Notes: generated from the letters alone by a model not told the origin. 64,000 nucleotides of DNA from Candidatus Micrarchaeota archaeon (GCA_028867135.1 JAGWGW010000002.1:22170-86169), one strand, 5' to 3'; counted from the stretch's first letter, positions 1 through 64,000 are shown. Program-made: numbers and translations.

Positions 1-39
1 GACTACAGGCGGCCGCTCTAGCCATTGAGCTACAACGGG
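1..39 (-). tRNA. tRNA-Tyr(GTA), 5' half, truncated by window edge, probably intron-containing
   Basis: Reverse complement reads CCCGTTG-TA-GCTC-AATGGCTA-GAGC-G-GCCGC-CT-GTA-G. The following TC cannot close the anticodon stem, which suggests an intron at 37/38. Confidence 0.85.
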
Positions 40-96
40 ATTAGCATCTATAGATTGTATAATATTATTTATATATGCAATCGCTAAGATATCCAT

Positions 97-2907
97 ATGC
101 CTGCTAGGATTGCTGAGGGTAGAAGGGATACTTCGAAACAAAAGGTGCCTAACTTCTTCTCCGGGGAGGAAATGAGTGCAGGCTCGATACCTGATGAGGA
201 GGAGGCAGCGCCAAAACGGCAGAGGTCCACCTACCTGCCACTGTCGTTCTTCTGGCTCAAGGACGTCTTCAGGCAGTTCGTTAGCCATTCAAACTTTCCA
301 GATGCCCTTGCCATCGTGTTCTCCGCTTCAAGCATAGCGATAGCGTTCCCCTTTTTCCCTTACGTTATCCTTGTGCCGCTGTTGATAGTCACGTTCATTC
401 TTGCGATACTCTCGCCGCTGATAGGGCTCATGGCGCTGCTCTTCGAAACGCTGCTGATGATCATATACCAGGCGCCGCTGCTTGCATGGATACTGACGCT
501 ATTCGTGAGCATATCGCTGTTCCTGGGATACAGGCATTACAGGAGCATAACGTTCGTATACACGCTTTCGATGCTGCCGATGTCGTTCATAGGCGCTTAC
601 CTTGAGGTGCCGGCTTTCATAATCGGCATACTGTACATAGGATACAAGAGGGCCATGATCTCTGTTGTCGCCATAATGATAATGCTCAGCCTGATGTCGG
701 GCGTCACAGGCATAGCGCTGTCCGGCCCGTTCGCATACAACAACACCGCGGCGCACATCGCCATCGCATCCAATCCTGCGATACCGTTCATGACCCCTTC
801 CGAGAGCATTGCGACGCTCTCCTCGTTCCCGGGTTCGCTCTCAAAGGCGTTCGGCAGCATGTTCAGCACCGAGGTGTCGGGCAACATCTACAACGGATTC
901 GACGCTGTCATCTCCGCGATACTGTTCAGTTTCCCGATAAGGATGCTGGAGATGGCGGTGTGGCTTGTCGTCGTTTCCGCAATGACCATGTACGTGATAA
1001 ACAGCAGGTCAGCGTACAAGGGCACAATGGCAAGCCTCTTCTCCGTTATACTGCTTGCGAACTACGCCGTGCTTTCTTACATCACCAATACATCGTTTAA
1101 CTATGCGGTGCTCCTAGGATTCATCATTGCACCGATAGTCATTTTCGCGCTGGAGTTCAACAACATAGGGGTCGTCAAGGCGCTGGAGGTCATGAAGAAG
1201 GACTTTCTTGGGAAGTTCGGCGAGGCGTTTGAGGACCTTACCAGCGGCACCAAGGAAACGCTCGATGACGTTGCGGACTACGAGGAAACCAAGAAGGAAC
1301 TGAGGGAGGCGATACTTGCGCCGATAGAGCACAGGGAGATATCGGGAGCTTACAACATAAAGCCGGCGAAGGGCATACTTCTGTTCGGTCCTCCAGGAAC
1401 GGGAAAGACCATGCTGATGAGGGCGATTGCAAACGAGCTGCGCGCCAGGTTCTTCTATGTCAAGACGTCGTCCCTACTTTCGCCGTATATGGGGGAGAGC
1501 TCGCAGACCCTTTCGAAGATATTCGCCACTGCGAAGAAGCATGCCCCGGCAGTCCTTTTCTTCGACGAGATAGATGGGATAGCCGGGAACAGGGAGGCGC
1601 AGTCGGCCTCCAGCGACAGGCAGCTGCTTTCCACGCTGCTCAGCGAGATGGACGGCTTCCAGAAGATAGAGGGGGTGGTGATAGTCGGCTCCACCAACGT
1701 GCCCAACCTGCTGGACCCGAGCATACTGAGGCCAGGAAGGTTTGATAAGATAATATACATGGAGCTGCCGGACAAGGACGGGCGCGAGAAAATATTCAGG
1801 CATTACATGAAGAACCTGCCGATCAGCAAGTCCATGGACTATGACAAGCTCGCATCGATGACGAACAGGTACACTGGAGCGGACATAAGGAACGTTTGCG
1901 AAGAGGCCGCAAGGAAGGTTGCGGACGAGGCCGTAAAGGAGGCGAAGGTGCTGCAGATGAACATGGCCGACATGGTCAACGTGATAAAGGCGACCAAGCC
2001 TTCCACATCGTTGTCAAGGATAGACCAGTACAACACCTTCAAGATGGATTATGAGAGGAGGACCCATCCTGAAGTAATGGACAGGAGAGAGGATACGATA
2101 AGGATAAGCGACGTGGTAGGCCTAGAACCGGCGAAGAAGGCGCTGTACGAGGCGGTAGAGGTGCCGATACTGCATCCGAGCCTTGTCAAGAAATACGACG
2201 TGCCTCAGACCAAGGGCATACTTCTGTTCGGCCCTCCAGGAACGGGAAAGACCATGCTGATGAGGGCGATTGCAAACGAGCTTGGCGATGTGCACATGGT
2301 GATACTGTCAGGAGCCGATATCAGCAGGCTGGGCCTTGAGAGGGCAGTATTCACGATAAAGGAGACGTTCAACAGGGCCAAGGAGAACTCGCCTGCAATA
2401 ATATTCATAGACGAGATAGACGCGCTGCTGCCAGGCAGGGATAGCGCAAGCGAGCTCGGCGTTGGGATCGTTGGCGAGTTCCTACAGGAGTTCGACGGCA
2501 TAAAGCCGAGCTCCGGCATAGTGGTGATCGGGGTGACGAACAGGCCAGACCAGCTTGATTCGGCAATGCTGAGGGGTGGCAGGTTCGACAGGATGATATT
2601 CGTGCCTCCGCCTGGCAAGGACGACAGGGAGCAGCTGTTCAGGCATTACCTCAGGAAGGTTGCAATATCTGACGACGTCGATTTCGAGAGGCTTGCGGCC
2701 ATGACAGCTGGGTACACAGGTGCTGACATAGCAAATGTCTGCAGGCAGTGCAAGATGAACGCGCTTGAGAAGGACCTGTCCACGGCCCAGGAATCGAGGA
2801 TATCGATGAAGGACCTGCTGAAGGCGCTTGACGGCATAAGGCCTTCGGCGCCCGAGCCTGTAATGGGCAGGTACATAAACTTCCTCGCTCTTCACGGTGG
2901 TAAATGA
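97..2907 (+). CDS. Membrane-anchored double AAA+ ATPase (Cdc48/VAT-like tandem AAA modules behind a polytopic TM domain)
   Basis: About 300 aa hydrophobic multi-TM N-terminus, then two modules with GPPGTGKT, FFDEID/FIDEID and RPGRFD/RGGRFD. Confidence 0.9.
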   Translation: MPARIAEGRRDTSKQKVPNFFSGEEMSAGSIPDEEEAAPKRQRSTYLPLSFFWLKDVFRQFVSHSNFPDALAIVFSASSIAIAFPFFPYVILVPLLIVTFILAILSPLIGLMALLFETLLMIIYQAPLLAWILTLFVSISLFLGYRHYRSITFVYTLSMLPMSFIGAYLEVPAFIIGILYIGYKRAMISVVAIMIMLSLMSGVTGIALSGPFAYNNTAAHIAIASNPAIPFMTPSESIATLSSFPGSLSKAFGSMFSTEVSGNIYNGFDAVISAILFSFPIRMLEMAVWLVVVSAMTMYVINSRSAYKGTMASLFSVILLANYAVLSYITNTSFNYAVLLGFIIAPIVIFALEFNNIGVVKALEVMKKDFLGKFGEAFEDLTSGTKETLDDVADYEETKKELREAILAPIEHREISGAYNIKPAKGILLFGPPGTGKTMLMRAIANELRARFFYVKTSSLLSPYMGESSQTLSKIFATAKKHAPAVLFFDEIDGIAGNREAQSASSDRQLLSTLLSEMDGFQKIEGVVIVGSTNVPNLLDPSILRPGRFDKIIYMELPDKDGREKIFRHYMKNLPISKSMDYDKLASMTNRYTGADIRNVCEEAARKVADEAVKEAKVLQMNMADMVNVIKATKPSTSLSRIDQYNTFKMDYERRTHPEVMDRREDTIRISDVVGLEPAKKALYEAVEVPILHPSLVKKYDVPQTKGILLFGPPGTGKTMLMRAIANELGDVHMVILSGADISRLGLERAVFTIKETFNRAKENSPAIIFIDEIDALLPGRDSASELGVGIVGEFLQEFDGIKPSSGIVVIGVTNRPDQLDSAMLRGGRFDRMIFVPPPGKDDREQLFRHYLRKVAISDDVDFERLAAMTAGYTGADIANVCRQCKMNALEKDLSTAQESRISMKDLLKALDGIRPSAPEPVMGRYINFLALHGGK
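1369..2282 (+). repeat. 71-nt near-perfect direct repeat (1369-1439 and 2212-2282) covering both Walker A regions
   Basis: aagggcatacttctgttcgg(t/c)cctccaggaacgggaaagaccatgctgatgagggcgattgcaaacgagct, with one synonymous mismatch. Confidence 0.95.
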
Positions 2908-4310
2908 TGCTGCCGCTGCTGCCGCTGATAGTCATCGTGCCGCTGGCCGCGATAATACCGATGCTGCTTCTTGAAAAGAGGCACGCTCATGCTGTCTCTC
3001 TCGCCGCATCTGTAGCGTCTTTCATACTGGTCGTTGCCGCTGTGTACATCTCCCATTCATACGGCATGAGCTCGCTCTCGTTCAGCGCGCTCTACATAAA
3101 GGAGCTGGGCATAGGGCTTGAGTTCGACCTGACCGATGCGGGATTGATACTCGCTGTCATGACAAGCATAGTCTTCCTTGCAAGCTCTGTTGTAGGCAAG
3201 TATTTCATAGGGGAGCGCGAGCGCATCTACAACCTCATATTCCTGGTTGCTGAGGGATCGTCGCTGGGGGTCTTCCTTTCCGGGAACCTCTTCCTTTTCT
3301 ACGTATTCTGGGAGATCAGCGAGGTGATGATGTTCTTCATAATATTCCTTTACGGAGGCTTCAACAGGAGGTACGCCTCGCTAAAGTTCATACTCTATTC
3401 GATAGTGTCGAGCCTTTTGCTGCTGGTAGCGATAATGCTGCTGTACACCAGTTCTGTTGTCCATACCTTCAACATCGCCGACCTGAGGACGTATTCGTTC
3501 GGGCTGCCTATAGGCGCCCAGTTCATGCTAGTTGCGCTCTTCCTGGGCTCCTTCCTGATCAAGATGCCAGTGTTTCCGCTGCACACGTGGCTGCCTGACG
3601 CGCACACCGAGGCCCCGACAACAGGCAGCATGATTCTCGCTGGGGTGCTCCTGAAATTCGGAGGCTACGGCCTGTTCCTGATGTTCGTGCTCGTGCCGCT
3701 GGCGCACAACTACGCATTCTACATGGCGCTGCTCTTCATCTTCTCCTCGACATACGCCGCCATTGTCACGCTCAGGCAGACGAACATAAAGAGGATGATA
3801 GCCTACACGAGCATAACGGACATGGGCATAGTCGCGATGGGGATCGTCTCAGGGAACCCGTTGGCCATCTCCGGCAGCCTCTACCTCATGCTCGCGCACG
3901 GGATCGCGGTCTCGCTGCTGTTCCTTATAGCCGGAACCTTAGACGAGCTCTACGGCACGATGGAGATAAAGAAGATAAGCGGGGTGGTAAGGCACTTCCC
4001 CGGGCTGACGTACCTGTTCATCATGGCCTCGTTCATGCTTATCGGGCTTCCGCTCACGTCGGGGTTCGTAGGCGACATACTGGTGTTCATAGGCTCCTTC
4101 AGCTCCTTCAGGCTCGTTTCCCTGCTGCCGATCCTGGGCATCATAGTTGTAGGCGCGACCCTCTTTTGGGTGTCTGAGATCACGTTCTTCGGCGCCTCGA
4201 GGACCACCGAGCCCTACAACGTCGTAGAAAGGGAGGTGATGGTGGGCGCCCTGATCCTCGTTGCCGCATCCGTCGTCCTTGGAGTGCTGCCCTTCCTGCT
4301 CCTTGGCTAG
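2904..4310 (+). CDS. nuoM: NADH-quinone oxidoreductase subunit M / MrpD-like antiporter subunit
   Basis: FYVFWE, IKMPVFPLHTWLPDAHTEAPT, LAGVLLKFGGYG and AHG motifs; ATGA overlap with the upstream gene. Confidence 0.85.
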   Translation: MMLPLLPLIVIVPLAAIIPMLLLEKRHAHAVSLAASVASFILVVAAVYISHSYGMSSLSFSALYIKELGIGLEFDLTDAGLILAVMTSIVFLASSVVGKYFIGERERIYNLIFLVAEGSSLGVFLSGNLFLFYVFWEISEVMMFFIIFLYGGFNRRYASLKFILYSIVSSLLLLVAIMLLYTSSVVHTFNIADLRTYSFGLPIGAQFMLVALFLGSFLIKMPVFPLHTWLPDAHTEAPTTGSMILAGVLLKFGGYGLFLMFVLVPLAHNYAFYMALLFIFSSTYAAIVTLRQTNIKRMIAYTSITDMGIVAMGIVSGNPLAISGSLYLMLAHGIAVSLLFLIAGTLDELYGTMEIKKISGVVRHFPGLTYLFIMASFMLIGLPLTSGFVGDILVFIGSFSSFRLVSLLPILGIIVVGATLFWVSEITFFGASRTTEPYNVVEREVMVGALILVAASVVLGVLPFLLLG

Positions 4311-5272
4311 TATGCGAGGCCGGTGTGCCTTGCGATAAGTATTATGACGACTAGTATGAACGCCACTGTGAAGTTGTCGTCCATCCTCACATCGAGGCCC
4401 TCGGAGAAAGCTGCTATCAGGGACAGCGGCAGCGAATACGCGCCTATGAACGGGTACGAGAGCGCCAGGGTGGTCGCAAAGTAGGCAAGGGAGCCGGATA
4501 CGCTTTTCTTCCTGTTGTACGGGAGCCTCGGCCCCTTGAGCCTCAGGCCCACGAAGGTGGCTATAGGGTCTCCTATGAATATTGCGATGAGCGTTGCTAT
4601 GACGAAGGGCCCCGAAAGGAACGATGCAACCAACATGGAGCCCAGGGCGAGCCAGACGGCCCCATGGCCCAGTATGCTGCCCCGCCTCTCAAAGCTGTAG
4701 ACAAACATCGAGAAGGCGCTCTTTTTGTATACTTCTGAGAGCACTATGGCGTATATCGTGAAGATGACAAGGAGCATGAGGATCAGCGAGGCTGTGCTCT
4801 CCCTGAATGCGAAGAATATCGATATCAGCAATATGCCCACAAAGAAATGGAGGACATCGCGCTTCTCCTCCTTCTGCTTTTCGACAAACCCGGTCCTTGT
4901 CGACTCCTTGTATATTACTGAGCTCATTATGCCGAAGAGGACCGATTGCAGGAGGAAGTTGGTGTACGAGAGGATGTTTGCCAGCACGTACAGCGTGCCT
5001 ATTGCAAGGTAGAAGAGCCTGTGGGACGGCGAATCCGAGCCCAGCACGCAGTTGAATATGAGGATCCCCACGGCAAGCATCGCCATGTACTGCACAGAAA
5101 GCCCCTCCCCGAAGAATATGACGATGCCTAGCAGCACGAAGAAAAGCAGCGACGTGAGCTGCTTCCCGTTGTAGCTACGCATCCTGTTCAGCGAGAGCAA
5201 GGCTGCGGAGACGTAGAATGCGAGAGTTGCAAATGCCATCGGTTCCATGTTCACACTATGTATATTATCCAT
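4307..5272 (-). CDS. Dolichol/phytol kinase-like (CTP-transferase family) membrane protein
   Basis: IGDPIATFVG...NRKKSVSGS...DDNF motifs. Start uncertain (ATG at 5272 or 5248). Confidence 0.75.
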   Translation of the reverse strand: MDNIHSVNMEPMAFATLAFYVSAALLSLNRMRSYNGKQLTSLLFFVLLGIVIFFGEGLSVQYMAMLAVGILIFNCVLGSDSPSHRLFYLAIGTLYVLANILSYTNFLLQSVLFGIMSSVIYKESTRTGFVEKQKEEKRDVLHFFVGILLISIFFAFRESTASLILMLLVIFTIYAIVLSEVYKKSAFSMFVYSFERRGSILGHGAVWLALGSMLVASFLSGPFVIATLIAIFIGDPIATFVGLRLKGPRLPYNRKKSVSGSLAYFATTLALSYPFIGAYSLPLSLIAAFSEGLDVRMDDNFTVAFILVVIILIARHTGLAY

Positions 5273-7134
5273 GCTGCTACTATGAAGCCCAGTACCACAA
5301 GGAACGGCACGTAGCGCTTGCTCATCCTTATTACGTCCATGCCGACCCTGGTTACCAGCGCCTCGGAGCCCGTCCCCCACGTCTTGAAGCCCTTGATCGT
5401 CGTGGTTGTATGCGAGCTCCTTACGGGCCCCACGTCCTTAAGGGCCTCGTCTATCATCCCGTCGAGTATCGGCATCACCTCGCTTGCCTTGGTATATCTG
5501 CCCAGCGAGTTGCTTGCTGACAGCGCAAGCGAGTTGACCGAATGGGTATCGGTCGTGTATATCTCAGCCTCGAGCCCGAACCTTTTCCTTATGTGCTCCA
5601 CCATGGACTCGCGGAACGCAGGAAGCATATTGTTCGCATCGAAATACACCATGCAGAACCTCCTTCCGCTTGCAGAGAAGATCCCGACGCTGCTGTACCC
5701 TATCCCCAAGTCCCTTGCGTTGATGAGCATTGATGACAGCCTTCTTGTGGAGGATCCGAAGAGCATCCTCGAGGAGCCTGTCCTCCTCGCTGCGCTCCTT
5801 ATCGCGTTCTCGTATCTCCTGACGTATGGGCTCCCGTCGTATATGCCCCTGAGGTCGTCCGAAGGGGCCGACTCGAACCTTGAATTGTGCGCGTCTATCA
5901 GTATGGTCCTCGAGGCGCCGTTGAGGCTTGCAGACCTCTCCATCCTGAGCCCCATGTCCCTTGAGATGTCCTCGGTGACCGATGGAGCCTTAGTCAGCGT
6001 CAGCAGGTTTGTAGAGTTTATCCTTATGTTTATCGACCTGCACTGCCCGTCCCTGCCCATGCCTATGCTGCCGACCGACGGCACGAAGCTCTTGTCCTTC
6101 ATCGCATCTATGCGCTCTATGATATGCCTGTTGAGGCTCTCGACCTGCGATGTGCTTATCGGGTTGTCGTCTATGTTGACGGCGCCGTGAACTATGAACG
6201 GGCTGGCCTTGTAGTTCGAGATTATGCGTCTGCCCAGCTGCTCCGTTATCACGCTGCCGCCTATGTTCGCGAACGGGCCATAATGCAGGTCTGGCTTGAC
6301 GAATACGGCCTTGTATCTGTTCTTGCGCTTCAGGACCAGTATGTCGACGTTTACGTCGCGCTTGACCCCTCCGCTTCCAAGTATTTTCGTATCCTTGGTG
6401 AATTCGAAGAGCAGCTGCCCCACCATGGACCCGAAGAGCGCCACCCCGCTTATCTCCAGCTCCCTTTTCGCCGGCCTGTCTATTATGTATATTACAAGGT
6501 AGCCTATCGCCAGGAACACCAGCATGCCAGAATAGAGCTTGATCAGGATCGCTTCTATCGGGACGTTGAAGTCCAGTATGTACCTGCCGAATGGTATGTA
6601 GAATAGAACGTTGAGCAGCGGCTGTATCGAAGCCGTTATCGCAGCGCTCTTCTTCTGGCCCACAGCGAGCTTGTTTATGAAGAACCAGTAGCCGTACACG
6701 CCCGCGTTTCCGAGGAGGAGGAGGAGGTAAGCTGCGAACGTGCTGTTGGACAGCATGTAGAGAAGGTCCCCGAGGAGCAGGAATATGGAGTATATCGTGG
6801 ATATCGCCAGCACAGCGAACATCGCGTGCTTTATCCTCATGCTCCTTTTCATCCCCTTTATCGTTATCACTGTAAGTATCGCGGGCATGCTTATGACGAA
6901 TATGCCGGAGCTGAGGCCGTAAAGCGCAAGCTTGAAGACGCCGTCAAGGCTCCTCATGTGTATTATGAAGACAGCGAGGATGCCCACGACCGCGCCGAGC
7001 GCCAGCAGGATAGCCAGCTGCGCAAGTATGCCCGGCACTGACATGTTGAAATAAGTGGCATACTTTGTTAGATCGCCCTTGCGAGCAGGCATTCGAAAAA
7101 CCTTATCTCCCGAAACGCCTTTCCCTTTTGCCAT
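5251..7134 (-). CDS. DUF2070 family membrane protein
   Basis: N-terminal TMs then LHYGPF, DAHNS, DANNM and TTDTH motifs, plus a C-terminal TM. Confidence 0.75.
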   Translation of the reverse strand: MAKGKGVSGDKVFRMPARKGDLTKYATYFNMSVPGILAQLAILLALGAVVGILAVFIIHMRSLDGVFKLALYGLSSGIFVISMPAILTVITIKGMKRSMRIKHAMFAVLAISTIYSIFLLLGDLLYMLSNSTFAAYLLLLLGNAGVYGYWFFINKLAVGQKKSAAITASIQPLLNVLFYIPFGRYILDFNVPIEAILIKLYSGMLVFLAIGYLVIYIIDRPAKRELEISGVALFGSMVGQLLFEFTKDTKILGSGGVKRDVNVDILVLKRKNRYKAVFVKPDLHYGPFANIGGSVITEQLGRRIISNYKASPFIVHGAVNIDDNPISTSQVESLNRHIIERIDAMKDKSFVPSVGSIGMGRDGQCRSINIRINSTNLLTLTKAPSVTEDISRDMGLRMERSASLNGASRTILIDAHNSRFESAPSDDLRGIYDGSPYVRRYENAIRSAARRTGSSRMLFGSSTRRLSSMLINARDLGIGYSSVGIFSASGRRFCMVYFDANNMLPAFRESMVEHIRKRFGLEAEIYTTDTHSVNSLALSASNSLGRYTKASEVMPILDGMIDEALKDVGPVRSSHTTTTIKGFKTWGTGSEALVTRVGMDVIRMSKRYVPFLVVLGFIVAAWIIYIV

Positions 7135-7801
7135 ATTCCAGGAGCGCAAGGTTGAGGTCGCGTTTCGTGAAGTCGGGCCAGAGCTTGTTCGAGAAATACA
7201 GCTCTGAATAGTAGGACTGCCACGGCATGAAGCCTGACAGCCTCCTCTCTCCGGAAGTCCTTATTATAAGGTCGAGGTCTGGAACAGCGGATGAGAGCAG
7301 CTCGGACTTGAATCTTTCCACAGTTGCGCCGAAACCTTTCTTGACGTCGTTCGCAAAGTTCCTTGCAGCATGGAATATGTCCTCCCTTCCGCCGTAGCCT
7401 ATGAGCAGGTTCATCGTCCTGCCCCTGTAGTGCGCAGTTTCCAGCTCGAGCTGGTGGAGCGCCTTGTATAGGTCCTTCGGAAGGAGCGAGCTTTTCCCTA
7501 TTATGTTGACCCTCGCCCTGTTGTCATGGATCATGTCAAGCATCTTCCTGTCATTGGCGACCTTCTTGTATATGGTGAAGAGCGCCCTTACCTCGTTGCG
7601 GTTTCTCTTGAGGTTCTCTGGCGAGAGGGCCCATACGCTGACGTTGTTGATCCCGTAGTCCATGCACCACCTGCTGAAGTCTATGAACTTCCCGACGCCG
7701 AGTTCGTATCCGTTGAAGACAGACATTTTATGCTGGTGCGCCCACCTCCTGTTCCCGTCCGGTATAAGAGCTATGGTCTCGGGTAAAAATTCAAAAGCCA
7801 T
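7103..7801 (-). CDS. uppS: cis-polyprenyl diphosphate synthase
   Basis: IPDGNRRWA, SPENLKR, YGGR, IIRTSGERRLSGF and RRFG motifs. Confidence 0.95.
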   Translation of the reverse strand: MAFEFLPETIALIPDGNRRWAHQHKMSVFNGYELGVGKFIDFSRWCMDYGINNVSVWALSPENLKRNRNEVRALFTIYKKVANDRKMLDMIHDNRARVNIIGKSSLLPKDLYKALHQLELETAHYRGRTMNLLIGYGGREDIFHAARNFANDVKKGFGATVERFKSELLSSAVPDLDLIIRTSGERRLSGFMPWQSYYSELYFSNKLWPDFTKRDLNLALLEYGKRERRFGR

Positions 7802-7898
7802 CGAATTCACTTAGATAGCGTTTGAAATGTATATAAACATTTATGTTGAGAGCGACGGATTTCAATAGCGTTATAAATTAGCTGAGCAAATCCCTATC

Positions 7899-8426
7899 AT
7901 GAATAACGTGGAAGACACGCTGAAGGGGAAGATACGGGACATTCCCGATTATCCGAAGAAGGGCATACTCTTCAGGGACATAACGCCTTTGCTGAAGGAC
8001 GGCAGCTCGTTTGCGTTGTGCGTCGACGAGCTCGCGAAGAGGGTTTCGGACATCGACTTTGATTACGTTGTTGGCATAGAGGCGAGAGGATTCATAATAG
8101 GCGCTGCGCTCGCGTACAAGATGAAGAAGGGGTTCATACCGATAAGAAAACTTGGGAAGCTTCCCTACAGGAGGATAAGCAAGGAGTACGCTCTCGAATA
8201 CGGCACCGCGACGATAGAGATGCACCATGACGCGCTCGCAGGCGGGCAGGAGGCCCTTCTTGTCGACGATCTTCTTGCGACAGGCGGAACTGCCAAGGCC
8301 GCGGCTGAGCTGGTAGAGTCGGTAGGAGGGAAGGTCGCGGGCTTCGCCTTCGTGATAGAGCTTGCCGGGCTGAACGGCAGGAGCATGCTCGGAAAGAGCA
8401 GGATAGACACGCTGATGAAATATTGA
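7899..8426 (+). CDS. apt: Adenine phosphoribosyltransferase
   Basis: PDYPKKGILFRDI, EARGF, LEYG and VDDLLATGGT motifs. Confidence 0.96.
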   Translation: MNNVEDTLKGKIRDIPDYPKKGILFRDITPLLKDGSSFALCVDELAKRVSDIDFDYVVGIEARGFIIGAALAYKMKKGFIPIRKLGKLPYRRISKEYALEYGTATIEMHHDALAGGQEALLVDDLLATGGTAKAAAELVESVGGKVAGFAFVIELAGLNGRSMLGKSRIDTLMKY

Positions 8427-9061
8427 TGCTTATGCTATTTGCCTTCTCGATAATACAGGCGATCATTTCGCTGCTCGCAGGCGCGTCTGGCGCGATAAAC
8501 GCGATAATATCGCAGTACGGCTACATAGGCATATTCGTATTGATGACGCTCGAGTCCGCGTCGATGCCGATACCCAGCGAGGTGGTGCTTCCTGCAGTCG
8601 GCCATTTCGTATACACGGGGCAGCTGAACATCTACATAGCCGTCATTGACGTGCTGCTTGCAAGCCTGGCAGGCTACATGATAGACTACGCCATAGCTTA
8701 TTACGTAGGAAAGGAGGTGGTGTACAAGCACCTGGGACTTTTCCGCATAAAGAAGGAGAGCATAGATGCTTTTGACAGGTGGTTCCTGAGGAACGGCCCC
8801 TTTGCGGTCTTCGTCGCAAGACTGCTTCCAGGGGCAAGAGGACTGATAAACTTTCCTGCTGGTTTCGCGGAGATGCCGCTGAAGAAATTCATATTCTATT
8901 CAATGGTAGGCGCATTTATATGGGAGGTGGCGCTCATAGGCTTCGGGTACTACGCGCTATCCACAGGAAGCCTGACCATAACTGCTGTGGCGATAGCGCT
9001 CTTCCTGATAGCGCTGTACCTAATCTACGACTATGCGCTGAAGAGGATAAGGAAGGGATAG
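8423..9061 (+). CDS. DedA family membrane protein
   Basis: LESASMPIPSEVV and ARLLPGAR...AG motifs. Confidence 0.92.
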   Translation: MMLMLFAFSIIQAIISLLAGASGAINAIISQYGYIGIFVLMTLESASMPIPSEVVLPAVGHFVYTGQLNIYIAVIDVLLASLAGYMIDYAIAYYVGKEVVYKHLGLFRIKKESIDAFDRWFLRNGPFAVFVARLLPGARGLINFPAGFAEMPLKKFIFYSMVGAFIWEVALIGFGYYALSTGSLTITAVAIALFLIALYLIYDYALKRIRKG

Positions 9062-9388
9062 TCACTTGGTTTCAGGCTCCCTTTTCTCTATTATGTAGTT
9101 CTTTACTATCTTTATTACCTGGTCTATCGCCCTCTTTATGTCAGCCTCTGTCTTCGCACCTGTGCAGATTATCTTGCCGTTCTTGAAAAGAAGCAACGCT
9201 GTCTTGGGATCGTGTATCTTGCATATGGCTCCAGGGAACTGCTCAGGCTCGTAGTCGACGTCGGGCGATGCCTTGGCGATGCCGTAAAGGTCGAGCTCTA
9301 CCCCCAGATCGGCGCTGGCCACTATATTCTCGATCTTGAAGACCGGGTGGAGCTCTACCCTTTTTCCGGATTTAGCGTGCTTTGGCAT
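9062..9388 (-). CDS. Single-repeat TATA-box binding protein-like protein (108 aa)
   Basis: One TBP repeat: IENIVASADLG...YEPEQFPG...DPK..LLFKNGKIICTGAKTE. ATG at 9388, TGA at 9064-9062. Confidence 0.9.
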   Translation of the reverse strand: MPKHAKSGKRVELHPVFKIENIVASADLGVELDLYGIAKASPDVDYEPEQFPGAICKIHDPKTALLLFKNGKIICTGAKTEADIKRAIDQVIKIVKNYIIEKREPETK

Positions 9389-9418
9389 TCGAATCACACT
9401 ACTATTAAAAAGCAAGTG

Positions 9419-9436
9419 TTTATAAAGGTTTATAAA
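9419..9436. promoter_or_regulatory. Two palindromic TTTATAAA boxes 10 bp apart in the divergent tbp-like/rpl21e intergenic region
   Basis: gTTTATAAAggTTTATAAAgc seen directly. Confidence 0.7.
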
Positions 9437-9477
9437 GCAAAGAATAAGTGTTTCTATTTTGGTTAGAGGTAGTAGGC

Positions 9478-9765
9478 ATGACTGGAAGGTCGCACGGTCT
9501 TTTTGTAGGCAGGACAAGGCAGCTAGCCAGGCATAACCCTCCTTCAAGGCTGGGGATAAGCAAGCTTCTCAAGAGCTTCGCGATAGGCTCCAGGGTGCTG
9601 ATAATGCCCAAGGGCAACTTCAACAACATACCCCACCCTAGGTACAGGGGAAGAGTAGGCACGGTTGTTGAGAAGAGGGGTGGCGCATACGTAGTTGAAG
9701 TGCACACGTCGAAGTCGACCATCAGGAAGCTTGTTGTCCCGCAGATGCATCTCGACAAGGCATGA
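9478..9765 (+). CDS. rpl21e: 50S ribosomal protein L21e
   Basis: RSHG...TR, PHPRYRGRVGTV and P.HL motifs. Confidence 0.93.
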   Translation: MTGRSHGLFVGRTRQLARHNPPSRLGISKLLKSFAIGSRVLIMPKGNFNNIPHPRYRGRVGTVVEKRGGAYVVEVHTSKSTIRKLVVPQMHLDKA

Positions 9766-9818
9766 TCTTTTTCTGAACCGGCAATAAGTATAAATACCAG
9801 AATCAGGTCCATCTCAGT

Positions 9819-10499
9819 ATGGCCGGTCTTGATTCTTATAAGTCGAAGCCTAACAGCGCGCAGGCAAGGTTCCGCGGCAAGGGAGGCATAGACCAGGAGA
9901 AGGTAAGGGTTGCAGTAGAGAGGAGCAGGCCGTATTTTGAGCTTGTGAGGAGGGTTGAGGGCGAGTTCGGGAACCTGCGCGACAGCTATGAGGGCCTTCC
10001 GAAGGAGCTGAAGGCTTTGTGGGTTAGCAGGAGGATATACGTCGAGAGCGAGCTGCTGAATGGGGTTGTTATATCGTCCGTTGTTGGCATACAGCCTGCG
10101 CTAGACGTAGGAAGCAGGACATACAAAAGAGTGCTGAAGAACCGTTACGGCGTGATCTTGGACAATAGGGAAGCGAGAAGGGTTGCTGCGTTAAGGGAGG
10201 CGCAGAGGCAGAGCGATAGGGAATTTGAGGAAAGTTATGCATCATCAAGAGGCAATGGCAATGCAAGGGCCAGGCTTAACGGAGCAGCAAGGGGAGGAAG
10301 GAAATCCAGGATAACCGACGAGCAGATCAGGGCTGCGCACAGCGACAAGAAGACGGCCGCGGAAATGGCTAAGGAATTCGGCATCGGCAGGAATCAGGTA
10401 TACGTGCGTCTGAGGGCATTGAGGCTTAAGCCCAACGGCAGGATTAGACAGGGCCAGGGTTCTGCGCTCACACATCATGATGGAAGGACGGCCTTGTGA
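9819..10499 (+). CDS. Hypothetical basic protein with C-terminal helix-turn-helix
   Basis: TAAEMAKEFGIGRNQVYVRL; own BRE/TATA-like element (aataagtataaatac, 9783-9797). Confidence 0.6.
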   Translation: MAGLDSYKSKPNSAQARFRGKGGIDQEKVRVAVERSRPYFELVRRVEGEFGNLRDSYEGLPKELKALWVSRRIYVESELLNGVVISSVVGIQPALDVGSRTYKRVLKNRYGVILDNREARRVAALREAQRQSDREFEESYASSRGNGNARARLNGAARGGRKSRITDEQIRAAHSDKKTAAEMAKEFGIGRNQVYVRLRALRLKPNGRIRQGQGSALTHHDGRTAL

Positions 10500-11046
10500 G
10501 AATGTAGAACCTGCTGTCCCCTTTCAGCTCGATGATTACCCGCTCTGCAAGCAGCTTGACCGGGTCCTGTAGCAGCGACACCCTCTTTGTTATGTCCTCG
10601 AAGCTCTCGAAGGACTTGTCCTCCCTTGCGTCTAGGATCGCGGCCAGGTGCTTCTTGCCTATCCCCGGAAGCAGCTCCAGAGAATGCATGCGTATGTTGA
10701 GCGGCGATGCCGTGTTGAACAGCTCCACGAAGTGCTTCTCGTTCTGCTTTATTATCGCATAGATCGCTGGCATGAGCTCGTTCTTTGCCCCTTCGGTAAG
10801 CTCGCTGTACGAGAGCCTGCCCTTTATGAGCGATATCTTGTCCCTCTCCCCTTTTCCTATGTAGACCCTTGTGCCTGTCCTGATGTCGCTGTCCTTCGCC
10901 ACGGCCTCGAGGAGCGTGAACCTCTGCTCTCCGAGCAGCTGCACCAGCGGCTCAGACTTTATCGACGATGACCTTCCGGTGGGAAGATAGTCTAGCACCA
11001 CTGCGTACTCTTCCAGACCCTCCCGTTTCTGCTCCATCTCCTGCAT
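10468..11046 (-). CDS. DUF655 putative RNA-binding protein
   Basis: EEYAVVLDYL, FTLLE, LELLPGIGKK (HhH) and FESFEDI motifs. Confidence 0.92.
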   Translation of the reverse strand: MQEMEQKREGLEEYAVVLDYLPTGRSSSIKSEPLVQLLGEQRFTLLEAVAKDSDIRTGTRVYIGKGERDKISLIKGRLSYSELTEGAKNELMPAIYAIIKQNEKHFVELFNTASPLNIRMHSLELLPGIGKKHLAAILDAREDKSFESFEDITKRVSLLQDPVKLLAERVIIELKGDSRFYILTRPSFHHDV

Positions 11047-11064
11047 GCTCTCCCCTGTGCAGCC

Positions 11065-11406
11065 TTATTGCTTTCCCCTATAGCTTTCGACTATACCCAT
11101 AAGCTTCTTGCAGGCTTCGTCGTCGGGGGTGAGCCTGTCCATGACCAGTATCAGCTTCAGCTGCGTGATGTCGACCGGCATTATCTCCACCGTCTTCAGC
11201 GCCGTCTTCTCCAGCATGCCGTTTTCCATCAGCTCGGCCTTCATCTTCTCGGCTTCCTTCTTGCTCAGCTTTGAGAACTTCTTCGCGTGCTCGTACTCTA
11301 TCTGCTGCTCATATCCGAGCTCGCCGTCCTTCTTCCTCTCTTCCAATATGTCAAGTACGTCTGCTATCGAGACCATCCTTGAGGAAGCCTGCTTCTTTCC
11401 AATCAT
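11065..11406 (-). CDS. rpoF: RNA polymerase subunit Rpo4/RpoF
   Basis: LGYEQ...EHAKKFSKL...EIMP pattern; directly upstream of DUF655. Confidence 0.88.
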   Translation of the reverse strand: MIGKKQASSRMVSIADVLDILEERKKDGELGYEQQIEYEHAKKFSKLSKKEAEKMKAELMENGMLEKTALKTVEIMPVDITQLKLILVMDRLTPDDEACKKLMGIVESYRGKQ

Positions 11407-11479
11407 AAGTACCCCGTAGATAAGTATAGCGAATGCCTTAATTTAAATGTTTTGTTTAGTATAGAGTATTGGTGACTGG

Positions 11480-12388
11480 ATGGATGCCCGCGACGCGTAT
11501 CAGAAGGTAAAGGCCGAGATGAAGAAGCACATAGCGGGCAAGGACGAGACCATAGAGCTGCTCTTCATAACGCTGGTCGCGAACGGCCACGCGCTCCTTG
11601 AGGGGGTTCCTGGAGTTGCAAAGACGACCATGTCCAAGGCGCTTGCGGACTGCATACAGGCAGACTTCAAGAGGATACAGGGCTCGCCGGACCTTGTGCC
11701 CAGCGACATCCTCGGCGAGTCGTATCTGGACAAGGACAACGAGACGCAGTTCAAGAAGGGTCCGATCTTCACTAACATACTTCTTGTAGACGAGCTCAAC
11801 AGGAGCCCGCCGAAGACCATGGCAGCTTTCCTCGAGACGCTTGAGGAGAGGATGGTGACCATTGGCGGGGTGAACATACCGCTTCCGAGGCCTTTCACAG
11901 CCCTCGCGACGCAGAACCCGCTGAGGATAGAGGGAACAGAGCAGCTGCCCAAGGTTCTTGCTGACAGGTTCATAATGAAGATAGACGTTGACTACCCGTC
12001 GATGGAGGAGGAGGTCAGCATGCTTAGGATTAAGGAGGCCGAGGAGAAGATAATAACCAGCAAGGTGATAAGCATCGAGGATATCCTCGACTTCCAGGAG
12101 AAGGTCAAGGCGGTGAAGATGCCTGACGATGTTGCCAGGTTCATAGCGTCGATAGTCTCTGAGAGCAGGAAGGAGATACACGTAGTCATGGGCGCGAGCC
12201 CGAGAGCCGATATAGCGTTCATGCAGTGCTCCAAGGCAAGGGCGCTTATAAGCGGAAGAACAGAGACGACGAAGGACGACATAAGGTTCCTTGCAAAGCC
12301 GATACTCAGCCACAGGATGACGGTCAGGTCAACCGGAGGGATAGGAATCCACGGAATCATCGACGGTATAATCGCTTCAGTAACCTGA
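11480..12388 (+). CDS. MoxR family AAA+ ATPase
   Basis: GHALLEGVPGVAKT, DELNRSPPK, ATQNP, DRF and ASPR motifs. Confidence 0.93.
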   Translation: MDARDAYQKVKAEMKKHIAGKDETIELLFITLVANGHALLEGVPGVAKTTMSKALADCIQADFKRIQGSPDLVPSDILGESYLDKDNETQFKKGPIFTNILLVDELNRSPPKTMAAFLETLEERMVTIGGVNIPLPRPFTALATQNPLRIEGTEQLPKVLADRFIMKIDVDYPSMEEEVSMLRIKEAEEKIITSKVISIEDILDFQEKVKAVKMPDDVARFIASIVSESRKEIHVVMGASPRADIAFMQCSKARALISGRTETTKDDIRFLAKPILSHRMTVRSTGGIGIHGIIDGIIASVT

Positions 12389-12991
12389 TCATCTTATTAT
12401 CTCTGATAGCGCCTCGTAGCTCCTGAGCGCGTCCTCCTTGCTTACTATGAGCATCGTCTCGGTGTAGCAGGATATGAACTCTATGACATTTATGTTCCTC
12501 TCCGCAAGCAATGAGGTCACGAAAGCGAGGACTCCTGATACGTTCTCCAGCTTCTCCTCCGAGTATATTATTATGGCGGAGCAGTTCTCGTGCACCTTTA
12601 TCAGCGACTCCTTCTGCTTCCTTGTCATCGACTTGAACGCGCTCTTGTCCGTGAGGTATACATAATACGAATCCACCTTGACCTCCGCCTTGTTCTCGAT
12701 CTCCAACCTTTTGTCTGATATGGCAACGTATATGCCGTCGAGCAGCGTTATCCTGTTCTCCTTCAGCACATCGAGGGCCCTTTTCTCTATCGTGTTCTTT
12801 ATGCTGCCTATGTGCTCAGCATGCCTTCTCACAGCAGCCTTGACGGCCTGGTAGCTCTTTATGCTGAGCTCCTTCTGTATGAGCCTTGACAGGGAGCTGA
12901 AGTTCACTATCCCGCTCTCGAGGGCTTCCATAGTGTACGGCTTGTTCTTCAGGTACGTCCTTACAAGGTCTGCTATCTTTGTCCCGACCAT
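12389..12991 (-). CDS. ACT domain-containing putative regulator
   Basis: N-terminal helical/HTH-like part (GIVNFSSLSR) and C-terminal ACT (GVLAFVTSLLAERNINVIEFISCYTE). Confidence 0.8.
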   Translation of the reverse strand: MVGTKIADLVRTYLKNKPYTMEALESGIVNFSSLSRLIQKELSIKSYQAVKAAVRRHAEHIGSIKNTIEKRALDVLKENRITLLDGIYVAISDKRLEIENKAEVKVDSYYVYLTDKSAFKSMTRKQKESLIKVHENCSAIIIYSEEKLENVSGVLAFVTSLLAERNINVIEFISCYTETMLIVSKEDALRSYEALSEIIR

Positions 12992-13072
12992 TTTGTCCCA
13001 TTTGATACATTTTAGGCTTGATTTGCATCAAATATGTCGCAAGCTTAATATATATAATTAGCGCCTATCTCT

Positions 13073-13951
13073 TTGGTAATCTTAGTGAACGCTACTGTTG
13101 CAAAGGGGCAGAAACTCGAGCTTGTTACGAAGGTGCTTGTGCGGGCGGATGTTCCAAGCACGATGAATAAGGGAATAAGGAGCAGCGGCAGGACGGAGGC
13201 CGTTGATTTGGGTATGGCAAGCCAGGAACATGCATTGTACAAGCAGGCAATACGCAATGCGGGAGGGAAGGTCATCGAGATGCCTGTGAGCAGGCATCCC
13301 GACAGCCTTTACGTGCAGGATACGGCCTACATAGTGGCCGGCCCGGGAAGCGATTGGAAACCGGTAGCGATCATTGCAAACCCGGGAAACCCTGAGAGGC
13401 GCAAGGAGGTTGGCGAGATAAAGGAGTTCATATCCTCGCTGAACATAGAGATAAAGGAGATAAAGGGCAAGAATGCGTTCATCGAGTTCGGCGACGTGGA
13501 AAAGGTGGATGGCGTCAACGGAGGGCTTATGGTAATAGGATTATCCGAGAGGACCAACTGGAAGGGAGCAAGCAAGTTCATAGACATCGTGCGTGAGATA
13601 GAGCCCATGGCGTTCCAATTGCAGGACATCAAGGGGGTACTGCACCTGACCACGGGCATGACGCCAGTGCACCCCGAGCTCTTCCTTAAGAGCCCCTATC
13701 TCGTCGCTCCGATAATGCTTCCGAACTGGATAGAGGTCGTCGAGCTCGGTGAGAAGGACGCTTACGCAGCAAATGTCCTGCGCATCAACGGCGGCATAGT
13801 CGTGCCTGAAGGCTTCAAGACCGTGAAGGACATCGCCTTGAAGCATTACGACGCTGAAAAGGTCCAGGAGGTGCCGACAAGTCAGACGCAGATACTCAAC
13901 GGCAGCCTTACCTGCGCATCGATAGTCTGGCAGGAGCTGGCAAGGGAATAG
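13073..13951 (+). CDS. Dimethylarginine dimethylaminohydrolase / amidinotransferase (pentein) family protein
   Basis: PDSLYVQDTA, EFGDV, LHLTTG and GSLTCAS (Asp/His/Cys catalytic set). Start uncertain. Confidence 0.85.
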   Translation: MVILVNATVAKGQKLELVTKVLVRADVPSTMNKGIRSSGRTEAVDLGMASQEHALYKQAIRNAGGKVIEMPVSRHPDSLYVQDTAYIVAGPGSDWKPVAIIANPGNPERRKEVGEIKEFISSLNIEIKEIKGKNAFIEFGDVEKVDGVNGGLMVIGLSERTNWKGASKFIDIVREIEPMAFQLQDIKGVLHLTTGMTPVHPELFLKSPYLVAPIMLPNWIEVVELGEKDAYAANVLRINGGIVVPEGFKTVKDIALKHYDAEKVQEVPTSQTQILNGSLTCASIVWQELARE

Positions 13952-13961
13952 CCGCGATGGT

Positions 13962-14504
13962 TTGATGACGATTTACCAGGCTGCGGGGCTTGAAAAACAG
14001 CTTGCAGCTGCGAAGAGCGCTTCAATAAGCGAGAGGGCAGAGAAGGAGCTCATGCGGAGCGGCTCGGCCGGCATACTGCTGGCCTTGGCCGGGAACCCGA
14101 AGCTTTCCAGCGGGACATCGTGGGAGCTGCTCAACAAGGGCAGGGTTGAGCTGAAGAAGACAGGCGCATCAGCAGTTCTGGTTGCGCTTGCGAAGGGCAC
14201 CAGCTGGCCGGCCGTCCAGGAGGAGCTGCTCCTGATAGCGAGGACGCAGAAGGTCGGAGGAATCTGGAAGGGCCTTGCATCAAACGCGGGAAAGTCCCCA
14301 AGGATAGAACTTGAGCTCGCGAAGAGGGGTACGTCCGCAACAAAGGCCATGCTTGCGATGGATGCAGGGATATCGAAGGAGGCCTGCCTGGCCATATGGG
14401 ACCAGGGAGTTTCCGACGCATCCTTCATGCTTGCAGCCAATCCCACAGCAATAGGATACATGCATAATGGCATAAAGGAGTTTCTTGCGAAAGTTAATCG
14501 ATAA
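13962..14504 (+). CDS. Hypothetical protein with LRV-like helical repeats
   Basis: Recurrent LAGNP / LASN / LAANP motifs. Confidence 0.55.
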   Translation: MMTIYQAAGLEKQLAAAKSASISERAEKELMRSGSAGILLALAGNPKLSSGTSWELLNKGRVELKKTGASAVLVALAKGTSWPAVQEELLLIARTQKVGGIWKGLASNAGKSPRIELELAKRGTSATKAMLAMDAGISKEACLAIWDQGVSDASFMLAANPTAIGYMHNGIKEFLAKVNR

Positions 14505-14522
14505 TGATAAATAGATGAGAAA

Positions 14523-15785
14523 ATGGCAAAGGAAAAAGTTGTATTGGCATACAGCGGCGGGCTGGACACGTCGGTTATCCTGAAGTGGCTTGCGAATAGG
14601 GGGCTTGAGGTCATCTGCTTCGTAGGGGACATAGGGCAGCACGAGGACTTCGATGCCATAAAGAAGAAGGCGCTGGCCACAGGGGCCTCGAAGGTTTACG
14701 TTGTGGACTTGAAGAAGGAGTTCGTCACGGATTTCATCTTCCCCGCACTGAAATGCAACGCATTGTATGAAGGAAGGTATCTTTTGGGAACATCCCTTGC
14801 AAGGCCGCTGCTCTCGAAGGCGCAGATAGCGGTAGCGAGCAAAGAAGGCGCGAAGTACGTGTCGCACGGCTCTACTGGAAAGGGCAATGACCAGGTGAGG
14901 TTCGAGCTCTCATACTTTGCGCTTGACCCGAAGATAAAGGTCATAGCGCCTTGGAAGGACAAGGACTTCCTGAACCAGTTCAAGGGAAGGGATGACCTCA
15001 TCGCGTTTGCGAAGAAGTACGGAATACCTGTCAAGGCGTCGGTATCGAAACCTTATAGCGAGGACGAGAACCTCATGCACATAAGTCACGAGGCTGGAAT
15101 ACTGGAGGATCCGTTGCTGAGACCTGCGGAGGATGTCTTCAGCAGGACGACATCGCTGCAGAAGGCGCCTGACAAGGAGACCATGCTTGAGATATACTTC
15201 AAGGACGGCATACCGATAAAGGTAGTTGACAAGACCAACAAGGTCACGAAGACAGACCCTCTCGGGCTCTTCATGCACCTCAACAAGGTCGGAAGCGAGA
15301 ACGGAATAGGCAGGCTGGACATGGTCGAGAACAGGTACATAGGCATAAAGTCGAGGGGAGTGTACGAGACCCCTGGGGCGACGATACTGTGGACAGCGCA
15401 CAGGGACCTTGAAGGCCTTGCAATGGACCGTGAGGTGATGCACATACGTGACATGCTCACGCAGAAGTTCTCAGAGCTGGTCTACAACGGCTTCTGGTTC
15501 TCGCCTGAGATGGACTTCCTGATGAATGCGTTCGACAAGAGCCAGGAGGCGATCGACGGCATGGTCAAGGTCGCGCTGTACAAGGGCAATGTCATGACCG
15601 TTGGCAGGGAGAGCGACAGGAAGCTCTACGACCAGAAGTTCTCGAGCATGCACGAGGAAGGAGGATTCAACACGGAGGACTCTAAAGGCTTCATAAGCGT
15701 CAGCGCTATAAGGCTTAAGGCCCATTATGTAGCATTGGGAGAGAAAGACCCGTATGCGTGGCGCAGCAAGAAGGCCAAGAAGTGA
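14523..15785 (+). CDS. argG: Argininosuccinate synthase
   Basis: [24 protein letters not shown] and [10 protein letters not shown] motifs. Confidence 0.98.
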
Positions 15786-15791
15786 AATGAG

Positions 15792-16967
15792 ATGAAGCTC
15801 TGGGACAAAGGCTATGGCATAGACAGGGGCATCGAGGAGTTCACCACGGGCAATGACTACATCCTCGACAGGAAGCTCCTGAAATACGACTGCAAGGCCA
15901 GCATAGCCCATGCTAAGATGCTAGGAAAGATAGGTGTGCTGAGCGATGCAGAGGTCAAGAAACTGGTATCGGGGCTGAACCAGATAATCGAGCTCGACAA
16001 GAAGGGCAAGTTCGAGATTAAAAAAGAGGACGAGGACTGCCACACTGCGATAGAGAACTATCTTACCAGCAAGCTCGGCGCAGTGGGCAAGAAGATACAT
16101 ACGGCACGTTCGAGGAACGACCAGGTTGCCGTTGCCCTCCGCCTCTACTACAAGGACGAGCTCAAGACGTGCCAGACGCTTGCAAGCGCGTTCATCAAGT
16201 CGCTCAAGGCATTCAGCAAGAAGTACGGAAACATCGTCATGCCTGGATATACGCACACGCGCAAGGCGATGCCATCCTCCGCAGGCATGTGGACAGCCGC
16301 ATTCATTGAATCGATGGAGGATAACGTCAAGCAGCTGAAGGACGTTTATTCCCTGATAGATCAGTCGCCGCTGGGCACAGGTGCAGGATACGGTGTCCCG
16401 ATGAAGGTCGACAGGCAGTTCACAGCAAAGGAGCTGGGGTTCGCCAAGGTGCAGGAGAGCCCGATATACGTGCAGAACAGCAGGGGCAAGTTCGAGGCAG
16501 CGATAGTCCATGCATTGTCGATGCTGATGCTCGACCTGAACAAGATGTCGCAGGATCTCATAATGTTCAGCATGCCTGAGTTCGGCTACTTCATCATGCC
16601 CAAGGAATTCACCACTGGCAGTTCCATGATGCCGCACAAGAGGAATCCTGATGCGCTTGAGCTGCTGCGTGCGAGCTACCATGTGGTCAATTCGTACGAA
16701 TTCCAGATAAAGGGCATTGTGTCGAACCTCATCTCGGGATACAACAAGGACTTCCAGCTGACCAAGGAGCCTACGATGAAGAGCTTCGAGATTGCTGAGC
16801 AGTCAATGGTAATCGCAAGCACTTTGATGAACGGCATAAAGGTGGACAAGGAGGCATGCAAGAAGGCGATGACGGAGGAGCTCTTCGCTACTCAACAGGC
16901 ATACCTGCTTGTTAAGAAAGGAGTCCCTTTCCGTGACGCTTACAAGAAAGTCGGGAAGAAGTACTAG
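15792..16967 (+). CDS. argH: Argininosuccinate lyase
   Basis: HTARSRNDQ, MPGYTH, GSSMMPHKRNPD and GVPFRDAY motifs. Confidence 0.97.
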   Translation: MKLWDKGYGIDRGIEEFTTGNDYILDRKLLKYDCKASIAHAKMLGKIGVLSDAEVKKLVSGLNQIIELDKKGKFEIKKEDEDCHTAIENYLTSKLGAVGKKIHTARSRNDQVAVALRLYYKDELKTCQTLASAFIKSLKAFSKKYGNIVMPGYTHTRKAMPSSAGMWTAAFIESMEDNVKQLKDVYSLIDQSPLGTGAGYGVPMKVDRQFTAKELGFAKVQESPIYVQNSRGKFEAAIVHALSMLMLDLNKMSQDLIMFSMPEFGYFIMPKEFTTGSSMMPHKRNPDALELLRASYHVVNSYEFQIKGIVSNLISGYNKDFQLTKEPTMKSFEIAEQSMVIASTLMNGIKVDKEACKKAMTEELFATQQAYLLVKKGVPFRDAYKKVGKKY

Positions 16968-16969
16968 GA

Positions 16970-17299
16970 GTGCGCATGGTAGTCGAGCAGAGGCCAATCA
17001 TAATAGCAACTGAGAAGAGGATATTCGCGATACTGAGACCTCCTGCGTCCTTCGAGGAGCGCGTGGATAGGCACAGGAAGCTGCTTGCTGAGCAGTACCC
17101 TCGGGCTTCGCCCAAGGTTGTCGACATGTCTGCGAAGAACCTTGCGCGCCTTGACGAAAGAATCTCTAAGCTTGAGAACGCAGGAGGGCATGTGGCCGAC
17201 GCAGACAGAAACCTCTGGTGCGAATATACGGCTGCTGTTGCTGAGAGCCATCGCAGCAGCGTGGAAGGCGATGTGCGTCATCTGCTAAGGATTGTCTGA
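16970..17299 (+). CDS. Hypothetical protein
   Basis: ORF fills the argH-GNAT gap in the same orientation. Confidence 0.55.
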   Translation: MRMVVEQRPIIIATEKRIFAILRPPASFEERVDRHRKLLAEQYPRASPKVVDMSAKNLARLDERISKLENAGGHVADADRNLWCEYTAAVAESHRSSVEGDVRHLLRIV

Positions 17300-17311
17300 T
17301 TTGGGGAGCGG

Positions 17312-17725
17312 ATGAGGATAAGGAGGATGTGCAATAGGGACTTCAGTTCCATGTTCAGGGTATGGAAGAGGGCAGGTCTCGATCTAAGCAGCATTGCGGT
17401 CGAGAGGTACGAGACTAAGGAGATGCTGAGGATAAACACGAAGACATGCTTCGTTGCAGTGAACGGGAAGGTCGTGGGCACGGTCTTCGGAGTGTACAAT
17501 GGAAGAAGGGCATGGATACATCACCTTGCTGTGGATCCTGACTATCAGGGTAACGGGGTTGGCAGCGCACTTCTGGGGAAGGCGGAGGTTGCGCTCAAAG
17601 GAGTCGGGGCGAGGAAGGTCCTTCTCTTCGTCAATCACACGAACAAGAGGGTGAAAGCGTTTTATCGTAAGCAGGGATACACGGAGCCGAACGAGGCGGT
17701 CTGGATGAGGAAGGTGCTGAAGTAA
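17312..17725 (+). CDS. GNAT family N-acetyltransferase
   Basis: LAVDPDYQGNGVGSAL and N...AFYRKQGY motifs. Confidence 0.93.
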   Translation: MRIRRMCNRDFSSMFRVWKRAGLDLSSIAVERYETKEMLRINTKTCFVAVNGKVVGTVFGVYNGRRAWIHHLAVDPDYQGNGVGSALLGKAEVALKGVGARKVLLFVNHTNKRVKAFYRKQGYTEPNEAVWMRKVLK

Positions 17726-17765
17726 AGAACTGTTTTTAATTGCTTGCATACCAATATTCTAACAC

Positions 17766-17901
17766 GGGTCCGTAGCTCAGCTTGGATAGAGCAGCACCGT
17801 CCTAATCCGAAAGGATTAAGGTGATGGTCACGGGTTCAAAATAAATCCTTACCCTTATTAATCTGGATGGTAAGGTATTTATGAAATTCCCGTCGGACCC
17901 G
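17766..17901 (+). tRNA. tRNA-Arg(CCT) with two introns (37/38: 17805-17818; 59/60: 17841-17887)
   Basis: Acceptor GGGTCCG/CGGACCC, D stem GCTC/GAGC, anticodon CCT at 17801-17803, T arm ACGGG-TTCAAA^T-CCCGT; both introns have BHB-type boundaries. Confidence 0.9.
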
Positions 17902-17912
17902 TTCATTGTGAT

Positions 17913-18965
17913 TTGATGGCGAGCAAGAAGGACAAGATAGACATCGATGAGCCAAGCATAATAGTCAAACCGTTGTCGAAGTTCGGCGGCCTTGACAACA
18001 TACACGTAGCATTGCTTGGATTGGTTGTCATACTCATACTGCTTCTTCTTGTCGTCTCGTACAACAAGCAGGTGCTCGTAAAGAACGTATCGTCAAATTC
18101 GACATGCGTATACGGCGCTGTAAACGGGACGTGCGTAACCCCGCATTACAATTCCAGCCAGATCAAGGGTATAACCGAAAGGCTGCTCGCGAGCTACGCG
18201 AACCTCAATACATCACTGTCGCTGATACCGTACATAACCAATGTGAGCGCCATAGAGGCGCAGTACATGCCGAGCGCAAAGGAGTGGTACGTGTCTGTCA
18301 GGGCCAACAATCCGCTGCAGAACAGGAGCTTCAACCTGTCTGCTGTGATAAGCGATACGGACGGCTCCGTGGTAATGACCTTCATTGAAACGATAAACCC
18401 GACTCCTCTGTCATCCAATTATGTTGCATCGGCAGGCATAGTCAGGCTTTACGGGAAGGTCCCGTGCCTGCAGGGCAACGGGGCGGTTCCAGTGTACTGG
18501 TTCATAGACCCATACGCCCCTGGAGCGCTGCAGAGCCTCCAGAACTATACCCAGCTGCAGAGAAGCTTCGGAAGCAAGGTCAACATGAGCCTGGAGATAC
18601 TCTACAGCCAGTATTCGCAGAACATAGGAAAGGCGGACGGCCAGGACAACACGCAGCAGCTCGGCAAGTACCTGTTCTGCGCATCGGCGCAGCGGAACTT
18701 CGCGAACTTCTCCGGGAGCCTGTCTTCATTCCAGGGATACATATCGCCAGGGACGCTCTCTAGCATGGCTAACATATCCAAGCTGGACATCGCTCAGCTC
18801 AACTCGTGCCTGGCATCCTCGCAGTCCACAATAAATGCGCAGGCAATACTTGCACAGTATTACAACATCACGACAACTCCTGTTGCGGTTGCCGACTGCC
18901 AATATATGGCTATACCGCAGACAGCAAGAAGCGCGATATGCTATTCTCGGAACGGTTTATGCTGA
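17913..18965 (+). CDS. Membrane-anchored extracellular protein with DsbA/thioredoxin-like C-terminal fold
   Basis: Single TM, several Cys and N-glycosylation sequons; FIDPYAP in place of CxxC, and a YNITTTP motif. Confidence 0.55.
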   Translation: MMASKKDKIDIDEPSIIVKPLSKFGGLDNIHVALLGLVVILILLLLVVSYNKQVLVKNVSSNSTCVYGAVNGTCVTPHYNSSQIKGITERLLASYANLNTSLSLIPYITNVSAIEAQYMPSAKEWYVSVRANNPLQNRSFNLSAVISDTDGSVVMTFIETINPTPLSSNYVASAGIVRLYGKVPCLQGNGAVPVYWFIDPYAPGALQSLQNYTQLQRSFGSKVNMSLEILYSQYSQNIGKADGQDNTQQLGKYLFCASAQRNFANFSGSLSSFQGYISPGTLSSMANISKLDIAQLNSCLASSQSTINAQAILAQYYNITTTPVAVADCQYMAIPQTARSAICYSRNGLC

Positions 18966-18972
18966 TATGCCC

Positions 18973-19461
18973 ATGAAATATACGATAATAGGGATAGATT
19001 CGGGGAAGACGGTCGCGGTAGTGTCGATGAGCCTCGATAGGGAGGTCATAGGCATCGATACCGGGAGATTTGCAGGGCTTGATTGGTTCGTGGACAGGAT
19101 AAGGGAGAAGGGAATGCCTGTTGTTATCGCGAGCGACAAGAAGGATGCGCAATCCCTTGTGCGCAGGCTGGCTGCGATATTCAACTCGGTCATATTCACG
19201 CCCAACGCGGACATAAACGTTGAGAGGAAGCAGGAGCTGGCGCAGGGCTACAAAGTAGGGAACCTTCATGAGAGGGACGCGCTTTCGGCCGCAATAGTCG
19301 CCTACAACTCATACGTTAGCAAGCTGAAGCAGGCGGAGAGGGCAGCAAGGGAGCAGAACTTCGGGGATGTTGACAGGATGAAGATGCTTGTGATAAAGAG
19401 ATACTCGATACATGAGGCTCTGAAGGAGGAAAAGAAGGTACATAGATTTGTAAGGGGTTAA
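18973..19461 (+). CDS. DUF460 family (RNase H-like fold) protein
   Basis: IIGIDSGKT, PVVIASD and HERDALSAA motifs. Confidence 0.8.
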   Translation: MKYTIIGIDSGKTVAVVSMSLDREVIGIDTGRFAGLDWFVDRIREKGMPVVIASDKKDAQSLVRRLAAIFNSVIFTPNADINVERKQELAQGYKVGNLHERDALSAAIVAYNSYVSKLKQAERAAREQNFGDVDRMKMLVIKRYSIHEALKEEKKVHRFVRG

Positions 19462-19563
19462 AGTTTGGTGCCAGCCCCATCATTACAGACGAAGGCTCAG
19501 CGGAGCATATATAAACCATATTGAAAGATTATTTAATTAGGCACAGCAAGAAGAGATTTGCGC

Positions 19564-21315
19564 ATGAGGGTTTCAGGCTTAGCCGCACCGTTTCTGGTTC
19601 TTGTATTGTCACTCGGAATCTCGAACGCCTGGACCCTGCAACAGGGTTATTCCGTCCAGTATGCGCTCAATGTATCGGTGCCGTCAACGATAGCCATAGG
19701 CTACAATGTAAGCAACATTGCCGTTTTGTCAGTGATGTCATCATCGCAGTATGGCTCATACCTGAACGGGTCCAGCGTCTATCCATTATACAACAGCACC
19801 GTCTCCGGTCAGGACATCAAGACGATCAGCTTGCCAGCCGGTTCGTACTACGCTATCCTCGATGCCAAATACGCTACCATCAACTATTCGTACAGCGCAT
19901 TTGCAGCCCCTGCCGGCAGCATTCAAAGCATACTTGTCAATACCAAATACAGTCTTCCCCTGGACCTGCAGAATTACAGCGATATAAACCTAAGCTTTGT
20001 CAGCGATCATCCGCTAAAAGTCTATCTTCCAGGCGGCTATAACTATACGATAAATGGGTCTGTTCTATATTGGAATTTCCACGAGAACAGGGGACAGAAC
20101 TATATCAACTTTACCTCCCTGCAGGCGACAAGGGTGTTTTTATTACTGAACGCCACGCCTGCCATAATCGACCCCCTTAGATACAACATGACAAACTTTA
20201 CAAATCCCCAGCCAATCGGGATCGCCAGCTATGGACTCTACAACTACTCAGGACAATTCACCCCGTACCAGATAAACACCACGGAGATAGAAGGGACCGC
20301 TAACATTACCGAAATATCTGCTTATAACGCAATGCCTCCGGTGAACGTATCGAAATACGGGGCCAGCCTGCAGTTGAACGCCTTGATGAACATCGAATCA
20401 AATGGAAAGAGGTACACTTATTGGCTGCAAAACATCATGTCATTGAACACCAGCAACATGTCCTACTATATATACGACAACGTATGGAACTACAGCGGCA
20501 GCAGGGCCAACATTTCAAATTCGACTTTATCTGGCAACGGCTGGATCTCAAGCACTTCAGTAATAGACAACGGAGGAGCGGTCTATGAGCAGGAATTCTA
20601 TGGTTCCCCAATTCATGCGCGTCTTTATACCTATCCGCTATATTTCTCGCCGATCATAAAGATAGGATATAAACTAGGCAATCCGATAGTGTCATTCGGC
20701 TACTACTCGGCACTGGGAACCTACTACTATGACAATGTATCATTCAATATTCCGTCGGATAATGCCTACATCCTGATGACACCGTACTACGAAACCCCAT
20801 CCGGGAACCTCTATGATATAGAATTCGTCTTCGGAGGGGAGAACAGTGGAGAGATTACCAATTTTGGGCAACTCAACGCAACAATCCAAGCCTATTACTA
20901 TGACAACGGCACAATGAAACCTCTACAGTCTGTCTATACCTTCGGAAGCGATACTGCAGAAGCTGCCACGAACCTCAGAACTCTTCCGAGCCCTAGAGGT
21001 GCGCTCGTTACCACGGGCACGCCGAACTACACCCGCATATTGTATTCCCAAAACAGAATTACGGTTTCCACCACAACAACAATGTCTAGCACGGTTCCCA
21101 CAACCTCGTTGTCGGTGAACCAAACAACAGTGCCAACATACAGCACAACGACAATTCCACAGAACAATCCCTCTTCAAACGACCTGTTGATAGGAATCGT
21201 CGCCCTCGTCGTGATAGGCGGCTTTGCAATTGCCGTAATCTACCTGGTATTAAGGGGCATGATATCTGCTGCTAAAAAAGGAAAGGGCGGTAGAAGAGGC
21301 ATGAAGATACAGTAA
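19564..21315 (+). CDS. Thermopsin family (A5) surface protease
   Basis: PIGIASYG, ASLQLNA, YWLQN, DNVWN, DIEFVFGG and FGSDTAEA motifs; signal peptide, Thr-rich linker and C-terminal TM. Confidence 0.88.
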   Translation: MRVSGLAAPFLVLVLSLGISNAWTLQQGYSVQYALNVSVPSTIAIGYNVSNIAVLSVMSSSQYGSYLNGSSVYPLYNSTVSGQDIKTISLPAGSYYAILDAKYATINYSYSAFAAPAGSIQSILVNTKYSLPLDLQNYSDINLSFVSDHPLKVYLPGGYNYTINGSVLYWNFHENRGQNYINFTSLQATRVFLLLNATPAIIDPLRYNMTNFTNPQPIGIASYGLYNYSGQFTPYQINTTEIEGTANITEISAYNAMPPVNVSKYGASLQLNALMNIESNGKRYTYWLQNIMSLNTSNMSYYIYDNVWNYSGSRANISNSTLSGNGWISSTSVIDNGGAVYEQEFYGSPIHARLYTYPLYFSPIIKIGYKLGNPIVSFGYYSALGTYYYDNVSFNIPSDNAYILMTPYYETPSGNLYDIEFVFGGENSGEITNFGQLNATIQAYYYDNGTMKPLQSVYTFGSDTAEAATNLRTLPSPRGALVTTGTPNYTRILYSQNRITVSTTTTMSSTVPTTSLSVNQTTVPTYSTTTIPQNNPSSNDLLIGIVALVVIGGFAIAVIYLVLRGMISAAKKGKGGRRGMKIQ

Positions 21316-21327
21316 GACTGGGAAATG

Positions 21328-21402
21328 CGGGCATGACGGGATTTGAACCCGCAACCAACGGCTCCGCAAGCCGACGTGCTATCCAAGTTGCACCACATGC
21401 CC
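21328..21402 (-). tRNA. tRNA-Arg(GCG)
   Basis: Reverse complement reads GGGCATG-TG-GTGC..GCAC-G-TCGGC-TT-GCG-GA-GCCGT-TGGTT-GCGGG-TTCAAAT-CCCGT-CATGCCC-G. Confidence 0.95.
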
Positions 21403-21474
21403 AGCTACATATCTTTTTATATATTGTTATTTAATAGCTTAATACTTGTCATTGGTTTTAACAATAGTGAGCAT

Positions 21475-21642
21475 ATGGCAGATAACCCTGGAAAGATTTG
21501 CGTTTCATGCGGGAGGCTTACGAACCAGTATGTGGAGTTCAGGTGCCCGAGCTGCAGCGAAGGCGACATGATAAGGTGCTACAGCTGCAGGGAGAAGCAC
21601 ACGAGGTACAGATGCACGAAGTGCGAGTTCGAGGGACCGTAA
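21475..21642 (+). CDS. Small zinc-ribbon protein (DUF1610 type)
   Basis: Four CxxC motifs ending in FEGP; conserved position before EF-1beta. Confidence 0.9.
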   Translation: MADNPGKICVSCGRLTNQYVEFRCPSCSEGDMIRCYSCREKHTRYRCTKCEFEGP

Positions 21643-21881
21643 TGGGAATGGTCGCGACCGTCTTCAAGGTCTATTCTGACGATACGGAGGGCACTGCGAA
21701 GGCGATTAAGGAAAAGCTGTCTCCAAAGTCTCTGCAGTTGATGGAGATCGCGTTCGGGATCAAGGTCATAAAGGTCATGTTCGTCCACGAGGATTCTGAG
21801 GGCAGCAACATATTCGAGGACAGGCTCAGGAACATAGAAGGGGTCAAGGAGGTCGAAGTCGAGGACGAAACCCTCCTGTAA
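21642..21881 (+). CDS. ef1b: Elongation factor 1-beta
   Basis: EIAFGIKVI and IEGVKEVEV motifs; start overlaps the upstream stop. Confidence 0.9.
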   Translation: MGMVATVFKVYSDDTEGTAKAIKEKLSPKSLQLMEIAFGIKVIKVMFVHEDSEGSNIFEDRLRNIEGVKEVEVEDETLL

Positions 21882-21949
21882 CTGCTCATCCTACAGAGGA
21901 ATTATATTGTTTTTCAGGCATAGGATAGTGTTTCCTTTGCGTGATTAAA

Positions 21950-24250
21950 GTGATAAAATCCATAGAGCTTGTTAACTGGAAGACGCATGGCTCTACAAGG
22001 CTCAATTTCGCCAGGGGCACCAACCTCCTCATAGGCCAGATGGGAGCGGGCAAGAGCTCCATAATGGATGCGATATCGTTCGCGCTCTTCGGCACGTTCC
22101 CGTCGATGAGCAGGGGCAGCGTCGGCGGCCTCATAAGGAACAAGCCGTCGCAGAAACGCGAGGCGAAGATAAGGCTGGAATTCACAAACGGTGACGATGA
22201 ATACGCTGTCGAGAGAAGGCTGACGCTCGACGGCCCATCCTCAGCTGAGCTCAAGAGGAACGGCTCGTACCTACAATCGCAGCCGAAAAGGGTTACCGAG
22301 GAGATAGAAAGGATACTGAGGATAGACTATGACCTTTTCTCCAAGGCGATATACGCAGAACAGAACGGCCTAGATTATTTCCTCAACATAGACCCTAGGG
22401 AGAGGAAGAGGAAGATAGACGGGTTCCTTGGCTTGGACAGGTTCGTAAATGCATTGGAGAACACCAAGGCTACGATGAACGACCTGAACAGGACTGCCTC
22501 TTCTGACGAGCAGATCGCCGAGGGTTTCGATGTCAAGCAGCTAAACGAGCAGCTAGGTGCAATTGCAGCTGAGCTTGAGGGGTACAGGAAGACGAACAGC
22601 GAGGCCAAGGAGAGGAAAAAGGACGTGGAGAAGGAAAAGGATGCTGTGGAGAGGGAGCTCAAGGCCTCCAAAGAGATGTACGACAAGAGGATGAAGCTCG
22701 ACAAGCAGATACAGGAAATGGGAGGAAGGCTCTCCGCGCTTAAGCATGAGATAGGGGAGATAAAGAAGAAAGGGCTGATGGGTAAGGAGGAACTGGATGC
22801 TGGGATCAGGAAGGCTGAGAAGCAGTTGAAGGCATTGGTAGATGACGAGAAAGAGATGGGAGAAAGGCTGCTCAGTGCGCAAGGCGTAAAGGCAAAGCTG
22901 GAAGGAGACCTTGCAAGGGCCAGGAAGGACCTTTCGGAGATGGAACGCCTGAAGAAGGAGATACACGGAAAGGACATAGACGAGTTCAGGAAGAGGCATG
23001 AGGCACTTGCGAAGGAGATTGAAGAGGCTGTGAAGGAGTCTGCATCCTCGATGGCCATGAAGGAAGAGAAGGAGAGGGCGCTTGCGGAATTGAAGAAGCA
23101 TATAAGCAAATGCCCCGTATGCGAGAGGGATCTTGACGAAGGACTCAAGCAGAAGCTGACGCAGAAGAACATGAAGGAGATAGCGAGCATGAGGAAGAGG
23201 ATCGACGAGCTCAAGAGCATGGACGGCTCCAAAAGGAAGGAGCGGGACTCGATTTCAGAACAATTGAAGAAAATGGAGATCTCGTCTGACAAGCTCAAGG
23301 ACTATGAGGGTATAGAAGGTAGGCTGAAAGAGATAGAGGGCAGCATCACCAAGTCTGCGAAGGATTCCGAGTCTGCAAAGAGCGGGCATGAAGCGGCCAA
23401 GGAGCGCGTGCTTAAGGCCAGAGACAGCATAGCCTCGCTCAGGTCATCCAGGGAAACCGTTGAGAGGGGGGAGGCGTATGCGGCTGAGGCTAAACGCATT
23501 GATAAGGAGATATCCGACAGGAGGGCAGAGCAGCAGGGGATAGACGTCAGCCAGGAGAGGCTTGACGCGCTGCAGGCCGATTTCTCGGATAGGAGCTCGA
23601 TGCTGAGCAAGATCAACGCGGAGATAGAGTCCAATTCGAGATACATGTCGGACAAGGAGAAGCAGATCGAGGGCAAGAGGGTTGAGATAGCGAAGGTCGA
23701 GAGGATATATGAGACCATAAAGAAGAAGAAAAGGATCGTGGAGGAGCTCGCGAAGTTCAGGAGTTCGCTTGAGGAGACGCAGGTCGTGCTCAGGAGCAGG
23801 CTTGTCGGCTCGGTCAACGAGATAATGCACGAGATATGGCCGCAGATATACCCTTATGGCGATTATACAAGCATAATGCTGGATGCTACTGACAACGATT
23901 ACGTGCTCAAGCTGAGATCTGTAGTCGACAATGAGGAGATATGGCAGGAGGTGGAGGCGATAGCCAGCGGCGGCGAGAGGAGCACCGCATGCCTTACCAT
24001 GAGGATAGCGATAGCCCTGGTCCTTGTGCCAAACCTGAAGTGGCTGATCCTCGACGAACCGACCCACAACATCGACAGGGAGGGGATAGCAAAGTTCGTC
24101 GAGGTGCTCAACGATGCAATCCCTAAGATAATCGACCAGACGTTCATAATAACGCATGACGAGGCGCTGAAGCAGGTCAGCAACGCCAAGATATACATGC
24201 TTAACAGGAACAAGGACGAGCATCAGGAGACAGGCGTAATAGAGCTTTGA
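21950..24250 (+). CDS. rad50: Rad50 SMC-family ATPase
   Basis: GQMGAGKSS, coiled coil with CPVC zinc hook, SGGE signature and ILDEPTHNID. Confidence 0.92.
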   Translation: MIKSIELVNWKTHGSTRLNFARGTNLLIGQMGAGKSSIMDAISFALFGTFPSMSRGSVGGLIRNKPSQKREAKIRLEFTNGDDEYAVERRLTLDGPSSAELKRNGSYLQSQPKRVTEEIERILRIDYDLFSKAIYAEQNGLDYFLNIDPRERKRKIDGFLGLDRFVNALENTKATMNDLNRTASSDEQIAEGFDVKQLNEQLGAIAAELEGYRKTNSEAKERKKDVEKEKDAVERELKASKEMYDKRMKLDKQIQEMGGRLSALKHEIGEIKKKGLMGKEELDAGIRKAEKQLKALVDDEKEMGERLLSAQGVKAKLEGDLARARKDLSEMERLKKEIHGKDIDEFRKRHEALAKEIEEAVKESASSMAMKEEKERALAELKKHISKCPVCERDLDEGLKQKLTQKNMKEIASMRKRIDELKSMDGSKRKERDSISEQLKKMEISSDKLKDYEGIEGRLKEIEGSITKSAKDSESAKSGHEAAKERVLKARDSIASLRSSRETVERGEAYAAEAKRIDKEISDRRAEQQGIDVSQERLDALQADFSDRSSMLSKINAEIESNSRYMSDKEKQIEGKRVEIAKVERIYETIKKKKRIVEELAKFRSSLEETQVVLRSRLVGSVNEIMHEIWPQIYPYGDYTSIMLDATDNDYVLKLRSVVDNEEIWQEVEAIASGGERSTACLTMRIAIALVLVPNLKWLILDEPTHNIDREGIAKFVEVLNDAIPKIIDQTFIITHDEALKQVSNAKIYMLNRNKDEHQETGVIEL

Positions 24251-24302
24251 CCATTGCGATGCGCCGTCTGAAGCCCCAGCCTTTGGCCGGATGAGGAGAA
24301 GA

Positions 24303-24533
24303 TCAACTTTGCTTTGACTTTCTTACAATAAAATAGGCTAAGCCGCTTGTTACCCAAGCAATCACAAGTCCGACTCCAACTCCTCGGAAGTATGCGTTTC
24401 CTGTGAGATGTCCTGCTAAAAGCATTATCACGCTGACAATAAACTCTAATAGAATGAGCATTAGTATGAGAGACGCATAGGTCACGCTCCTCCGCCACAT
24501 CTCCATACGACTTCTTTTATCCGTATTCTTCAA
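24303..24533 (-). CDS. Small two-TM hypothetical membrane protein
   Basis: Two hydrophobic stretches; fills the gap downstream of ftsZ. Confidence 0.5.
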   Translation of the reverse strand: MKNTDKRSRMEMWRRSVTYASLILMLILLEFIVSVIMLLAGHLTGNAYFRGVGVGLVIAWVTSGLAYFIVRKSKQS

Positions 24534-24578
24534 CTCTTAACCATGTTTTGAAATGCCCAGTTCTTTAGGATGAGTCCT

Positions 24579-25616
24579 TTATATCATTCCGAAGCCCAGA
24601 TTGCTGCCCTGCGGCTCCTCTTCCTTGCCCACTATCGACGATCCCTTTACCCCTGTGAATATAGCTATCACCTCTACCTTGCCTGCGTAATCCCTGTCGA
24701 GCCTTGCGCCCCAGATAACCTCGGCGTTCGGAGCCGAGCTTGCCGTGAGCTTCTCGCCTATCTGGTTCGCATCGCCTAATGTAAGGTCCGGTCCTCCTGT
24801 TATGTGAAGCAGCACCCCTTTCGCGTCGCTGTAATCAACATCGAGCAGCTTGTTCCTGAGCGTATCCTGCACAACCTCCTCTACCCTGTTTGATCCGTGC
24901 GCAGAGCCTACGCTTATCATTGCGAGCCCTCCCCTGTTCATGATGCTCCTTACGTCCGCGAAGTCGAGGTTGATCAGGCTGGGCTGCGTGATCGCCTCTG
25001 TTATGCCGCGTACGGCCTTTGCGGTTATCTCGTCGGCAATCGCAAACGTCTTCTCTATTGGAAGGTTTGGATACACCTGCACGAGCTTCTGGTTGTCTAT
25101 TATTATGAGCGTGTCGACCTGCTCCCTCAGCCTCTTTATCCCCTTTCTTGCAGTCTCGAGCCTTACCCTCTCGAGCGAGAAAGGTATAGTTACCACGCCT
25201 ATGACTATCGCGCCGTTCTCCCTAGCTATCCTTCCCACTATCGGCGCCGCGCCTGTTCCCGTTCCGCCTCCCATTCCTGCTGTGAGAAAGACCATGTTCA
25301 GGTCCTTTATCAGAATCTCTATCTCGTGGCTTGACATCTCAGCCGCTTTCTCCCCTATCTCCGGGTATCCGCCAGCGCCCAATCCGTGTGTCAGCGTCTT
25401 TCCCAGCATAAGCTTCGTTATGTTGGGAGGTATCATGTTTATCTGCTTCGCATCTGTATTGAACGCAAAAAGGCTAGCCCCTCTTACGTCAAGTCTTCCC
25501 AGCCTCTCGACCGTGTTGTTTCCTCCTCCTCCGACTCCAACAACCCCTATCCTGGGTTTGAAGGCCTCAAAATCGCTTGCGTCAAAATTAGCGTTCTTTA
25601 TCGTGTCGCCGTACAT
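24579..25616 (-). CDS. ftsZ: Cell division protein FtsZ
   Basis: VGVGGGGNN, GMGGGTGTG and INLDFADV motifs. Confidence 0.97.
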   Translation of the reverse strand: MYGDTIKNANFDASDFEAFKPRIGVVGVGGGGNNTVERLGRLDVRGASLFAFNTDAKQINMIPPNITKLMLGKTLTHGLGAGGYPEIGEKAAEMSSHEIEILIKDLNMVFLTAGMGGGTGTGAAPIVGRIARENGAIVIGVVTIPFSLERVRLETARKGIKRLREQVDTLIIIDNQKLVQVYPNLPIEKTFAIADEITAKAVRGITEAITQPSLINLDFADVRSIMNRGGLAMISVGSAHGSNRVEEVVQDTLRNKLLDVDYSDAKGVLLHITGGPDLTLGDANQIGEKLTASSAPNAEVIWGARLDRDYAGKVEVIAIFTGVKGSSIVGKEEEPQGSNLGFGMI

Positions 25617-25689
25617 GCACATCCCTCTGATTAATGACGCATGGCAATAATAAATATCTTTGCAAAAAAGCACATATAGTGGAAATGAC

Positions 25690-26544
25690 ATGGGAGAGCT
25701 GAAAAACGCAAAGTCGCAGTCTGCGATGGAGTACCTGATGACCTATGGATGGGCGATACTCGCAATCGCCATTGTGATGGTTTCGTTGTATTCGTTGGGT
25801 ATCTTCAACCTGGGCAACTTGGCGCCTACTGCAACTCCGGGCTCCTGCCAGGTGATAAGGACCGCTGCGCAGACGAGCCTTGCAGGGCAATGCAACAACC
25901 TGATTCCGAAGTACGTCGGACAGTTCAACGGTGGCTACATTACAACAGGTGCAACGGGTTTTCCTAAGGGTAATGCCGATATATCCATGTTTGCATGGAT
26001 AAATGAACGGCAAGCCACCTCTTATCCTAATGTAGCCTATATAACTGGCTCTGGAACGAGTGCCCAGATAAATACGAATAATGCGACTTCATCGACACTT
26101 AACCCAAGAATGTGTACCGCTGGATATTGCTGGATAGATTCTAGGATATTTACAACGAACCAGTGGGCTATGCTAGGTTTCACCTATTCAGCTAGCACAG
26201 GCAATGTGATCATCTATTTAAATGGGGTTGGAGGGAGTCCCTTAACAGGTGGCGGGCAAAACTTCCAAACAACGTCATTTAGTATAGGCGCAGGTCCGCG
26301 TTTCTTCAATGGTTCAATCGCTAATGTCCAAGTTTACAATATCTCATTAGACAATGCCACTGTAAAGGCGCTCTACCGGGAAGGGATAGGCGGTGCGCCG
26401 ATAGATCTCCAGCATATTGTCGGATGGTGGCCTCTCAACGGCAATGCCAATGACTACTCTGGCAACAATAATCAGGGAACAGTTACTAATCCTGTAGTCT
26501 GGAACGCGAACTGGCAGAGCGGATATACATCCCCTGCCTCCTGA
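25690..26544 (+). CDS. Class III signal (pilin-like) LamG-domain surface protein, copy 1
   Basis: KSQSAMEYLMTYGWAIL N-terminus; LamG-like core (QW...GFTY...IYLNG...FNGSIANVQVYN). Confidence 0.88.
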   Translation: MGELKNAKSQSAMEYLMTYGWAILAIAIVMVSLYSLGIFNLGNLAPTATPGSCQVIRTAAQTSLAGQCNNLIPKYVGQFNGGYITTGATGFPKGNADISMFAWINERQATSYPNVAYITGSGTSAQINTNNATSSTLNPRMCTAGYCWIDSRIFTTNQWAMLGFTYSASTGNVIIYLNGVGGSPLTGGGQNFQTTSFSIGAGPRFFNGSIANVQVYNISLDNATVKALYREGIGGAPIDLQHIVGWWPLNGNANDYSGNNNQGTVTNPVVWNANWQSGYTSPAS

Positions 26545-26586
26545 CGAAAAGACAAAATTTATCTATTCCTAACGCATACGTTTATC

Positions 26587-28311
26587 ATGATGAATTCGAA
26601 GATTGCAGAGATCTTTGAGGAAATCGCTGACATGCTCGAGCTTGACGAGGTTGACAGGAAATTCGAGGTCCTTGCTTATAGGAAGGCTGCACAGACAATC
26701 GAGGGATTGCAGGAGCCTGTGGAGGATGTATACGCCAGGGGAGGGTTGGAGGCGCTGCAGGAGCTGCCTGGAATAGGGAAGTCGACGAGCTCGCACATCG
26801 AGGAGTACATCAAAACCGGACGCATCAAGAAATACGATGAGCTGAAGAAAAAGTTCCCGGTAGACTTCAACACCCTCACGAAGATTCCCGGATTGGGAGC
26901 CAAGAAAGCAGCAAAACTCTTCGTTACACTCAAGGTGAAGGATATTGATGATTTGAAGAAGGCACTTGAGAGGCACAAGATAAAGGACCTTGAAGGATTC
27001 GGGGAGAGGAGCGAGGAGGTCATACTGAAAGGGGTGCAGCAGTACGAATCAAGCAAGGGCAGGATGCTCCTCGGAAGGGCGCTGCCTGAGGCAGAAAGGA
27101 TAATCAAGAAGATAAAGGACTCGGGGCTCGTGCACGAGGTTGTCATAGGAGGGTCGACAAGGAGAAGGAAGGAGACTGTTGGCGATCTGGACATATTGGT
27201 GACATCGGACAAGCCGGAGAAGGTCATGGACTTCATCTCGAAGATGCATGAAGTCGAGAGCGTAGCGCTGAAAGGGCCCACCAAGACAACTGTAAGGCTG
27301 ATGATAGGGCTGAGCTGCGATGTAAGGGTTGTCGAGGATGACAGCTTCGGCGCTGCGCTGCAGTACTTCACTGGAAACAAGGAGCACAACGTCAGGATGC
27401 GCGAGATTGCGATAGGCAAAGGTCTCAAACTAAACGAGTACGGACTGTTCGACAAGAAGGACAGGAACATATCGAAGGACGGTGAGGAGGATATCTACAA
27501 GAAGCTGGGGCTCGACTGGATGCCCCCCGAGATGCGCGAGAATCGCGGGGAGATAGAGCTTGCGATGAAGCACAAGCTTCCCAAGCTTATAGAGCTTGAT
27601 GAGATAAAAGGGGACCTGCACACGCACACCATTGCAAGCGACGGCTCGTACAGCATAGTGGAGATGGCTACAGCGGCCAAGAAGCTGGGAAGGGAATACA
27701 TAGGCATAAGCGACCACAGCAAGAGCGAGTACATTGCGCGCGGGATGGACGACAGGAAGTTCGTGAAACACCTGTCTGATATAGACAAGGCGAACGATGC
27801 GGTGCAGGGAATAAGGATTCTGAAGGGCGCAGAGATCGACATACTCAAGGACGGCTCGCTTGACCTGTCTGGCAAGACCATGGAGCTGATGGACTACACG
27901 CTTGCAAGCATACACACAAACCTTTCGATGCCTAAGGAGGAGATGACGAAGAGGATAATAGCGGCTTTCGATTCAGGCTATGTCGACATATGGGCGCACC
28001 CGACAGACAGGCTGATAAACGCCAGGGGGCCGATAAGCGTGGACTTTGACAGGGTGTTCGAGGCTGCAGAGAGGAACAATGTTGTTATGGAGATCGACAG
28101 CTTTCCGGACAGGCTGGATCTCAGCGACGAGAACATATTCAAGGCCAGGAAGTACAAGCTCAGGTTCTGCATAGACACGGACTCGCATTCCACAGAGCAT
28201 CTCTCGTTCATGAGATTCGGGATCGGCATCGCGAGGAGGGGATGGCTTACAAAGGAGGATGTCGTAAACACGATGAACGCCAAGGAGCTGCTATCGTTCC
28301 TAGGGAAATGA
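26587..28311 (+). CDS. polX: DNA polymerase X with PHP domain
   Basis: HhH motifs, GSTRR..ETVGDLD, YFTG, HTH..SDG and DSH. Confidence 0.95.
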   Translation: MMNSKIAEIFEEIADMLELDEVDRKFEVLAYRKAAQTIEGLQEPVEDVYARGGLEALQELPGIGKSTSSHIEEYIKTGRIKKYDELKKKFPVDFNTLTKIPGLGAKKAAKLFVTLKVKDIDDLKKALERHKIKDLEGFGERSEEVILKGVQQYESSKGRMLLGRALPEAERIIKKIKDSGLVHEVVIGGSTRRRKETVGDLDILVTSDKPEKVMDFISKMHEVESVALKGPTKTTVRLMIGLSCDVRVVEDDSFGAALQYFTGNKEHNVRMREIAIGKGLKLNEYGLFDKKDRNISKDGEEDIYKKLGLDWMPPEMRENRGEIELAMKHKLPKLIELDEIKGDLHTHTIASDGSYSIVEMATAAKKLGREYIGISDHSKSEYIARGMDDRKFVKHLSDIDKANDAVQGIRILKGAEIDILKDGSLDLSGKTMELMDYTLASIHTNLSMPKEEMTKRIIAAFDSGYVDIWAHPTDRLINARGPISVDFDRVFEAAERNNVVMEIDSFPDRLDLSDENIFKARKYKLRFCIDTDSHSTEHLSFMRFGIGIARRGWLTKEDVVNTMNAKELLSFLGK

Positions 28312-28356
28312 GGGCTCAGAACAAGGTATATAAGCCTTGTCGCAAAATTCCTAATC

Positions 28357-28785
28357 ATGGACTTGAAGGGCATCGAGAGGAGGGCTGCACTTTTCTCCAT
28401 CGTGGTATTCGTAGTCGCAGCTGCGGCATTGGCAGTAGGCTCGCAGTACATACTTTCCAATTACGGCACGGCGCAGCAGCAGCTGTATAGGGGCGGAGTC
28501 ATAACAACATGGAGCACGACGGTATCGACAACGCTCAGCAGCATCTCCACAAAGACCACGACGTTCACGACCACTACAAGGACTACAACGATAAATTGCG
28601 GCTCCGCATTCTGCTGGGGCAGCTCTGGCACGCAGCCGAATTCCTCCTATTGCCCTAAGGGCTGCTCGCCGAGGCTTATAGGCACGTGCGGCAACGCGAA
28701 CAAGTACCAGTGCTTCACAACAACCGCATCCACGACATCGACTGCGACTACAAGCAGCGTCAAGACAACCGCAAAAGCGGCCTAG
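28357..28785 (+). CDS. Small secreted/anchored Thr-rich protein with six-Cys mini-domain
   Basis: N-terminal hydrophobic helix, Thr/Ser stalks and six Cys within 39 aa. Confidence 0.7.
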
Positions 28786-30044
28786 TACCAGCCCCTCAGC
28801 TTCATTGCCTTTGCAACCCTGTCCACGGCAACGATGTATGCGGCCATCCTCGGGCTTATCTTCCTGCCCCTCTTCCTGTACGTCTCCTGCATGGCTATTA
28901 CGTCGTTGTACGACCTGGTTATTATGTGGTCTAGCCTTGAATAGACGTCCTGCTCGCTCCAGTAGTAGTTCTGCGTATTCTGCGCCCATTCGAAGTACGA
29001 CACTATCACTCCGCCAGAGTTGACGAGGAAGTCTGGCATGTCGACGATCCCCTTCTCAAACAGGATTTTGTCAGCCTCAGGGGTCACGGGCCCGTTCGCG
29101 AGTTCCAGGACCAGCCTCGCCTTTATCTTGTCGGCATTCTTCTTCGTTATCTGGTTCTCTATCGCTGCGGGTATGATTATATCGACATCAAGCTTGAAGA
29201 GCTCCTCGTTGGTTATCCTGTCGCCCCCCTTGTAGTCCTCAACTGTGCCCTTCTTCTTCGCTGCCTCGAGCTTCTCGTAGTCAAGGCCGTTGGGGTCGTA
29301 GACTCCGCCCTTTGAATCGGTTATCGCGACTATCTTCGCGCCGAAGACCTTCTGCGAAAGCTCGTACGCGAACTTGCCGGCGTTGCCGAATCCCTGTATC
29401 GCAATCTTTGCCTTCTTGGGATCCAGGTTCAGCCTCTTGGCCGCTTCCCTAAGCACGTACATGCCCCCCATCGCAGTGGAATCGAACCTGCCCTCCGAGC
29501 CCCATACCTCCACCGGCTTTCCTGTTATGACGCCGAATTCGTCGTAGCCGACTATCTTGCTGTACTCGTCCATCATCCACGCCATTATCTGCGGATTTGT
29601 GTACACGTCCGGGGCCGGAATGTCTGTCCTTGGACCTATGAACTTGCCTATCGCCCTTATGTATCCCCTCGACAGGTTCTCGAGCTCGGTCTCGTTCATT
29701 GATTTGGGGTCGCAGATCACGCCTCCCTTGGCACCTCCGTATGGTATGTTCGCAAGCGCGGTCTTCCACGTCATCCATGCTGCGAGCGCCTTGACTGTGT
29801 CCAGGTTCTCCGCAGGGTGGTACCTTATGCCGCCCTTGCCCGGCCCCCTAGCATCGTTGTACTGAACCCTGAAGCCGTTGAATATCTTCACCGAATGGTC
29901 CCGCATCTTAACTGGTATGTTGACAACGAGGGTGCGCATCGGCTCCCTGAGGATCTCGTGCGCTGTCTTGTCAAGCTTCATTATTTCTGCTGCTTCGTCC
30001 AGCTGCGACTGCGCTATCTTGAACGGATCAAGTTCTTCTACCAT
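28782..30044 (-). CDS. gdhA: Glutamate dehydrogenase
   Basis: [29 protein letters not shown] and ELANGP motifs. Confidence 0.96.
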
Positions 30045-30059
30045 ATATCACACCAACAA

Positions 30060-30365
30060 TCATGATTCTGCGAGCGCATTGCATAGCTCGTCTATCCTGA
30101 GCACTATCTTCTCTGAAGGCTCTCCCATCTCTATGCCGGCCACTATCGCGTTTGCAAGGCCCTTTCTCTCTATGCGCCCCTTTATCTTCGCAACCTCACT
30201 GGAATACCTTCCGTTGAGGTATTTGCTCACCGCGACCTGCACTATGCCGAGCTTCTCCGCTATCTCGCCCTGCCTGTAGCGCTTGGTCATGCTCATCTTC
30301 TCCGCTATCGACGCCCTTACAGCGGGCAGCACATACCTTGTTATCTTTCCGCATTCAAGCTCCAT
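30060..30365 (-). CDS. Archaeal HTH transcriptional regulator
   Basis: LPAVRASIA...QGEIAEKLGIVQVAVSKYL pattern. Confidence 0.85.
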   Translation of the reverse strand: MELECGKITRYVLPAVRASIAEKMSMTKRYRQGEIAEKLGIVQVAVSKYLNGRYSSEVAKIKGRIERKGLANAIVAGIEMGEPSEKIVLRIDELCNALAES

Positions 30366-30391
30366 GAAGATCATTGTCAAACTGCATCCTT

Positions 30392-31003
30392 CTAGCTGTC
30401 GATTATGCCAAGCTCGTCCTTGAGCCTTCCCAGGATTCCTTTCCTGCGCACCTTGGGCTGCCTCTCAGCAGCTGGCTTATCCTGGACAGGCTCCTCACCA
30501 CTCCTCTCAGGAAGCGTTACGAGCTTCTGCAGGTCAGGCATCTTGAACCTTGGAGCCTTGAAGAGGCCCTGGCGCTGTTGCTGGGGCTGCGGCTGCTGCT
30601 GCTGCGCCGGCTGCTGCCTTGCCTGCGGCCTTCTCATGGTCGCAGTTTCATGCCTGCTCATCAGGTAGCCCAGGATGCCCTGCATGTCTCTCGCACCGAG
30701 ACTCTTGAATATTATGGCGTTGGCCTTGCTCGAGAGCGCCTCCTCTATATCGCTCTGGCTGCCGCATACAACCGCCCTTATGCCCTCGTACTTGTTCAGC
30801 GCTATGCCTGTACCCGACGGATTGTCAGGCACGCACACTATGAGGTCGAATCCCTTCCTGTCCATGAGCCTTGACGCTGTCTCCGCAAGGCCCTCTGCGT
30901 CAGAGTCCACCTCCTTGGCGACTACGCTGACCTCGTTCTCGTCGAGCGCGTCTATTATCCTGTCAGTGCCACCCTGGATGTTGCTTAACAGCAGTACCTT
31001 TAT
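30392..31003 (-). CDS. RpiB/LacAB-fold protein with degenerate active site and Q/P-rich tail (probable ATA start)
   Basis: GIALNKYEGIRAVVC...ANAI matches RpiB; the frame is open up to ATA at 31003, preceded by GGTGA. Confidence 0.7.
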   Translation of the reverse strand: MKVLLLSNIQGGTDRIIDALDENEVSVVAKEVDSDAEGLAETASRLMDRKGFDLIVCVPDNPSGTGIALNKYEGIRAVVCGSQSDIEEALSSKANAIIFKSLGARDMQGILGYLMSRHETATMRRPQARQQPAQQQQPQPQQQRQGLFKAPRFKMPDLQKLVTLPERSGEEPVQDKPAAERQPKVRRKGILGRLKDELGIIDS

Positions 31004-31075
31004 GGACTCACCAATACAGAGATATACAGTTAATGTTTAAATACATGAGCGGCGAAGACTAATCAAGGTGTTCAT

Positions 31076-31312
31076 TTGAGAGGACGAGAGCCACCAGTAT
31101 CATGCAGCAGCTGCGGAAGGACTGTTCCAAGGAACAAGGCAGTGGTAGACGAGAGAGCGATAAGGTTCAGCACAGAGCAGAAGGAGGCCGAGGTCAGCTA
31201 CTTCTCGACCAGGAAGGTATACTATTGCATAAGCTGTGCCAAGCACAGGGGAATTTTCCAGAAGAAGGCGGAGCAGGCTGCGAGGATGGCTGCCAGACGG
31301 CAGGGCATGTGA
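31076..31312 (+). CDS. rps26e: 30S ribosomal protein S26e
   Basis: RGREPPVSCSSCGRTVPRNKAV...YCISCAKHRGI. Confidence 0.9.
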   Translation: MRGREPPVSCSSCGRTVPRNKAVVDERAIRFSTEQKEAEVSYFSTRKVYYCISCAKHRGIFQKKAEQAARMAARRQGM

Positions 31313-31320
31313 GGCAGACC

Positions 31321-32115
31321 ATGGATTCGTCCGACCTTCTCATATTCAAGCTGCGAAAAGAGGGGGGCGAAACAGGGAAGGCAAAGGAGAAGGAGAAGCC
31401 AGCGCAAGCCCCGAAGACTGTTCCAAAACCAGAACCCAAGATAGAACCGAGAGCCGTGCCTAGGGCCGAGGAAAAGGTGATAAGGATGGCCCCGAAGCAG
31501 AACGACGTAAAGAACCTGAACTGCATAAGCCATCCTTGGAGGCCCGCATACGCGATATGCTCTGTCTGCAACCTTCCGTTCTGCTATGCGGACATAATGA
31601 CGCACAACGGCAAGTACTACTGCCTGGCTGACATAGACAAGGCATCGATGGAGAAGGAGGTACAGGTCCAGAGGAATACCTTCAACTACGTGACAGCCTT
31701 CATATTCGCTGCGAACACCGTAGTCCTTTTCCTGTTCTTCAACCAGCAGGCATACTACATAATAGGCTACATAATGCAGTCAGGCATATCCAGCCTGATC
31801 CACACGTACAACTACAGCTACATGATAGCGCTCGCGGACACTGTGATGCTGCTGTGCAACGCTATCGCGGCGCTCGTGTCATTGTCCAGGTCCAACAGGG
31901 CATTCCTGTTCTCCAGCGTGGTCGTGGGCTTCTCGATGATGCTGCTTGTATACGAGTACCTAACAAGCGGCACCCAGAACCTGCTTCTCTCCGCAGTCAT
32001 ACTTCTCTTCGCGCTTATGATGCTGACATTCAGCAGGATGAGCTCGATAGGCAGCGTTGCTGACAGGATGAGCGTTGCCAATGTCGAATGGCCGCATCCC
32101 GGCGCATACCAGTAG
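31321..32115 (+). CDS. Membrane protein with B-box-like zinc finger
   Basis: CISHP...CSVC...FC motif followed by about four TM helices. Confidence 0.65.
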   Translation: MDSSDLLIFKLRKEGGETGKAKEKEKPAQAPKTVPKPEPKIEPRAVPRAEEKVIRMAPKQNDVKNLNCISHPWRPAYAICSVCNLPFCYADIMTHNGKYYCLADIDKASMEKEVQVQRNTFNYVTAFIFAANTVVLFLFFNQQAYYIIGYIMQSGISSLIHTYNYSYMIALADTVMLLCNAIAALVSLSRSNRAFLFSSVVVGFSMMLLVYEYLTSGTQNLLLSAVILLFALMMLTFSRMSSIGSVADRMSVANVEWPHPGAYQ

Positions 32116-32151
32116 ATGGGCTAAGGTTTTTGCTTGGTTCGCATAGACAGC

Positions 32152-33939
32152 ATGTCCGCATATCTCTCGCTTGCGATAGCAGATCTTGGCTTATCGTACC
32201 TTCTGTTCACAAACCAGCAGTACTTCTCCGTGTACGGCTCGGTTGGCATATTCGCGCTCGCGGCAATGGCGCTCGCGCTTTTCATGCTCCCTTCAAGGCC
32301 CGGAAAGGGATCTCGATTGGAGGGCAGGCGGCTCGGCGTGTTTGCATCGCTTCTTGCTGCCTCAATTGTCTTCGCGCTCTACGAATTTGCCATTGACCTG
32401 CCTGCGCCGAACATCTTGCAGACAGTGTCGGTTCCTCTGCTGCTGGCCTCCACAGCAGCTGCAGCCTCGGTACTTGGACTGTACTATCTGAGAAGGTCCA
32501 TACAGGGGCTTGGCGGATACAGAAAGAAGATTGCGGCGCTCGTAGGCATAGCGGTAATGGCTGCTATCGCGTATTTCATAATGTACGCTTTCGTGCAGCT
32601 GAGCTGGCACGGGGTCGATGAGCTTGCGTTCAATTACTATGCATCATACCTTTTCATCCACGGCCAGAATCCGTACACTGCAAGCATGGAGTACATCACC
32701 ACGAAGTTCCACATCTTTCCGACCGTGATGCTGAATGGAACATACGAATACGCATACGACTATCCTGCACTGAGCTTCCTTGCATTCCTCTTCATCCCGC
32801 TGCTCAACATAACATCCTTCATGAGCTACATAGCGATAGTCATCTTCCTGAGCCTGCTTTCCGCATACATGGTGTACGAGAGGTCGAATGGAAACATGGC
32901 GATGCTGTTTCCAATAGCTGTATGGCTTGTCGCCACATACGGATTGGTAGGGGTGGTGGCGCCATATCTTGCAGTCGGCATCTTTGTGCTTCTTGCATAC
33001 CTGGAGAGAAGGAGGGTCCTACTTGCCGGCGCGCTGCTAGGGCTTGGCGCAAGCACGACGCAGCTCGCGTGGTTCGCCCTTCCACTGCTCTATGTCCTCA
33101 TACTCAAGGAGCATGGGATAGAAGGCATGTCCAAGGCCGTCGGGGCCTCTCTGCTTGCCTTCCTTCTCGTCAACGCATACTTCATTGCACTATCGCCGAG
33201 CGCGACGATAGGAAACATGTTTTCGCTGCTCGGAGCGACAAAGCTGCCTTTTTACGGCACAAACATAATGCAGTTCCTGGTGCCTTTCTATCCAGTCAGC
33301 TACTGGTACCCCACAGCCCTATCCATAATGGCAATTCTCTCGATGGTTGTCCTGTTCTATTTCCGCACAAACGAGATGATGCCCTTGATAGCCGTAATGC
33401 CCGCGATGATATTCTTCCTTTCGTGGAGGAACATCTCGATATACGGGCTTTCGTTCATGCCTCTGCTTCTTGCGGTGTATTACGCGCGCGATAGGCATGA
33501 ACGCCATGATGCCAATGCAGGGCTAAGGGCCTGGCATGTGACGCTGTTCCTCGTCTTGATAGCGGCATTGATGGCCGCCGTTGCCCACGATGAGCATGAG
33601 AGCAGCAGGCTGGTGGCCATTAACAGCATAACGCCGGTGCTGTACCAGAGCAACGTGTACGGATACCAGAACGGCTATGCGCTAGGCGCTCTTAGCATAA
33701 ACGTCTCAAGCGACTACGACAGCCAGCAGAATGTCTCTTTCTACATAGTCAGCCGGAGCCCGAACCTGCAGGGGTACATACTCGCAATGCAGCTGCCCAA
33801 GCTGCCTGCCCACCAGTCAATAGTATACAATGTGGACTACCGGCTACCCTTGGTAAACAATCATACGAAAATATTTGTAGTCGCGTTCAACGAACGGTAC
33901 ATGGCCTCGAAGGAGCTGGAACTGACGCAGCTGAGATGA
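32152..33939 (+). CDS. GT-C fold (GT87/DUF2029-like) polytopic glycosyltransferase
   Basis: DE motif, GQNPY and YDYPAL; many TM segments. Confidence 0.65.
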   Translation: MSAYLSLAIADLGLSYLLFTNQQYFSVYGSVGIFALAAMALALFMLPSRPGKGSRLEGRRLGVFASLLAASIVFALYEFAIDLPAPNILQTVSVPLLLASTAAAASVLGLYYLRRSIQGLGGYRKKIAALVGIAVMAAIAYFIMYAFVQLSWHGVDELAFNYYASYLFIHGQNPYTASMEYITTKFHIFPTVMLNGTYEYAYDYPALSFLAFLFIPLLNITSFMSYIAIVIFLSLLSAYMVYERSNGNMAMLFPIAVWLVATYGLVGVVAPYLAVGIFVLLAYLERRRVLLAGALLGLGASTTQLAWFALPLLYVLILKEHGIEGMSKAVGASLLAFLLVNAYFIALSPSATIGNMFSLLGATKLPFYGTNIMQFLVPFYPVSYWYPTALSIMAILSMVVLFYFRTNEMMPLIAVMPAMIFFLSWRNISIYGLSFMPLLLAVYYARDRHERHDANAGLRAWHVTLFLVLIAALMAAVAHDEHESSRLVAINSITPVLYQSNVYGYQNGYALGALSINVSSDYDSQQNVSFYIVSRSPNLQGYILAMQLPKLPAHQSIVYNVDYRLPLVNNHTKIFVVAFNERYMASKELELTQLR

Positions 33940-33952
33940 GGCGCGGGCATTT

Positions 33953-34465
33953 TCAGACAGTAGTGCTTACGGAAGTGGTTATCGAGACGCCTGACGTGAC
34001 CTTGTCCAGCAGCTGGCCGTACACGACATGCGGTATGCCCGTCTGCGTCTCTGTGTAGTTCAGCTGCAGCGTGCCCCTGAACAGGGAGCCGATCTTGCCA
34101 GAGAACGCCGTTGTTCCGGAGTAGCACTGCGTCGATATTGCGGCGGTGCTGCCTCCCTGTATCACAAGGCTCTGGCTCTGCGTCACTATGCCGGTCTGGT
34201 TGCTGTTGCATCCTGAGGCGGTTATCTTTATGGGATACGGGTTTGCATTCGCTATGCTCAGGTAGAGTATGCCGTTGCTCGAAAGGAGGGCCTGATTGCA
34301 CTCAAGGTTTGCGGGAAGCGCGCATGAGACTATCTGGCCGGAAGGATTCAGGATGCCAAGCGCAACGAATGTGGTGGTAGCGATTGCGATAAGGAGGAAT
34401 GCCCAGGAGTAGGTTGTAAGATACTCCATTGCGGATTGCAGCATGCGCGCGTTTTTCCCCATCAT
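33953..34465 (-). CDS. Class III signal peptide pilin-like protein
   Basis: LQSAMEYLTTYSWAFL N-terminus and a Cys-paired beta-rich domain. Confidence 0.85.
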   Translation of the reverse strand: MMGKNARMLQSAMEYLTTYSWAFLLIAIATTTFVALGILNPSGQIVSCALPANLECNQALLSSNGILYLSIANANPYPIKITASGCNSNQTGIVTQSQSLVIQGGSTAAISTQCYSGTTAFSGKIGSLFRGTLQLNYTETQTGIPHVVYGQLLDKVTSGVSITTSVSTTV

Positions 34466-34541
34466 AATTGCATCGTTTCTATTAGGCTGGATAACATATA
34501 AAACATGTTGGGGCATTACGCCCTTGCGGCTTCGCTGAGGC

Positions 34542-35078
34542 TCAGATTGTTGTGCTTGTCGAGGTGGTGAACGTGGTCTGGATTATCGCCCCGCTTACCA
34601 CCTTCGTGTTTATGTTGCCGAACGTCGTTTTCTTCACTCTTGTGTACTGGTCCGTGTAGTTCAGTATGAGATAGCCCGTGAATGCAGAACCTATGTTCGC
34701 TGCGAACTTGTTCGTCCCGATATAGCACTGCACTGTGAACGTCGACGATGATCCCGTAGGTATGTAGATCGAATTGTTCTGGGGGCCCGCTATCCTGACG
34801 ATGTTGATAACGCTCTTGTTGGCGTTGCAGCCCAAGCCGCTAACGTAGACTGGGTATTGTCCCGTATTTACTAGATTGAATTGGAGCACGCCCGTGCTTC
34901 CGAGCTTGAGGTCCGAACAGCCGAATGCTCCTGAAAAGGAGCACGTGCCTATAACGTTGTTTTGTGGAGAATAGACGCCGAGGAGGTATAGGGCTGACGC
35001 GGCAGCTGCGATGATCAGCAAGGCCGTGCCGTAGATTGAAAGATATTCGAGTGCAGACTGTGTCTTTGCCCCGTCCAT
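34542..35078 (-). CDS. Class III signal peptide pilin-like protein
   Basis: KTQSALEYLSIYG N-terminus; tandem paralogue of the neighbouring gene (shared Cys spacing, QCY, LNYT). Confidence 0.85.
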   Translation of the reverse strand: MDGAKTQSALEYLSIYGTALLIIAAAASALYLLGVYSPQNNVIGTCSFSGAFGCSDLKLGSTGVLQFNLVNTGQYPVYVSGLGCNANKSVINIVRIAGPQNNSIYIPTGSSSTFTVQCYIGTNKFAANIGSAFTGYLILNYTDQYTRVKKTTFGNINTKVVSGAIIQTTFTTSTSTTI

Positions 35079-35108
35079 GAATTCAATCCTCAATTGATGT
35101 TTTTAAGA

Positions 35109-36998
35109 CTACATGCTGCTTACCGTTGCTATGCCCAGCACCGTGAGCATCTCGTTAAGCACTTCCGCAGTTGAATCCACTATCATGAGCCTCAGTTCCC
35201 TCGCCGAGCCGCCCTTGAGCACCGGCATCGTCTCGTAGAACCTGCTGAATGCGGTGCATAGTTCTATGAGATAATCCGTTATGACGTTTGTCCTGTACTC
35301 GCTGCATGCCTTCTCCGTGACTTCGGGAGCGTTGCCAAGCAGCTTGACAAGCCCGAAGTCGTGTTTCCTTGTCATGCCATTGTAATCCTTGAGGGATTTC
35401 CTAATCTCCTGATTGCGGAGTATCTTTGTCGCCCTTGCGTACGTGTACATGCAGTACGGGCCGGTGTTGCCCTCGAAATTGAGAGCGCGCGCCCACGAGA
35501 AGGTTATGTTCTTCTCAGGGGCGATCTTCAGGAACTCGAACTTTATAGCGCCTATCGCGACGCTTCTTGCTATGGCCTTCGCGTTTTCCTTGTCGCTTAT
35601 CTTTTCGCTGCTCTTGACTATCTCCAACACCTTCCTCTCTGTTTCCTCAAGCAGCGAATCCGCAGTGTAGCTCCTTCCGCTGCCCATCCATCCCCCTTCC
35701 CTTCCGCTCAGCGTGCCTCCTTCGACGTCGACCTTTCCGTACGACAGGTGCATTATCTGCTCGGCGATGTCCTTCCTACCCATCAGCATGAACATTGATT
35801 TGAGGATCAGCTGCGGATACCTCTGCCTATTGTCTATCACGTTGACCGCCTTTTTTACATTGGCAAAGTCCATCCTCTCCCCGGATTGCGCTGTGGTGTA
35901 GAGCGGCTTTCCGTTCTGCTGCTTTCCTATGAAGATGCCGTAGTTGAATGTGTCGCTGAGCATTCCGAATTTCCACATGTGGAACGCTATGTCCTTTGCG
36001 ACATATGTGGCTGTACCGTTGCTCCTTATCAGCACCTTGACGTCTTCGCTCGGGCTCTCGAAGTCCTTTGCCATCTGCCTTATCCTCTCAAGATCGACGA
36101 TTATGCAGTCCTTGTATTCTCCGCTTGTCTCCTTCTTGACGATCCCGTTTTCAAGCAGTATTGAGAATGCCTTGTCCAGCAGCTTCGCCCTGACTATGTC
36201 GCTCTCCCACACAAGGACGTCGTGGTATACGGAATAGCCGCTTGCCGTCTGGTACTGCGCCTTTACGCACTCCTCTGAGAGCCTTCTAGCTTCATTCGAC
36301 TCTTTTGAAGAGCCTTCCTCCATCTTCTCGAGCAGACTCTTGACCTGCTGTTCAACGCCCTTTTCCTTGAGCCTCTTGTTGACCTCTACGTACTGCTCGC
36401 CCAGCCACGTATCGAACTTCTTGTCAGGCTTGCTTCCCAGGTTCATGTATCCCCAGAAGCTCTCCGCAACCTGCATGCCTAGGTCGTCTATGTAATCTTC
36501 CCTCTCCACCTTGAAAGAGCATGCCTCCATCATGTTCGATATGGCATCTCCCAGCAATGCGTTCCTAAGGTGGCCTATGTGCCACGGCTTGTTGGGGTTG
36601 ACGCTCGGAGACTCGACTATCACCTTTGCGCCTCGTCCCATGTCGCTCCTTGCGTATTCTCCTTTGCCCCCTTCTATGCTCTCCAAAACATGCTTCGCGT
36701 ACTCTCTCTCGTCTACAAACGCATTCACGTAACCGTTGAGCGCCTCGATCCTAGTTATGAACCTGGCGCCCTTTGCGCCTGCAGCCAGTTTCTCCGCTAT
36801 CTCCTTCGGGTTCTTTTTCGCGGCTTTTGCGATCCTGAACGATATTGATGAGCTTATGTCCCCGTTATCGGGTTTGGGGATAGACAGCGACAGCAGTATT
36901 TCCTCTTCTGCTACATCGGATTCCTTGAAATTCCTGGATACGGAGCCCTTTATTGCAGCTATGAATTCGTTCTTGAGGTCCTTGCCTGGAGCTGACAT
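35109..36998 (-). CDS. argS: Arginine--tRNA ligase
   Basis: PSVNPNKPWHIGHLRN, YVAKDIA, LSGREG and GPYCMYTYAR motifs. Confidence 0.96.
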   Translation of the reverse strand: MSAPGKDLKNEFIAAIKGSVSRNFKESDVAEEEILLSLSIPKPDNGDISSSISFRIAKAAKKNPKEIAEKLAAGAKGARFITRIEALNGYVNAFVDEREYAKHVLESIEGGKGEYARSDMGRGAKVIVESPSVNPNKPWHIGHLRNALLGDAISNMMEACSFKVEREDYIDDLGMQVAESFWGYMNLGSKPDKKFDTWLGEQYVEVNKRLKEKGVEQQVKSLLEKMEEGSSKESNEARRLSEECVKAQYQTASGYSVYHDVLVWESDIVRAKLLDKAFSILLENGIVKKETSGEYKDCIIVDLERIRQMAKDFESPSEDVKVLIRSNGTATYVAKDIAFHMWKFGMLSDTFNYGIFIGKQQNGKPLYTTAQSGERMDFANVKKAVNVIDNRQRYPQLILKSMFMLMGRKDIAEQIMHLSYGKVDVEGGTLSGREGGWMGSGRSYTADSLLEETERKVLEIVKSSEKISDKENAKAIARSVAIGAIKFEFLKIAPEKNITFSWARALNFEGNTGPYCMYTYARATKILRNQEIRKSLKDYNGMTRKHDFGLVKLLGNAPEVTEKACSEYRTNVITDYLIELCTAFSRFYETMPVLKGGSARELRLMIVDSTAEVLNEMLTVLGIATVSSM

Positions 36999-36999
36999 G

Positions 37000-38253
37000 C
37001 TACCATCCCTTCATTGCGCCGTGCAGTTTATCTGCATACTCCTTCTTGGTGTACACCCTCGCGTCATACAGCGTCTTCTTGCCAACCATCCCCAGGATAA
37101 GTCCGCTGTTCTCGGACAGCGGCAAGGACCTGCCCATCTTGTTGGTGTATATCTTGCTGCCTTCGTCTAGCAGGCTCAATGGCCTCAGGTACACAGGGAA
37201 GACCCATTCCTCGTCTATCCCGGCCCTCTGCGCGAATGCCCCCTTGGACCTGTCGCTGCCCTCCATCTCCTTTATCTCCTGCGATGCCTTTGACAGCTTG
37301 CCCTTTTCCGATGGTTGCGGGTCCATGTATGCGGCAGCAAGCGGTTTTCTGAGAAGGAACATCTTTACCAGTTCCTTGAGGTGCTTACTCTTGCCATTTT
37401 TCATGTACGCGTACATTGCTGAATAGAACATGTTGTCCGTATACGCGAGAACATCAAGTTCGCTTTCCCGCCTCAGCAGCTCGTCGGGGTGTAGTATGTA
37501 CCCTTCCCTTATCAGCATCTCGAATATCTTATCAGCCATCAACCCGAAGGAGACAGCCGTCTTGTGGTGATAGACGGACCTGAACATATGGTACCTTCCC
37601 AGCAGGAAGCTCTCGACAACGCTCTCGTCCTTGCTGAAGGTTATCCTGTCGCCATCGATGCTCATAGTGCGCATGAGTCTCTCCACGTTTATCCTTCCGT
37701 ATACGACTCCAGTATGGTATGAGTCCCTGAGAAGGTAATCGCTCTTGTCAGCGTCGAAGGCGGAGGAGATCAATGCTGAGAACTTGTGCTTCCTCTTTTT
37801 TGTGAATATGTCGGTAATCTCGTTTGCCCCGTATGTGTCTAGCCTGCCAGCCAGGAATTTTTCCACGAGCATGGACCCGAACTGCTCGTGCCCCATGCCC
37901 TTGAGCCTTTGCACTATTCCGTTCTCTGTGGTGTGCGACATCGGATAGTGTCCTATGTCGTGCAGCAGCGCGGCCAGCCTCAGCTTCTGTATCTCGTCAT
38001 CGTCTGTTGTCAGCAACTCGCCATGGCTCTTCACGTTGTCGAGGAACTGCTGCATCATGAACATCGAGCCTATGCAGTGCGCAAACCTGGTATGAGTCGC
38101 GCCTGGATAGACGTAGTATGCCGGGCCCATCTGGCTTATGTGCCTCAGCCTCTGGAATATCGGGGTGTCTATCACCCTTGTCTCCAACTCCGTAAGTTCT
38201 ATGTATCCGTGAACATTGTCGTATACCTGCTTCTTGACCTTGAGCGCCATCAT
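37000..38253 (-). CDS. HD-superfamily phosphohydrolase (dNTPase/SAMHD1-like)
   Basis: FQRLR.ISQ, HTRFAH, LHDIGHYPMSH, DADKSDYLLRD and VYHHK motifs. Confidence 0.92.
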   Translation of the reverse strand: MMALKVKKQVYDNVHGYIELTELETRVIDTPIFQRLRHISQMGPAYYVYPGATHTRFAHCIGSMFMMQQFLDNVKSHGELLTTDDDEIQKLRLAALLHDIGHYPMSHTTENGIVQRLKGMGHEQFGSMLVEKFLAGRLDTYGANEITDIFTKKRKHKFSALISSAFDADKSDYLLRDSYHTGVVYGRINVERLMRTMSIDGDRITFSKDESVVESFLLGRYHMFRSVYHHKTAVSFGLMADKIFEMLIREGYILHPDELLRRESELDVLAYTDNMFYSAMYAYMKNGKSKHLKELVKMFLLRKPLAAAYMDPQPSEKGKLSKASQEIKEMEGSDRSKGAFAQRAGIDEEWVFPVYLRPLSLLDEGSKIYTNKMGRSLPLSENSGLILGMVGKKTLYDARVYTKKEYADKLHGAMKGW

Positions 38254-39161
38254 CTCCCTATTGTCTTATCGTATTTCTTTAGGACTGAAGGTATCATATC
38301 TATTACGTCAGATGCGATGACATGGTTTCCCTTCGCCTCGAACAGCAGGTCCCCTATCCTGCCATGAAGGTATGCTCCTGCGACAGCGGCCTCGTAGACG
38401 GGTGCTCCTGCAGAGGCGAAAGCCGCTATCATCCCCGACAGCACGTCGCCGGTGCCCATCGTCGCCAGCGCAGCTGCCTTCGGTATGCTTACCTTGGCCC
38501 TTGTGCCGTCTGTTATTATTGTGTAATGGCCTTTTAGCAGGACGTTTGCGTTGAGCTTCCTTGACACCGTCATCGCTTTTGCAGCCCTGTCCTTTATATC
38601 GGTCTTTGATACAGTCAATCCTGAGAGCCTCAGGAATTCCTTCTCGTGGGGAGTTATAACGACGTCCTTCGAGAGCTTCCTGCCTTTCACGGACCCTATC
38701 GCATCCGCATCCACGATCATCTTCTTGCCTTTTGCCATTCCGTGCTTTATTATGCTATAAGCTGCCCTGAGCGCTGCGCTCTTCCTTCCTATCCCCATCC
38801 CTATGGCTATCGCGTCAGACTTCTCTATCTCCCTCTTTATGGCGCTGTTGAAGACTATCGACTTGCTGCCCAGCGCGTTGACGACCATGTTTGGCGAGAA
38901 GCCCCTCGTGAGCGCCAGTATGTCCCTTGGGACATATGTCTTCGCATAGCCCGATGCAGTCCTCAGCGCGGCAAGGGAGTTGTATGCAGCTTTGGATGCG
39001 AGGACAGGAGCGCCGTAGAGCCTGTCGCTTCCGCCTATCACAAGCACAATGCCCCTCGTAGCCTTGTCTGAGAATACACTCCTTGGTGCAGATGCGAGCG
39101 AGAGATCCGCCTCGCTCGCAAGATCCACCTTTACCTCGCTGTTTTTAACGTCGTCAGGCAT
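38250..39161 (-). CDS. nnrD: ADP-dependent NAD(P)H-hydrate dehydratase
   Basis: VIGGS...GA, VDADA, ITPHEKEF, LLKG and MGTGDVLSG motifs. Confidence 0.9.
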   Translation of the reverse strand: MPDDVKNSEVKVDLASEADLSLASAPRSVFSDKATRGIVLVIGGSDRLYGAPVLASKAAYNSLAALRTASGYAKTYVPRDILALTRGFSPNMVVNALGSKSIVFNSAIKREIEKSDAIAIGMGIGRKSAALRAAYSIIKHGMAKGKKMIVDADAIGSVKGRKLSKDVVITPHEKEFLRLSGLTVSKTDIKDRAAKAMTVSRKLNANVLLKGHYTIITDGTRAKVSIPKAAALATMGTGDVLSGMIAAFASAGAPVYEAAVAGAYLHGRIGDLLFEAKGNHVIASDVIDMIPSVLKKYDKTIGR

Positions 39162-39232
39162 CTTACAAACACTTTTAATACTTTGATTTCTATATCTTAA
39201 CGCATATATTAAAAGCTCCTGTCGGTGTTTCC

Positions 39233-40114
39233 ATATCAAAAATTTATAAGCAGAAGGACAAGCTGATCGTGTACCTGCCGTTCGAGGTAATAGGCGCTCT
39301 CAAGCTCAAGGAGAACGACGAGGTCGACTTCATCAGGCTCAACCCGAACTCGTTCGCGTTTGCGAAGAAGTCGGACATAGCGACTTTGTTGGTAGGGGGA
39401 ACGAGGGCCAGGCAGGAGGCTGCGCAGGAGCAGAGGCCCGAGGCAAGAGCTGCCACGCAGCAGGTAACTGTATCGGATGCGGAGCTTTCAGTGCTCAAGA
39501 AGCTCGATACGCTCAGGTACATGAACAGGACCCCCGAGAACGTGGGCAGGATACTTAATGAGAACGAGAAGGCGACGCTGAAGCAGCTCCTGGACAAGAA
39601 AAGGGTCACGCTGTTCAAGACAAACAAGGGCGCGCAGCTGTACAGCATACCAAAGAGCATCTACGATTCGTTCCTCATGAGGAAGAAACAGCAGGCGAAG
39701 CCTGAAGAGAGCATGAAGGAGAGCAAGGTCGTGAAGCAGTACACCTACATGCTGAAGAAGAAGCCGGAGAGCGCGCAGGACCTGAACGTGAGGGCGCTGG
39801 AGCAGAACGGCTTCGTCGTGGTTCCGACCGAGGGAGAGGCATCGACCCTTTCGCTCGCATTGGAGGAGTCGATAAGGCAGGGCCTGGTGCTGGGCACAAG
39901 GGCCTTCAACAAGAAGTTCTACGTGGTGCTCAGGGCGTTTTTCGAAAGGTACAGCGGCCAGGTCATAAAGGAGCTCAGGGAAGGGTCGAGCAAGGTCAGC
40001 GAGATTGCTGACAACATGGGTTTGGACGAGGATGGGGTAAGGGGCATACTGTACCTTTTGTCCGAGAACGGAGATGTCAGCGAGAAGAAGAGAGACACAT
40101 TTACCCTTGCCTAG
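39233..40114 (+). CDS. Hypothetical protein with AbrB-like N-terminus and C-terminal winged HTH (probable ATA start)
   Basis: IVYLPFEV..ALKLKENDEVDF and VSEIADNMGL...LSENG; frame open upstream of GTG 39269 to ATA 39233. Confidence 0.7.
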   Translation: MSKIYKQKDKLIVYLPFEVIGALKLKENDEVDFIRLNPNSFAFAKKSDIATLLVGGTRARQEAAQEQRPEARAATQQVTVSDAELSVLKKLDTLRYMNRTPENVGRILNENEKATLKQLLDKKRVTLFKTNKGAQLYSIPKSIYDSFLMRKKQQAKPEESMKESKVVKQYTYMLKKKPESAQDLNVRALEQNGFVVVPTEGEASTLSLALEESIRQGLVLGTRAFNKKFYVVLRAFFERYSGQVIKELREGSSKVSEIADNMGLDEDGVRGILYLLSENGDVSEKKRDTFTLA

Positions 40115-40260
40115 ACCACGAAGTGATTGAAGATTATCACAAGGACCGCAAAGATCACTACCGCTATCAGTACCACTCTCGGATTCAGCGACGGCCCTCT
40201 TTCGGGAGCGTCGTAGAAGCTCAGTATCCCTGCCTGCGACTGCGGCGTTGACAATGCCAT
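40111..40260 (-). CDS. secG: Preprotein translocase subunit Sec61beta/SecG (49 aa, absent from the ORF track)
   Basis: MALSTPQSQAGILSFYD...LNPRVVLIAVVIFAVLVII. Confidence 0.9.
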   Translation of the reverse strand: MALSTPQSQAGILSFYDAPERGPSLNPRVVLIAVVIFAVLVIIFNHFVV

Positions 40261-40307
40261 AATATCACTTCTGCATTAATTTATTTAACGTTTCCATATG
40301 GTATCGT

Positions 40308-40904
40308 ATGGGAAGGTATTATCTCAAAAACGAGGAGGCCTTCGGGCCAATCACCGCAAGGCTCTATTCCATATTCACAAGGATGGGCAGGATAACCGAT
40401 TTCTACAGGTTCGTCGTGAACGACATAAGGAAAAGCAGGGCAAAGAGGATACTTGACATAGGGACGGGCCCCGGAAGGATACCGATGCTGATATACGAAG
40501 CGAAGAAAAGGAGGGTTTATGCGATTGATCCCTCGCCTGCAATGGTAGGCATAGCAAAAAGGAATGCGATGAAGATGGGTTATGACATAGACGTAAGGCT
40601 TGGCTCGAGCAGGAGCATACCTTTCAGCTCGAAATTCGACCTGATAATCGCGACAATATCCTTCCACCATTGGGCCGAGAAAGCGACATCGATGGCACAC
40701 ATAAAGGAACATCTTGCGAAGAACGGTGAGTTCAGAATCTACGAATTCAAGATGCATGGAAGCTTTGCTCATAGGATACTCGTAGGCATGCATTCGCTGG
40801 ACCCTGATGAACTGAAAGAGGCTGCAAAGAATTCCGGAATGAAGGTGAAGGACATAAAGGAGAAGGACACAATGTTAAGGGTATCACTGGTGCGGGGCAA
40901 TTAG
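40308..40904 (+). CDS. Class I SAM-dependent methyltransferase
   Basis: ILDIGTGPG, IDPSPAM and FDLI...SFHHW motifs. Confidence 0.92.
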   Translation: MGRYYLKNEEAFGPITARLYSIFTRMGRITDFYRFVVNDIRKSRAKRILDIGTGPGRIPMLIYEAKKRRVYAIDPSPAMVGIAKRNAMKMGYDIDVRLGSSRSIPFSSKFDLIIATISFHHWAEKATSMAHIKEHLAKNGEFRIYEFKMHGSFAHRILVGMHSLDPDELKEAAKNSGMKVKDIKEKDTMLRVSLVRGN

Positions 40905-40952
40905 CAGATGCTGATTCAAAAGCAATAAATAGAGTTGACTTGTAATTGTCTT

Positions 40953-41820
40953 ATGCGTAAATCACAGTCCGCGATGGAGTACCTGATGACGTATGGATGG
41001 GCGATACTCGCAATCGCGATTGTCATGGTCTCCCTTTATAGTCTTGGAATATTTAATCTGGGAAACCTGAAACCTACAGCGTTGCCTGGCTCGTGCCAGG
41101 TGATAAGGACTGCTGCGCAGACGAGCCTCGCTGGCCAGTGCAGCAACATGATTCCCAAGTATGTTGCATACTTTACTGGCAGTACAGCCTATGTAAGCGT
41201 ACCTTCCAATTCAAACTTGAATCTTAACTCTGCGACCTTTAGTTTCTGGCTTTATCCTATCATCATATCCGCGGCTGACATTATAGAAAGAGGTGTTGGA
41301 TCTGGCGCTTTTCAGCAATATTACATTAGATATACCTCGTCTACGCAATTCCAATGCGTTCTCGACAACGGGGTGAGATTTTATAGCATTACGGCAACTG
41401 ATGCAAGCTTAGGAATAACAGCCAATAGGTGGAATCATATAGCATGTGTCGTGAACGATACCGGAAACATGGCATACTTATACGTTAACGGTATCCTGAA
41501 GGCCAGTGCATCTCCAACGTCATCGTCAACTTCGAAAGGCAGTAGCCTTTTGTATATAGGTGGCTACTCATGGGACGGCTATTCAAAAGGATACATGGCA
41601 GATGCCCAGATCTACAATGCATCACTTGATAACGTAACAGTAAATTTGCTTTATAAGGAGGGTATTGGGGGGGGCGCCGACCAATCTGCAGCACCTTGTA
41701 GGGTGGTGGCCATTGAATGGCGATGCGAATGATTATTCAGGAAACAACAACCAAGGAACAGCAACCAGCGTAATCTGGAACGCGAATTGGCAGGGCAACT
41801 ACACTGCTCCAGCTTCGTAG
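40953..41820 (+). pseudogene. Pilin-like LamG surface protein, copy 2, frameshifted at a G8 tract (41667-41674)
   Basis: Removing one G restores GIGGAPTNLQHLVGWWPLNGDANDYSGNNNQG...WNANWQGNYTAPAS*, matching the paralogues. Confidence 0.85.
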
Positions 41821-41827
41821 CGGAGGG

Positions 41828-42379
41828 TCAGATTCTGCCCTTGCTTTCCCCCCTTACAACGGCCCCTGCTATCAGGTGGGCTAGCCTCAGGTACTTGACC
41901 GCATCGCTGACCAACCTGCCTGCATCACCCTTCTCAATACCAAGTGTTTGCAGGTAGTAGCCCTTTGATTTGTATATGCTGATCTCCTTTGAGAGCCTGT
42001 TGAATAAGGCCAGCTTCTCCCTGTCCTTTGTCATGACCCTTATCGCCCTTCTCAGCAGCATGGGTCTTGGCTTCTTCCTTGTTATTGCGATTGCACCTAT
42101 CCTCAGCCTCCTCTTTATCTCTGTCATGTCGACGATATTGAGGCCGGCAATCGCAATCCCGTTCGTCACGACGAGCTTTATCTGGTCCGAGAACCTTGAT
42201 TTCCTCACGCTCCTGATTATCATTTCCGCAGCGTCATCTCCATCCTTGCCGACATAGAATGAGATGGCGCCCTCGACTATGTCGTTTCTTGCTATGATGC
42301 CCAGTATGAATACGCTCTTGTCGTTCCTCTTGAACGGCGAGTCTTCGATTACAAGAATTCGTGCTCCCTTCTTCAGCAT
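41828..42379 (-). CDS. DUF99 family (endonuclease V-like) protein
   Basis: IEDSPF, DGDDA, GIAIAGLNIVD and LRLAHLIA motifs. Confidence 0.85.
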   Translation of the reverse strand: MLKKGARILVIEDSPFKRNDKSVFILGIIARNDIVEGAISFYVGKDGDDAAEMIIRSVRKSRFSDQIKLVVTNGIAIAGLNIVDMTEIKRRLRIGAIAITRKKPRPMLLRRAIRVMTKDREKLALFNRLSKEISIYKSKGYYLQTLGIEKGDAGRLVSDAVKYLRLAHLIAGAVVRGESKGRI

Positions 42380-42383
42380 TCAA

Positions 42384-42650
42384 TTACTTCTTGGGCACCT
42401 GGGAGGCTAGTTCCTTGAACTCCTCCTGCACCTCCTCGATGGCCTTAAGCACAAGATGCCTTGCATTCTTCTCAGCCTTTACCACCAGCCTTGGGTTCCC
42501 AAGCTCCGGATGCTCCTTGACGACTCCTGCGAAATCTACGTCCTTGCTCTCGAGGAGCCTGTCCTTTATCAGGTCGGGTATTCCCCTGTCAAAGCCCTCG
42601 AACTCTATCGTAAGGCTCTTTGCCTCGTCTTCTATGAAATTCAGTTTCAA
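42384..42650 (-). CDS. rpoL: RNA polymerase subunit Rpo11/RpoL
   Basis: VDFAG...EHP...PRLVVK pattern; TTG start after AGGTGG. Confidence 0.85.
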   Translation of the reverse strand: MKLNFIEDEAKSLTIEFEGFDRGIPDLIKDRLLESKDVDFAGVVKEHPELGNPRLVVKAEKNARHLVLKAIEEVQEEFKELASQVPKK

Positions 42651-42769
42651 ACAATCCACCTATGAACAAGCAGAAGCAAGTATATGTTGTAGATGGTATA
42701 CTTAAATATATATAGTTTATCCATATCAATATACGTTACAGATTCCTACGTTTTCAGGGGTTCTAGTAC

Positions 42770-43189
42770 ATGGCAAACATACTCGAGGTCGATACACAGA
42801 AGCTTGTGGAGAGCGCAGCCCAGAAGCTCAAGCAATCTGGAGGCATGGACAAGCCGAAATACGTCGATTTCGTAAAGAGCGGGGCGAGCAGGGAGAGACC
42901 CCCTTCGGATCCTGACTTCTGGTACATGAGATGCGCCTCGGTACTTAGGCAGGTGTACCTTGAAGGCCCCATCGGCGTATCGAAGCTCAGGACAAGGTAC
43001 GGTTCCAGGGTCAACCATACGGTCCACAGGCACCACCACTTCCGTTCAGGAGGTTCGCTGATCAAGGATGCGTTCGACGCGCTCGAGAAGAAGGGATACG
43101 TAAAGAAAGGCAAGAAGGGGAGGATAATCACGCCGGTCGGAAGGTCATTTCTCGACAAGGTGGCTGGTGAGCTGTCCAAGGGTGCGTAG
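42770..43189 (+). CDS. rps19e: 30S ribosomal protein S19e
   Basis: VKSG..RERPP...WYMRCAS and GRIITPVGRSFLD motifs. Confidence 0.96.
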   Translation: MANILEVDTQKLVESAAQKLKQSGGMDKPKYVDFVKSGASRERPPSDPDFWYMRCASVLRQVYLEGPIGVSKLRTRYGSRVNHTVHRHHHFRSGGSLIKDAFDALEKKGYVKKGKKGRIITPVGRSFLDKVAGELSKGA

Positions 43190-43191
43190 CC

Positions 43192-43494
43192 TTGCCTGAA
43201 GAGCAGGAGGAGCAGAACAAGGCAAGGAAGGCCATCGAGAAAAGAATACGTGCAATGCAGGTAGAGCAGCAGAAGAGGGGAATAGCGCAGAAGTTCATGG
43301 AGCCCGACGCTTATGAAAGGCTTATGAATGTTAGAGTAGCAAATTACCAACTGTATTCGCAGCTTGTTGACCTGATAATCGCGATGGTGCAGCAGAACAG
43401 GATACAGGGAAAGATGACAGATGTGCAGCTGAGAGACCTGCTGTCGAGACTGACTTACAGGCCTGATTCGAAGATAGAGTTCAAGCACAAGTGA
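43192..43494 (+). CDS. PDCD5-like DNA-binding protein
   Basis: PDAYERLMNVR...D.QLRDLL; conserved operon position. Confidence 0.9.
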   Translation: MPEEQEEQNKARKAIEKRIRAMQVEQQKRGIAQKFMEPDAYERLMNVRVANYQLYSQLVDLIIAMVQQNRIQGKMTDVQLRDLLSRLTYRPDSKIEFKHK

Positions 43495-43503
43495 AGTGAG
43501 AAA

Positions 43504-43668
43504 ATGTCGAAGAAAAGCCAGAAGCTAAAGATGAGACTGGGAAAGAAGCTCAAGCAGAACAGGAGGGTTCCCGCGTTAGCCATGCTCAGGACGCACAGGA
43601 GCGTGCAGTACAACAGGTTCCAGAGGAGCTGGAGGCACAGGAAGATGAGGCTTAGCAAGGAAGTGTGA
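43504..43668 (+). CDS. rpl39e: 50S ribosomal protein L39e (absent from the ORF track)
   Basis: MSKKSQKLKMRLGKKLKQNRRVP...RSWRHRK. Confidence 0.95.
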   Translation: MSKKSQKLKMRLGKKLKQNRRVPALAMLRTHRSVQYNRFQRSWRHRKMRLSKEV

Positions 43669-43670
43669 AA

Positions 43671-44069
43671 ATGTCTGTAATGAGGATAAACCTTAGGAAG
43701 GGCCTTGTAAGGCTGCATATGTCGAGAAGGCACGCGAAGGCAGCTGACCTGCTGAAGAGCTTCGTGGCAAGGCATCAGAAGGTTGACAAGGCCGTGGTGA
43801 AGCTCGACAAGGAGCTTAACCAGCATCTCTCGATAAAGGTTTCAAGGAGCATGGAGCCCATAGAGGTTAACGTTGAGAAGGTTGGCGACGGGGTAAGCGT
43901 CAAGCTTGCCAAGCAGACTGAGAAGGCGAAGGAGGCACAGAAATCCAAGGATGCTCCAAAAGAGAAGGCATCAGTGCATTCGAACGTGAAGCCCAAGCCC
44001 CTTGAGCCGCCAAAGCCTCATCCTCTGAAGAACGAGCCCAAGGACAGCAAGGTGCAGAACAAGACTTAG
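43671..44069 (+). CDS. rpl31e: 50S ribosomal protein L31e with Lys/Pro-rich tail
   Basis: INLR...RRHAKA...FVARH...LD.ELN pattern; operon position. Confidence 0.85.
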   Translation: MSVMRINLRKGLVRLHMSRRHAKAADLLKSFVARHQKVDKAVVKLDKELNQHLSIKVSRSMEPIEVNVEKVGDGVSVKLAKQTEKAKEAQKSKDAPKEKASVHSNVKPKPLEPPKPHPLKNEPKDSKVQNKT

Positions 44070-44079
44070 GTTGCATTCC

Positions 44080-44748
44080 ATGAGCATCGTGAAGGGCAGC
44101 ATTCTCGGCAACAGCTACATAGGCGCTTTTGCAACGACCAACGACAGATTCACAATCCTCAGCAACGCGGCCACCATGAACGAGGAGAAGATGGTAGAGG
44201 AGGCGCTGGGGACCGAGGTCGCAAGGGCTACCGTCAACGGCTCCGGACTTGTAGGGGTATACACTGTTGCCAATTCAAATGCGATAATGGTGCCGGAGAT
44301 AATGGAGAGGCACGAGATAGACATGGTCAAAAGGGCATTTCCCAGCATAGGCGTGCACGTGATAAGGACGAGCCTGAACGCGCTGAAGAACAACATCCTT
44401 GCAAACGACAGGATAGCCGTGATCAATCCTGAGTACAGCAACAAGGAGGAGAAGGAGATATCCGATGCCCTCGGGGTTGAGACGATCAGGCTCTCTGTGG
44501 GCGGATTTGGGACGGTTGGCGCGAACAACATAATCACGAACAAGGGGCTGGTGCTCAACAACAGGGCCAGCGACGAGGAGAGCGAGAGGCTCAAGCACCT
44601 ATTCAAGTCAATATCGTATTCCACGGCCAACCTGGGGGCAGCGTCGATAGGGCTGTGCGCTATTGCGAACTCGAAGGGAATTGTCGTCGGGGAGGATACT
44701 ACCGGGTTCGAGCTTGCAAGGATCTCGGAAGGCCTTGACCTTGAATGA
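44080..44748 (+). CDS. eif6: Translation initiation factor 6
   Basis: YIG, NNILAND and ANSKG.VVG..TTGFEL motifs. Confidence 0.93.
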   Translation: MSIVKGSILGNSYIGAFATTNDRFTILSNAATMNEEKMVEEALGTEVARATVNGSGLVGVYTVANSNAIMVPEIMERHEIDMVKRAFPSIGVHVIRTSLNALKNNILANDRIAVINPEYSNKEEKEISDALGVETIRLSVGGFGTVGANNIITNKGLVLNNRASDEESERLKHLFKSISYSTANLGAASIGLCAIANSKGIVVGEDTTGFELARISEGLDLE

Positions 44749-44794
44749 CAAATAAGTTATAAATACGAATCCTTCCCATTGTTAGTGGGGTTTT

Positions 44795-45280
44795 ATGAGC
44801 AGGAGGTCAAGAACGTTCAACCCGGTGATAGGCGATGACAAGAGCATTGTCAGCGCGCACTGGCAGGGGAGAGAGGCTGAGGTAAGGACGCTCATGAGGA
44901 ACGGCGGCGATCCGAACCTTGACTTCGGCTCCAGGACAGGCACAGCAAACATGAAGATAGGAGAGGAGAGCATAGGAAAGCTCAGAAATGCTGTCGAAGT
45001 CAGGGAGACGCTGACAATATGGTACGCCTCCAACGGCACGGTTCAGAGGGCGCAGGGCATCCCACGCTCTGTTGACCTGAGGAAGGGCATAACGCTCTTC
45101 GGGAAGGACGATGCGATACCGTTCATAGGAGATACGGTTGCGATAAGGACGATAACGTTGAGGGGCAATACGGTATACGACAACAGGAGCAGGATAGGCG
45201 CAGAATACGGCACCAAATCGGCTTCTGACATCGAAGCACTCATGAGAAGGAGCTTCGATAGCTCAGTGTCAACAAGATAA
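44795..45280 (+). CDS. Hypothetical protein occupying the usual rpl18a(LX) position
   Basis: Clean ORF with its own TATA-like element (44751-44766); no confident family. Confidence 0.6.
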   Translation: MSRRSRTFNPVIGDDKSIVSAHWQGREAEVRTLMRNGGDPNLDFGSRTGTANMKIGEESIGKLRNAVEVRETLTIWYASNGTVQRAQGIPRSVDLRKGITLFGKDDAIPFIGDTVAIRTITLRGNTVYDNRSRIGAEYGTKSASDIEALMRRSFDSSVSTR

Positions 45281-45290
45281 GATTGATCCG

Positions 45291-45737
45291 ATGGCTGAGA
45301 ACAAGGACAACGCGAACATAGACCCGAAGGAGCTCTACGTGCAGCTCCAGTACCTGCAGAACCTCTACAGCCAGCAGTACGATTACATAGAGGAGAACCT
45401 TGCGAGCTACACTATAGCCAACAATTCCGTCAGGAGGAGCATAGAGCTCCTGAGCGGCGCGGACTCTGTGAAGAACTCGAAGGTGCTGATGAGCCCAGAC
45501 GCAGGAATCTACATGGAAGCCAGCATCGGGGAGCTCAGGAGCATCATAACTTATGTTGGTGCAGGATATCTAGTGGAGAAGAGCGTTGAGGATGCGAAGG
45601 CCTTCATGGAGCAGAACCAGAGGAAGGGAGAGGAGGTGCTCATGAAGCTCGTGTCCGACAAGCAGAAGCTCGAGAAGGAATTGCTGGACATAAACTACAG
45701 GATGGGAGTCCTCCAGCAGCAGCTGTCAGGACAGTAG
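45291..45737 (+). CDS. pfdA: Prefoldin alpha subunit
   Basis: Coiled coils flanking VGAGYLVEKSVEDA. Confidence 0.9.
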   Translation: MAENKDNANIDPKELYVQLQYLQNLYSQQYDYIEENLASYTIANNSVRRSIELLSGADSVKNSKVLMSPDAGIYMEASIGELRSIITYVGAGYLVEKSVEDAKAFMEQNQRKGEEVLMKLVSDKQKLEKELLDINYRMGVLQQQLSGQ

Positions 45738-45745
45738 GTAATCCG

Positions 45746-46993
45746 ATGTTTGAAGGCCTGAAGAAGAAGTTCTCGAATTTTATAGACAACATCACGAAAA
45801 AGGAGAATGAGGAGGTCAAGGAAGAGGCCAAGGAGGGGAAGGCTGAGGAGAGGGAGGAGCCAGCCCAGGCTGCTCCTGCGCAAGAACAGGAGAAGATGTC
45901 TGATATCGAAAAGGAGGAAAAGGCAGAGGAGATAGAGGAAGAGGAGAGTGACGAGGCCCAGTACGAAAGGCAGATGGCAAAAGGAAGCGAGGGAGAAGAG
46001 GCAAAGCCAGAGGCACAGGAGCAGGAGCATGAGCAGGTTCGCCAGGGCAGGGATTCGGCCCCTAAGCCGCAAGAGGAGAGAAAGGGCATAAGGTTGTCTG
46101 CCGCAACAAGGATAAAGGGCTTCATTTTTGGGCAGGTCGAGATAAAAGAGAAGGACGTAAGCTCGTTTCTTGAGGGCCTGAGGATGGACCTGCTGCAGTC
46201 CGATGTCAACTACGATGTCGCTGAAAGGATGGTCGGCAACCTGTCTAGGGAACTGGTAGGGATGAAGGTGAACTCCAGGGACATAGAAAGAGAGGTGAGG
46301 AGCAGCGTGAGGAGCTCGATACTTAGGACCATAGCGAAGAAGGAGGGCTCTGACATGGTTTCGATGGCAAGGGAGAAGAAGCATAAGGGAGAGATGCCGT
46401 TCAGGATACTTTTCCTGGGACCCAATGGGGCGGGAAAGACGACAACGATGGCCAAGGTCGCGAGGATGCTGCTTGACAACGGTTTTTCGTGCGTGATGTC
46501 GGCAAGCGACACATTCAGGGCAGCTGCAATGGAGCAGACCGCAATACATGCGCAGCGACTTGGGATAAGCGTCATAAAGGGCGCTTACGGCGCTGACCCT
46601 GCTAGCATTGCATTCGATGCCATAGCCCATGCGAAGGCCCATGGAATAGACGTGGTGCTCATGGACAGCGCGGGAAGGCAGGAGACGAACAGGAGCCTGA
46701 TAGAGGAGCTGAAGAAGATGGCAAGGGTGACCATGCCTGACATGAAAATATTCGTAGGCGAGGGCATAGCGGGCAACGCGCTGCTGAACCAGGTCAAGGC
46801 CATCAATGAAGCTGTAAGGATAGACGGAATAATACTGACAAAGCTCGATGTGGATGCGAAAGGCGGCAATACCATATCGATACTCAGCGACACGACGATA
46901 CCCATACTCTTCTTCGGCATGGGCGAGAAGTACTCTGACCTGATGGCCTATGACCCGGAATTCATAATAAACAACATAGTGCCGGACAACTGA
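45746..46993 (+). CDS. ftsY: SRP receptor FtsY
   Basis: Acidic N-terminus; GPNGAGKTTT, DTFRAAA, DSAGR and TKLD.DAKGG motifs. Confidence 0.97.
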   Translation: MFEGLKKKFSNFIDNITKKENEEVKEEAKEGKAEEREEPAQAAPAQEQEKMSDIEKEEKAEEIEEEESDEAQYERQMAKGSEGEEAKPEAQEQEHEQVRQGRDSAPKPQEERKGIRLSAATRIKGFIFGQVEIKEKDVSSFLEGLRMDLLQSDVNYDVAERMVGNLSRELVGMKVNSRDIEREVRSSVRSSILRTIAKKEGSDMVSMAREKKHKGEMPFRILFLGPNGAGKTTTMAKVARMLLDNGFSCVMSASDTFRAAAMEQTAIHAQRLGISVIKGAYGADPASIAFDAIAHAKAHGIDVVLMDSAGRQETNRSLIEELKKMARVTMPDMKIFVGEGIAGNALLNQVKAINEAVRIDGIILTKLDVDAKGGNTISILSDTTIPILFFGMGEKYSDLMAYDPEFIINNIVPDN

Positions 46994-47042
46994 ACATTAT
47001 AAAAGAGTTAAAATAGCATAAAGGCGATATAGATGGGTTTGC

Positions 47043-48359
47043 ATGGATGAGGAATTTCTGCAGTTCGAGTCAAAGGTCTTCGAGCTTCTCGAGGGCAAGC
47101 TGAGCTCCATAAACGACGAGGGCGAGCTCCTTAGGAACATCGAGACCATATCCAAGACTGTCAATCCGGCGGTCACGCAGGACGAGATAAACCAGGCCAT
47201 AGCCGATGCCAGGAAGTTCGACCCGATAGACGACTATCTCCACAACGAGGAGATAGAGGACATCATGGTGAACAACACGAGGAACATATTCGTATACAGG
47301 ACAGGCGCAGGCATAGAGATGGTGAAGGAGAGGATACCTACAAGGAAGGAGCTTAGCAGGTTTGTCAAGAAGCTGAGGATGTACGCGACAAGCGACATGG
47401 CCAGCAAGCAGATATTCGACGTCCACATGCCGACCGGCGCAAGGGCCAACATAGTGGAATCGCCGCTGGGCGCAGACGTAACGATAAGGAGCTTCAAGAA
47501 GAAGGCATACAGCATAATAGACCTGATAAACAGGGGAGAGCTCAGCTACAACATGGCCGGAAGGTTGTGGGTGTACTCGGAGGGGCTGAAGGTCAGGCCA
47601 GCGAACATAGTGATAGGGGGAACGCCTGGAAGCGGGAAGACGACGCTCCTCAACGCCATGTTCTCGTTCTTCAGGCCTGAGGAGAGGATAGTCGTCATAG
47701 AGGAGACATACGAGCTAAACACCGAGACCCAGGAGAACTGCGTAAGGCTGGAGACCAGCCCGCAGGTCGACCTGCAGGACCTTCTCAAGAACTCGCTCAG
47801 GATGAGGCCCGACATGCTCATAGTCGGGGAGGTGAGAGGGGCTGAGGCGCAGGACATGATGGTTGCGATGAACATAGGGAAGATAGCGATGTCAACGATA
47901 CACGCGAGCACCACGAGGGATATAATAACAAGGCTGGAAAGCTCGCCAATGAACATCGACAGGAACGCGATATCGCTGGTCGACGTCCTGATGGTGGTCT
48001 CGCAGGTGCAGGAGGAGGGCATGTACACCAGGAAGATAACGCAGGTATCTGAAGTGTCCGGAGTGGAGACAAAGGTGCTGCTCTCGGATCTCTTCCTATA
48101 CGACTACAAGACAAGGAAGGGTTCGCAGATACTGCCCAGCGTAACGTACAGGGACAACCTGTCCAAGCTCAGCGGCTACTCGCCGAGCAAGATAATAGAG
48201 GAGGAACAGAGGAGGGCCAAGATACTTGAGAAGCTCAACAAGATGGGGATAAGGGACCTCGCGGGCATCAACAACTTCTGCAAGGAGTATTATGAGGATC
48301 CCGAGAAGGCGCTTAACAAGATAGAGCTCTCGAACCTCGGCATCCTCACGTACGACTGA
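47043..48359 (+). CDS. Type IV pilus/secretion ATPase (TadA/CpaF/VirB11 family)
   Basis: GTPGSGKTT, IEETYEL, LRMRPD..IVGEVRG.EA and STIHA motifs. Confidence 0.93.
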   Translation: MDEEFLQFESKVFELLEGKLSSINDEGELLRNIETISKTVNPAVTQDEINQAIADARKFDPIDDYLHNEEIEDIMVNNTRNIFVYRTGAGIEMVKERIPTRKELSRFVKKLRMYATSDMASKQIFDVHMPTGARANIVESPLGADVTIRSFKKKAYSIIDLINRGELSYNMAGRLWVYSEGLKVRPANIVIGGTPGSGKTTLLNAMFSFFRPEERIVVIEETYELNTETQENCVRLETSPQVDLQDLLKNSLRMRPDMLIVGEVRGAEAQDMMVAMNIGKIAMSTIHASTTRDIITRLESSPMNIDRNAISLVDVLMVVSQVQEEGMYTRKITQVSEVSGVETKVLLSDLFLYDYKTRKGSQILPSVTYRDNLSKLSGYSPSKIIEEEQRRAKILEKLNKMGIRDLAGINNFCKEYYEDPEKALNKIELSNLGILTYD

Positions 48360-48365
48360 GATTCC

Positions 48366-49154
48366 ATGAAGATAACGCATCTTATTATCGCCTTCCTGAT
48401 GCTGCCGCTCATCGCTAGCGCAGGCACAGTCACGCTCAGCGGCACGTGCCCTTCGAAGCTTGTGAACGGCAACGCAAGCTTCTCCCTCAGCAACAGCGGC
48501 AACGAGTCAGCCACAAGCCTCATCATAACGCTCCATTTCATAGGCAACGTGACATCCAACAAATCAGTGCAGATAGGCAAGATAGCGCCTGCGCAGAGCC
48601 TGAACGTTTCCGTGCCCGTGTCCGGCAACGGCAACTCGGGCACTTTCGGCTCCTATTTCCTTGTGGCGTACAGGCAGGACAGCTCCGTATTCTCCGCGAT
48701 ATTCCCATGCCTGATAGACATAGGCAACGGAACAGCGTCGCAGCTCCTCGTCAATTCAGAGGTCGTTTCGAAGATCAGCGGAAACAGCACCGTGAATGTG
48801 TCTGTTGTGAACGGCGGGTACACGTCCATCAACGCGTCAGTGGATCTGGTGCTGCCGATAGGCCTCTCTGCGCCTTTCGGAAGCCACAAGGCTCTCCTTC
48901 TAGGCCCCAGCTCAAGGGATGGCATATTCTTTCCAGTAACGTATCCTAACGGCACCGGGAGCTATGCAGGTGCTGTGGTGGTCTCCTATCAGGAGAATGG
49001 CCTCAACCATGCCTCGCTGTCCACGATAACCATAGGCACTCAGGGACTGAAGAAGGGCATGCAGCTGGGAGCATTGCTGGAATATGCTGTGGCGATAGTG
49101 TTTGTGGCGTTTGTCATCCTGATCCTCAGGGCAAGGCTGAGAAGGAAAGGCTAG
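48366..49154 (+). CDS. Secreted Ig-like surface protein with C-terminal TM anchor
   Basis: Signal peptide, many NxS/T sequons, TM followed by a basic tail. Confidence 0.65.
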   Translation: MKITHLIIAFLMLPLIASAGTVTLSGTCPSKLVNGNASFSLSNSGNESATSLIITLHFIGNVTSNKSVQIGKIAPAQSLNVSVPVSGNGNSGTFGSYFLVAYRQDSSVFSAIFPCLIDIGNGTASQLLVNSEVVSKISGNSTVNVSVVNGGYTSINASVDLVLPIGLSAPFGSHKALLLGPSSRDGIFFPVTYPNGTGSYAGAVVVSYQENGLNHASLSTITIGTQGLKKGMQLGALLEYAVAIVFVAFVILILRARLRRKG

Positions 49155-50893
49155 TGCGAATAGTTGAGTATGTAGTAGAGGCTTACGTTAGTGGCCTCGG
49201 AGCTAGGGATGCTGCCGGATACAATGCTTCTCGTCGCATAGCTTTTCAGTATCTGGCTGCACATGCCGCCATGGTTGGGAGGGACCGTGCACCAGTAGCC
49301 GTAATCGAATACATAACAGCTGTACCGCCTTGAGAAGTCGGTGAAGTTGCTGTCGCCTCCGTATATGTAGCCTATCTGGGCTGCGCTCCTGTTGACCTCT
49401 AGCCAGATGTCTGGAGTGAAGCTGAAGACAAGGCAGTTGTTGGGCACATGGCTGTAGTTGCCGTAGAAGAAGCTCATCGCAGGGTATATGACGTTCTGCT
49501 GGGGCATGTTCTGGGGCGCTATCGTTATTATGCCCAGATACTGCGAGATGGAAAGGCAGAGGAATGTAACCGTTACAAAGGAATAGATGGCAGTGAAGAT
49601 TACGCTCCGCTTGAGCGCGTTTTTATTGCGCAGCTTTCCCTGCACCAGGCCGTAAATAGCAGATATGATGCCGTAAAGCCCGACGCCTGCGAGTATCGCG
49701 ATCGCAGGATGCAGCTGGAGCATGAACCTTGCGTCGACCCCGTAGACCGCAGAGCCTGCATAGAAGAAGTCGTAGAAAAGCTCATAGAACAGTATCCACA
49801 TGAACAGGAGGGCTGATGAGATGCCTTTGCCCCTAATGCCCCTGTCCAGAATCAGGGTGATTATCCCTATCAGGGCCATTACAGAGAATGACAGCGGGAA
49901 CGATGCCGGATAGTAGGACTGCTGGTCGTAGTATCCTGACAGGTAGAGGAGATTGTCGCGTCCGTTGTGCATGAGGTTCTGTATCGAGAAGAGATGGTGC
50001 TGTGCGTCCTGTCCGAACTGCGGATTCGGCAGCTGGTAGGCTATGAAGAATATCTGCGGCGATATGACAAGGAAGAACGCAAGCAGGCAGAGCAGGGTTC
50101 CGGTGTCGTTTGAAGCAGACATGGCAGAGCCGTAAAACGATTTTAGCTTCCTGCGGAGCGACCCTTCGAAGGAGAGCAGGTACGCTATTATGAACAACGG
50201 TATCAGGAGTATGCCTTCAGTCCTCATGCCGACCGAAAGCGCAAGGGAGAACAGAAAGGCGAGCAGGCTTGCCCTGCTCCTGTTCCTTATGTATACGGCA
50301 AAGAGGAGCATTGAAAGGGTTGTGAGCGCCATGAAGCCAAGGTCGGGTGACGCCTGCACCCTCGACCATATGTAAAGCTCAGGCATTATCGCAAAGAGGG
50401 CTGTAGCGATGGGGCCTATTCGCTTGCCGAAAAGCGCGGACGAAAGGAGGAACACGAACAGCACCGCTAGGAAGCCGAAGAAGAGCGTTGTGGCAAATGA
50501 CGTTGCTGTGCCTATGCCGAACAGTGCGAATGCGATTGCTATGAAGAAGGAGAACTCCGCAGGGTCATGGTATATCAGTGTGGAGCCGCAGCTTGACACC
50601 ATTCCGGTGCCGTACTGGCACCATGTGGCATCGAAATGCTTCAGTATGTTTATCGCAATGCCCTGGTATATGTTCTCGTCAAAATAGAGCTGCTCTGCAG
50701 GATGCACCAGGAGAATCGAGACCATGAGGAAGAACGCAAGGGTGCCGATAAGCACCGCAAGGGAGTATCGGTCAACCCTTCCGCGGAGGGCGTCGTAGAT
50801 GCGCCTTCTTGAGAGGTATACGAATGCAAGAAGCCCGAGGAGAGCTGCAGTGTAGCCTAGGACAAGCAGATTTCCCAATATGTAGAACATCAA
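49151..50893 (-). CDS. GT-C (PMT/GT39-like) glycosyltransferase
   Basis: FDENIY loop after the N-terminal TMs, polytopic topology and an RF motif. Confidence 0.7.
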   Translation of the reverse strand: MMFYILGNLLVLGYTAALLGLLAFVYLSRRRIYDALRGRVDRYSLAVLIGTLAFFLMVSILLVHPAEQLYFDENIYQGIAINILKHFDATWCQYGTGMVSSCGSTLIYHDPAEFSFFIAIAFALFGIGTATSFATTLFFGFLAVLFVFLLSSALFGKRIGPIATALFAIMPELYIWSRVQASPDLGFMALTTLSMLLFAVYIRNRSRASLLAFLFSLALSVGMRTEGILLIPLFIIAYLLSFEGSLRRKLKSFYGSAMSASNDTGTLLCLLAFFLVISPQIFFIAYQLPNPQFGQDAQHHLFSIQNLMHNGRDNLLYLSGYYDQQSYYPASFPLSFSVMALIGIITLILDRGIRGKGISSALLFMWILFYELFYDFFYAGSAVYGVDARFMLQLHPAIAILAGVGLYGIISAIYGLVQGKLRNKNALKRSVIFTAIYSFVTVTFLCLSISQYLGIITIAPQNMPQQNVIYPAMSFFYGNYSHVPNNCLVFSFTPDIWLEVNRSAAQIGYIYGGDSNFTDFSRRYSCYVFDYGYWCTVPPNHGGMCSQILKSYATRSIVSGSIPSSEATNVSLYYILNYSH

Positions 50894-50936
50894 ATCCGAT
50901 GTTTTATTGGAAAGGAAGAAAAATAAAGCTAATTGC

Positions 50937-52418
50937 TTATCCTCTCAGCAGCTCCGGAACGCCATCCAGCGCCCTCATTATCGAGACGGTGTCCCCAGGA
51001 GCAACGTCCTGCTCCGGAGCCGCCCTGGCTATGACTCTCTTGCCAGAATGCATCTGCGCTACTACAAGCCTTACCACGTCGGGGGAGTCCTTTGCTGTTG
51101 CGTATGAAACAGTAGTCGACAGGACCGTAGCCATCAGCTGGCATGCGTGCTTGTCGATGACGGAGCCGAAAGGAGAACCGTTGTGCGACCCGTTCATTGA
51201 ATAGCTGATTTCCTGTGCGAACGCCGGATGGATTCTTTGCCTCTCATCCCCGTCCTTGCTAAGTACCGTGAATACGACCGAGTTTGCGAAGCCGCCAAGG
51301 CTTGCGAATGCTACATTCTGCACATTCTTGACCTGCCTCTCTCCTGCCTCGCCCCTGATCTGCATATACGCCTCAATCGCCTGCTTCAGCCCGGATACCG
51401 CTATGGGATGGCCGCATGATATGAGGCCGCCGCTGGTGTTTACAGGGATGTCCCCGTGTATCGACGTCCTGCCCTCAGACGCCGCAGTCCATGCTTCCCC
51501 GCCATTGAGTATTCCTGCAGCTATCATCTGCATCGGCTGCAGTATCGTCGACATGTCGTGCGCCTCGAATATGCTTATCTGGGCCGGGGTTATGCCTGCC
51601 AGAGCATAAGCCCTGGAAGATGCCTGCTCTACCGATGGCATGCTGACCAGGTCCTTCCTGGATGATATAAGCGCAGAGTCCGCTCCTAGTCCTATGCCCC
51701 TCACGAACACGGGATTGTCTGTGAAGCTCCTTGCAATCCCATTCGATGTGACGAGCAGGGCAGCTGCACCGTCAGCATTAGGGCAGAACTCGAAGCGCCT
51801 CAAAGGAGAGACTATCATCTTAGATTCTAGCACCTGCTCCAATGTCACTACGCCCTTCTCAAAATGGTAAGAGTTGGGATTCAGTGAGCCGTTGAACCTG
51901 TTCTGCACTGCAACGTTGGCTATGTCCTCTCTGCTTATTCCAAATTCTGAAATGCATGCCGTTGCCATCAGGCCTGCAAGCGATGGCAGCGTGAGCCCGG
52001 CAGCCCTCTCCTCCTCGAATAGAAGCGTGGATATCGCGGTTGTTATCTCCTTTGTAGGCATGTGTGTCATCTTCTCAGCGCCGACCACAAGCACTACGTC
52101 CGCATCCCCGCTCTTTATTATCATGTCCGCCTGGTGCAACGCTGTTGCCCCTGAGGCGCTGATGTTGTTTACCAGCTGCGAAGGCAGTTGCTCTAGCCCT
52201 ATCGCCTTTGCAATTTGCAGATGCACCCCGGATATGCCGTTGAACTCGGCCGCATAGCTGTTCGCTATGACCACCCTGATTCTGGATGCTGCCTCCCTGC
52301 CTTCAAATAAGGACTGGTGCCTGCCGATTACAGGCCTTGCGGCGTCTGCAGCAAGCTCAAGAAGGTTCTTCTCGCTCTTTCCGAATTTCGTTATGTTTGC
52401 ATCCACTATGGCTGACAT
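50937..52418 (-). CDS. Thiolase-like protein (catalytic Cys replaced by Ser) fused to an OB-fold/DUF35-like domain
   Basis: VNNISASG, VGAEKM, DGAAA, EAHD and NTSGG...GHP motifs; about 100 aa beta-rich C-terminal extension. Confidence 0.85.
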   Translation of the reverse strand: MSAIVDANITKFGKSEKNLLELAADAARPVIGRHQSLFEGREAASRIRVVIANSYAAEFNGISGVHLQIAKAIGLEQLPSQLVNNISASGATALHQADMIIKSGDADVVLVVGAEKMTHMPTKEITTAISTLLFEEERAAGLTLPSLAGLMATACISEFGISREDIANVAVQNRFNGSLNPNSYHFEKGVVTLEQVLESKMIVSPLRRFEFCPNADGAAALLVTSNGIARSFTDNPVFVRGIGLGADSALISSRKDLVSMPSVEQASSRAYALAGITPAQISIFEAHDMSTILQPMQMIAAGILNGGEAWTAASEGRTSIHGDIPVNTSGGLISCGHPIAVSGLKQAIEAYMQIRGEAGERQVKNVQNVAFASLGGFANSVVFTVLSKDGDERQRIHPAFAQEISYSMNGSHNGSPFGSVIDKHACQLMATVLSTTVSYATAKDSPDVVRLVVAQMHSGKRVIARAAPEQDVAPGDTVSIMRALDGVPELLRG

Positions 52419-52534
52419 AGAATCGTCAATGTCTTGAATGAGGTATGCACACCTTTAAATCTTGCATGCCCATCGGCAATGGACGAAGGGTTGCCTTCAG
52501 GAAACATATAAAGGAAGGTCAGTGATAGACAATT

Positions 52535-53005
52535 ATGGAGGAGAGGGTCGTAATCCTGCTGCTAGCTGTCGCGGCACTGTTCTCCGTAGTTTCCCTTGCC
52601 AGCTACCTGCCATCCTCCAGCAAAAGCCAGTGGCATTTTACAGTCGGGGGCAAGACGTATGCTGCAACTTACGCTGAGACAAACCAGGCTGGATGGGAGA
52701 GGGGGCTCATGAACCAGACTAACATATCCAACGGCACCTTTGCGCTTTTCGTGTTCAACAGGCACAGCATATGGCCGTTCTGGATGAAGAATACGTACGT
52801 GCCCTTGGATATAATATGGATAAACAACAGCAAGGTGGTGTACGTGGCGAATGCCGTGCCCTGCATACAGTACGACAAGAACCAGAGCGACTGCACCCTG
52901 TACGTGCCTACCAATGCCTCCAATTACGCAATAGAGGCGCGCTCAGGGTTCGCTGCCATGAACAACATCACAATAGGCAGCGAGATAAGCATAGGCAAGA
53001 ATTAG
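52535..53005 (+). CDS. DUF192 family protein
   Basis: RGLM, FWMKNT..PLDIIWI and YAIE..SG motifs. Confidence 0.93.
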   Translation: MEERVVILLLAVAALFSVVSLASYLPSSSKSQWHFTVGGKTYAATYAETNQAGWERGLMNQTNISNGTFALFVFNRHSIWPFWMKNTYVPLDIIWINNSKVVYVANAVPCIQYDKNQSDCTLYVPTNASNYAIEARSGFAAMNNITIGSEISIGKN

Positions 53006-54628
53006 CTACATGCTTTTGAGTTTCTCTGCGCCGCTTTTCATGAACTGCGAGAAGCCCATCACCTCCACTCCGTTCAGGGCTTTGTACCCGTACACCTGCG
53101 CATCGTTCACAACGACCATTATAGCTTCGTACCTTCTCTTCCTGTTCTCGAGCATTCTCGCAGTCTCTTCAATCTGCTTCATTCCTGTCTCATACTCGAT
53201 TGCTATCCTCTTGCCGGTCCTTGCTATTATGTCAGGCCCGTATGAGCTGTCGTACACGCTGTTCTGGAGCTTGTTGTCCTTCAGGTATTTGCTTATTATC
53301 CTTACCCTTATCTCGTGCTCGGGAGAGTTCCTCGGCATGTAGACATACCATGCGCCATCGTATATCGAGCCTGCACTTATGACATGCGAACCGAGAGTCT
53401 TGTCAGCCACCAGCCTTTGGATCGTGTCGCGGATCTCCTGTTGCAAGGCGCCCCTTTTCTCCAGTTCAGCGACCAGTTCAGACTCTCTTATGCACTCCCG
53501 TGAAAGGCTGCTGATCATGTACTTTGCATTGACCGAATTCTCATCGCACCTGAAGAATGTCGCGACGAAAGGCTCGTGCTCCTTTGAGTCGAGCACCATC
53601 GCCTGGCCTCTCCTGAGATGCCTGATCCCCTTCTTGACCTCTGCAAACCTGTTCAGTTCGTTTCCTCCAGCAATCAGGTTTGCGATGTAGTTCAGCTCCT
53701 CAGGTTCTCTCTGGTAGAAGGTGATGAAGAGCGACGAGTTGCTCCTTAGACTCTTGCTTATCGACTTTGCCCTCTGGGATATCGCTATTATCCCTATGCC
53801 GTACTTCCTGCCTTCCGCGGCCAGCTTCCCGAGCATCTTCGATTCCGATACCTTCTCGGCCTCGTCTATCAGTATGTAGAGCAATGGCTTTGAGGACTTC
53901 TCCGATGAGAGCATGCTTGAGTAGACCTTCCTAAGGAATGCCTCTATGTAGACAGCCTGCGCTTCGGGCGTATGCAGGCTTCCAAGAAGGAAGATGCTGT
54001 TTCCCTCCAGGAGCCTGTCCATCTGCACGTTCCTCGAGCTCCTGCCGTTCTCTATCAGCGAGAGTCTTCTCTCCAGCCCCTCAAGCACCGAATGCTCGGA
54101 CTTTCCGGCATGGGCCTTGAAGACCTTTACGGAATACATCAGGTCCCTTATCGTAGGCACCCTGTTCCTCTGGCCCATTATGTAATACGAATATGAGATG
54201 CACCTGTAGAGCGTATATGCCTGCACGTCCCCAAGCCTGAAGACCTTCCTGAAAAGAGCCGTCAGCTCGCTTGTTTTCTCCTTGACATCCATGCCGTCAA
54301 GGTCCAAAACGTTCATGCCGTCGTAGCGAGCGTCGTATATGTCAGCGCCTATCCTGCCTGCGATGCCTATGTACTCGTTGTGGGGATCGAGTATCGCGAC
54401 CTTCGCGCCTTCGCTTGCAAGGCAGCTCGCTATCAGCTTGCTGAGATTGGACTTGCCGCTTCCTGATTCGCCGACAATCACCATGTGGGGATTGATGCCT
54501 GTTGCGTCTATTCTCATCTTCCTGAAGAACTGCCTTTTCCACCGCCAGCTTCTCTTGTAAGAGTACAATCCCTTTATCGAGAGCCTTTTGTCTATCTTTC
54601 CTATCGCAATTTTGTTGTTTTCGAACAT
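53006..54628 (-). CDS. HerA/VirB4-like (DUF87) ATPase with C-terminal PD-(D/E)xK-like nuclease domain
   Basis: GESGSGKS, LDPHNEY, IDEAE, EGRKYG and SQR motifs; C-terminal GPDII...IAIEYETG. Confidence 0.85.
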   Translation of the reverse strand: MFENNKIAIGKIDKRLSIKGLYSYKRSWRWKRQFFRKMRIDATGINPHMVIVGESGSGKSNLSKLIASCLASEGAKVAILDPHNEYIGIAGRIGADIYDARYDGMNVLDLDGMDVKEKTSELTALFRKVFRLGDVQAYTLYRCISYSYYIMGQRNRVPTIRDLMYSVKVFKAHAGKSEHSVLEGLERRLSLIENGRSSRNVQMDRLLEGNSIFLLGSLHTPEAQAVYIEAFLRKVYSSMLSSEKSSKPLLYILIDEAEKVSESKMLGKLAAEGRKYGIGIIAISQRAKSISKSLRSNSSLFITFYQREPEELNYIANLIAGGNELNRFAEVKKGIRHLRRGQAMVLDSKEHEPFVATFFRCDENSVNAKYMISSLSRECIRESELVAELEKRGALQQEIRDTIQRLVADKTLGSHVISAGSIYDGAWYVYMPRNSPEHEIRVRIISKYLKDNKLQNSVYDSSYGPDIIARTGKRIAIEYETGMKQIEETARMLENRKRRYEAIMVVVNDAQVYGYKALNGVEVMGFSQFMKSGAEKLKSM

Positions 54629-54675
54629 AAAACCATCTTTTTCTGCTTCGGCCGAACATACAGCAATGCATAAAT

Positions 54676-55392
54676 ATGAGGAAAAGAGAGCCATTCCTTA
54701 TGGCATCTAGGGAAATGGCACTGTCCGCACTGGCTGGCAGGGAGAGGATGCTTGACGACGTATCAAGGATCGCAAGGTGCGCGGCGAGGGCATGCGAGCA
54801 CATCAGGGATACTACAAGGGGCATGGCGCACAGCTCCTTTGCGGTATTCACGAGCGCCCCGCTGTTCTATCTCTATTCAGCAAGCAAGGACGCCAAGTTC
54901 ATGGCAGCTAGCGTTATCGTGGGAGGCATAGGCGCGACGGGTATGATGAATTCCGTATACAACGCAGTGATCGCTGCCAAGGAGGTGAGGCTCGTAGGGA
55001 AAAGCGCAGAGAAGGCGGGGGTGGCTCTGGTGGTTGTTAAGAATGCGCTGACAAGCTATGATTACGGCATTGCGAACAAACAGATGAAGGAGCTTGACGA
55101 CCAGGTCAAATCCCTGCGAATGCTTGGCGGCAAACTCACCGAATTCGCAGTAACCAGCACCCTGGGGACATTGGCGATGGGGCTTTCCGTCTATTGCGCA
55201 GAGCTTTATAGGATGCATCCTAGCTTCAACGAGGTCACGGGAGCGGGATACGGCTTCGTCTTCGGGACCCTTGCGCTCCAGACCGGCTATTTTGGAGGCT
55301 TGTACCTCGAATCGAGGATATCCCAGACCATGGAGGGCTTCAAGAGCATTGTCAGAGGCAGGGAGGGGATAAACTCTACTGTCTCAAAATAA
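54676..55392 (+). CDS. Hypothetical membrane protein
   Basis: Gly/Ala-rich hydrophobic helices; no recognisable family. Confidence 0.6.
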   Translation: MRKREPFLMASREMALSALAGRERMLDDVSRIARCAARACEHIRDTTRGMAHSSFAVFTSAPLFYLYSASKDAKFMAASVIVGGIGATGMMNSVYNAVIAAKEVRLVGKSAEKAGVALVVVKNALTSYDYGIANKQMKELDDQVKSLRMLGGKLTEFAVTSTLGTLAMGLSVYCAELYRMHPSFNEVTGAGYGFVFGTLALQTGYFGGLYLESRISQTMEGFKSIVRGREGINSTVSK

Positions 55393-55453
55393 CAAAATTC
55401 GTCAATAAACATACCGAAATCGGCTTGTTTAAATATGAGCCATCTCATGTTGT

Positions 55454-55978
55454 ATGAGCATGAACGTACAAAGCACTAATAGGGCATTATCTGGAGAGAA
55501 GGCACGCAACGTAATCGACATCAACATAAGGGATTTGAAGAGGGCAGTAAGGAACCGTTCAGTAGTTTCCACTCTTGGTTCTGTAGCTTCAACAGCAGGT
55601 TTCGCGATGATGGACCTGCATTTCTCAAGATATGGGAATATGCCAAGTCTTAAGGACATCGGCATCTACGGCGGTGCAAGTGCTGCGTCTGGATTGATTG
55701 CCGCAACCGTTTCTGCAGTATCCGCGAGTAGCCTGAGGGGGAAGGTGCATGGAACTGTAGAGGGGCTGAAGAGGAGGACTGGGACTGTAATGGCAGGAGT
55801 GATGATGAGCGGAATGGGGGCAGCGTTCTTCGACGGCTCGAGCAACGTGCCTTACTCGAATCCTGCGTTCCATATTGCCGCTGCCGGGCTTACTGCCGGA
55901 GGAGTGGCGATAACCGCAGTTAACGTGCTTACACTGAAGAAGTTTCATGAGAGGATCCGCAACGCCAGAAGGATGTAG
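55454..55978 (+). CDS. Hypothetical membrane protein
   Basis: About four Gly/Ala/Ser-rich hydrophobic helices; upstream TTTAAATA. Confidence 0.6.
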   Translation: MSMNVQSTNRALSGEKARNVIDINIRDLKRAVRNRSVVSTLGSVASTAGFAMMDLHFSRYGNMPSLKDIGIYGGASAASGLIAATVSAVSASSLRGKVHGTVEGLKRRTGTVMAGVMMSGMGAAFFDGSSNVPYSNPAFHIAAAGLTAGGVAITAVNVLTLKKFHERIRNARRM

Positions 55979-56809
55979 TCATTTCAACGATTCGTAGATC
56001 TTGATTACGCTCCTGAGCTCTTCGCCTTCATCCAGGCCTGCTCTTGAAGGAGTTTCAAGAATCAGCGGCTTCGCAGGTATCTTGTCGTACGACAGGAACT
56101 TCCTGAAGCCTGCTATTCCTATGTGGCCGTATCCTATGTTGTCGTGCCTGTCAAGCCTCGACCCCAGCGGCTTCTTGCTGTCGTTGAAGTGTATGGCATG
56201 GACCTTGTCCCATCCAAGTTCGTCATCTATGTTCTCCAGCACGCTCCTTCTGGTTATGTCGTAGCCGGCGGCATAGAGATGGCAGGTGTCAAGGCAGAAG
56301 CCTATGCCCTTTGAGTGCGCATTCTCGTATATGTATGAAAGATCGCTGATGTCTGCACCTACCGCATTCATGTGACCTGACTCGTTCTCGAGAAGGAGCC
56401 TCGTGCTCCCCATCTCTTGCTCTGCCATCGATATCGCCTTCAGGATGTTGTCCAGCCCCCTGTGCCTTCCCATCCCCATGTGGCTCCCCATGTGCGCAAC
56501 AAGGTACCCTATCCCAAGATCGTTGCATTTTGCGAGGTTCTCCATTAGGGCATTGACAGACTTCTTGAATATTAGCGGATTTGAGGATGCGATGTTGGGG
56601 AGATACGGCATGTGCGCAACGACCTCTATGCCTGTGCCTGACTGCTTTTGCAGGAACCTTTCCTTTTCGTCCCTGGCGACCTTCCTGCTTGCCCACCCTC
56701 TCGGATTCGTGATGAATATCTGCATTGCGGTGCATCCGAGCGCGCTTGCCCTGTCGAACGCAAGGTCCATGCTCTTTGCTATAGACACATGGTAACCTAT
56801 CCTGAGCAT
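55979..56809 (-). CDS. nfo: Endonuclease IV
   Basis: IGYHVS, HMPYLPN, LLEN, CLDTCH, HFNDSK...DRH and ILETP motifs. Confidence 0.96.
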   Translation of the reverse strand: MLRIGYHVSIAKSMDLAFDRASALGCTAMQIFITNPRGWASRKVARDEKERFLQKQSGTGIEVVAHMPYLPNIASSNPLIFKKSVNALMENLAKCNDLGIGYLVAHMGSHMGMGRHRGLDNILKAISMAEQEMGSTRLLLENESGHMNAVGADISDLSYIYENAHSKGIGFCLDTCHLYAAGYDITRRSVLENIDDELGWDKVHAIHFNDSKKPLGSRLDRHDNIGYGHIGIAGFRKFLSYDKIPAKPLILETPSRAGLDEGEELRSVIKIYESLK

Positions 56810-56871
56810 AAAAACGACTGAATGAATCTGCATTTGAAGTATTATAATTTTTGCCGTCGACCTGATTGTTT

Positions 56872-57741
56872 ATGAGGGGAATGTGCAAGTCACAGTCCGC
56901 AATGGAGTATCTGATGACGTATGGATGGACCATACTCGCGATCGCGATTGTGATGGTTTCGCTCTACAGCCTCGGCATATTCAACCTCCAGAGCCTTGCG
57001 CCAACTGCGACACCCGGCTCATGCCAAGTCATAAGGACGGCGGCGCAGACCAGCCTTGCTGGGCAGTGCAATAACATGATACCAAAGTATGCGGGTAAAT
57101 TTAATGGCCAGAACAGTTATGTTGGTGTAAACGGCATGACGTTTGGGACTGGGGCGCCGTTTACCGTGCTTGTCTGGGCTAACGTAATGAACAATGCAAC
57201 ATACAGGGGCATTGTGAGCAAGACTGCGGGGAACCTGCCTGCGCCTTTCGACGTATATGTCATTTCGCAGACCAATCAGATATCCTACCTGGTTGGCAAT
57301 GGAAATAGCAATCAGGGCATCAGCACGGCCAGCGGCACTGTCGTGTTTAACACCTGGCAGCAATGGGCGTTCGTATACACTGGAATTGCGATGTCGGTTT
57401 ACAGAAACGGGGTTTTAATCTCGGGTCCTACGACCGTGTCCGTACTGGTTGCAGATACTGGCCAGCCGCTTAAAATCGGGAACAGAAACGATGGCGTAAC
57501 CAAAATGTACGGTTCCATCGCCAATGTCCAGATTTACAACACCTCCCTTGACAATACTACGATAAAGAGGCTATATCAGGAAGGTATAGGCGGGGCTCCG
57601 GTAGACCTGCAGCATCTTGTAGGGTGGTGGCCATTGAATGGCGATGCGAATGATTACTCGGGGAGCTTTAGGAATGGGATGCCTGCAAACGTGACATGGA
57701 ACGCGAACTGGCAGAGCGGATACGCTGCGCCGACAACATAG
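56872..57741 (+). CDS. Class III signal (pilin-like) LamG-domain surface protein, copy 3
   Basis: KSQSAMEYLMTYGW N-terminus, LamG core and conserved WWPLNG...WNANWQSGY tail. Confidence 0.88.
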   Translation: MRGMCKSQSAMEYLMTYGWTILAIAIVMVSLYSLGIFNLQSLAPTATPGSCQVIRTAAQTSLAGQCNNMIPKYAGKFNGQNSYVGVNGMTFGTGAPFTVLVWANVMNNATYRGIVSKTAGNLPAPFDVYVISQTNQISYLVGNGNSNQGISTASGTVVFNTWQQWAFVYTGIAMSVYRNGVLISGPTTVSVLVADTGQPLKIGNRNDGVTKMYGSIANVQIYNTSLDNTTIKRLYQEGIGGAPVDLQHLVGWWPLNGDANDYSGSFRNGMPANVTWNANWQSGYAAPTT

Positions 57742-57783
57742 GATACGGCCCGCAGGACGGATGTTATTTTCCTGCTTCTGCCG

Positions 57784-58326
57784 CTAGCCTTTCCCGAGGG
57801 CCTGATTCAGAAGCGTCATCTCGCTTTCCGTAAGGGCCTCGTTCTCCCTGAACTTCTTGCTTGACAGGATGTACTTGAGCGCCTCTATTCTCTGCTCGTT
57901 AGTCATGCCCTTCTTCAGCAGCTGCAACGGGTCCTTTACTGCAGGGTAATTGCCCGTTTCCTCGGCCCATGATTCGAATACATGGCTCATGGCCATAAGG
58001 AAATCTATGGCATCCATCGCCATCACCAGCTTCTTCAGCTCCTCTATCCTTGAGAGCTCGCTGGGGTCCTTCGTATCCTTGCCAAGGTATGAAGCGTACT
58101 GCGACTTTATCTGCTCCTTGTTCGCGAGCATGTTGTTTATTATGAACATGTCCTTCTGCAATTCCTCCGACTTGTCCATCAGCACAGGCACGTATCCCCG
58201 TATGTCTATCCTCTTCTCGTTTATCTGCTCGTGGAGTATGTCTATCGCTTCGAGTATCAGCTCGTCCTTAGCCTTTGTGAGCATGTCCTCGCAGAGCATC
58301 CACGCCGGCGTATCGTCGCTGTTCAT
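57784..58326 (-). CDS. Hypothetical helical protein
   Basis: 180-aa ORF with codon usage like neighbouring host genes. Confidence 0.7.
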   Translation of the reverse strand: MNSDDTPAWMLCEDMLTKAKDELILEAIDILHEQINEKRIDIRGYVPVLMDKSEELQKDMFIINNMLANKEQIKSQYASYLGKDTKDPSELSRIEELKKLVMAMDAIDFLMAMSHVFESWAEETGNYPAVKDPLQLLKKGMTNEQRIEALKYILSSKKFRENEALTESEMTLLNQALGKG

Positions 58327-58365
58327 GCAGATTTCTATAAGGAATAGCGATTAAGGTATATATAT

Positions 58366-58581
58366 TCAGTCCGCTGCACGGGGCATCATCCTGATGTCGA
58401 TGTGGAATATGTCTTCGGCATGCATCCTGTTCGAGACGTCGATGAGCTCCAGCCCGAGAATGCCGCTCGTATGGTCGTAATCCAGCATCGTTTCGTTGCC
58501 GAGCTTCATGGTTTTGGAGAACTTGCCCCTCTTTATCGAGATGTACATGATGTCGGCCTGCGGGTCGAAGCTTATCTCCAT
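58366..58581 (-). CDS. DUF2283 family protein (putative antitoxin)
   Basis: FDPQADIMYI...LDYD..GILGLELIDVS. Confidence 0.88.
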   Translation of the reverse strand: MEISFDPQADIMYISIKRGKFSKTMKLGNETMLDYDHTSGILGLELIDVSNRMHAEDIFHIDIRMMPRAAD

Positions 58582-58806
58582 TCATTCGCCCGGATACGCG
58601 GTCAATACTGTCACCTTTCCTTCCTTCTCGGTATACAGGACGCTAATCCTTCCAACGTCGGTATTTCCGGTGGCCTTGTACCTGTCGCCCCTTGAGGCGA
58701 CGACCTTGTCAGGCTTTAGGATCGCCTGTTCCACTGCGCCTATGGTAAGGCCTCTCGCGATGATCCTTGCCAGGGCGTTGTTGGTATACGCAATCTTCTT
58801 GTCCAT
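58582..58806 (-). CDS. DUF4258/RelE-like putative toxin
   Basis: YT..A..R...RG.....VE.AI..PD...VLTAY pattern; abuts the DUF2283 gene. Confidence 0.75.
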   Translation of the reverse strand: MDKKIAYTNNALARIIARGLTIGAVEQAILKPDKVVASRGDRYKATGNTDVGRISVLYTEKEGKVTVLTAYPGE

Positions 58807-59272
58807 CGGAATCCGGACCGTTGTGCATTTTTGTGAGGGGAGGAGGCCCCGCCTCTTCCCTGCTGCACTGGTATGCGACAGTGTCAGCCGATGACAGTAT
58901 GCTGTGGTTGTACCACCGCCTCTTGTCAAGGCCGCTTCGCCTGAAGCCCTGCGAGAGCGCTATGCACTCGGTTACAGAGCCTATCGCGCTGCACAGTTCC
59001 TCTACCAGTTCCTTTCTTGGCTTCTCAGAAGACGCCTCCTCTATCATCTCCGAGATTATCCTCTTCAGTTTTCCTATTCTCCTCTCACGCCTCACAATAC
59101 CTTGCACCTTATCACCCAGAAATAGGTCGCCGCTTTGTATAGCGATGGCTTCGCTTTCTCCCTGTCATATATCCTAGTAAAAGTATTTATATCTTGCTAT
59201 AATCGCATATACATAAGTAAAGATATATAAAGGAGAAGGCGCATATTGCATGCGCTGAACAATATCAGCAAA

Positions 59273-59308
59273 CACCTGGAAATAGGTGGGGCGGCGAAAG
59301 CTGCCCCA
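59273..59308 (+). other. Two adjacent GAAA-capped hairpins (candidate small RNA or terminator)
   Basis: CACCTG-GAAA-TAGGTG and TGGGGCGGC-GAAA-GCTGCCCCA. Confidence 0.5.
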
Positions 59309-59322
59309 TTCTTGCTTCAGCC

Positions 59323-59925
59323 TTATCCTGGGACCCACTTTGCGAAGGATGTGGCGTGGGCGAATATGGCAGGCACGTCTATGACTGCCACTGCAAGCGT
59401 TGCCAGAACGAACAGGAATATCGCGATGTTGGTGAACATGGGGTTCTTGCGCATTATAGCGTACGCAGTGGATGCCGCAGCAAGGCCTTCAAGCGCGAAG
59501 AATGCGCCGGCGAGCAGCGGCTCTGAAGAGAGGCTGTTCGCGTACACGGATGCGCCGTAGATTATGGAGAACAGGCCCGCGAAGAGCAGGGGGACCGAGA
59601 TTACGGGGTACTGCCTTGGAACGTAATAGAGCAGAAGGCCGGCAGACAGCAGGACGACCGAGAAGAGAAGGAATGCGTCGCCGTATATGATGTTGTAGCT
59701 TCCTGGAAGGGGCCATATCGCGGAGGTGAACAGCGCAAGCACCAGGGAAGGCACAGCCAATGATGCAAGTACGAGGCCGTGCGCCTTGAGCCTGTCTATG
59801 TTGAGCGCTGACTTGATCGAGATGAGAAGGCTTACCGCAACAGCGTTGGCTATTATGATGATGGCCATCTGTATTGTCAGCGGATCGACGAACAAAGCCA
59901 AGATACCAACAATCCTCCTTTGCAA
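59323..59925 (-). CDS. DUF981 family membrane protein
   Basis: FVDPLT and WPLPGSYNIIYGD motifs. Start uncertain. Confidence 0.8.
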   Translation of the reverse strand: MQRRIVGILALFVDPLTIQMAIIIIANAVAVSLLISIKSALNIDRLKAHGLVLASLAVPSLVLALFTSAIWPLPGSYNIIYGDAFLLFSVVLLSAGLLLYYVPRQYPVISVPLLFAGLFSIIYGASVYANSLSSEPLLAGAFFALEGLAAASTAYAIMRKNPMFTNIAIFLFVLATLAVAVIDVPAIFAHATSFAKWVPG

Positions 59926-59946
59926 TGCATGCTTAATAAGCTTCCC

Positions 59947-61800
59947 CTACCTGGCCCTTAGCGCGTTGAGGATCACGGTGACGTCTATCGCTTCCTGCAT
60001 GATCGCGCCTATTGCAGGGGGTATCACCCCCGTGGTAGCGACCACCATCAGGAATACCGAGAGCCCTATGCCTGCCAATATCGACTGCTTTGCGATCTTG
60101 AGCATACGCCTGCCTGTTGTTATGGCATCAGTCACCTTGGTCACGTCGTCGACAAGGAGCACTATGTCCGCAGCCTCTGCAGATATGCCTGTGCCGTGCG
60201 CGCCCATCGCTATGCCTACGGTGGCGGTGGCGAGCGCAGGGGCGTCGTTTATGCCGTCGCCCACCATGACCGTGTTGAACCTCCTCTTGGCGTCCTTGAC
60301 TATGGTGACCTTCTCTGCAGGAAGCAGCCCTGCCCTGTAGTCCTTTATGCCGGCAGCATCGGCTATGACCCTCGCATTCTGCTCGTTGTCCCCCGTGAGC
60401 AGGGTTATCTGGCTTATTCCCAGGCTCCTGAGCCTGCTCACCATCCTCGGCACCCCCGGCCTTATCCTGTCTGTGAATACTATTATGCCCGCGAGCCTGC
60501 CGTTTATCGCCACGAACGAATAGAGCTTGCCCTCGGATGCGCTCTTCTCGAGCAGCTTGAGGTAAAGCCTCGTAGAGCCGTCTATCCTTTCCTCGAAGAA
60601 GCTCCTGGAGCCCACGAGCACATGCTCCTTTCTCACATAGCCTTCAACCCCTTTGGAAGGGGTCTCCTTGAACTTCTTCGGCTGCTCCAGCTTCCTGAAC
60701 TCCTTCCTTGCAGCGCTTACAACTGACATGGATAATGGATGGGATGAGAGCTGCTCGACAGCCGCGCTCTTGTACAGTATCTCGTTTTTGGTGTGCTTGC
60801 CGAATGGTATTATTCCCTCTACAAGGGGCGTTCCGTATGTTATGGTCCCGGTCTTGTCGAAGAGGATGGCCTTTGCGCCGCCTATCTGCTCTATCGCAGC
60901 CCCGTTCTTGACTATGACGCCGTCGTTGGCGGCCCTGTTTATCGCTGCTATGACGGCTATGGGCACCGCGATTATCAGCGGGCACGGGGTCGCAACTACA
61001 AGCACGGCGAGCACCGTCGTGACGCTGTGCGTCATCAGGTACCCTATCATGCTTATGAGAATGGTCAAGGGGGTGAAGTACGTTGCGTATCTGTCCGCAA
61101 GGCGCTGTATCTCTGGCTTGTTCTGCTGGGCCTCGCGCACCATCTTGACTATCTTCGCATACTGGCTCTCCTCGCTTATGGCTGTTGTCCGCATCTCGAA
61201 CGTATCGCCTACGTTTATCGATCCGCTCAGGACGTTGCCGTTTGCCTCGACTGTCCTGGGCACGGGCTCTCCTGTGAGCGCGGATTCGTCCACGTACGCG
61301 TTCTCGCTGGTGACCTTGCCGTCCGCTGGTATGAGATCCCCGTGTCTTATCACGAGTATGTCGCCGACCTTGGCGGCATCGGCATCTATCTCCTCTATGT
61401 GGTTGCCGATCTTTCTCCTGGCCCTCTTCGGGGTCCTGGCCGTCAGCTCCTCGAGCGATGAGGAGGCCCTGTTGAAGCCGTAGTCTTCGAGAGCCTCGCC
61501 TCCTGACTGCATCAGCACTATTATCGTTCCTGCAAAGGTCTGGTTGACCAGGATCGCGACCACTATGGCAAGCATAGCGATGACGTCTGCCGAGAACTTG
61601 CCCCTGAATAGCTTGCGCATGGTGCCTATTATTATCGGCACGCCTCCAAGCACAAGCACCACGTACCATACCGCATCTGCGTAGAAGCCTTGTCCTGCGA
61701 GGAACAGGATAGAGCCTATTATGAGGCCGATGAGAGCGAAGAACGGCAGCGGATACCTTCTCGCGGATGAATAGAGCGATTTGAGGTCAAGCTTAACCAT
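59947..61800 (-). CDS. Heavy-metal P1B-type ATPase (P1B-5-like signature)
   Basis: TGE, TPCP, DKTGT, HP, GDGIND, QSILAGIGLSVFLM and QEAID motifs. Confidence 0.93.
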   Translation of the reverse strand: MVKLDLKSLYSSARRYPLPFFALIGLIIGSILFLAGQGFYADAVWYVVLVLGGVPIIIGTMRKLFRGKFSADVIAMLAIVVAILVNQTFAGTIIVLMQSGGEALEDYGFNRASSSLEELTARTPKRARRKIGNHIEEIDADAAKVGDILVIRHGDLIPADGKVTSENAYVDESALTGEPVPRTVEANGNVLSGSINVGDTFEMRTTAISEESQYAKIVKMVREAQQNKPEIQRLADRYATYFTPLTILISMIGYLMTHSVTTVLAVLVVATPCPLIIAVPIAVIAAINRAANDGVIVKNGAAIEQIGGAKAILFDKTGTITYGTPLVEGIIPFGKHTKNEILYKSAAVEQLSSHPLSMSVVSAARKEFRKLEQPKKFKETPSKGVEGYVRKEHVLVGSRSFFEERIDGSTRLYLKLLEKSASEGKLYSFVAINGRLAGIIVFTDRIRPGVPRMVSRLRSLGISQITLLTGDNEQNARVIADAAGIKDYRAGLLPAEKVTIVKDAKRRFNTVMVGDGINDAPALATATVGIAMGAHGTGISAEAADIVLLVDDVTKVTDAITTGRRMLKIAKQSILAGIGLSVFLMVVATTGVIPPAIGAIMQEAIDVTVILNALRAR

Positions 61801-61839
61801 GCGATTCACGGAAGGATATCATGCCATGGGATTAATAGC

Positions 61840-62616
61840 CTATCTTGCGGACCAGCCGCCGTCAACCTTGAGCACAAGTCCCGTAACGTAGCTGCTCGCG
61901 TCTGATGCAAGGTACACTGCCGCTCCCTTCAGCTCGTCGGGGTCGCCTAGCCTGCCCATCGGGGTCCTTCCCTGTATGTAGCCAAGCGTGCTCTTGTCCT
62001 CAAGGACACCCTTGGTCATCTCGCTGGGGAAGAATCCCGGGGCAATTGCATTCACCCTGATGCCGTACTGGACCCACTCAACGGCCAGCGCCCTTGTCAT
62101 GTTGACAACGGCTCCCTTTGCAGCGTAATATGGGACTGCAGGTATGATGTCGCCGAAAAGCCCGTAGATGCTCGCTATGTTTATTATCCTGCCCCTGACC
62201 TTGTTCCTTATCATGGATTTGGCCGCTTCCTTCGCGCAGTAGAACGTGCCGTTGAGGTCCACGTTCAGCACGCTGAGCCATTCCTTCTCCGTGAATGAGA
62301 CCGCTGGTTTTGCACTGCCTATGCCGGCGTTGTTGATCAGTATGTCGACCTTCCCGAATTTTTCCTCAGCAGCCTTTACCGTCCTTGCTACCATCGATTC
62401 CTTTGTGACGTCGAGCGCTACGGGCACGACCTGCCTCCCGGTCGACTTTGCAATGCCTTCGGCATTGGCCTTCAGCTTGTCCTCCCTCCTTGCGCATACT
62501 ATTAGATCGGCTCCCGCCTCCGCAAGGGCTGTAGCGAACGATACCCCCAATCCGCTTGAGACACCCGTCACTATGCCTATCTTTCCGTCGAGCCTGAATG
62601 AGTCAAGAACGTTCAT
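61840..62616 (-). CDS. Short-chain dehydrogenase/reductase (gluconate 5-dehydrogenase-like)
   Basis: TGVSSGLG, NNAG, YYAAKG and VNAIAPG motifs. Confidence 0.93.
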   Translation of the reverse strand: MNVLDSFRLDGKIGIVTGVSSGLGVSFATALAEAGADLIVCARREDKLKANAEGIAKSTGRQVVPVALDVTKESMVARTVKAAEEKFGKVDILINNAGIGSAKPAVSFTEKEWLSVLNVDLNGTFYCAKEAAKSMIRNKVRGRIINIASIYGLFGDIIPAVPYYAAKGAVVNMTRALAVEWVQYGIRVNAIAPGFFPSEMTKGVLEDKSTLGYIQGRTPMGRLGDPDELKGAAVYLASDASSYVTGLVLKVDGGWSAR

Positions 62617-62804
62617 GATACCACGCAGAAATAGGAGAGTGAAGGCCAAGAAGGACCGTTTTTCCCTTCTTTTCCTTTTTCCATCGTTGTCCAACCCCGA
62701 CTTGGTTGCTAGGCCCTTTTCTGGCCTCCACGATTATATTGTGGCTTATAAGGTATATACGCCTTTCCATTTTCGGATGACGGGATCGCGCTTGGCCGCG
62801 AGGG

Positions 62805-64000
62805 TCAGTGCTTTATCTCGGCTATCTCCTTCCACCAGCGCAGCTTCTTCTCCAGCAGGCTGTCCACTGTCTGGCCTGAGGTCCCGTATATAGCGTTTAT
62901 CACGGCAAGCAGCAGGAACACGATTGCGTACGCGACTCCCGTGCCTATGTCTGTCGATGCCGGGCCGTACGGGCCTCCGGGCCCTGCCGGTATCGACCAT
63001 ATCACAAGGCTCAACAGGAATCCCCCGCCGTATACGAATTTCCTCATCAGCCCGAGTATGAGGGACAGCGACACAGCGGTCTCCAATATGACTATCACTG
63101 CGGCGAACAGCGCCGGATTCAGCGAAACTATCCCTGCCCACAGGTAGAACCACGGGCCGAGCCATGAAGGCTGGAGCGATGCTGATGAAGTTATGAGCTG
63201 GGGCAGGTTGCTGAAGAAGTAGCTGTTGAGCTTGAGGGTAGCGTCTATGCCCCAGACAGCTCCGAATACCACCTCGATGAACCTGCCTATCTCCATCGCA
63301 TTCCTTGAAAACCAGTTGTCGGCTGTGTCTATGTCCTTCTCCAGGTAATGAAGTATTGTGTTTGCGGGCAGCTGCTCGTGGTGCACCCTCACGCTCTTCA
63401 GCCCGTCCTTGAGCACGAAGGAATCGACGCCGTACATGCGCTTGAGGAACCTTGAGAAGGTCGCTGATACAGTGCCGTAATGGTCAACTAGGACAGAATC
63501 CTTCAATGAAAGTATGTCAGCCTTGCCGAGCGCATTGACATTCCCGGGATTGACATGGACTATCTTGTTGCCCTCCACGCCGAGCAGCGCAGCGACATGG
63601 CTGAGGTTGTTCCTGCCCAGCCATACGAACTTCGCGCTTCCGGTCTTCGCCAGCTCGTGGGCCTCCTCGAGGCTCACCTCCTCGATCTGCTCCCTCTTGA
63701 CCCCTTCCTTGTACTCCTGGACAAAGCTCACCAGTATGCTCGCGTCGTTGTGCCACAGCCCGTCTATTCCAAGCGTGTTCTTTATGAAGTCGCTCTGGCC
63801 GAACCCTGCAATCTTTATAGTGACTGTCGAAAGGAACTTGCCCTTGTCCACTAGGAGGCCTATCACCCTGTCGTAGGGGAGTATCGTGAATTCTGTCTTG
63901 GATATAAGGTTATAGCCGGTGTACCTGCCCCAGAAGGAGTAGTGCACTATGATCATGTTCTTGTCCGTCACGACGATATTGTCGGGCGCTATGTTCGACA
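62805..64000 (-). CDS. Multidomain membrane protein: PH-like, degenerate rhodanese-like and DoxX/DoxD-like domains; 5' end outside the window
   Basis: Frame is open to the window edge; FGAVW.IDA.LK, ILETAVSLSLILG and GGPY.P.STDIG motifs. Confidence 0.6.
   Translation of the reverse strand, partial: SNIAPDNIVVTDKNMIIVHYSFWGRYTGYNLISKTEFTILPYDRVIGLLVDKGKFLSTVTIKIAGFGQSDFIKNTLGIDGLWHNDASILVSFVQEYKEGVKREQIEEVSLEEAHELAKTGSAKFVWLGRNNLSHVAALLGVEGNKIVHVNPGNVNALGKADILSLKDSVLVDHYGTVSATFSRFLKRMYGVDSFVLKDGLKSVRVHHEQLPANTILHYLEKDIDTADNWFSRNAMEIGRFIEVVFGAVWGIDATLKLNSYFFSNLPQLITSSASLQPSWLGPWFYLWAGIVSLNPALFAAVIVILETAVSLSLILGLMRKFVYGGGFLLSLVIWSIPAGPGGPYGPASTDIGTGVAYAIVFLLLAVINAIYGTSGQTVDSLLEKKLRWWKEIAEIKH

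Follow-up and report, generated by a model that had tools for sequence, protein, structure and literature searches.

A single-repeat TATA-binding protein gene in a Micrarchaeota genome, predicted to act as the general TATA-binding protein in homodimeric form

The canonical archaeal TATA-binding protein (TBP) carries two PF00352 repeats in one chain of about 180 amino acids, and a symmetric pair of identical half-proteins has long been proposed as its ancestral form. Small archaeal proteins with a lone TBP domain have been described. In the parts of the study by Brindefalk et al. that were accessible to us, a full-length TBP is present in every genome of Table 3 as well, halobacterial TbpA is non-essential, and the Thermococcales proteins are distantly related to TBP with low pairwise similarity (PMC3597702). 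"Single lobe versions" in archaea were also reported in 2020, as far as the available portion of that text goes (PMC7221094), and a comparative DPANN paper merely lists TBP as conserved (PMC8407392). On the promoter side, the accessible sections of Grunberger et al. (2019) describe BRE-TATA-BRE promoters of P. furiosus that fire in both directions (PMC6640164).

Here, we analyzed a stretch of 64,000 nt (the window) from Candidatus Micrarchaeota archaeon, a DPANN member (GCA_028867135.1, JAGWGW010000002.1:22170-86169; the assembly is referred to as G000). The following features of the window are relevant to its TBP gene.

8423..9061, plus strand: DedA/VTT-domain membrane protein gene (PF09335, E 2.7e-18), convergent, its stop adjacent to the tbp stop
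9062..9388, minus strand: half-TBP gene (protein P0001, group A), 108 aa, ATG start, no internal stop
9389..9477: divergent tbp/rpl21e spacer of 89 bp, putative core promoter region of both genes
9393..9399, minus strand: putative Shine-Dalgarno-like GTGTGAT, 5-11 nt before the tbp ATG
9419-9426: TATA-like box 1, palindromic TTTATAAA, at -31..-38 from the tbp ATG, its centre 34.5 nt before it
9429-9436: TATA-like box 2, palindromic TTTATAAA, at -41..-48 from the tbp ATG
9478..9765, plus strand: ribosomal protein L21e gene (rpl21e; PF01157, E 2.2e-11), ATG at 9478, divergent from tbp

An earlier note on this DNA had claimed that the 108-aa frame holds exactly one TBP repeat, and the ORF, its translation and Pfam all agree with this. 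The single PF00352 match runs from residue 17 to residue 98 and takes in profile positions 2-85 of 85 (E 3.5e-30; score 104.1 bits, cut-off 22.9), so the protein, with one repeat in 108 aa, falls outside the class of polypeptides with two tandem repeats. The claim that a second repeat would find no room is likewise correct, as the dedA/VTT gene ends at 9061, the TBP stop codon occupies 9062-9064 and the upstream side is taken up by the 89-bp spacer. The best match among solved structures is P. woesei TBP (1PCZ, E 2.6e-45), and 35 distinct PDB TBP sequences match at E<=0.001. The window protein is equally similar to both P. woesei repeats (77.8 bits for the first, 78.8 bits for the second): its strand S1 (FKIENIVAS) resembles the first repeat, and its stirrup YEPEQFPG equals that of the second letter for letter, in line with the reported retention of an acidic EPEQ stirrup. 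The Asn of ENIV and both minor-groove Phe positions, also said to be kept, are indeed present. Asn21 (ENIV), Phe51 (EQFPG) and Phe68 (LLLF) align with equivalent residues of both P. woesei lobes and are unchanged, together with the EPEQFPG stirrup, in 48 of 48 aligned half-TBPs. We take the two Phe per lobe, here Phe51 and Phe68, to be the intercalating Phe of TBP, and the C-lobe-type acidic stirrup is presumably the part that contacts TFB/TFIIB (1AIS/1D3U structures). EYEPEQFPG is common to all Micrarchaeota repeat groups and to haloarchaeal C lobes, unlike haloarchaeal N lobes.

TBP was present in 40 of 40 genomes searched in the window's order (G000 and 39 relatives), as single-repeat frames except for a tandem in G019 discussed below, and no two-repeat TBP of the order's own was found among the genomes examined. 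The tallies include the unpublished G037, whose sequence was left aside and on which none of our conclusions depends. The earlier note had raised the eventuality that near relatives carry a two-repeat TBP at the window's tbp locus; this was not seen in the genomes examined from the order, but it is the case in other families of the class. As a fused TBP sits at the same locus in those families, the window half-gene is its positional orthologue. Two-repeat genes did occur in two genomes of the order's families that were sampled later, L068 (G153:C43) and L185 (G052:C77), but both appear to be of foreign origin. L068 matches a Nitrososphaerota TBP cluster with 100% identity; L185 comes from a contig of just 3.7 kb, and its branches in the tree are very long. 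Bin contamination of this type could mislead a census of "normal" TBPs. Among the half-TBP loci, L139 is labelled as a Saccharimonadales bacterium and several others as Marsarchaeota, labels that probably reflect wrong binning or naming of Micrarchaeota contigs. A scan of genome contigs with the half-TBP alignment yielded only 80 close Micrarchaeota loci and none from outgroups.

Most genomes of the order possess two unlinked half-genes at distant loci, A, which adjoins rpl21e, and B. Group A evolves slowly and holds the window gene, whereas group B comprises 30 entries from families f1 and f3 (support 89 in the repeat tree and 97/90 in the careful tree); the A and B proteins of the same genome are 47-53% identical (5 genomes). 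rpl21e adjoins A genes in seven families (f1, f3, f7, f12, f14, f15, f16) and 8 of 10 fused Micrarchaeota TBPs fetched, the two misses having only about 350 nt of flank, but it adjoins none of the 30 group B genes. This identifies group A as the positional orthologue of ordinary tbp. The wider neighbourhood tbp-rpl21e-rpo4-DUF655 is kept in at least seven families of the class. In the window, DUF655 and Rpo4/RpoF-like genes are located beyond rpl21e at 10468-11406 on the minus strand. Between rpl21e and DUF655, the window has a 226-aa ORF (9819-10499, plus strand) whose one domain match, to a resolvase-type HTH, is weak and does not reach the cut-off (E 3.3e-4). It gave no tblastn match in the other loci of the set (195 in all), and in several relatives rpl21e is directly followed by the Rpo4 and DUF655 genes; the ORF may be an insertion.

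Only A was found in 16 genomes of f1, the window's family (G000, G002, G003, G010, G011, G018, G020, G021, G058, G083, G086, G093, G106, G111, G113 and G147). Most of them fall into two tree groups, one with the window gene and its nearest relatives, and G021 stands apart. Each of G018 and G058, which consist of one contig, and of the three-contig G003 gave one match at E<=1 with a 48-sequence half-TBP profile, so that incompleteness of G000 alone cannot explain the missing partner. Taken from this distribution, the common ancestor of the order probably had two unlinked half-genes, A and B, and the comparison of genomes indicates that B was lost in the window's lineage. Across the class, exactly one PF00352 match was present in 40 of 150 genomes, among the matches listed; within the same matches, the one-match genomes include f10, f11, f12, f14, f15, f16, f17, f18, f20 and parts of f7. 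A genus of f7 has three half-TBP genes in G116 (L082, L189, L190) and in G134 (L071, L191), where two of them are about 1.2 kb apart on one contig, and two were found in G159 (L072, L192). The extra f7 copies form their own clade (support 99) and have no rpl21e neighbour.

The earlier note had suggested looking for a full-length TBP or a second half-TBP in the genome, and neither turned up in the G000 assembly, a MAG of 961,386 bases in 33 contigs with 93.9% completeness. PF00352 has a single match in it, the window gene. An unfiltered search (hmmsearch --max) of 20,188 six-frame pieces with a profile built from 67 half-TBPs returned the window gene at E 6.5e-50 and a runner-up at E 1.7; by both searches, this 93.9%-complete assembly contains no second TBP domain. 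One TFB gene is present (G000:C8). As no canonical TBP was found, the half-TBP should be the basal factor itself, and the ideas of an "alternative basal factor" or a "TBP/TFB competitor" lose their footing, since nothing that it could replace or compete with turned up in the assembly. Given the fragmented and incomplete state of the MAG, the case for a missing partner rests on the relatives.

A lone lobe is unable to form the saddle, which makes a homodimer the simplest reading. A symmetric homodimeric saddle, as the earlier note had envisaged, is also what structure prediction favours. The homodimer model scored 0.61 (runs 0.65, 0.61 and 0.61), whereas none of three controls exceeded 0.01, with a partner pLDDT of at least 81 and at least 70% of contacts shared between runs. 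When this score was calibrated, 20 of 30 proteins whose structures are pairs of one chain attained the mark, as did 1 of 23 whose structures are single chains; these counts hold only roughly here because the complex was modelled with an alignment of our own. In the model, S1 (residues 15-30) runs antiparallel to S1' with residue 22 against residue 22, which is the dyad, and residues 73-75 and 81-96 also take part in the interface. S1 and S1' likewise meet at the pseudo-dyad of canonical TBP; since this pairing is known, the good score of the homodimer may reflect memory of solved two-lobe TBPs. With one TBP-domain gene found in the genome and a homodimer model that passes its controls, we consider it likely, at odds of roughly three in four, that the half-TBP is the organism's general TATA-binding protein in one-lobe form and acts as a homodimer. 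Dimerization, from the model only, as well as DNA binding, TFB binding and basal function are predicted properties.

In the mechanism that we propose, two identical 108-aa subunits would pair via S1 (residues ~15-30) and helix H2 to give a ten-stranded saddle like the one formed by the two fused repeats of canonical TBP. Each subunit would contribute its Phe51 and Phe68, so that a quasi-palindromic TATA box would face four intercalating Phe, and the dimer would carry two identical C-lobe-type stirrups of the kind that canonical TBP uses for TFB. Promoter direction would then be set by TFB and BRE rather than by TBP. For P. furiosus, the accessible part of PMC6640164, citing Cox 1997 and Bell 1999, states that TBP is symmetric on the TATA box and that TFB sets the orientation; a symmetric TBP would thus be tolerable in archaea.

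Several alternatives have to be weighed against this homodimer. The source is a short-read metagenome assembly, in which a TBP gene might have been misassembled or truncated, or might be decaying. For positions 8800-9800 of the window we found nine DNA runs from 3 studies and no RNA run, and contigs from 4 other runs of 2 studies tile this region without indels and with 0-1 differences in the best-fitting pieces; a few short contig pieces differ by 4-7 letters and probably belong to relatives. One independent contig covers 8800-9341 and spans the stop codons of both dedA and TBP. The misassembly or deletion against which the earlier note had cautioned is therefore not what the other runs show. 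Moreover, 79 of 80 related species-level loci in public genomes have one single-repeat frame of 95-164 codons, and the relatives' half-TBP genes mostly have an ATG of their own, followed by a short basic tail that leads into FKIENIVAS, with no start assignable in 9 frames. Compared with 23 family orthologues, synonymous sites are near saturation (pS 0.49-0.92) at a pN of 0.005-0.097, and dN/dS is 0.003-0.08 in the 17 pairs with computable dS; the half-TBP gene is under strong purifying selection. These data support the window gene as an intact, selected single-repeat TBP and reduce an artefact to a negligible option.

It is also conceivable that the half-TBP forms an asymmetric TBP with a group B half-TBP or a fused TBP encoded in the unassembled ~6% of G000. 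Most genomes of the order do have two half-genes, whose A and B products likely make an asymmetric TBP there, and G005, which shows B alone at 88% completeness, tells us that single halves can escape detection. However, all 16 A-only f1 genomes lack B, mostly in groups that follow the A-gene phylogeny, the nearest relatives of G000 (G113, G111, G147, G011, G086, G106 and G002) are among them, and the one- and three-contig genomes give the same result. As B genes reach E ~1e-25 with PF00352, they would have been detected if present, and we regard a hidden partner as unlikely. A partner might instead be a TBP-like helix-grip protein without recognizable sequence likeness, again giving an asymmetric saddle. 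Far-diverged TBP-fold domains do exist (RNase HIII, DNA glycosylases and the Thermococcales monopartite proteins, according to the accessible part of PMC3597702), and sequence and HMM searches are blind to such proteins. Yet the whole six-frame translation of G000 contained no candidate below E 1.7, the homodimer model passes its controls, and S1, the strand at the interface, belongs to the best-conserved segments of the half-TBP, as self-pairing predicts, so that we find this proposal rather improbable. Somewhat less credible still is an accessory role as a regulator, competitor or nucleic-acid binder, with promoter recognition left to something else. This would be close to the "alternative factor or competitor" idea and would fit the known stand-alone TBP-domain proteins, which are accessory and non-essential in the available text of PMC3597702. 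Those proteins coexist with a full TBP, though, and none was found in G000 or in G018, G058 and G003. In addition, the window gene occupies the ancestral tbp locus adjoining rpl21e, all DNA-binding and TFB-stirrup signatures are kept, the likeness to solved TBPs is close, and G000 has both a TFB gene and TATA-like promoter boxes.

The two perfect palindromes that had been noticed 31-48 nt upstream of the gene, one helical turn apart, are there, at 9419-9426 and 9429-9436 with a 10-bp period, and they are the only copies of TTTATAAA in the window (expected 0.46; at least two in 8 of 100 shuffles); by count alone, the pair is only mildly unusual. Across G000, 26 of 34 copies of TTTATAAA lie outside long ORFs, a fraction that makes up 10.7% of the genome. 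The related words TATATAAA and TATTTAAA likewise fall outside long ORFs in 65-76% of cases, and oriented TTTAWATA words are most frequent 25-50 nt ahead of predicted start codons. This concentration of TATA-like words outside long ORFs and before starts marks the boxes as ordinary promoter elements. In G000, GGTGA/AGGTG words have their maximum 9-12 nt ahead of predicted starts. The segment 9419-9438 is a 10-bp tandem, TTTATAAAGG followed by TTTATAAAGC, and the phasing of the boxes results from this near-perfect repetition of TTTATAAAGG.

The divergent arrangement of tbp and rpl21e was found in 133 of 134 loci with both genes, with a median spacer of 88 bp. For comparison we used 121 loci with spacers of 40-200 bp, which represent 100 distinct sequences, some assemblies being present in two collections. 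The AAGGTATWTAWAT motif occurs in 67 of these 121 spacers, and 26 have a GTTTTTC-like word on the other side too, giving the order BRE, TATA, inverted BRE; mostly, the relatives' spacers have one central BRE-TATA motif and a second AT-rich box. Two exact copies of TTTATAAA are confined to the spacers of the window and of L169, 2 of 121, and phased double boxes were accordingly rejected as a conserved feature. In L169, the arrangement is the reverse complement, TTTATAAACCTTTATAAA, located elsewhere in the spacer, near its tbp start. A special meaning of the two phased boxes, as the earlier note had implied, is not borne out by these numbers and by their position in the divergent tbp/rpl21e promoter region. 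Autoregulation by the half-TBP, which the earlier note had brought up, may occur but gains no support from these data.

We read the box pair as the probable core promoter or promoters of divergent tbp and rpl21e. The centre of box 2 (9432.5) is half a base off the spacer midpoint (9433), and AAAGG precedes this box on the plus (rpl21e) strand, as in the central BRE-TATA motif of the relatives. By spacing, the tbp leader would measure ~9 nt from box 1 or ~19 nt from box 2, both within the genome-wide range, and the rpl21e leader ~20 nt from box 2. The two genes may share a single central box, or there may be two back-to-back promoters that overlap, with each box acting as the A-rich BRE of the other. 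The P. furiosus bidirectional promoters, as presented in the accessible part of PMC6640164, also have a quasi-palindromic TATA box between divergent starts. The relatives' tbp/rpl21e spacers resemble them in the order GAAAGGT-ATTTATAT-GTTTTTC, that is, BRE, TATA and inverted BRE. In contrast, the window spacer has two TTTATAAA boxes and no single central motif.

In 22 fused TBPs of other Micrarchaeota families (among them P0002, P0101, P0003 and loci from the L176-L188 set), the two repeats are 51-89% identical to each other, compared with 38-47% in 11 control TBPs from haloarchaea and Nitrososphaerota and 37% in the fused gene L185. The best 120 database matches comprise 99 two-repeat proteins, with repeats 50-88% identical, and 21 single-repeat proteins. 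N repeats group with the C repeats of their own lineage in the careful tree: support is 97/86 for f9 with f13, 98/88 for f6, f8 and f21, 100/99 for P0002 with an f12 half and 100/100 for P0101, and there are at least four well-supported N-C sister pairs among fused Micrarchaeota TBPs. Forcing all 21 N repeats into one clade costs 159.6 log-likelihood units, and the AU test rejects a single origin of these repeats (p 2.8e-53). This leaves several fusions from one-lobe genes, or homogenization by gene conversion. At a contig end of G019 (L012:1486-1897), a 36-residue lobe tail, a unique linker and a full lobe follow each other in frame with no start between them. The shared part is identical at 99 of 102 bases, and the contig breaks inside the repeat; the tandem may reflect a very recent duplication that re-fused the TBP into a nearly perfectly symmetric form, or it may have arisen in assembly at the contig end. 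L116 shows the same frame, yet it is probably the same assembly as G019 and thus no independent support.

All Micrarchaeota repeats form one clade, with support of 99/97 in the careful tree, in which the outgroups were four haloarchaeal plasmid TBPs, and of 100/98 after addition of six Nitrososphaerota TBPs. These repeat trees are unrooted, are based on 92 columns and leave many forks without resolution. Canonical N lobes constitute a clade (96/89 in the unrooted tree) that excludes the Micrarchaeota repeats, which may lie among or beside the C lobes. With the haloarchaeal outgroup alone, haloarchaeal N and C lobes came together opposite all Micrarchaeota repeats, a topology that we distrust because of the biased composition of haloarchaeal proteins. 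An unrooted tree of three clades looks the same whether the lobe was once a C lobe, was once an N lobe or predates the duplication, so that the root decides the history. The parsimonious reading would be a secondary reduction from a two-lobe ancestor, since other archaea and eukaryotes appear to share the N and C lobes, and descent of the lobe from a TBP older than the N/C duplication seems to us highly improbable. [quoted passage not shown] An exactly symmetric dimer with two equivalent TFB-binding stirrups would make every strong TATA box intrinsically bidirectional, and tbp and rpl21e would then be read outward from the palindromic box in the middle of the 89 bp between them.

Compared with canonical archaeal TBP, the window protein has the same repeat, matching the solved chains that we compared (P. 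woesei 1PCZ/1AIS/1D3U, M. jannaschii 2Z8U and S. acidocaldarius 1MP9) at E 2.6e-45 to 1.4e-38, and shares the Asn, Phe and stirrup signatures. Its gene is found at the locus of the fused TBPs of other Micrarchaeota families, and it presumably uses the same partners, TFB and TATA/BRE promoters. It differs in having one repeat per chain without a covalent linker, and a short basic N-terminal tail takes the place of the inter-lobe linker. With one repeat per chain, the saddle would have to form between chains, exactly symmetric and with both stirrups of the C-lobe type.

The monopartite TBP-domain proteins, TbpA and those of Thermococcales, resemble it as single TBP domains that are independent small archaeal proteins, as described in the accessible parts of PMC3597702 and PMC7221094. 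In contrast to their hosts, the window genome contained no full TBP that we could find, nor did G018, G058 and G003, and, unlike the Thermococcales proteins, the window protein is close to TBP (E 2.6e-45) and occupies the tbp locus. Our searches of open main texts turned up neither a half-TBP serving as the sole TBP nor split TBP genes in Micrarchaeota or DPANN, nor re-fused TBPs in Micrarchaeota. Stand-alone TBP-domain proteins are already in print, always beside a full TBP. For annotation, we advise that half-TBP genes should not be flagged as truncated and that single-half genomes should not be scored as TBP-less.

A free-living lineage with a single-lobe sole TBP would make the ancestral single-lobe hypothesis experimentally approachable. 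It raises the questions of whether a perfectly symmetric saddle binds and bends TATA DNA, how many TFB molecules it recruits, how direction is chosen and what is gained from fusion. Close counterparts are the A/B half-TBP pairs and the re-fused TBPs of other Micrarchaeota. The window protein belongs to their group A and shares 69-83 of 84 core residues with its family, but its lineage has lost B, whereas other lineages have A and B together, three halves (G116, G134) or fused repeats. One-half, two-half, three-half and freshly re-fused forms occur side by side in the class and provide natural replicates for the step of duplication and fusion.
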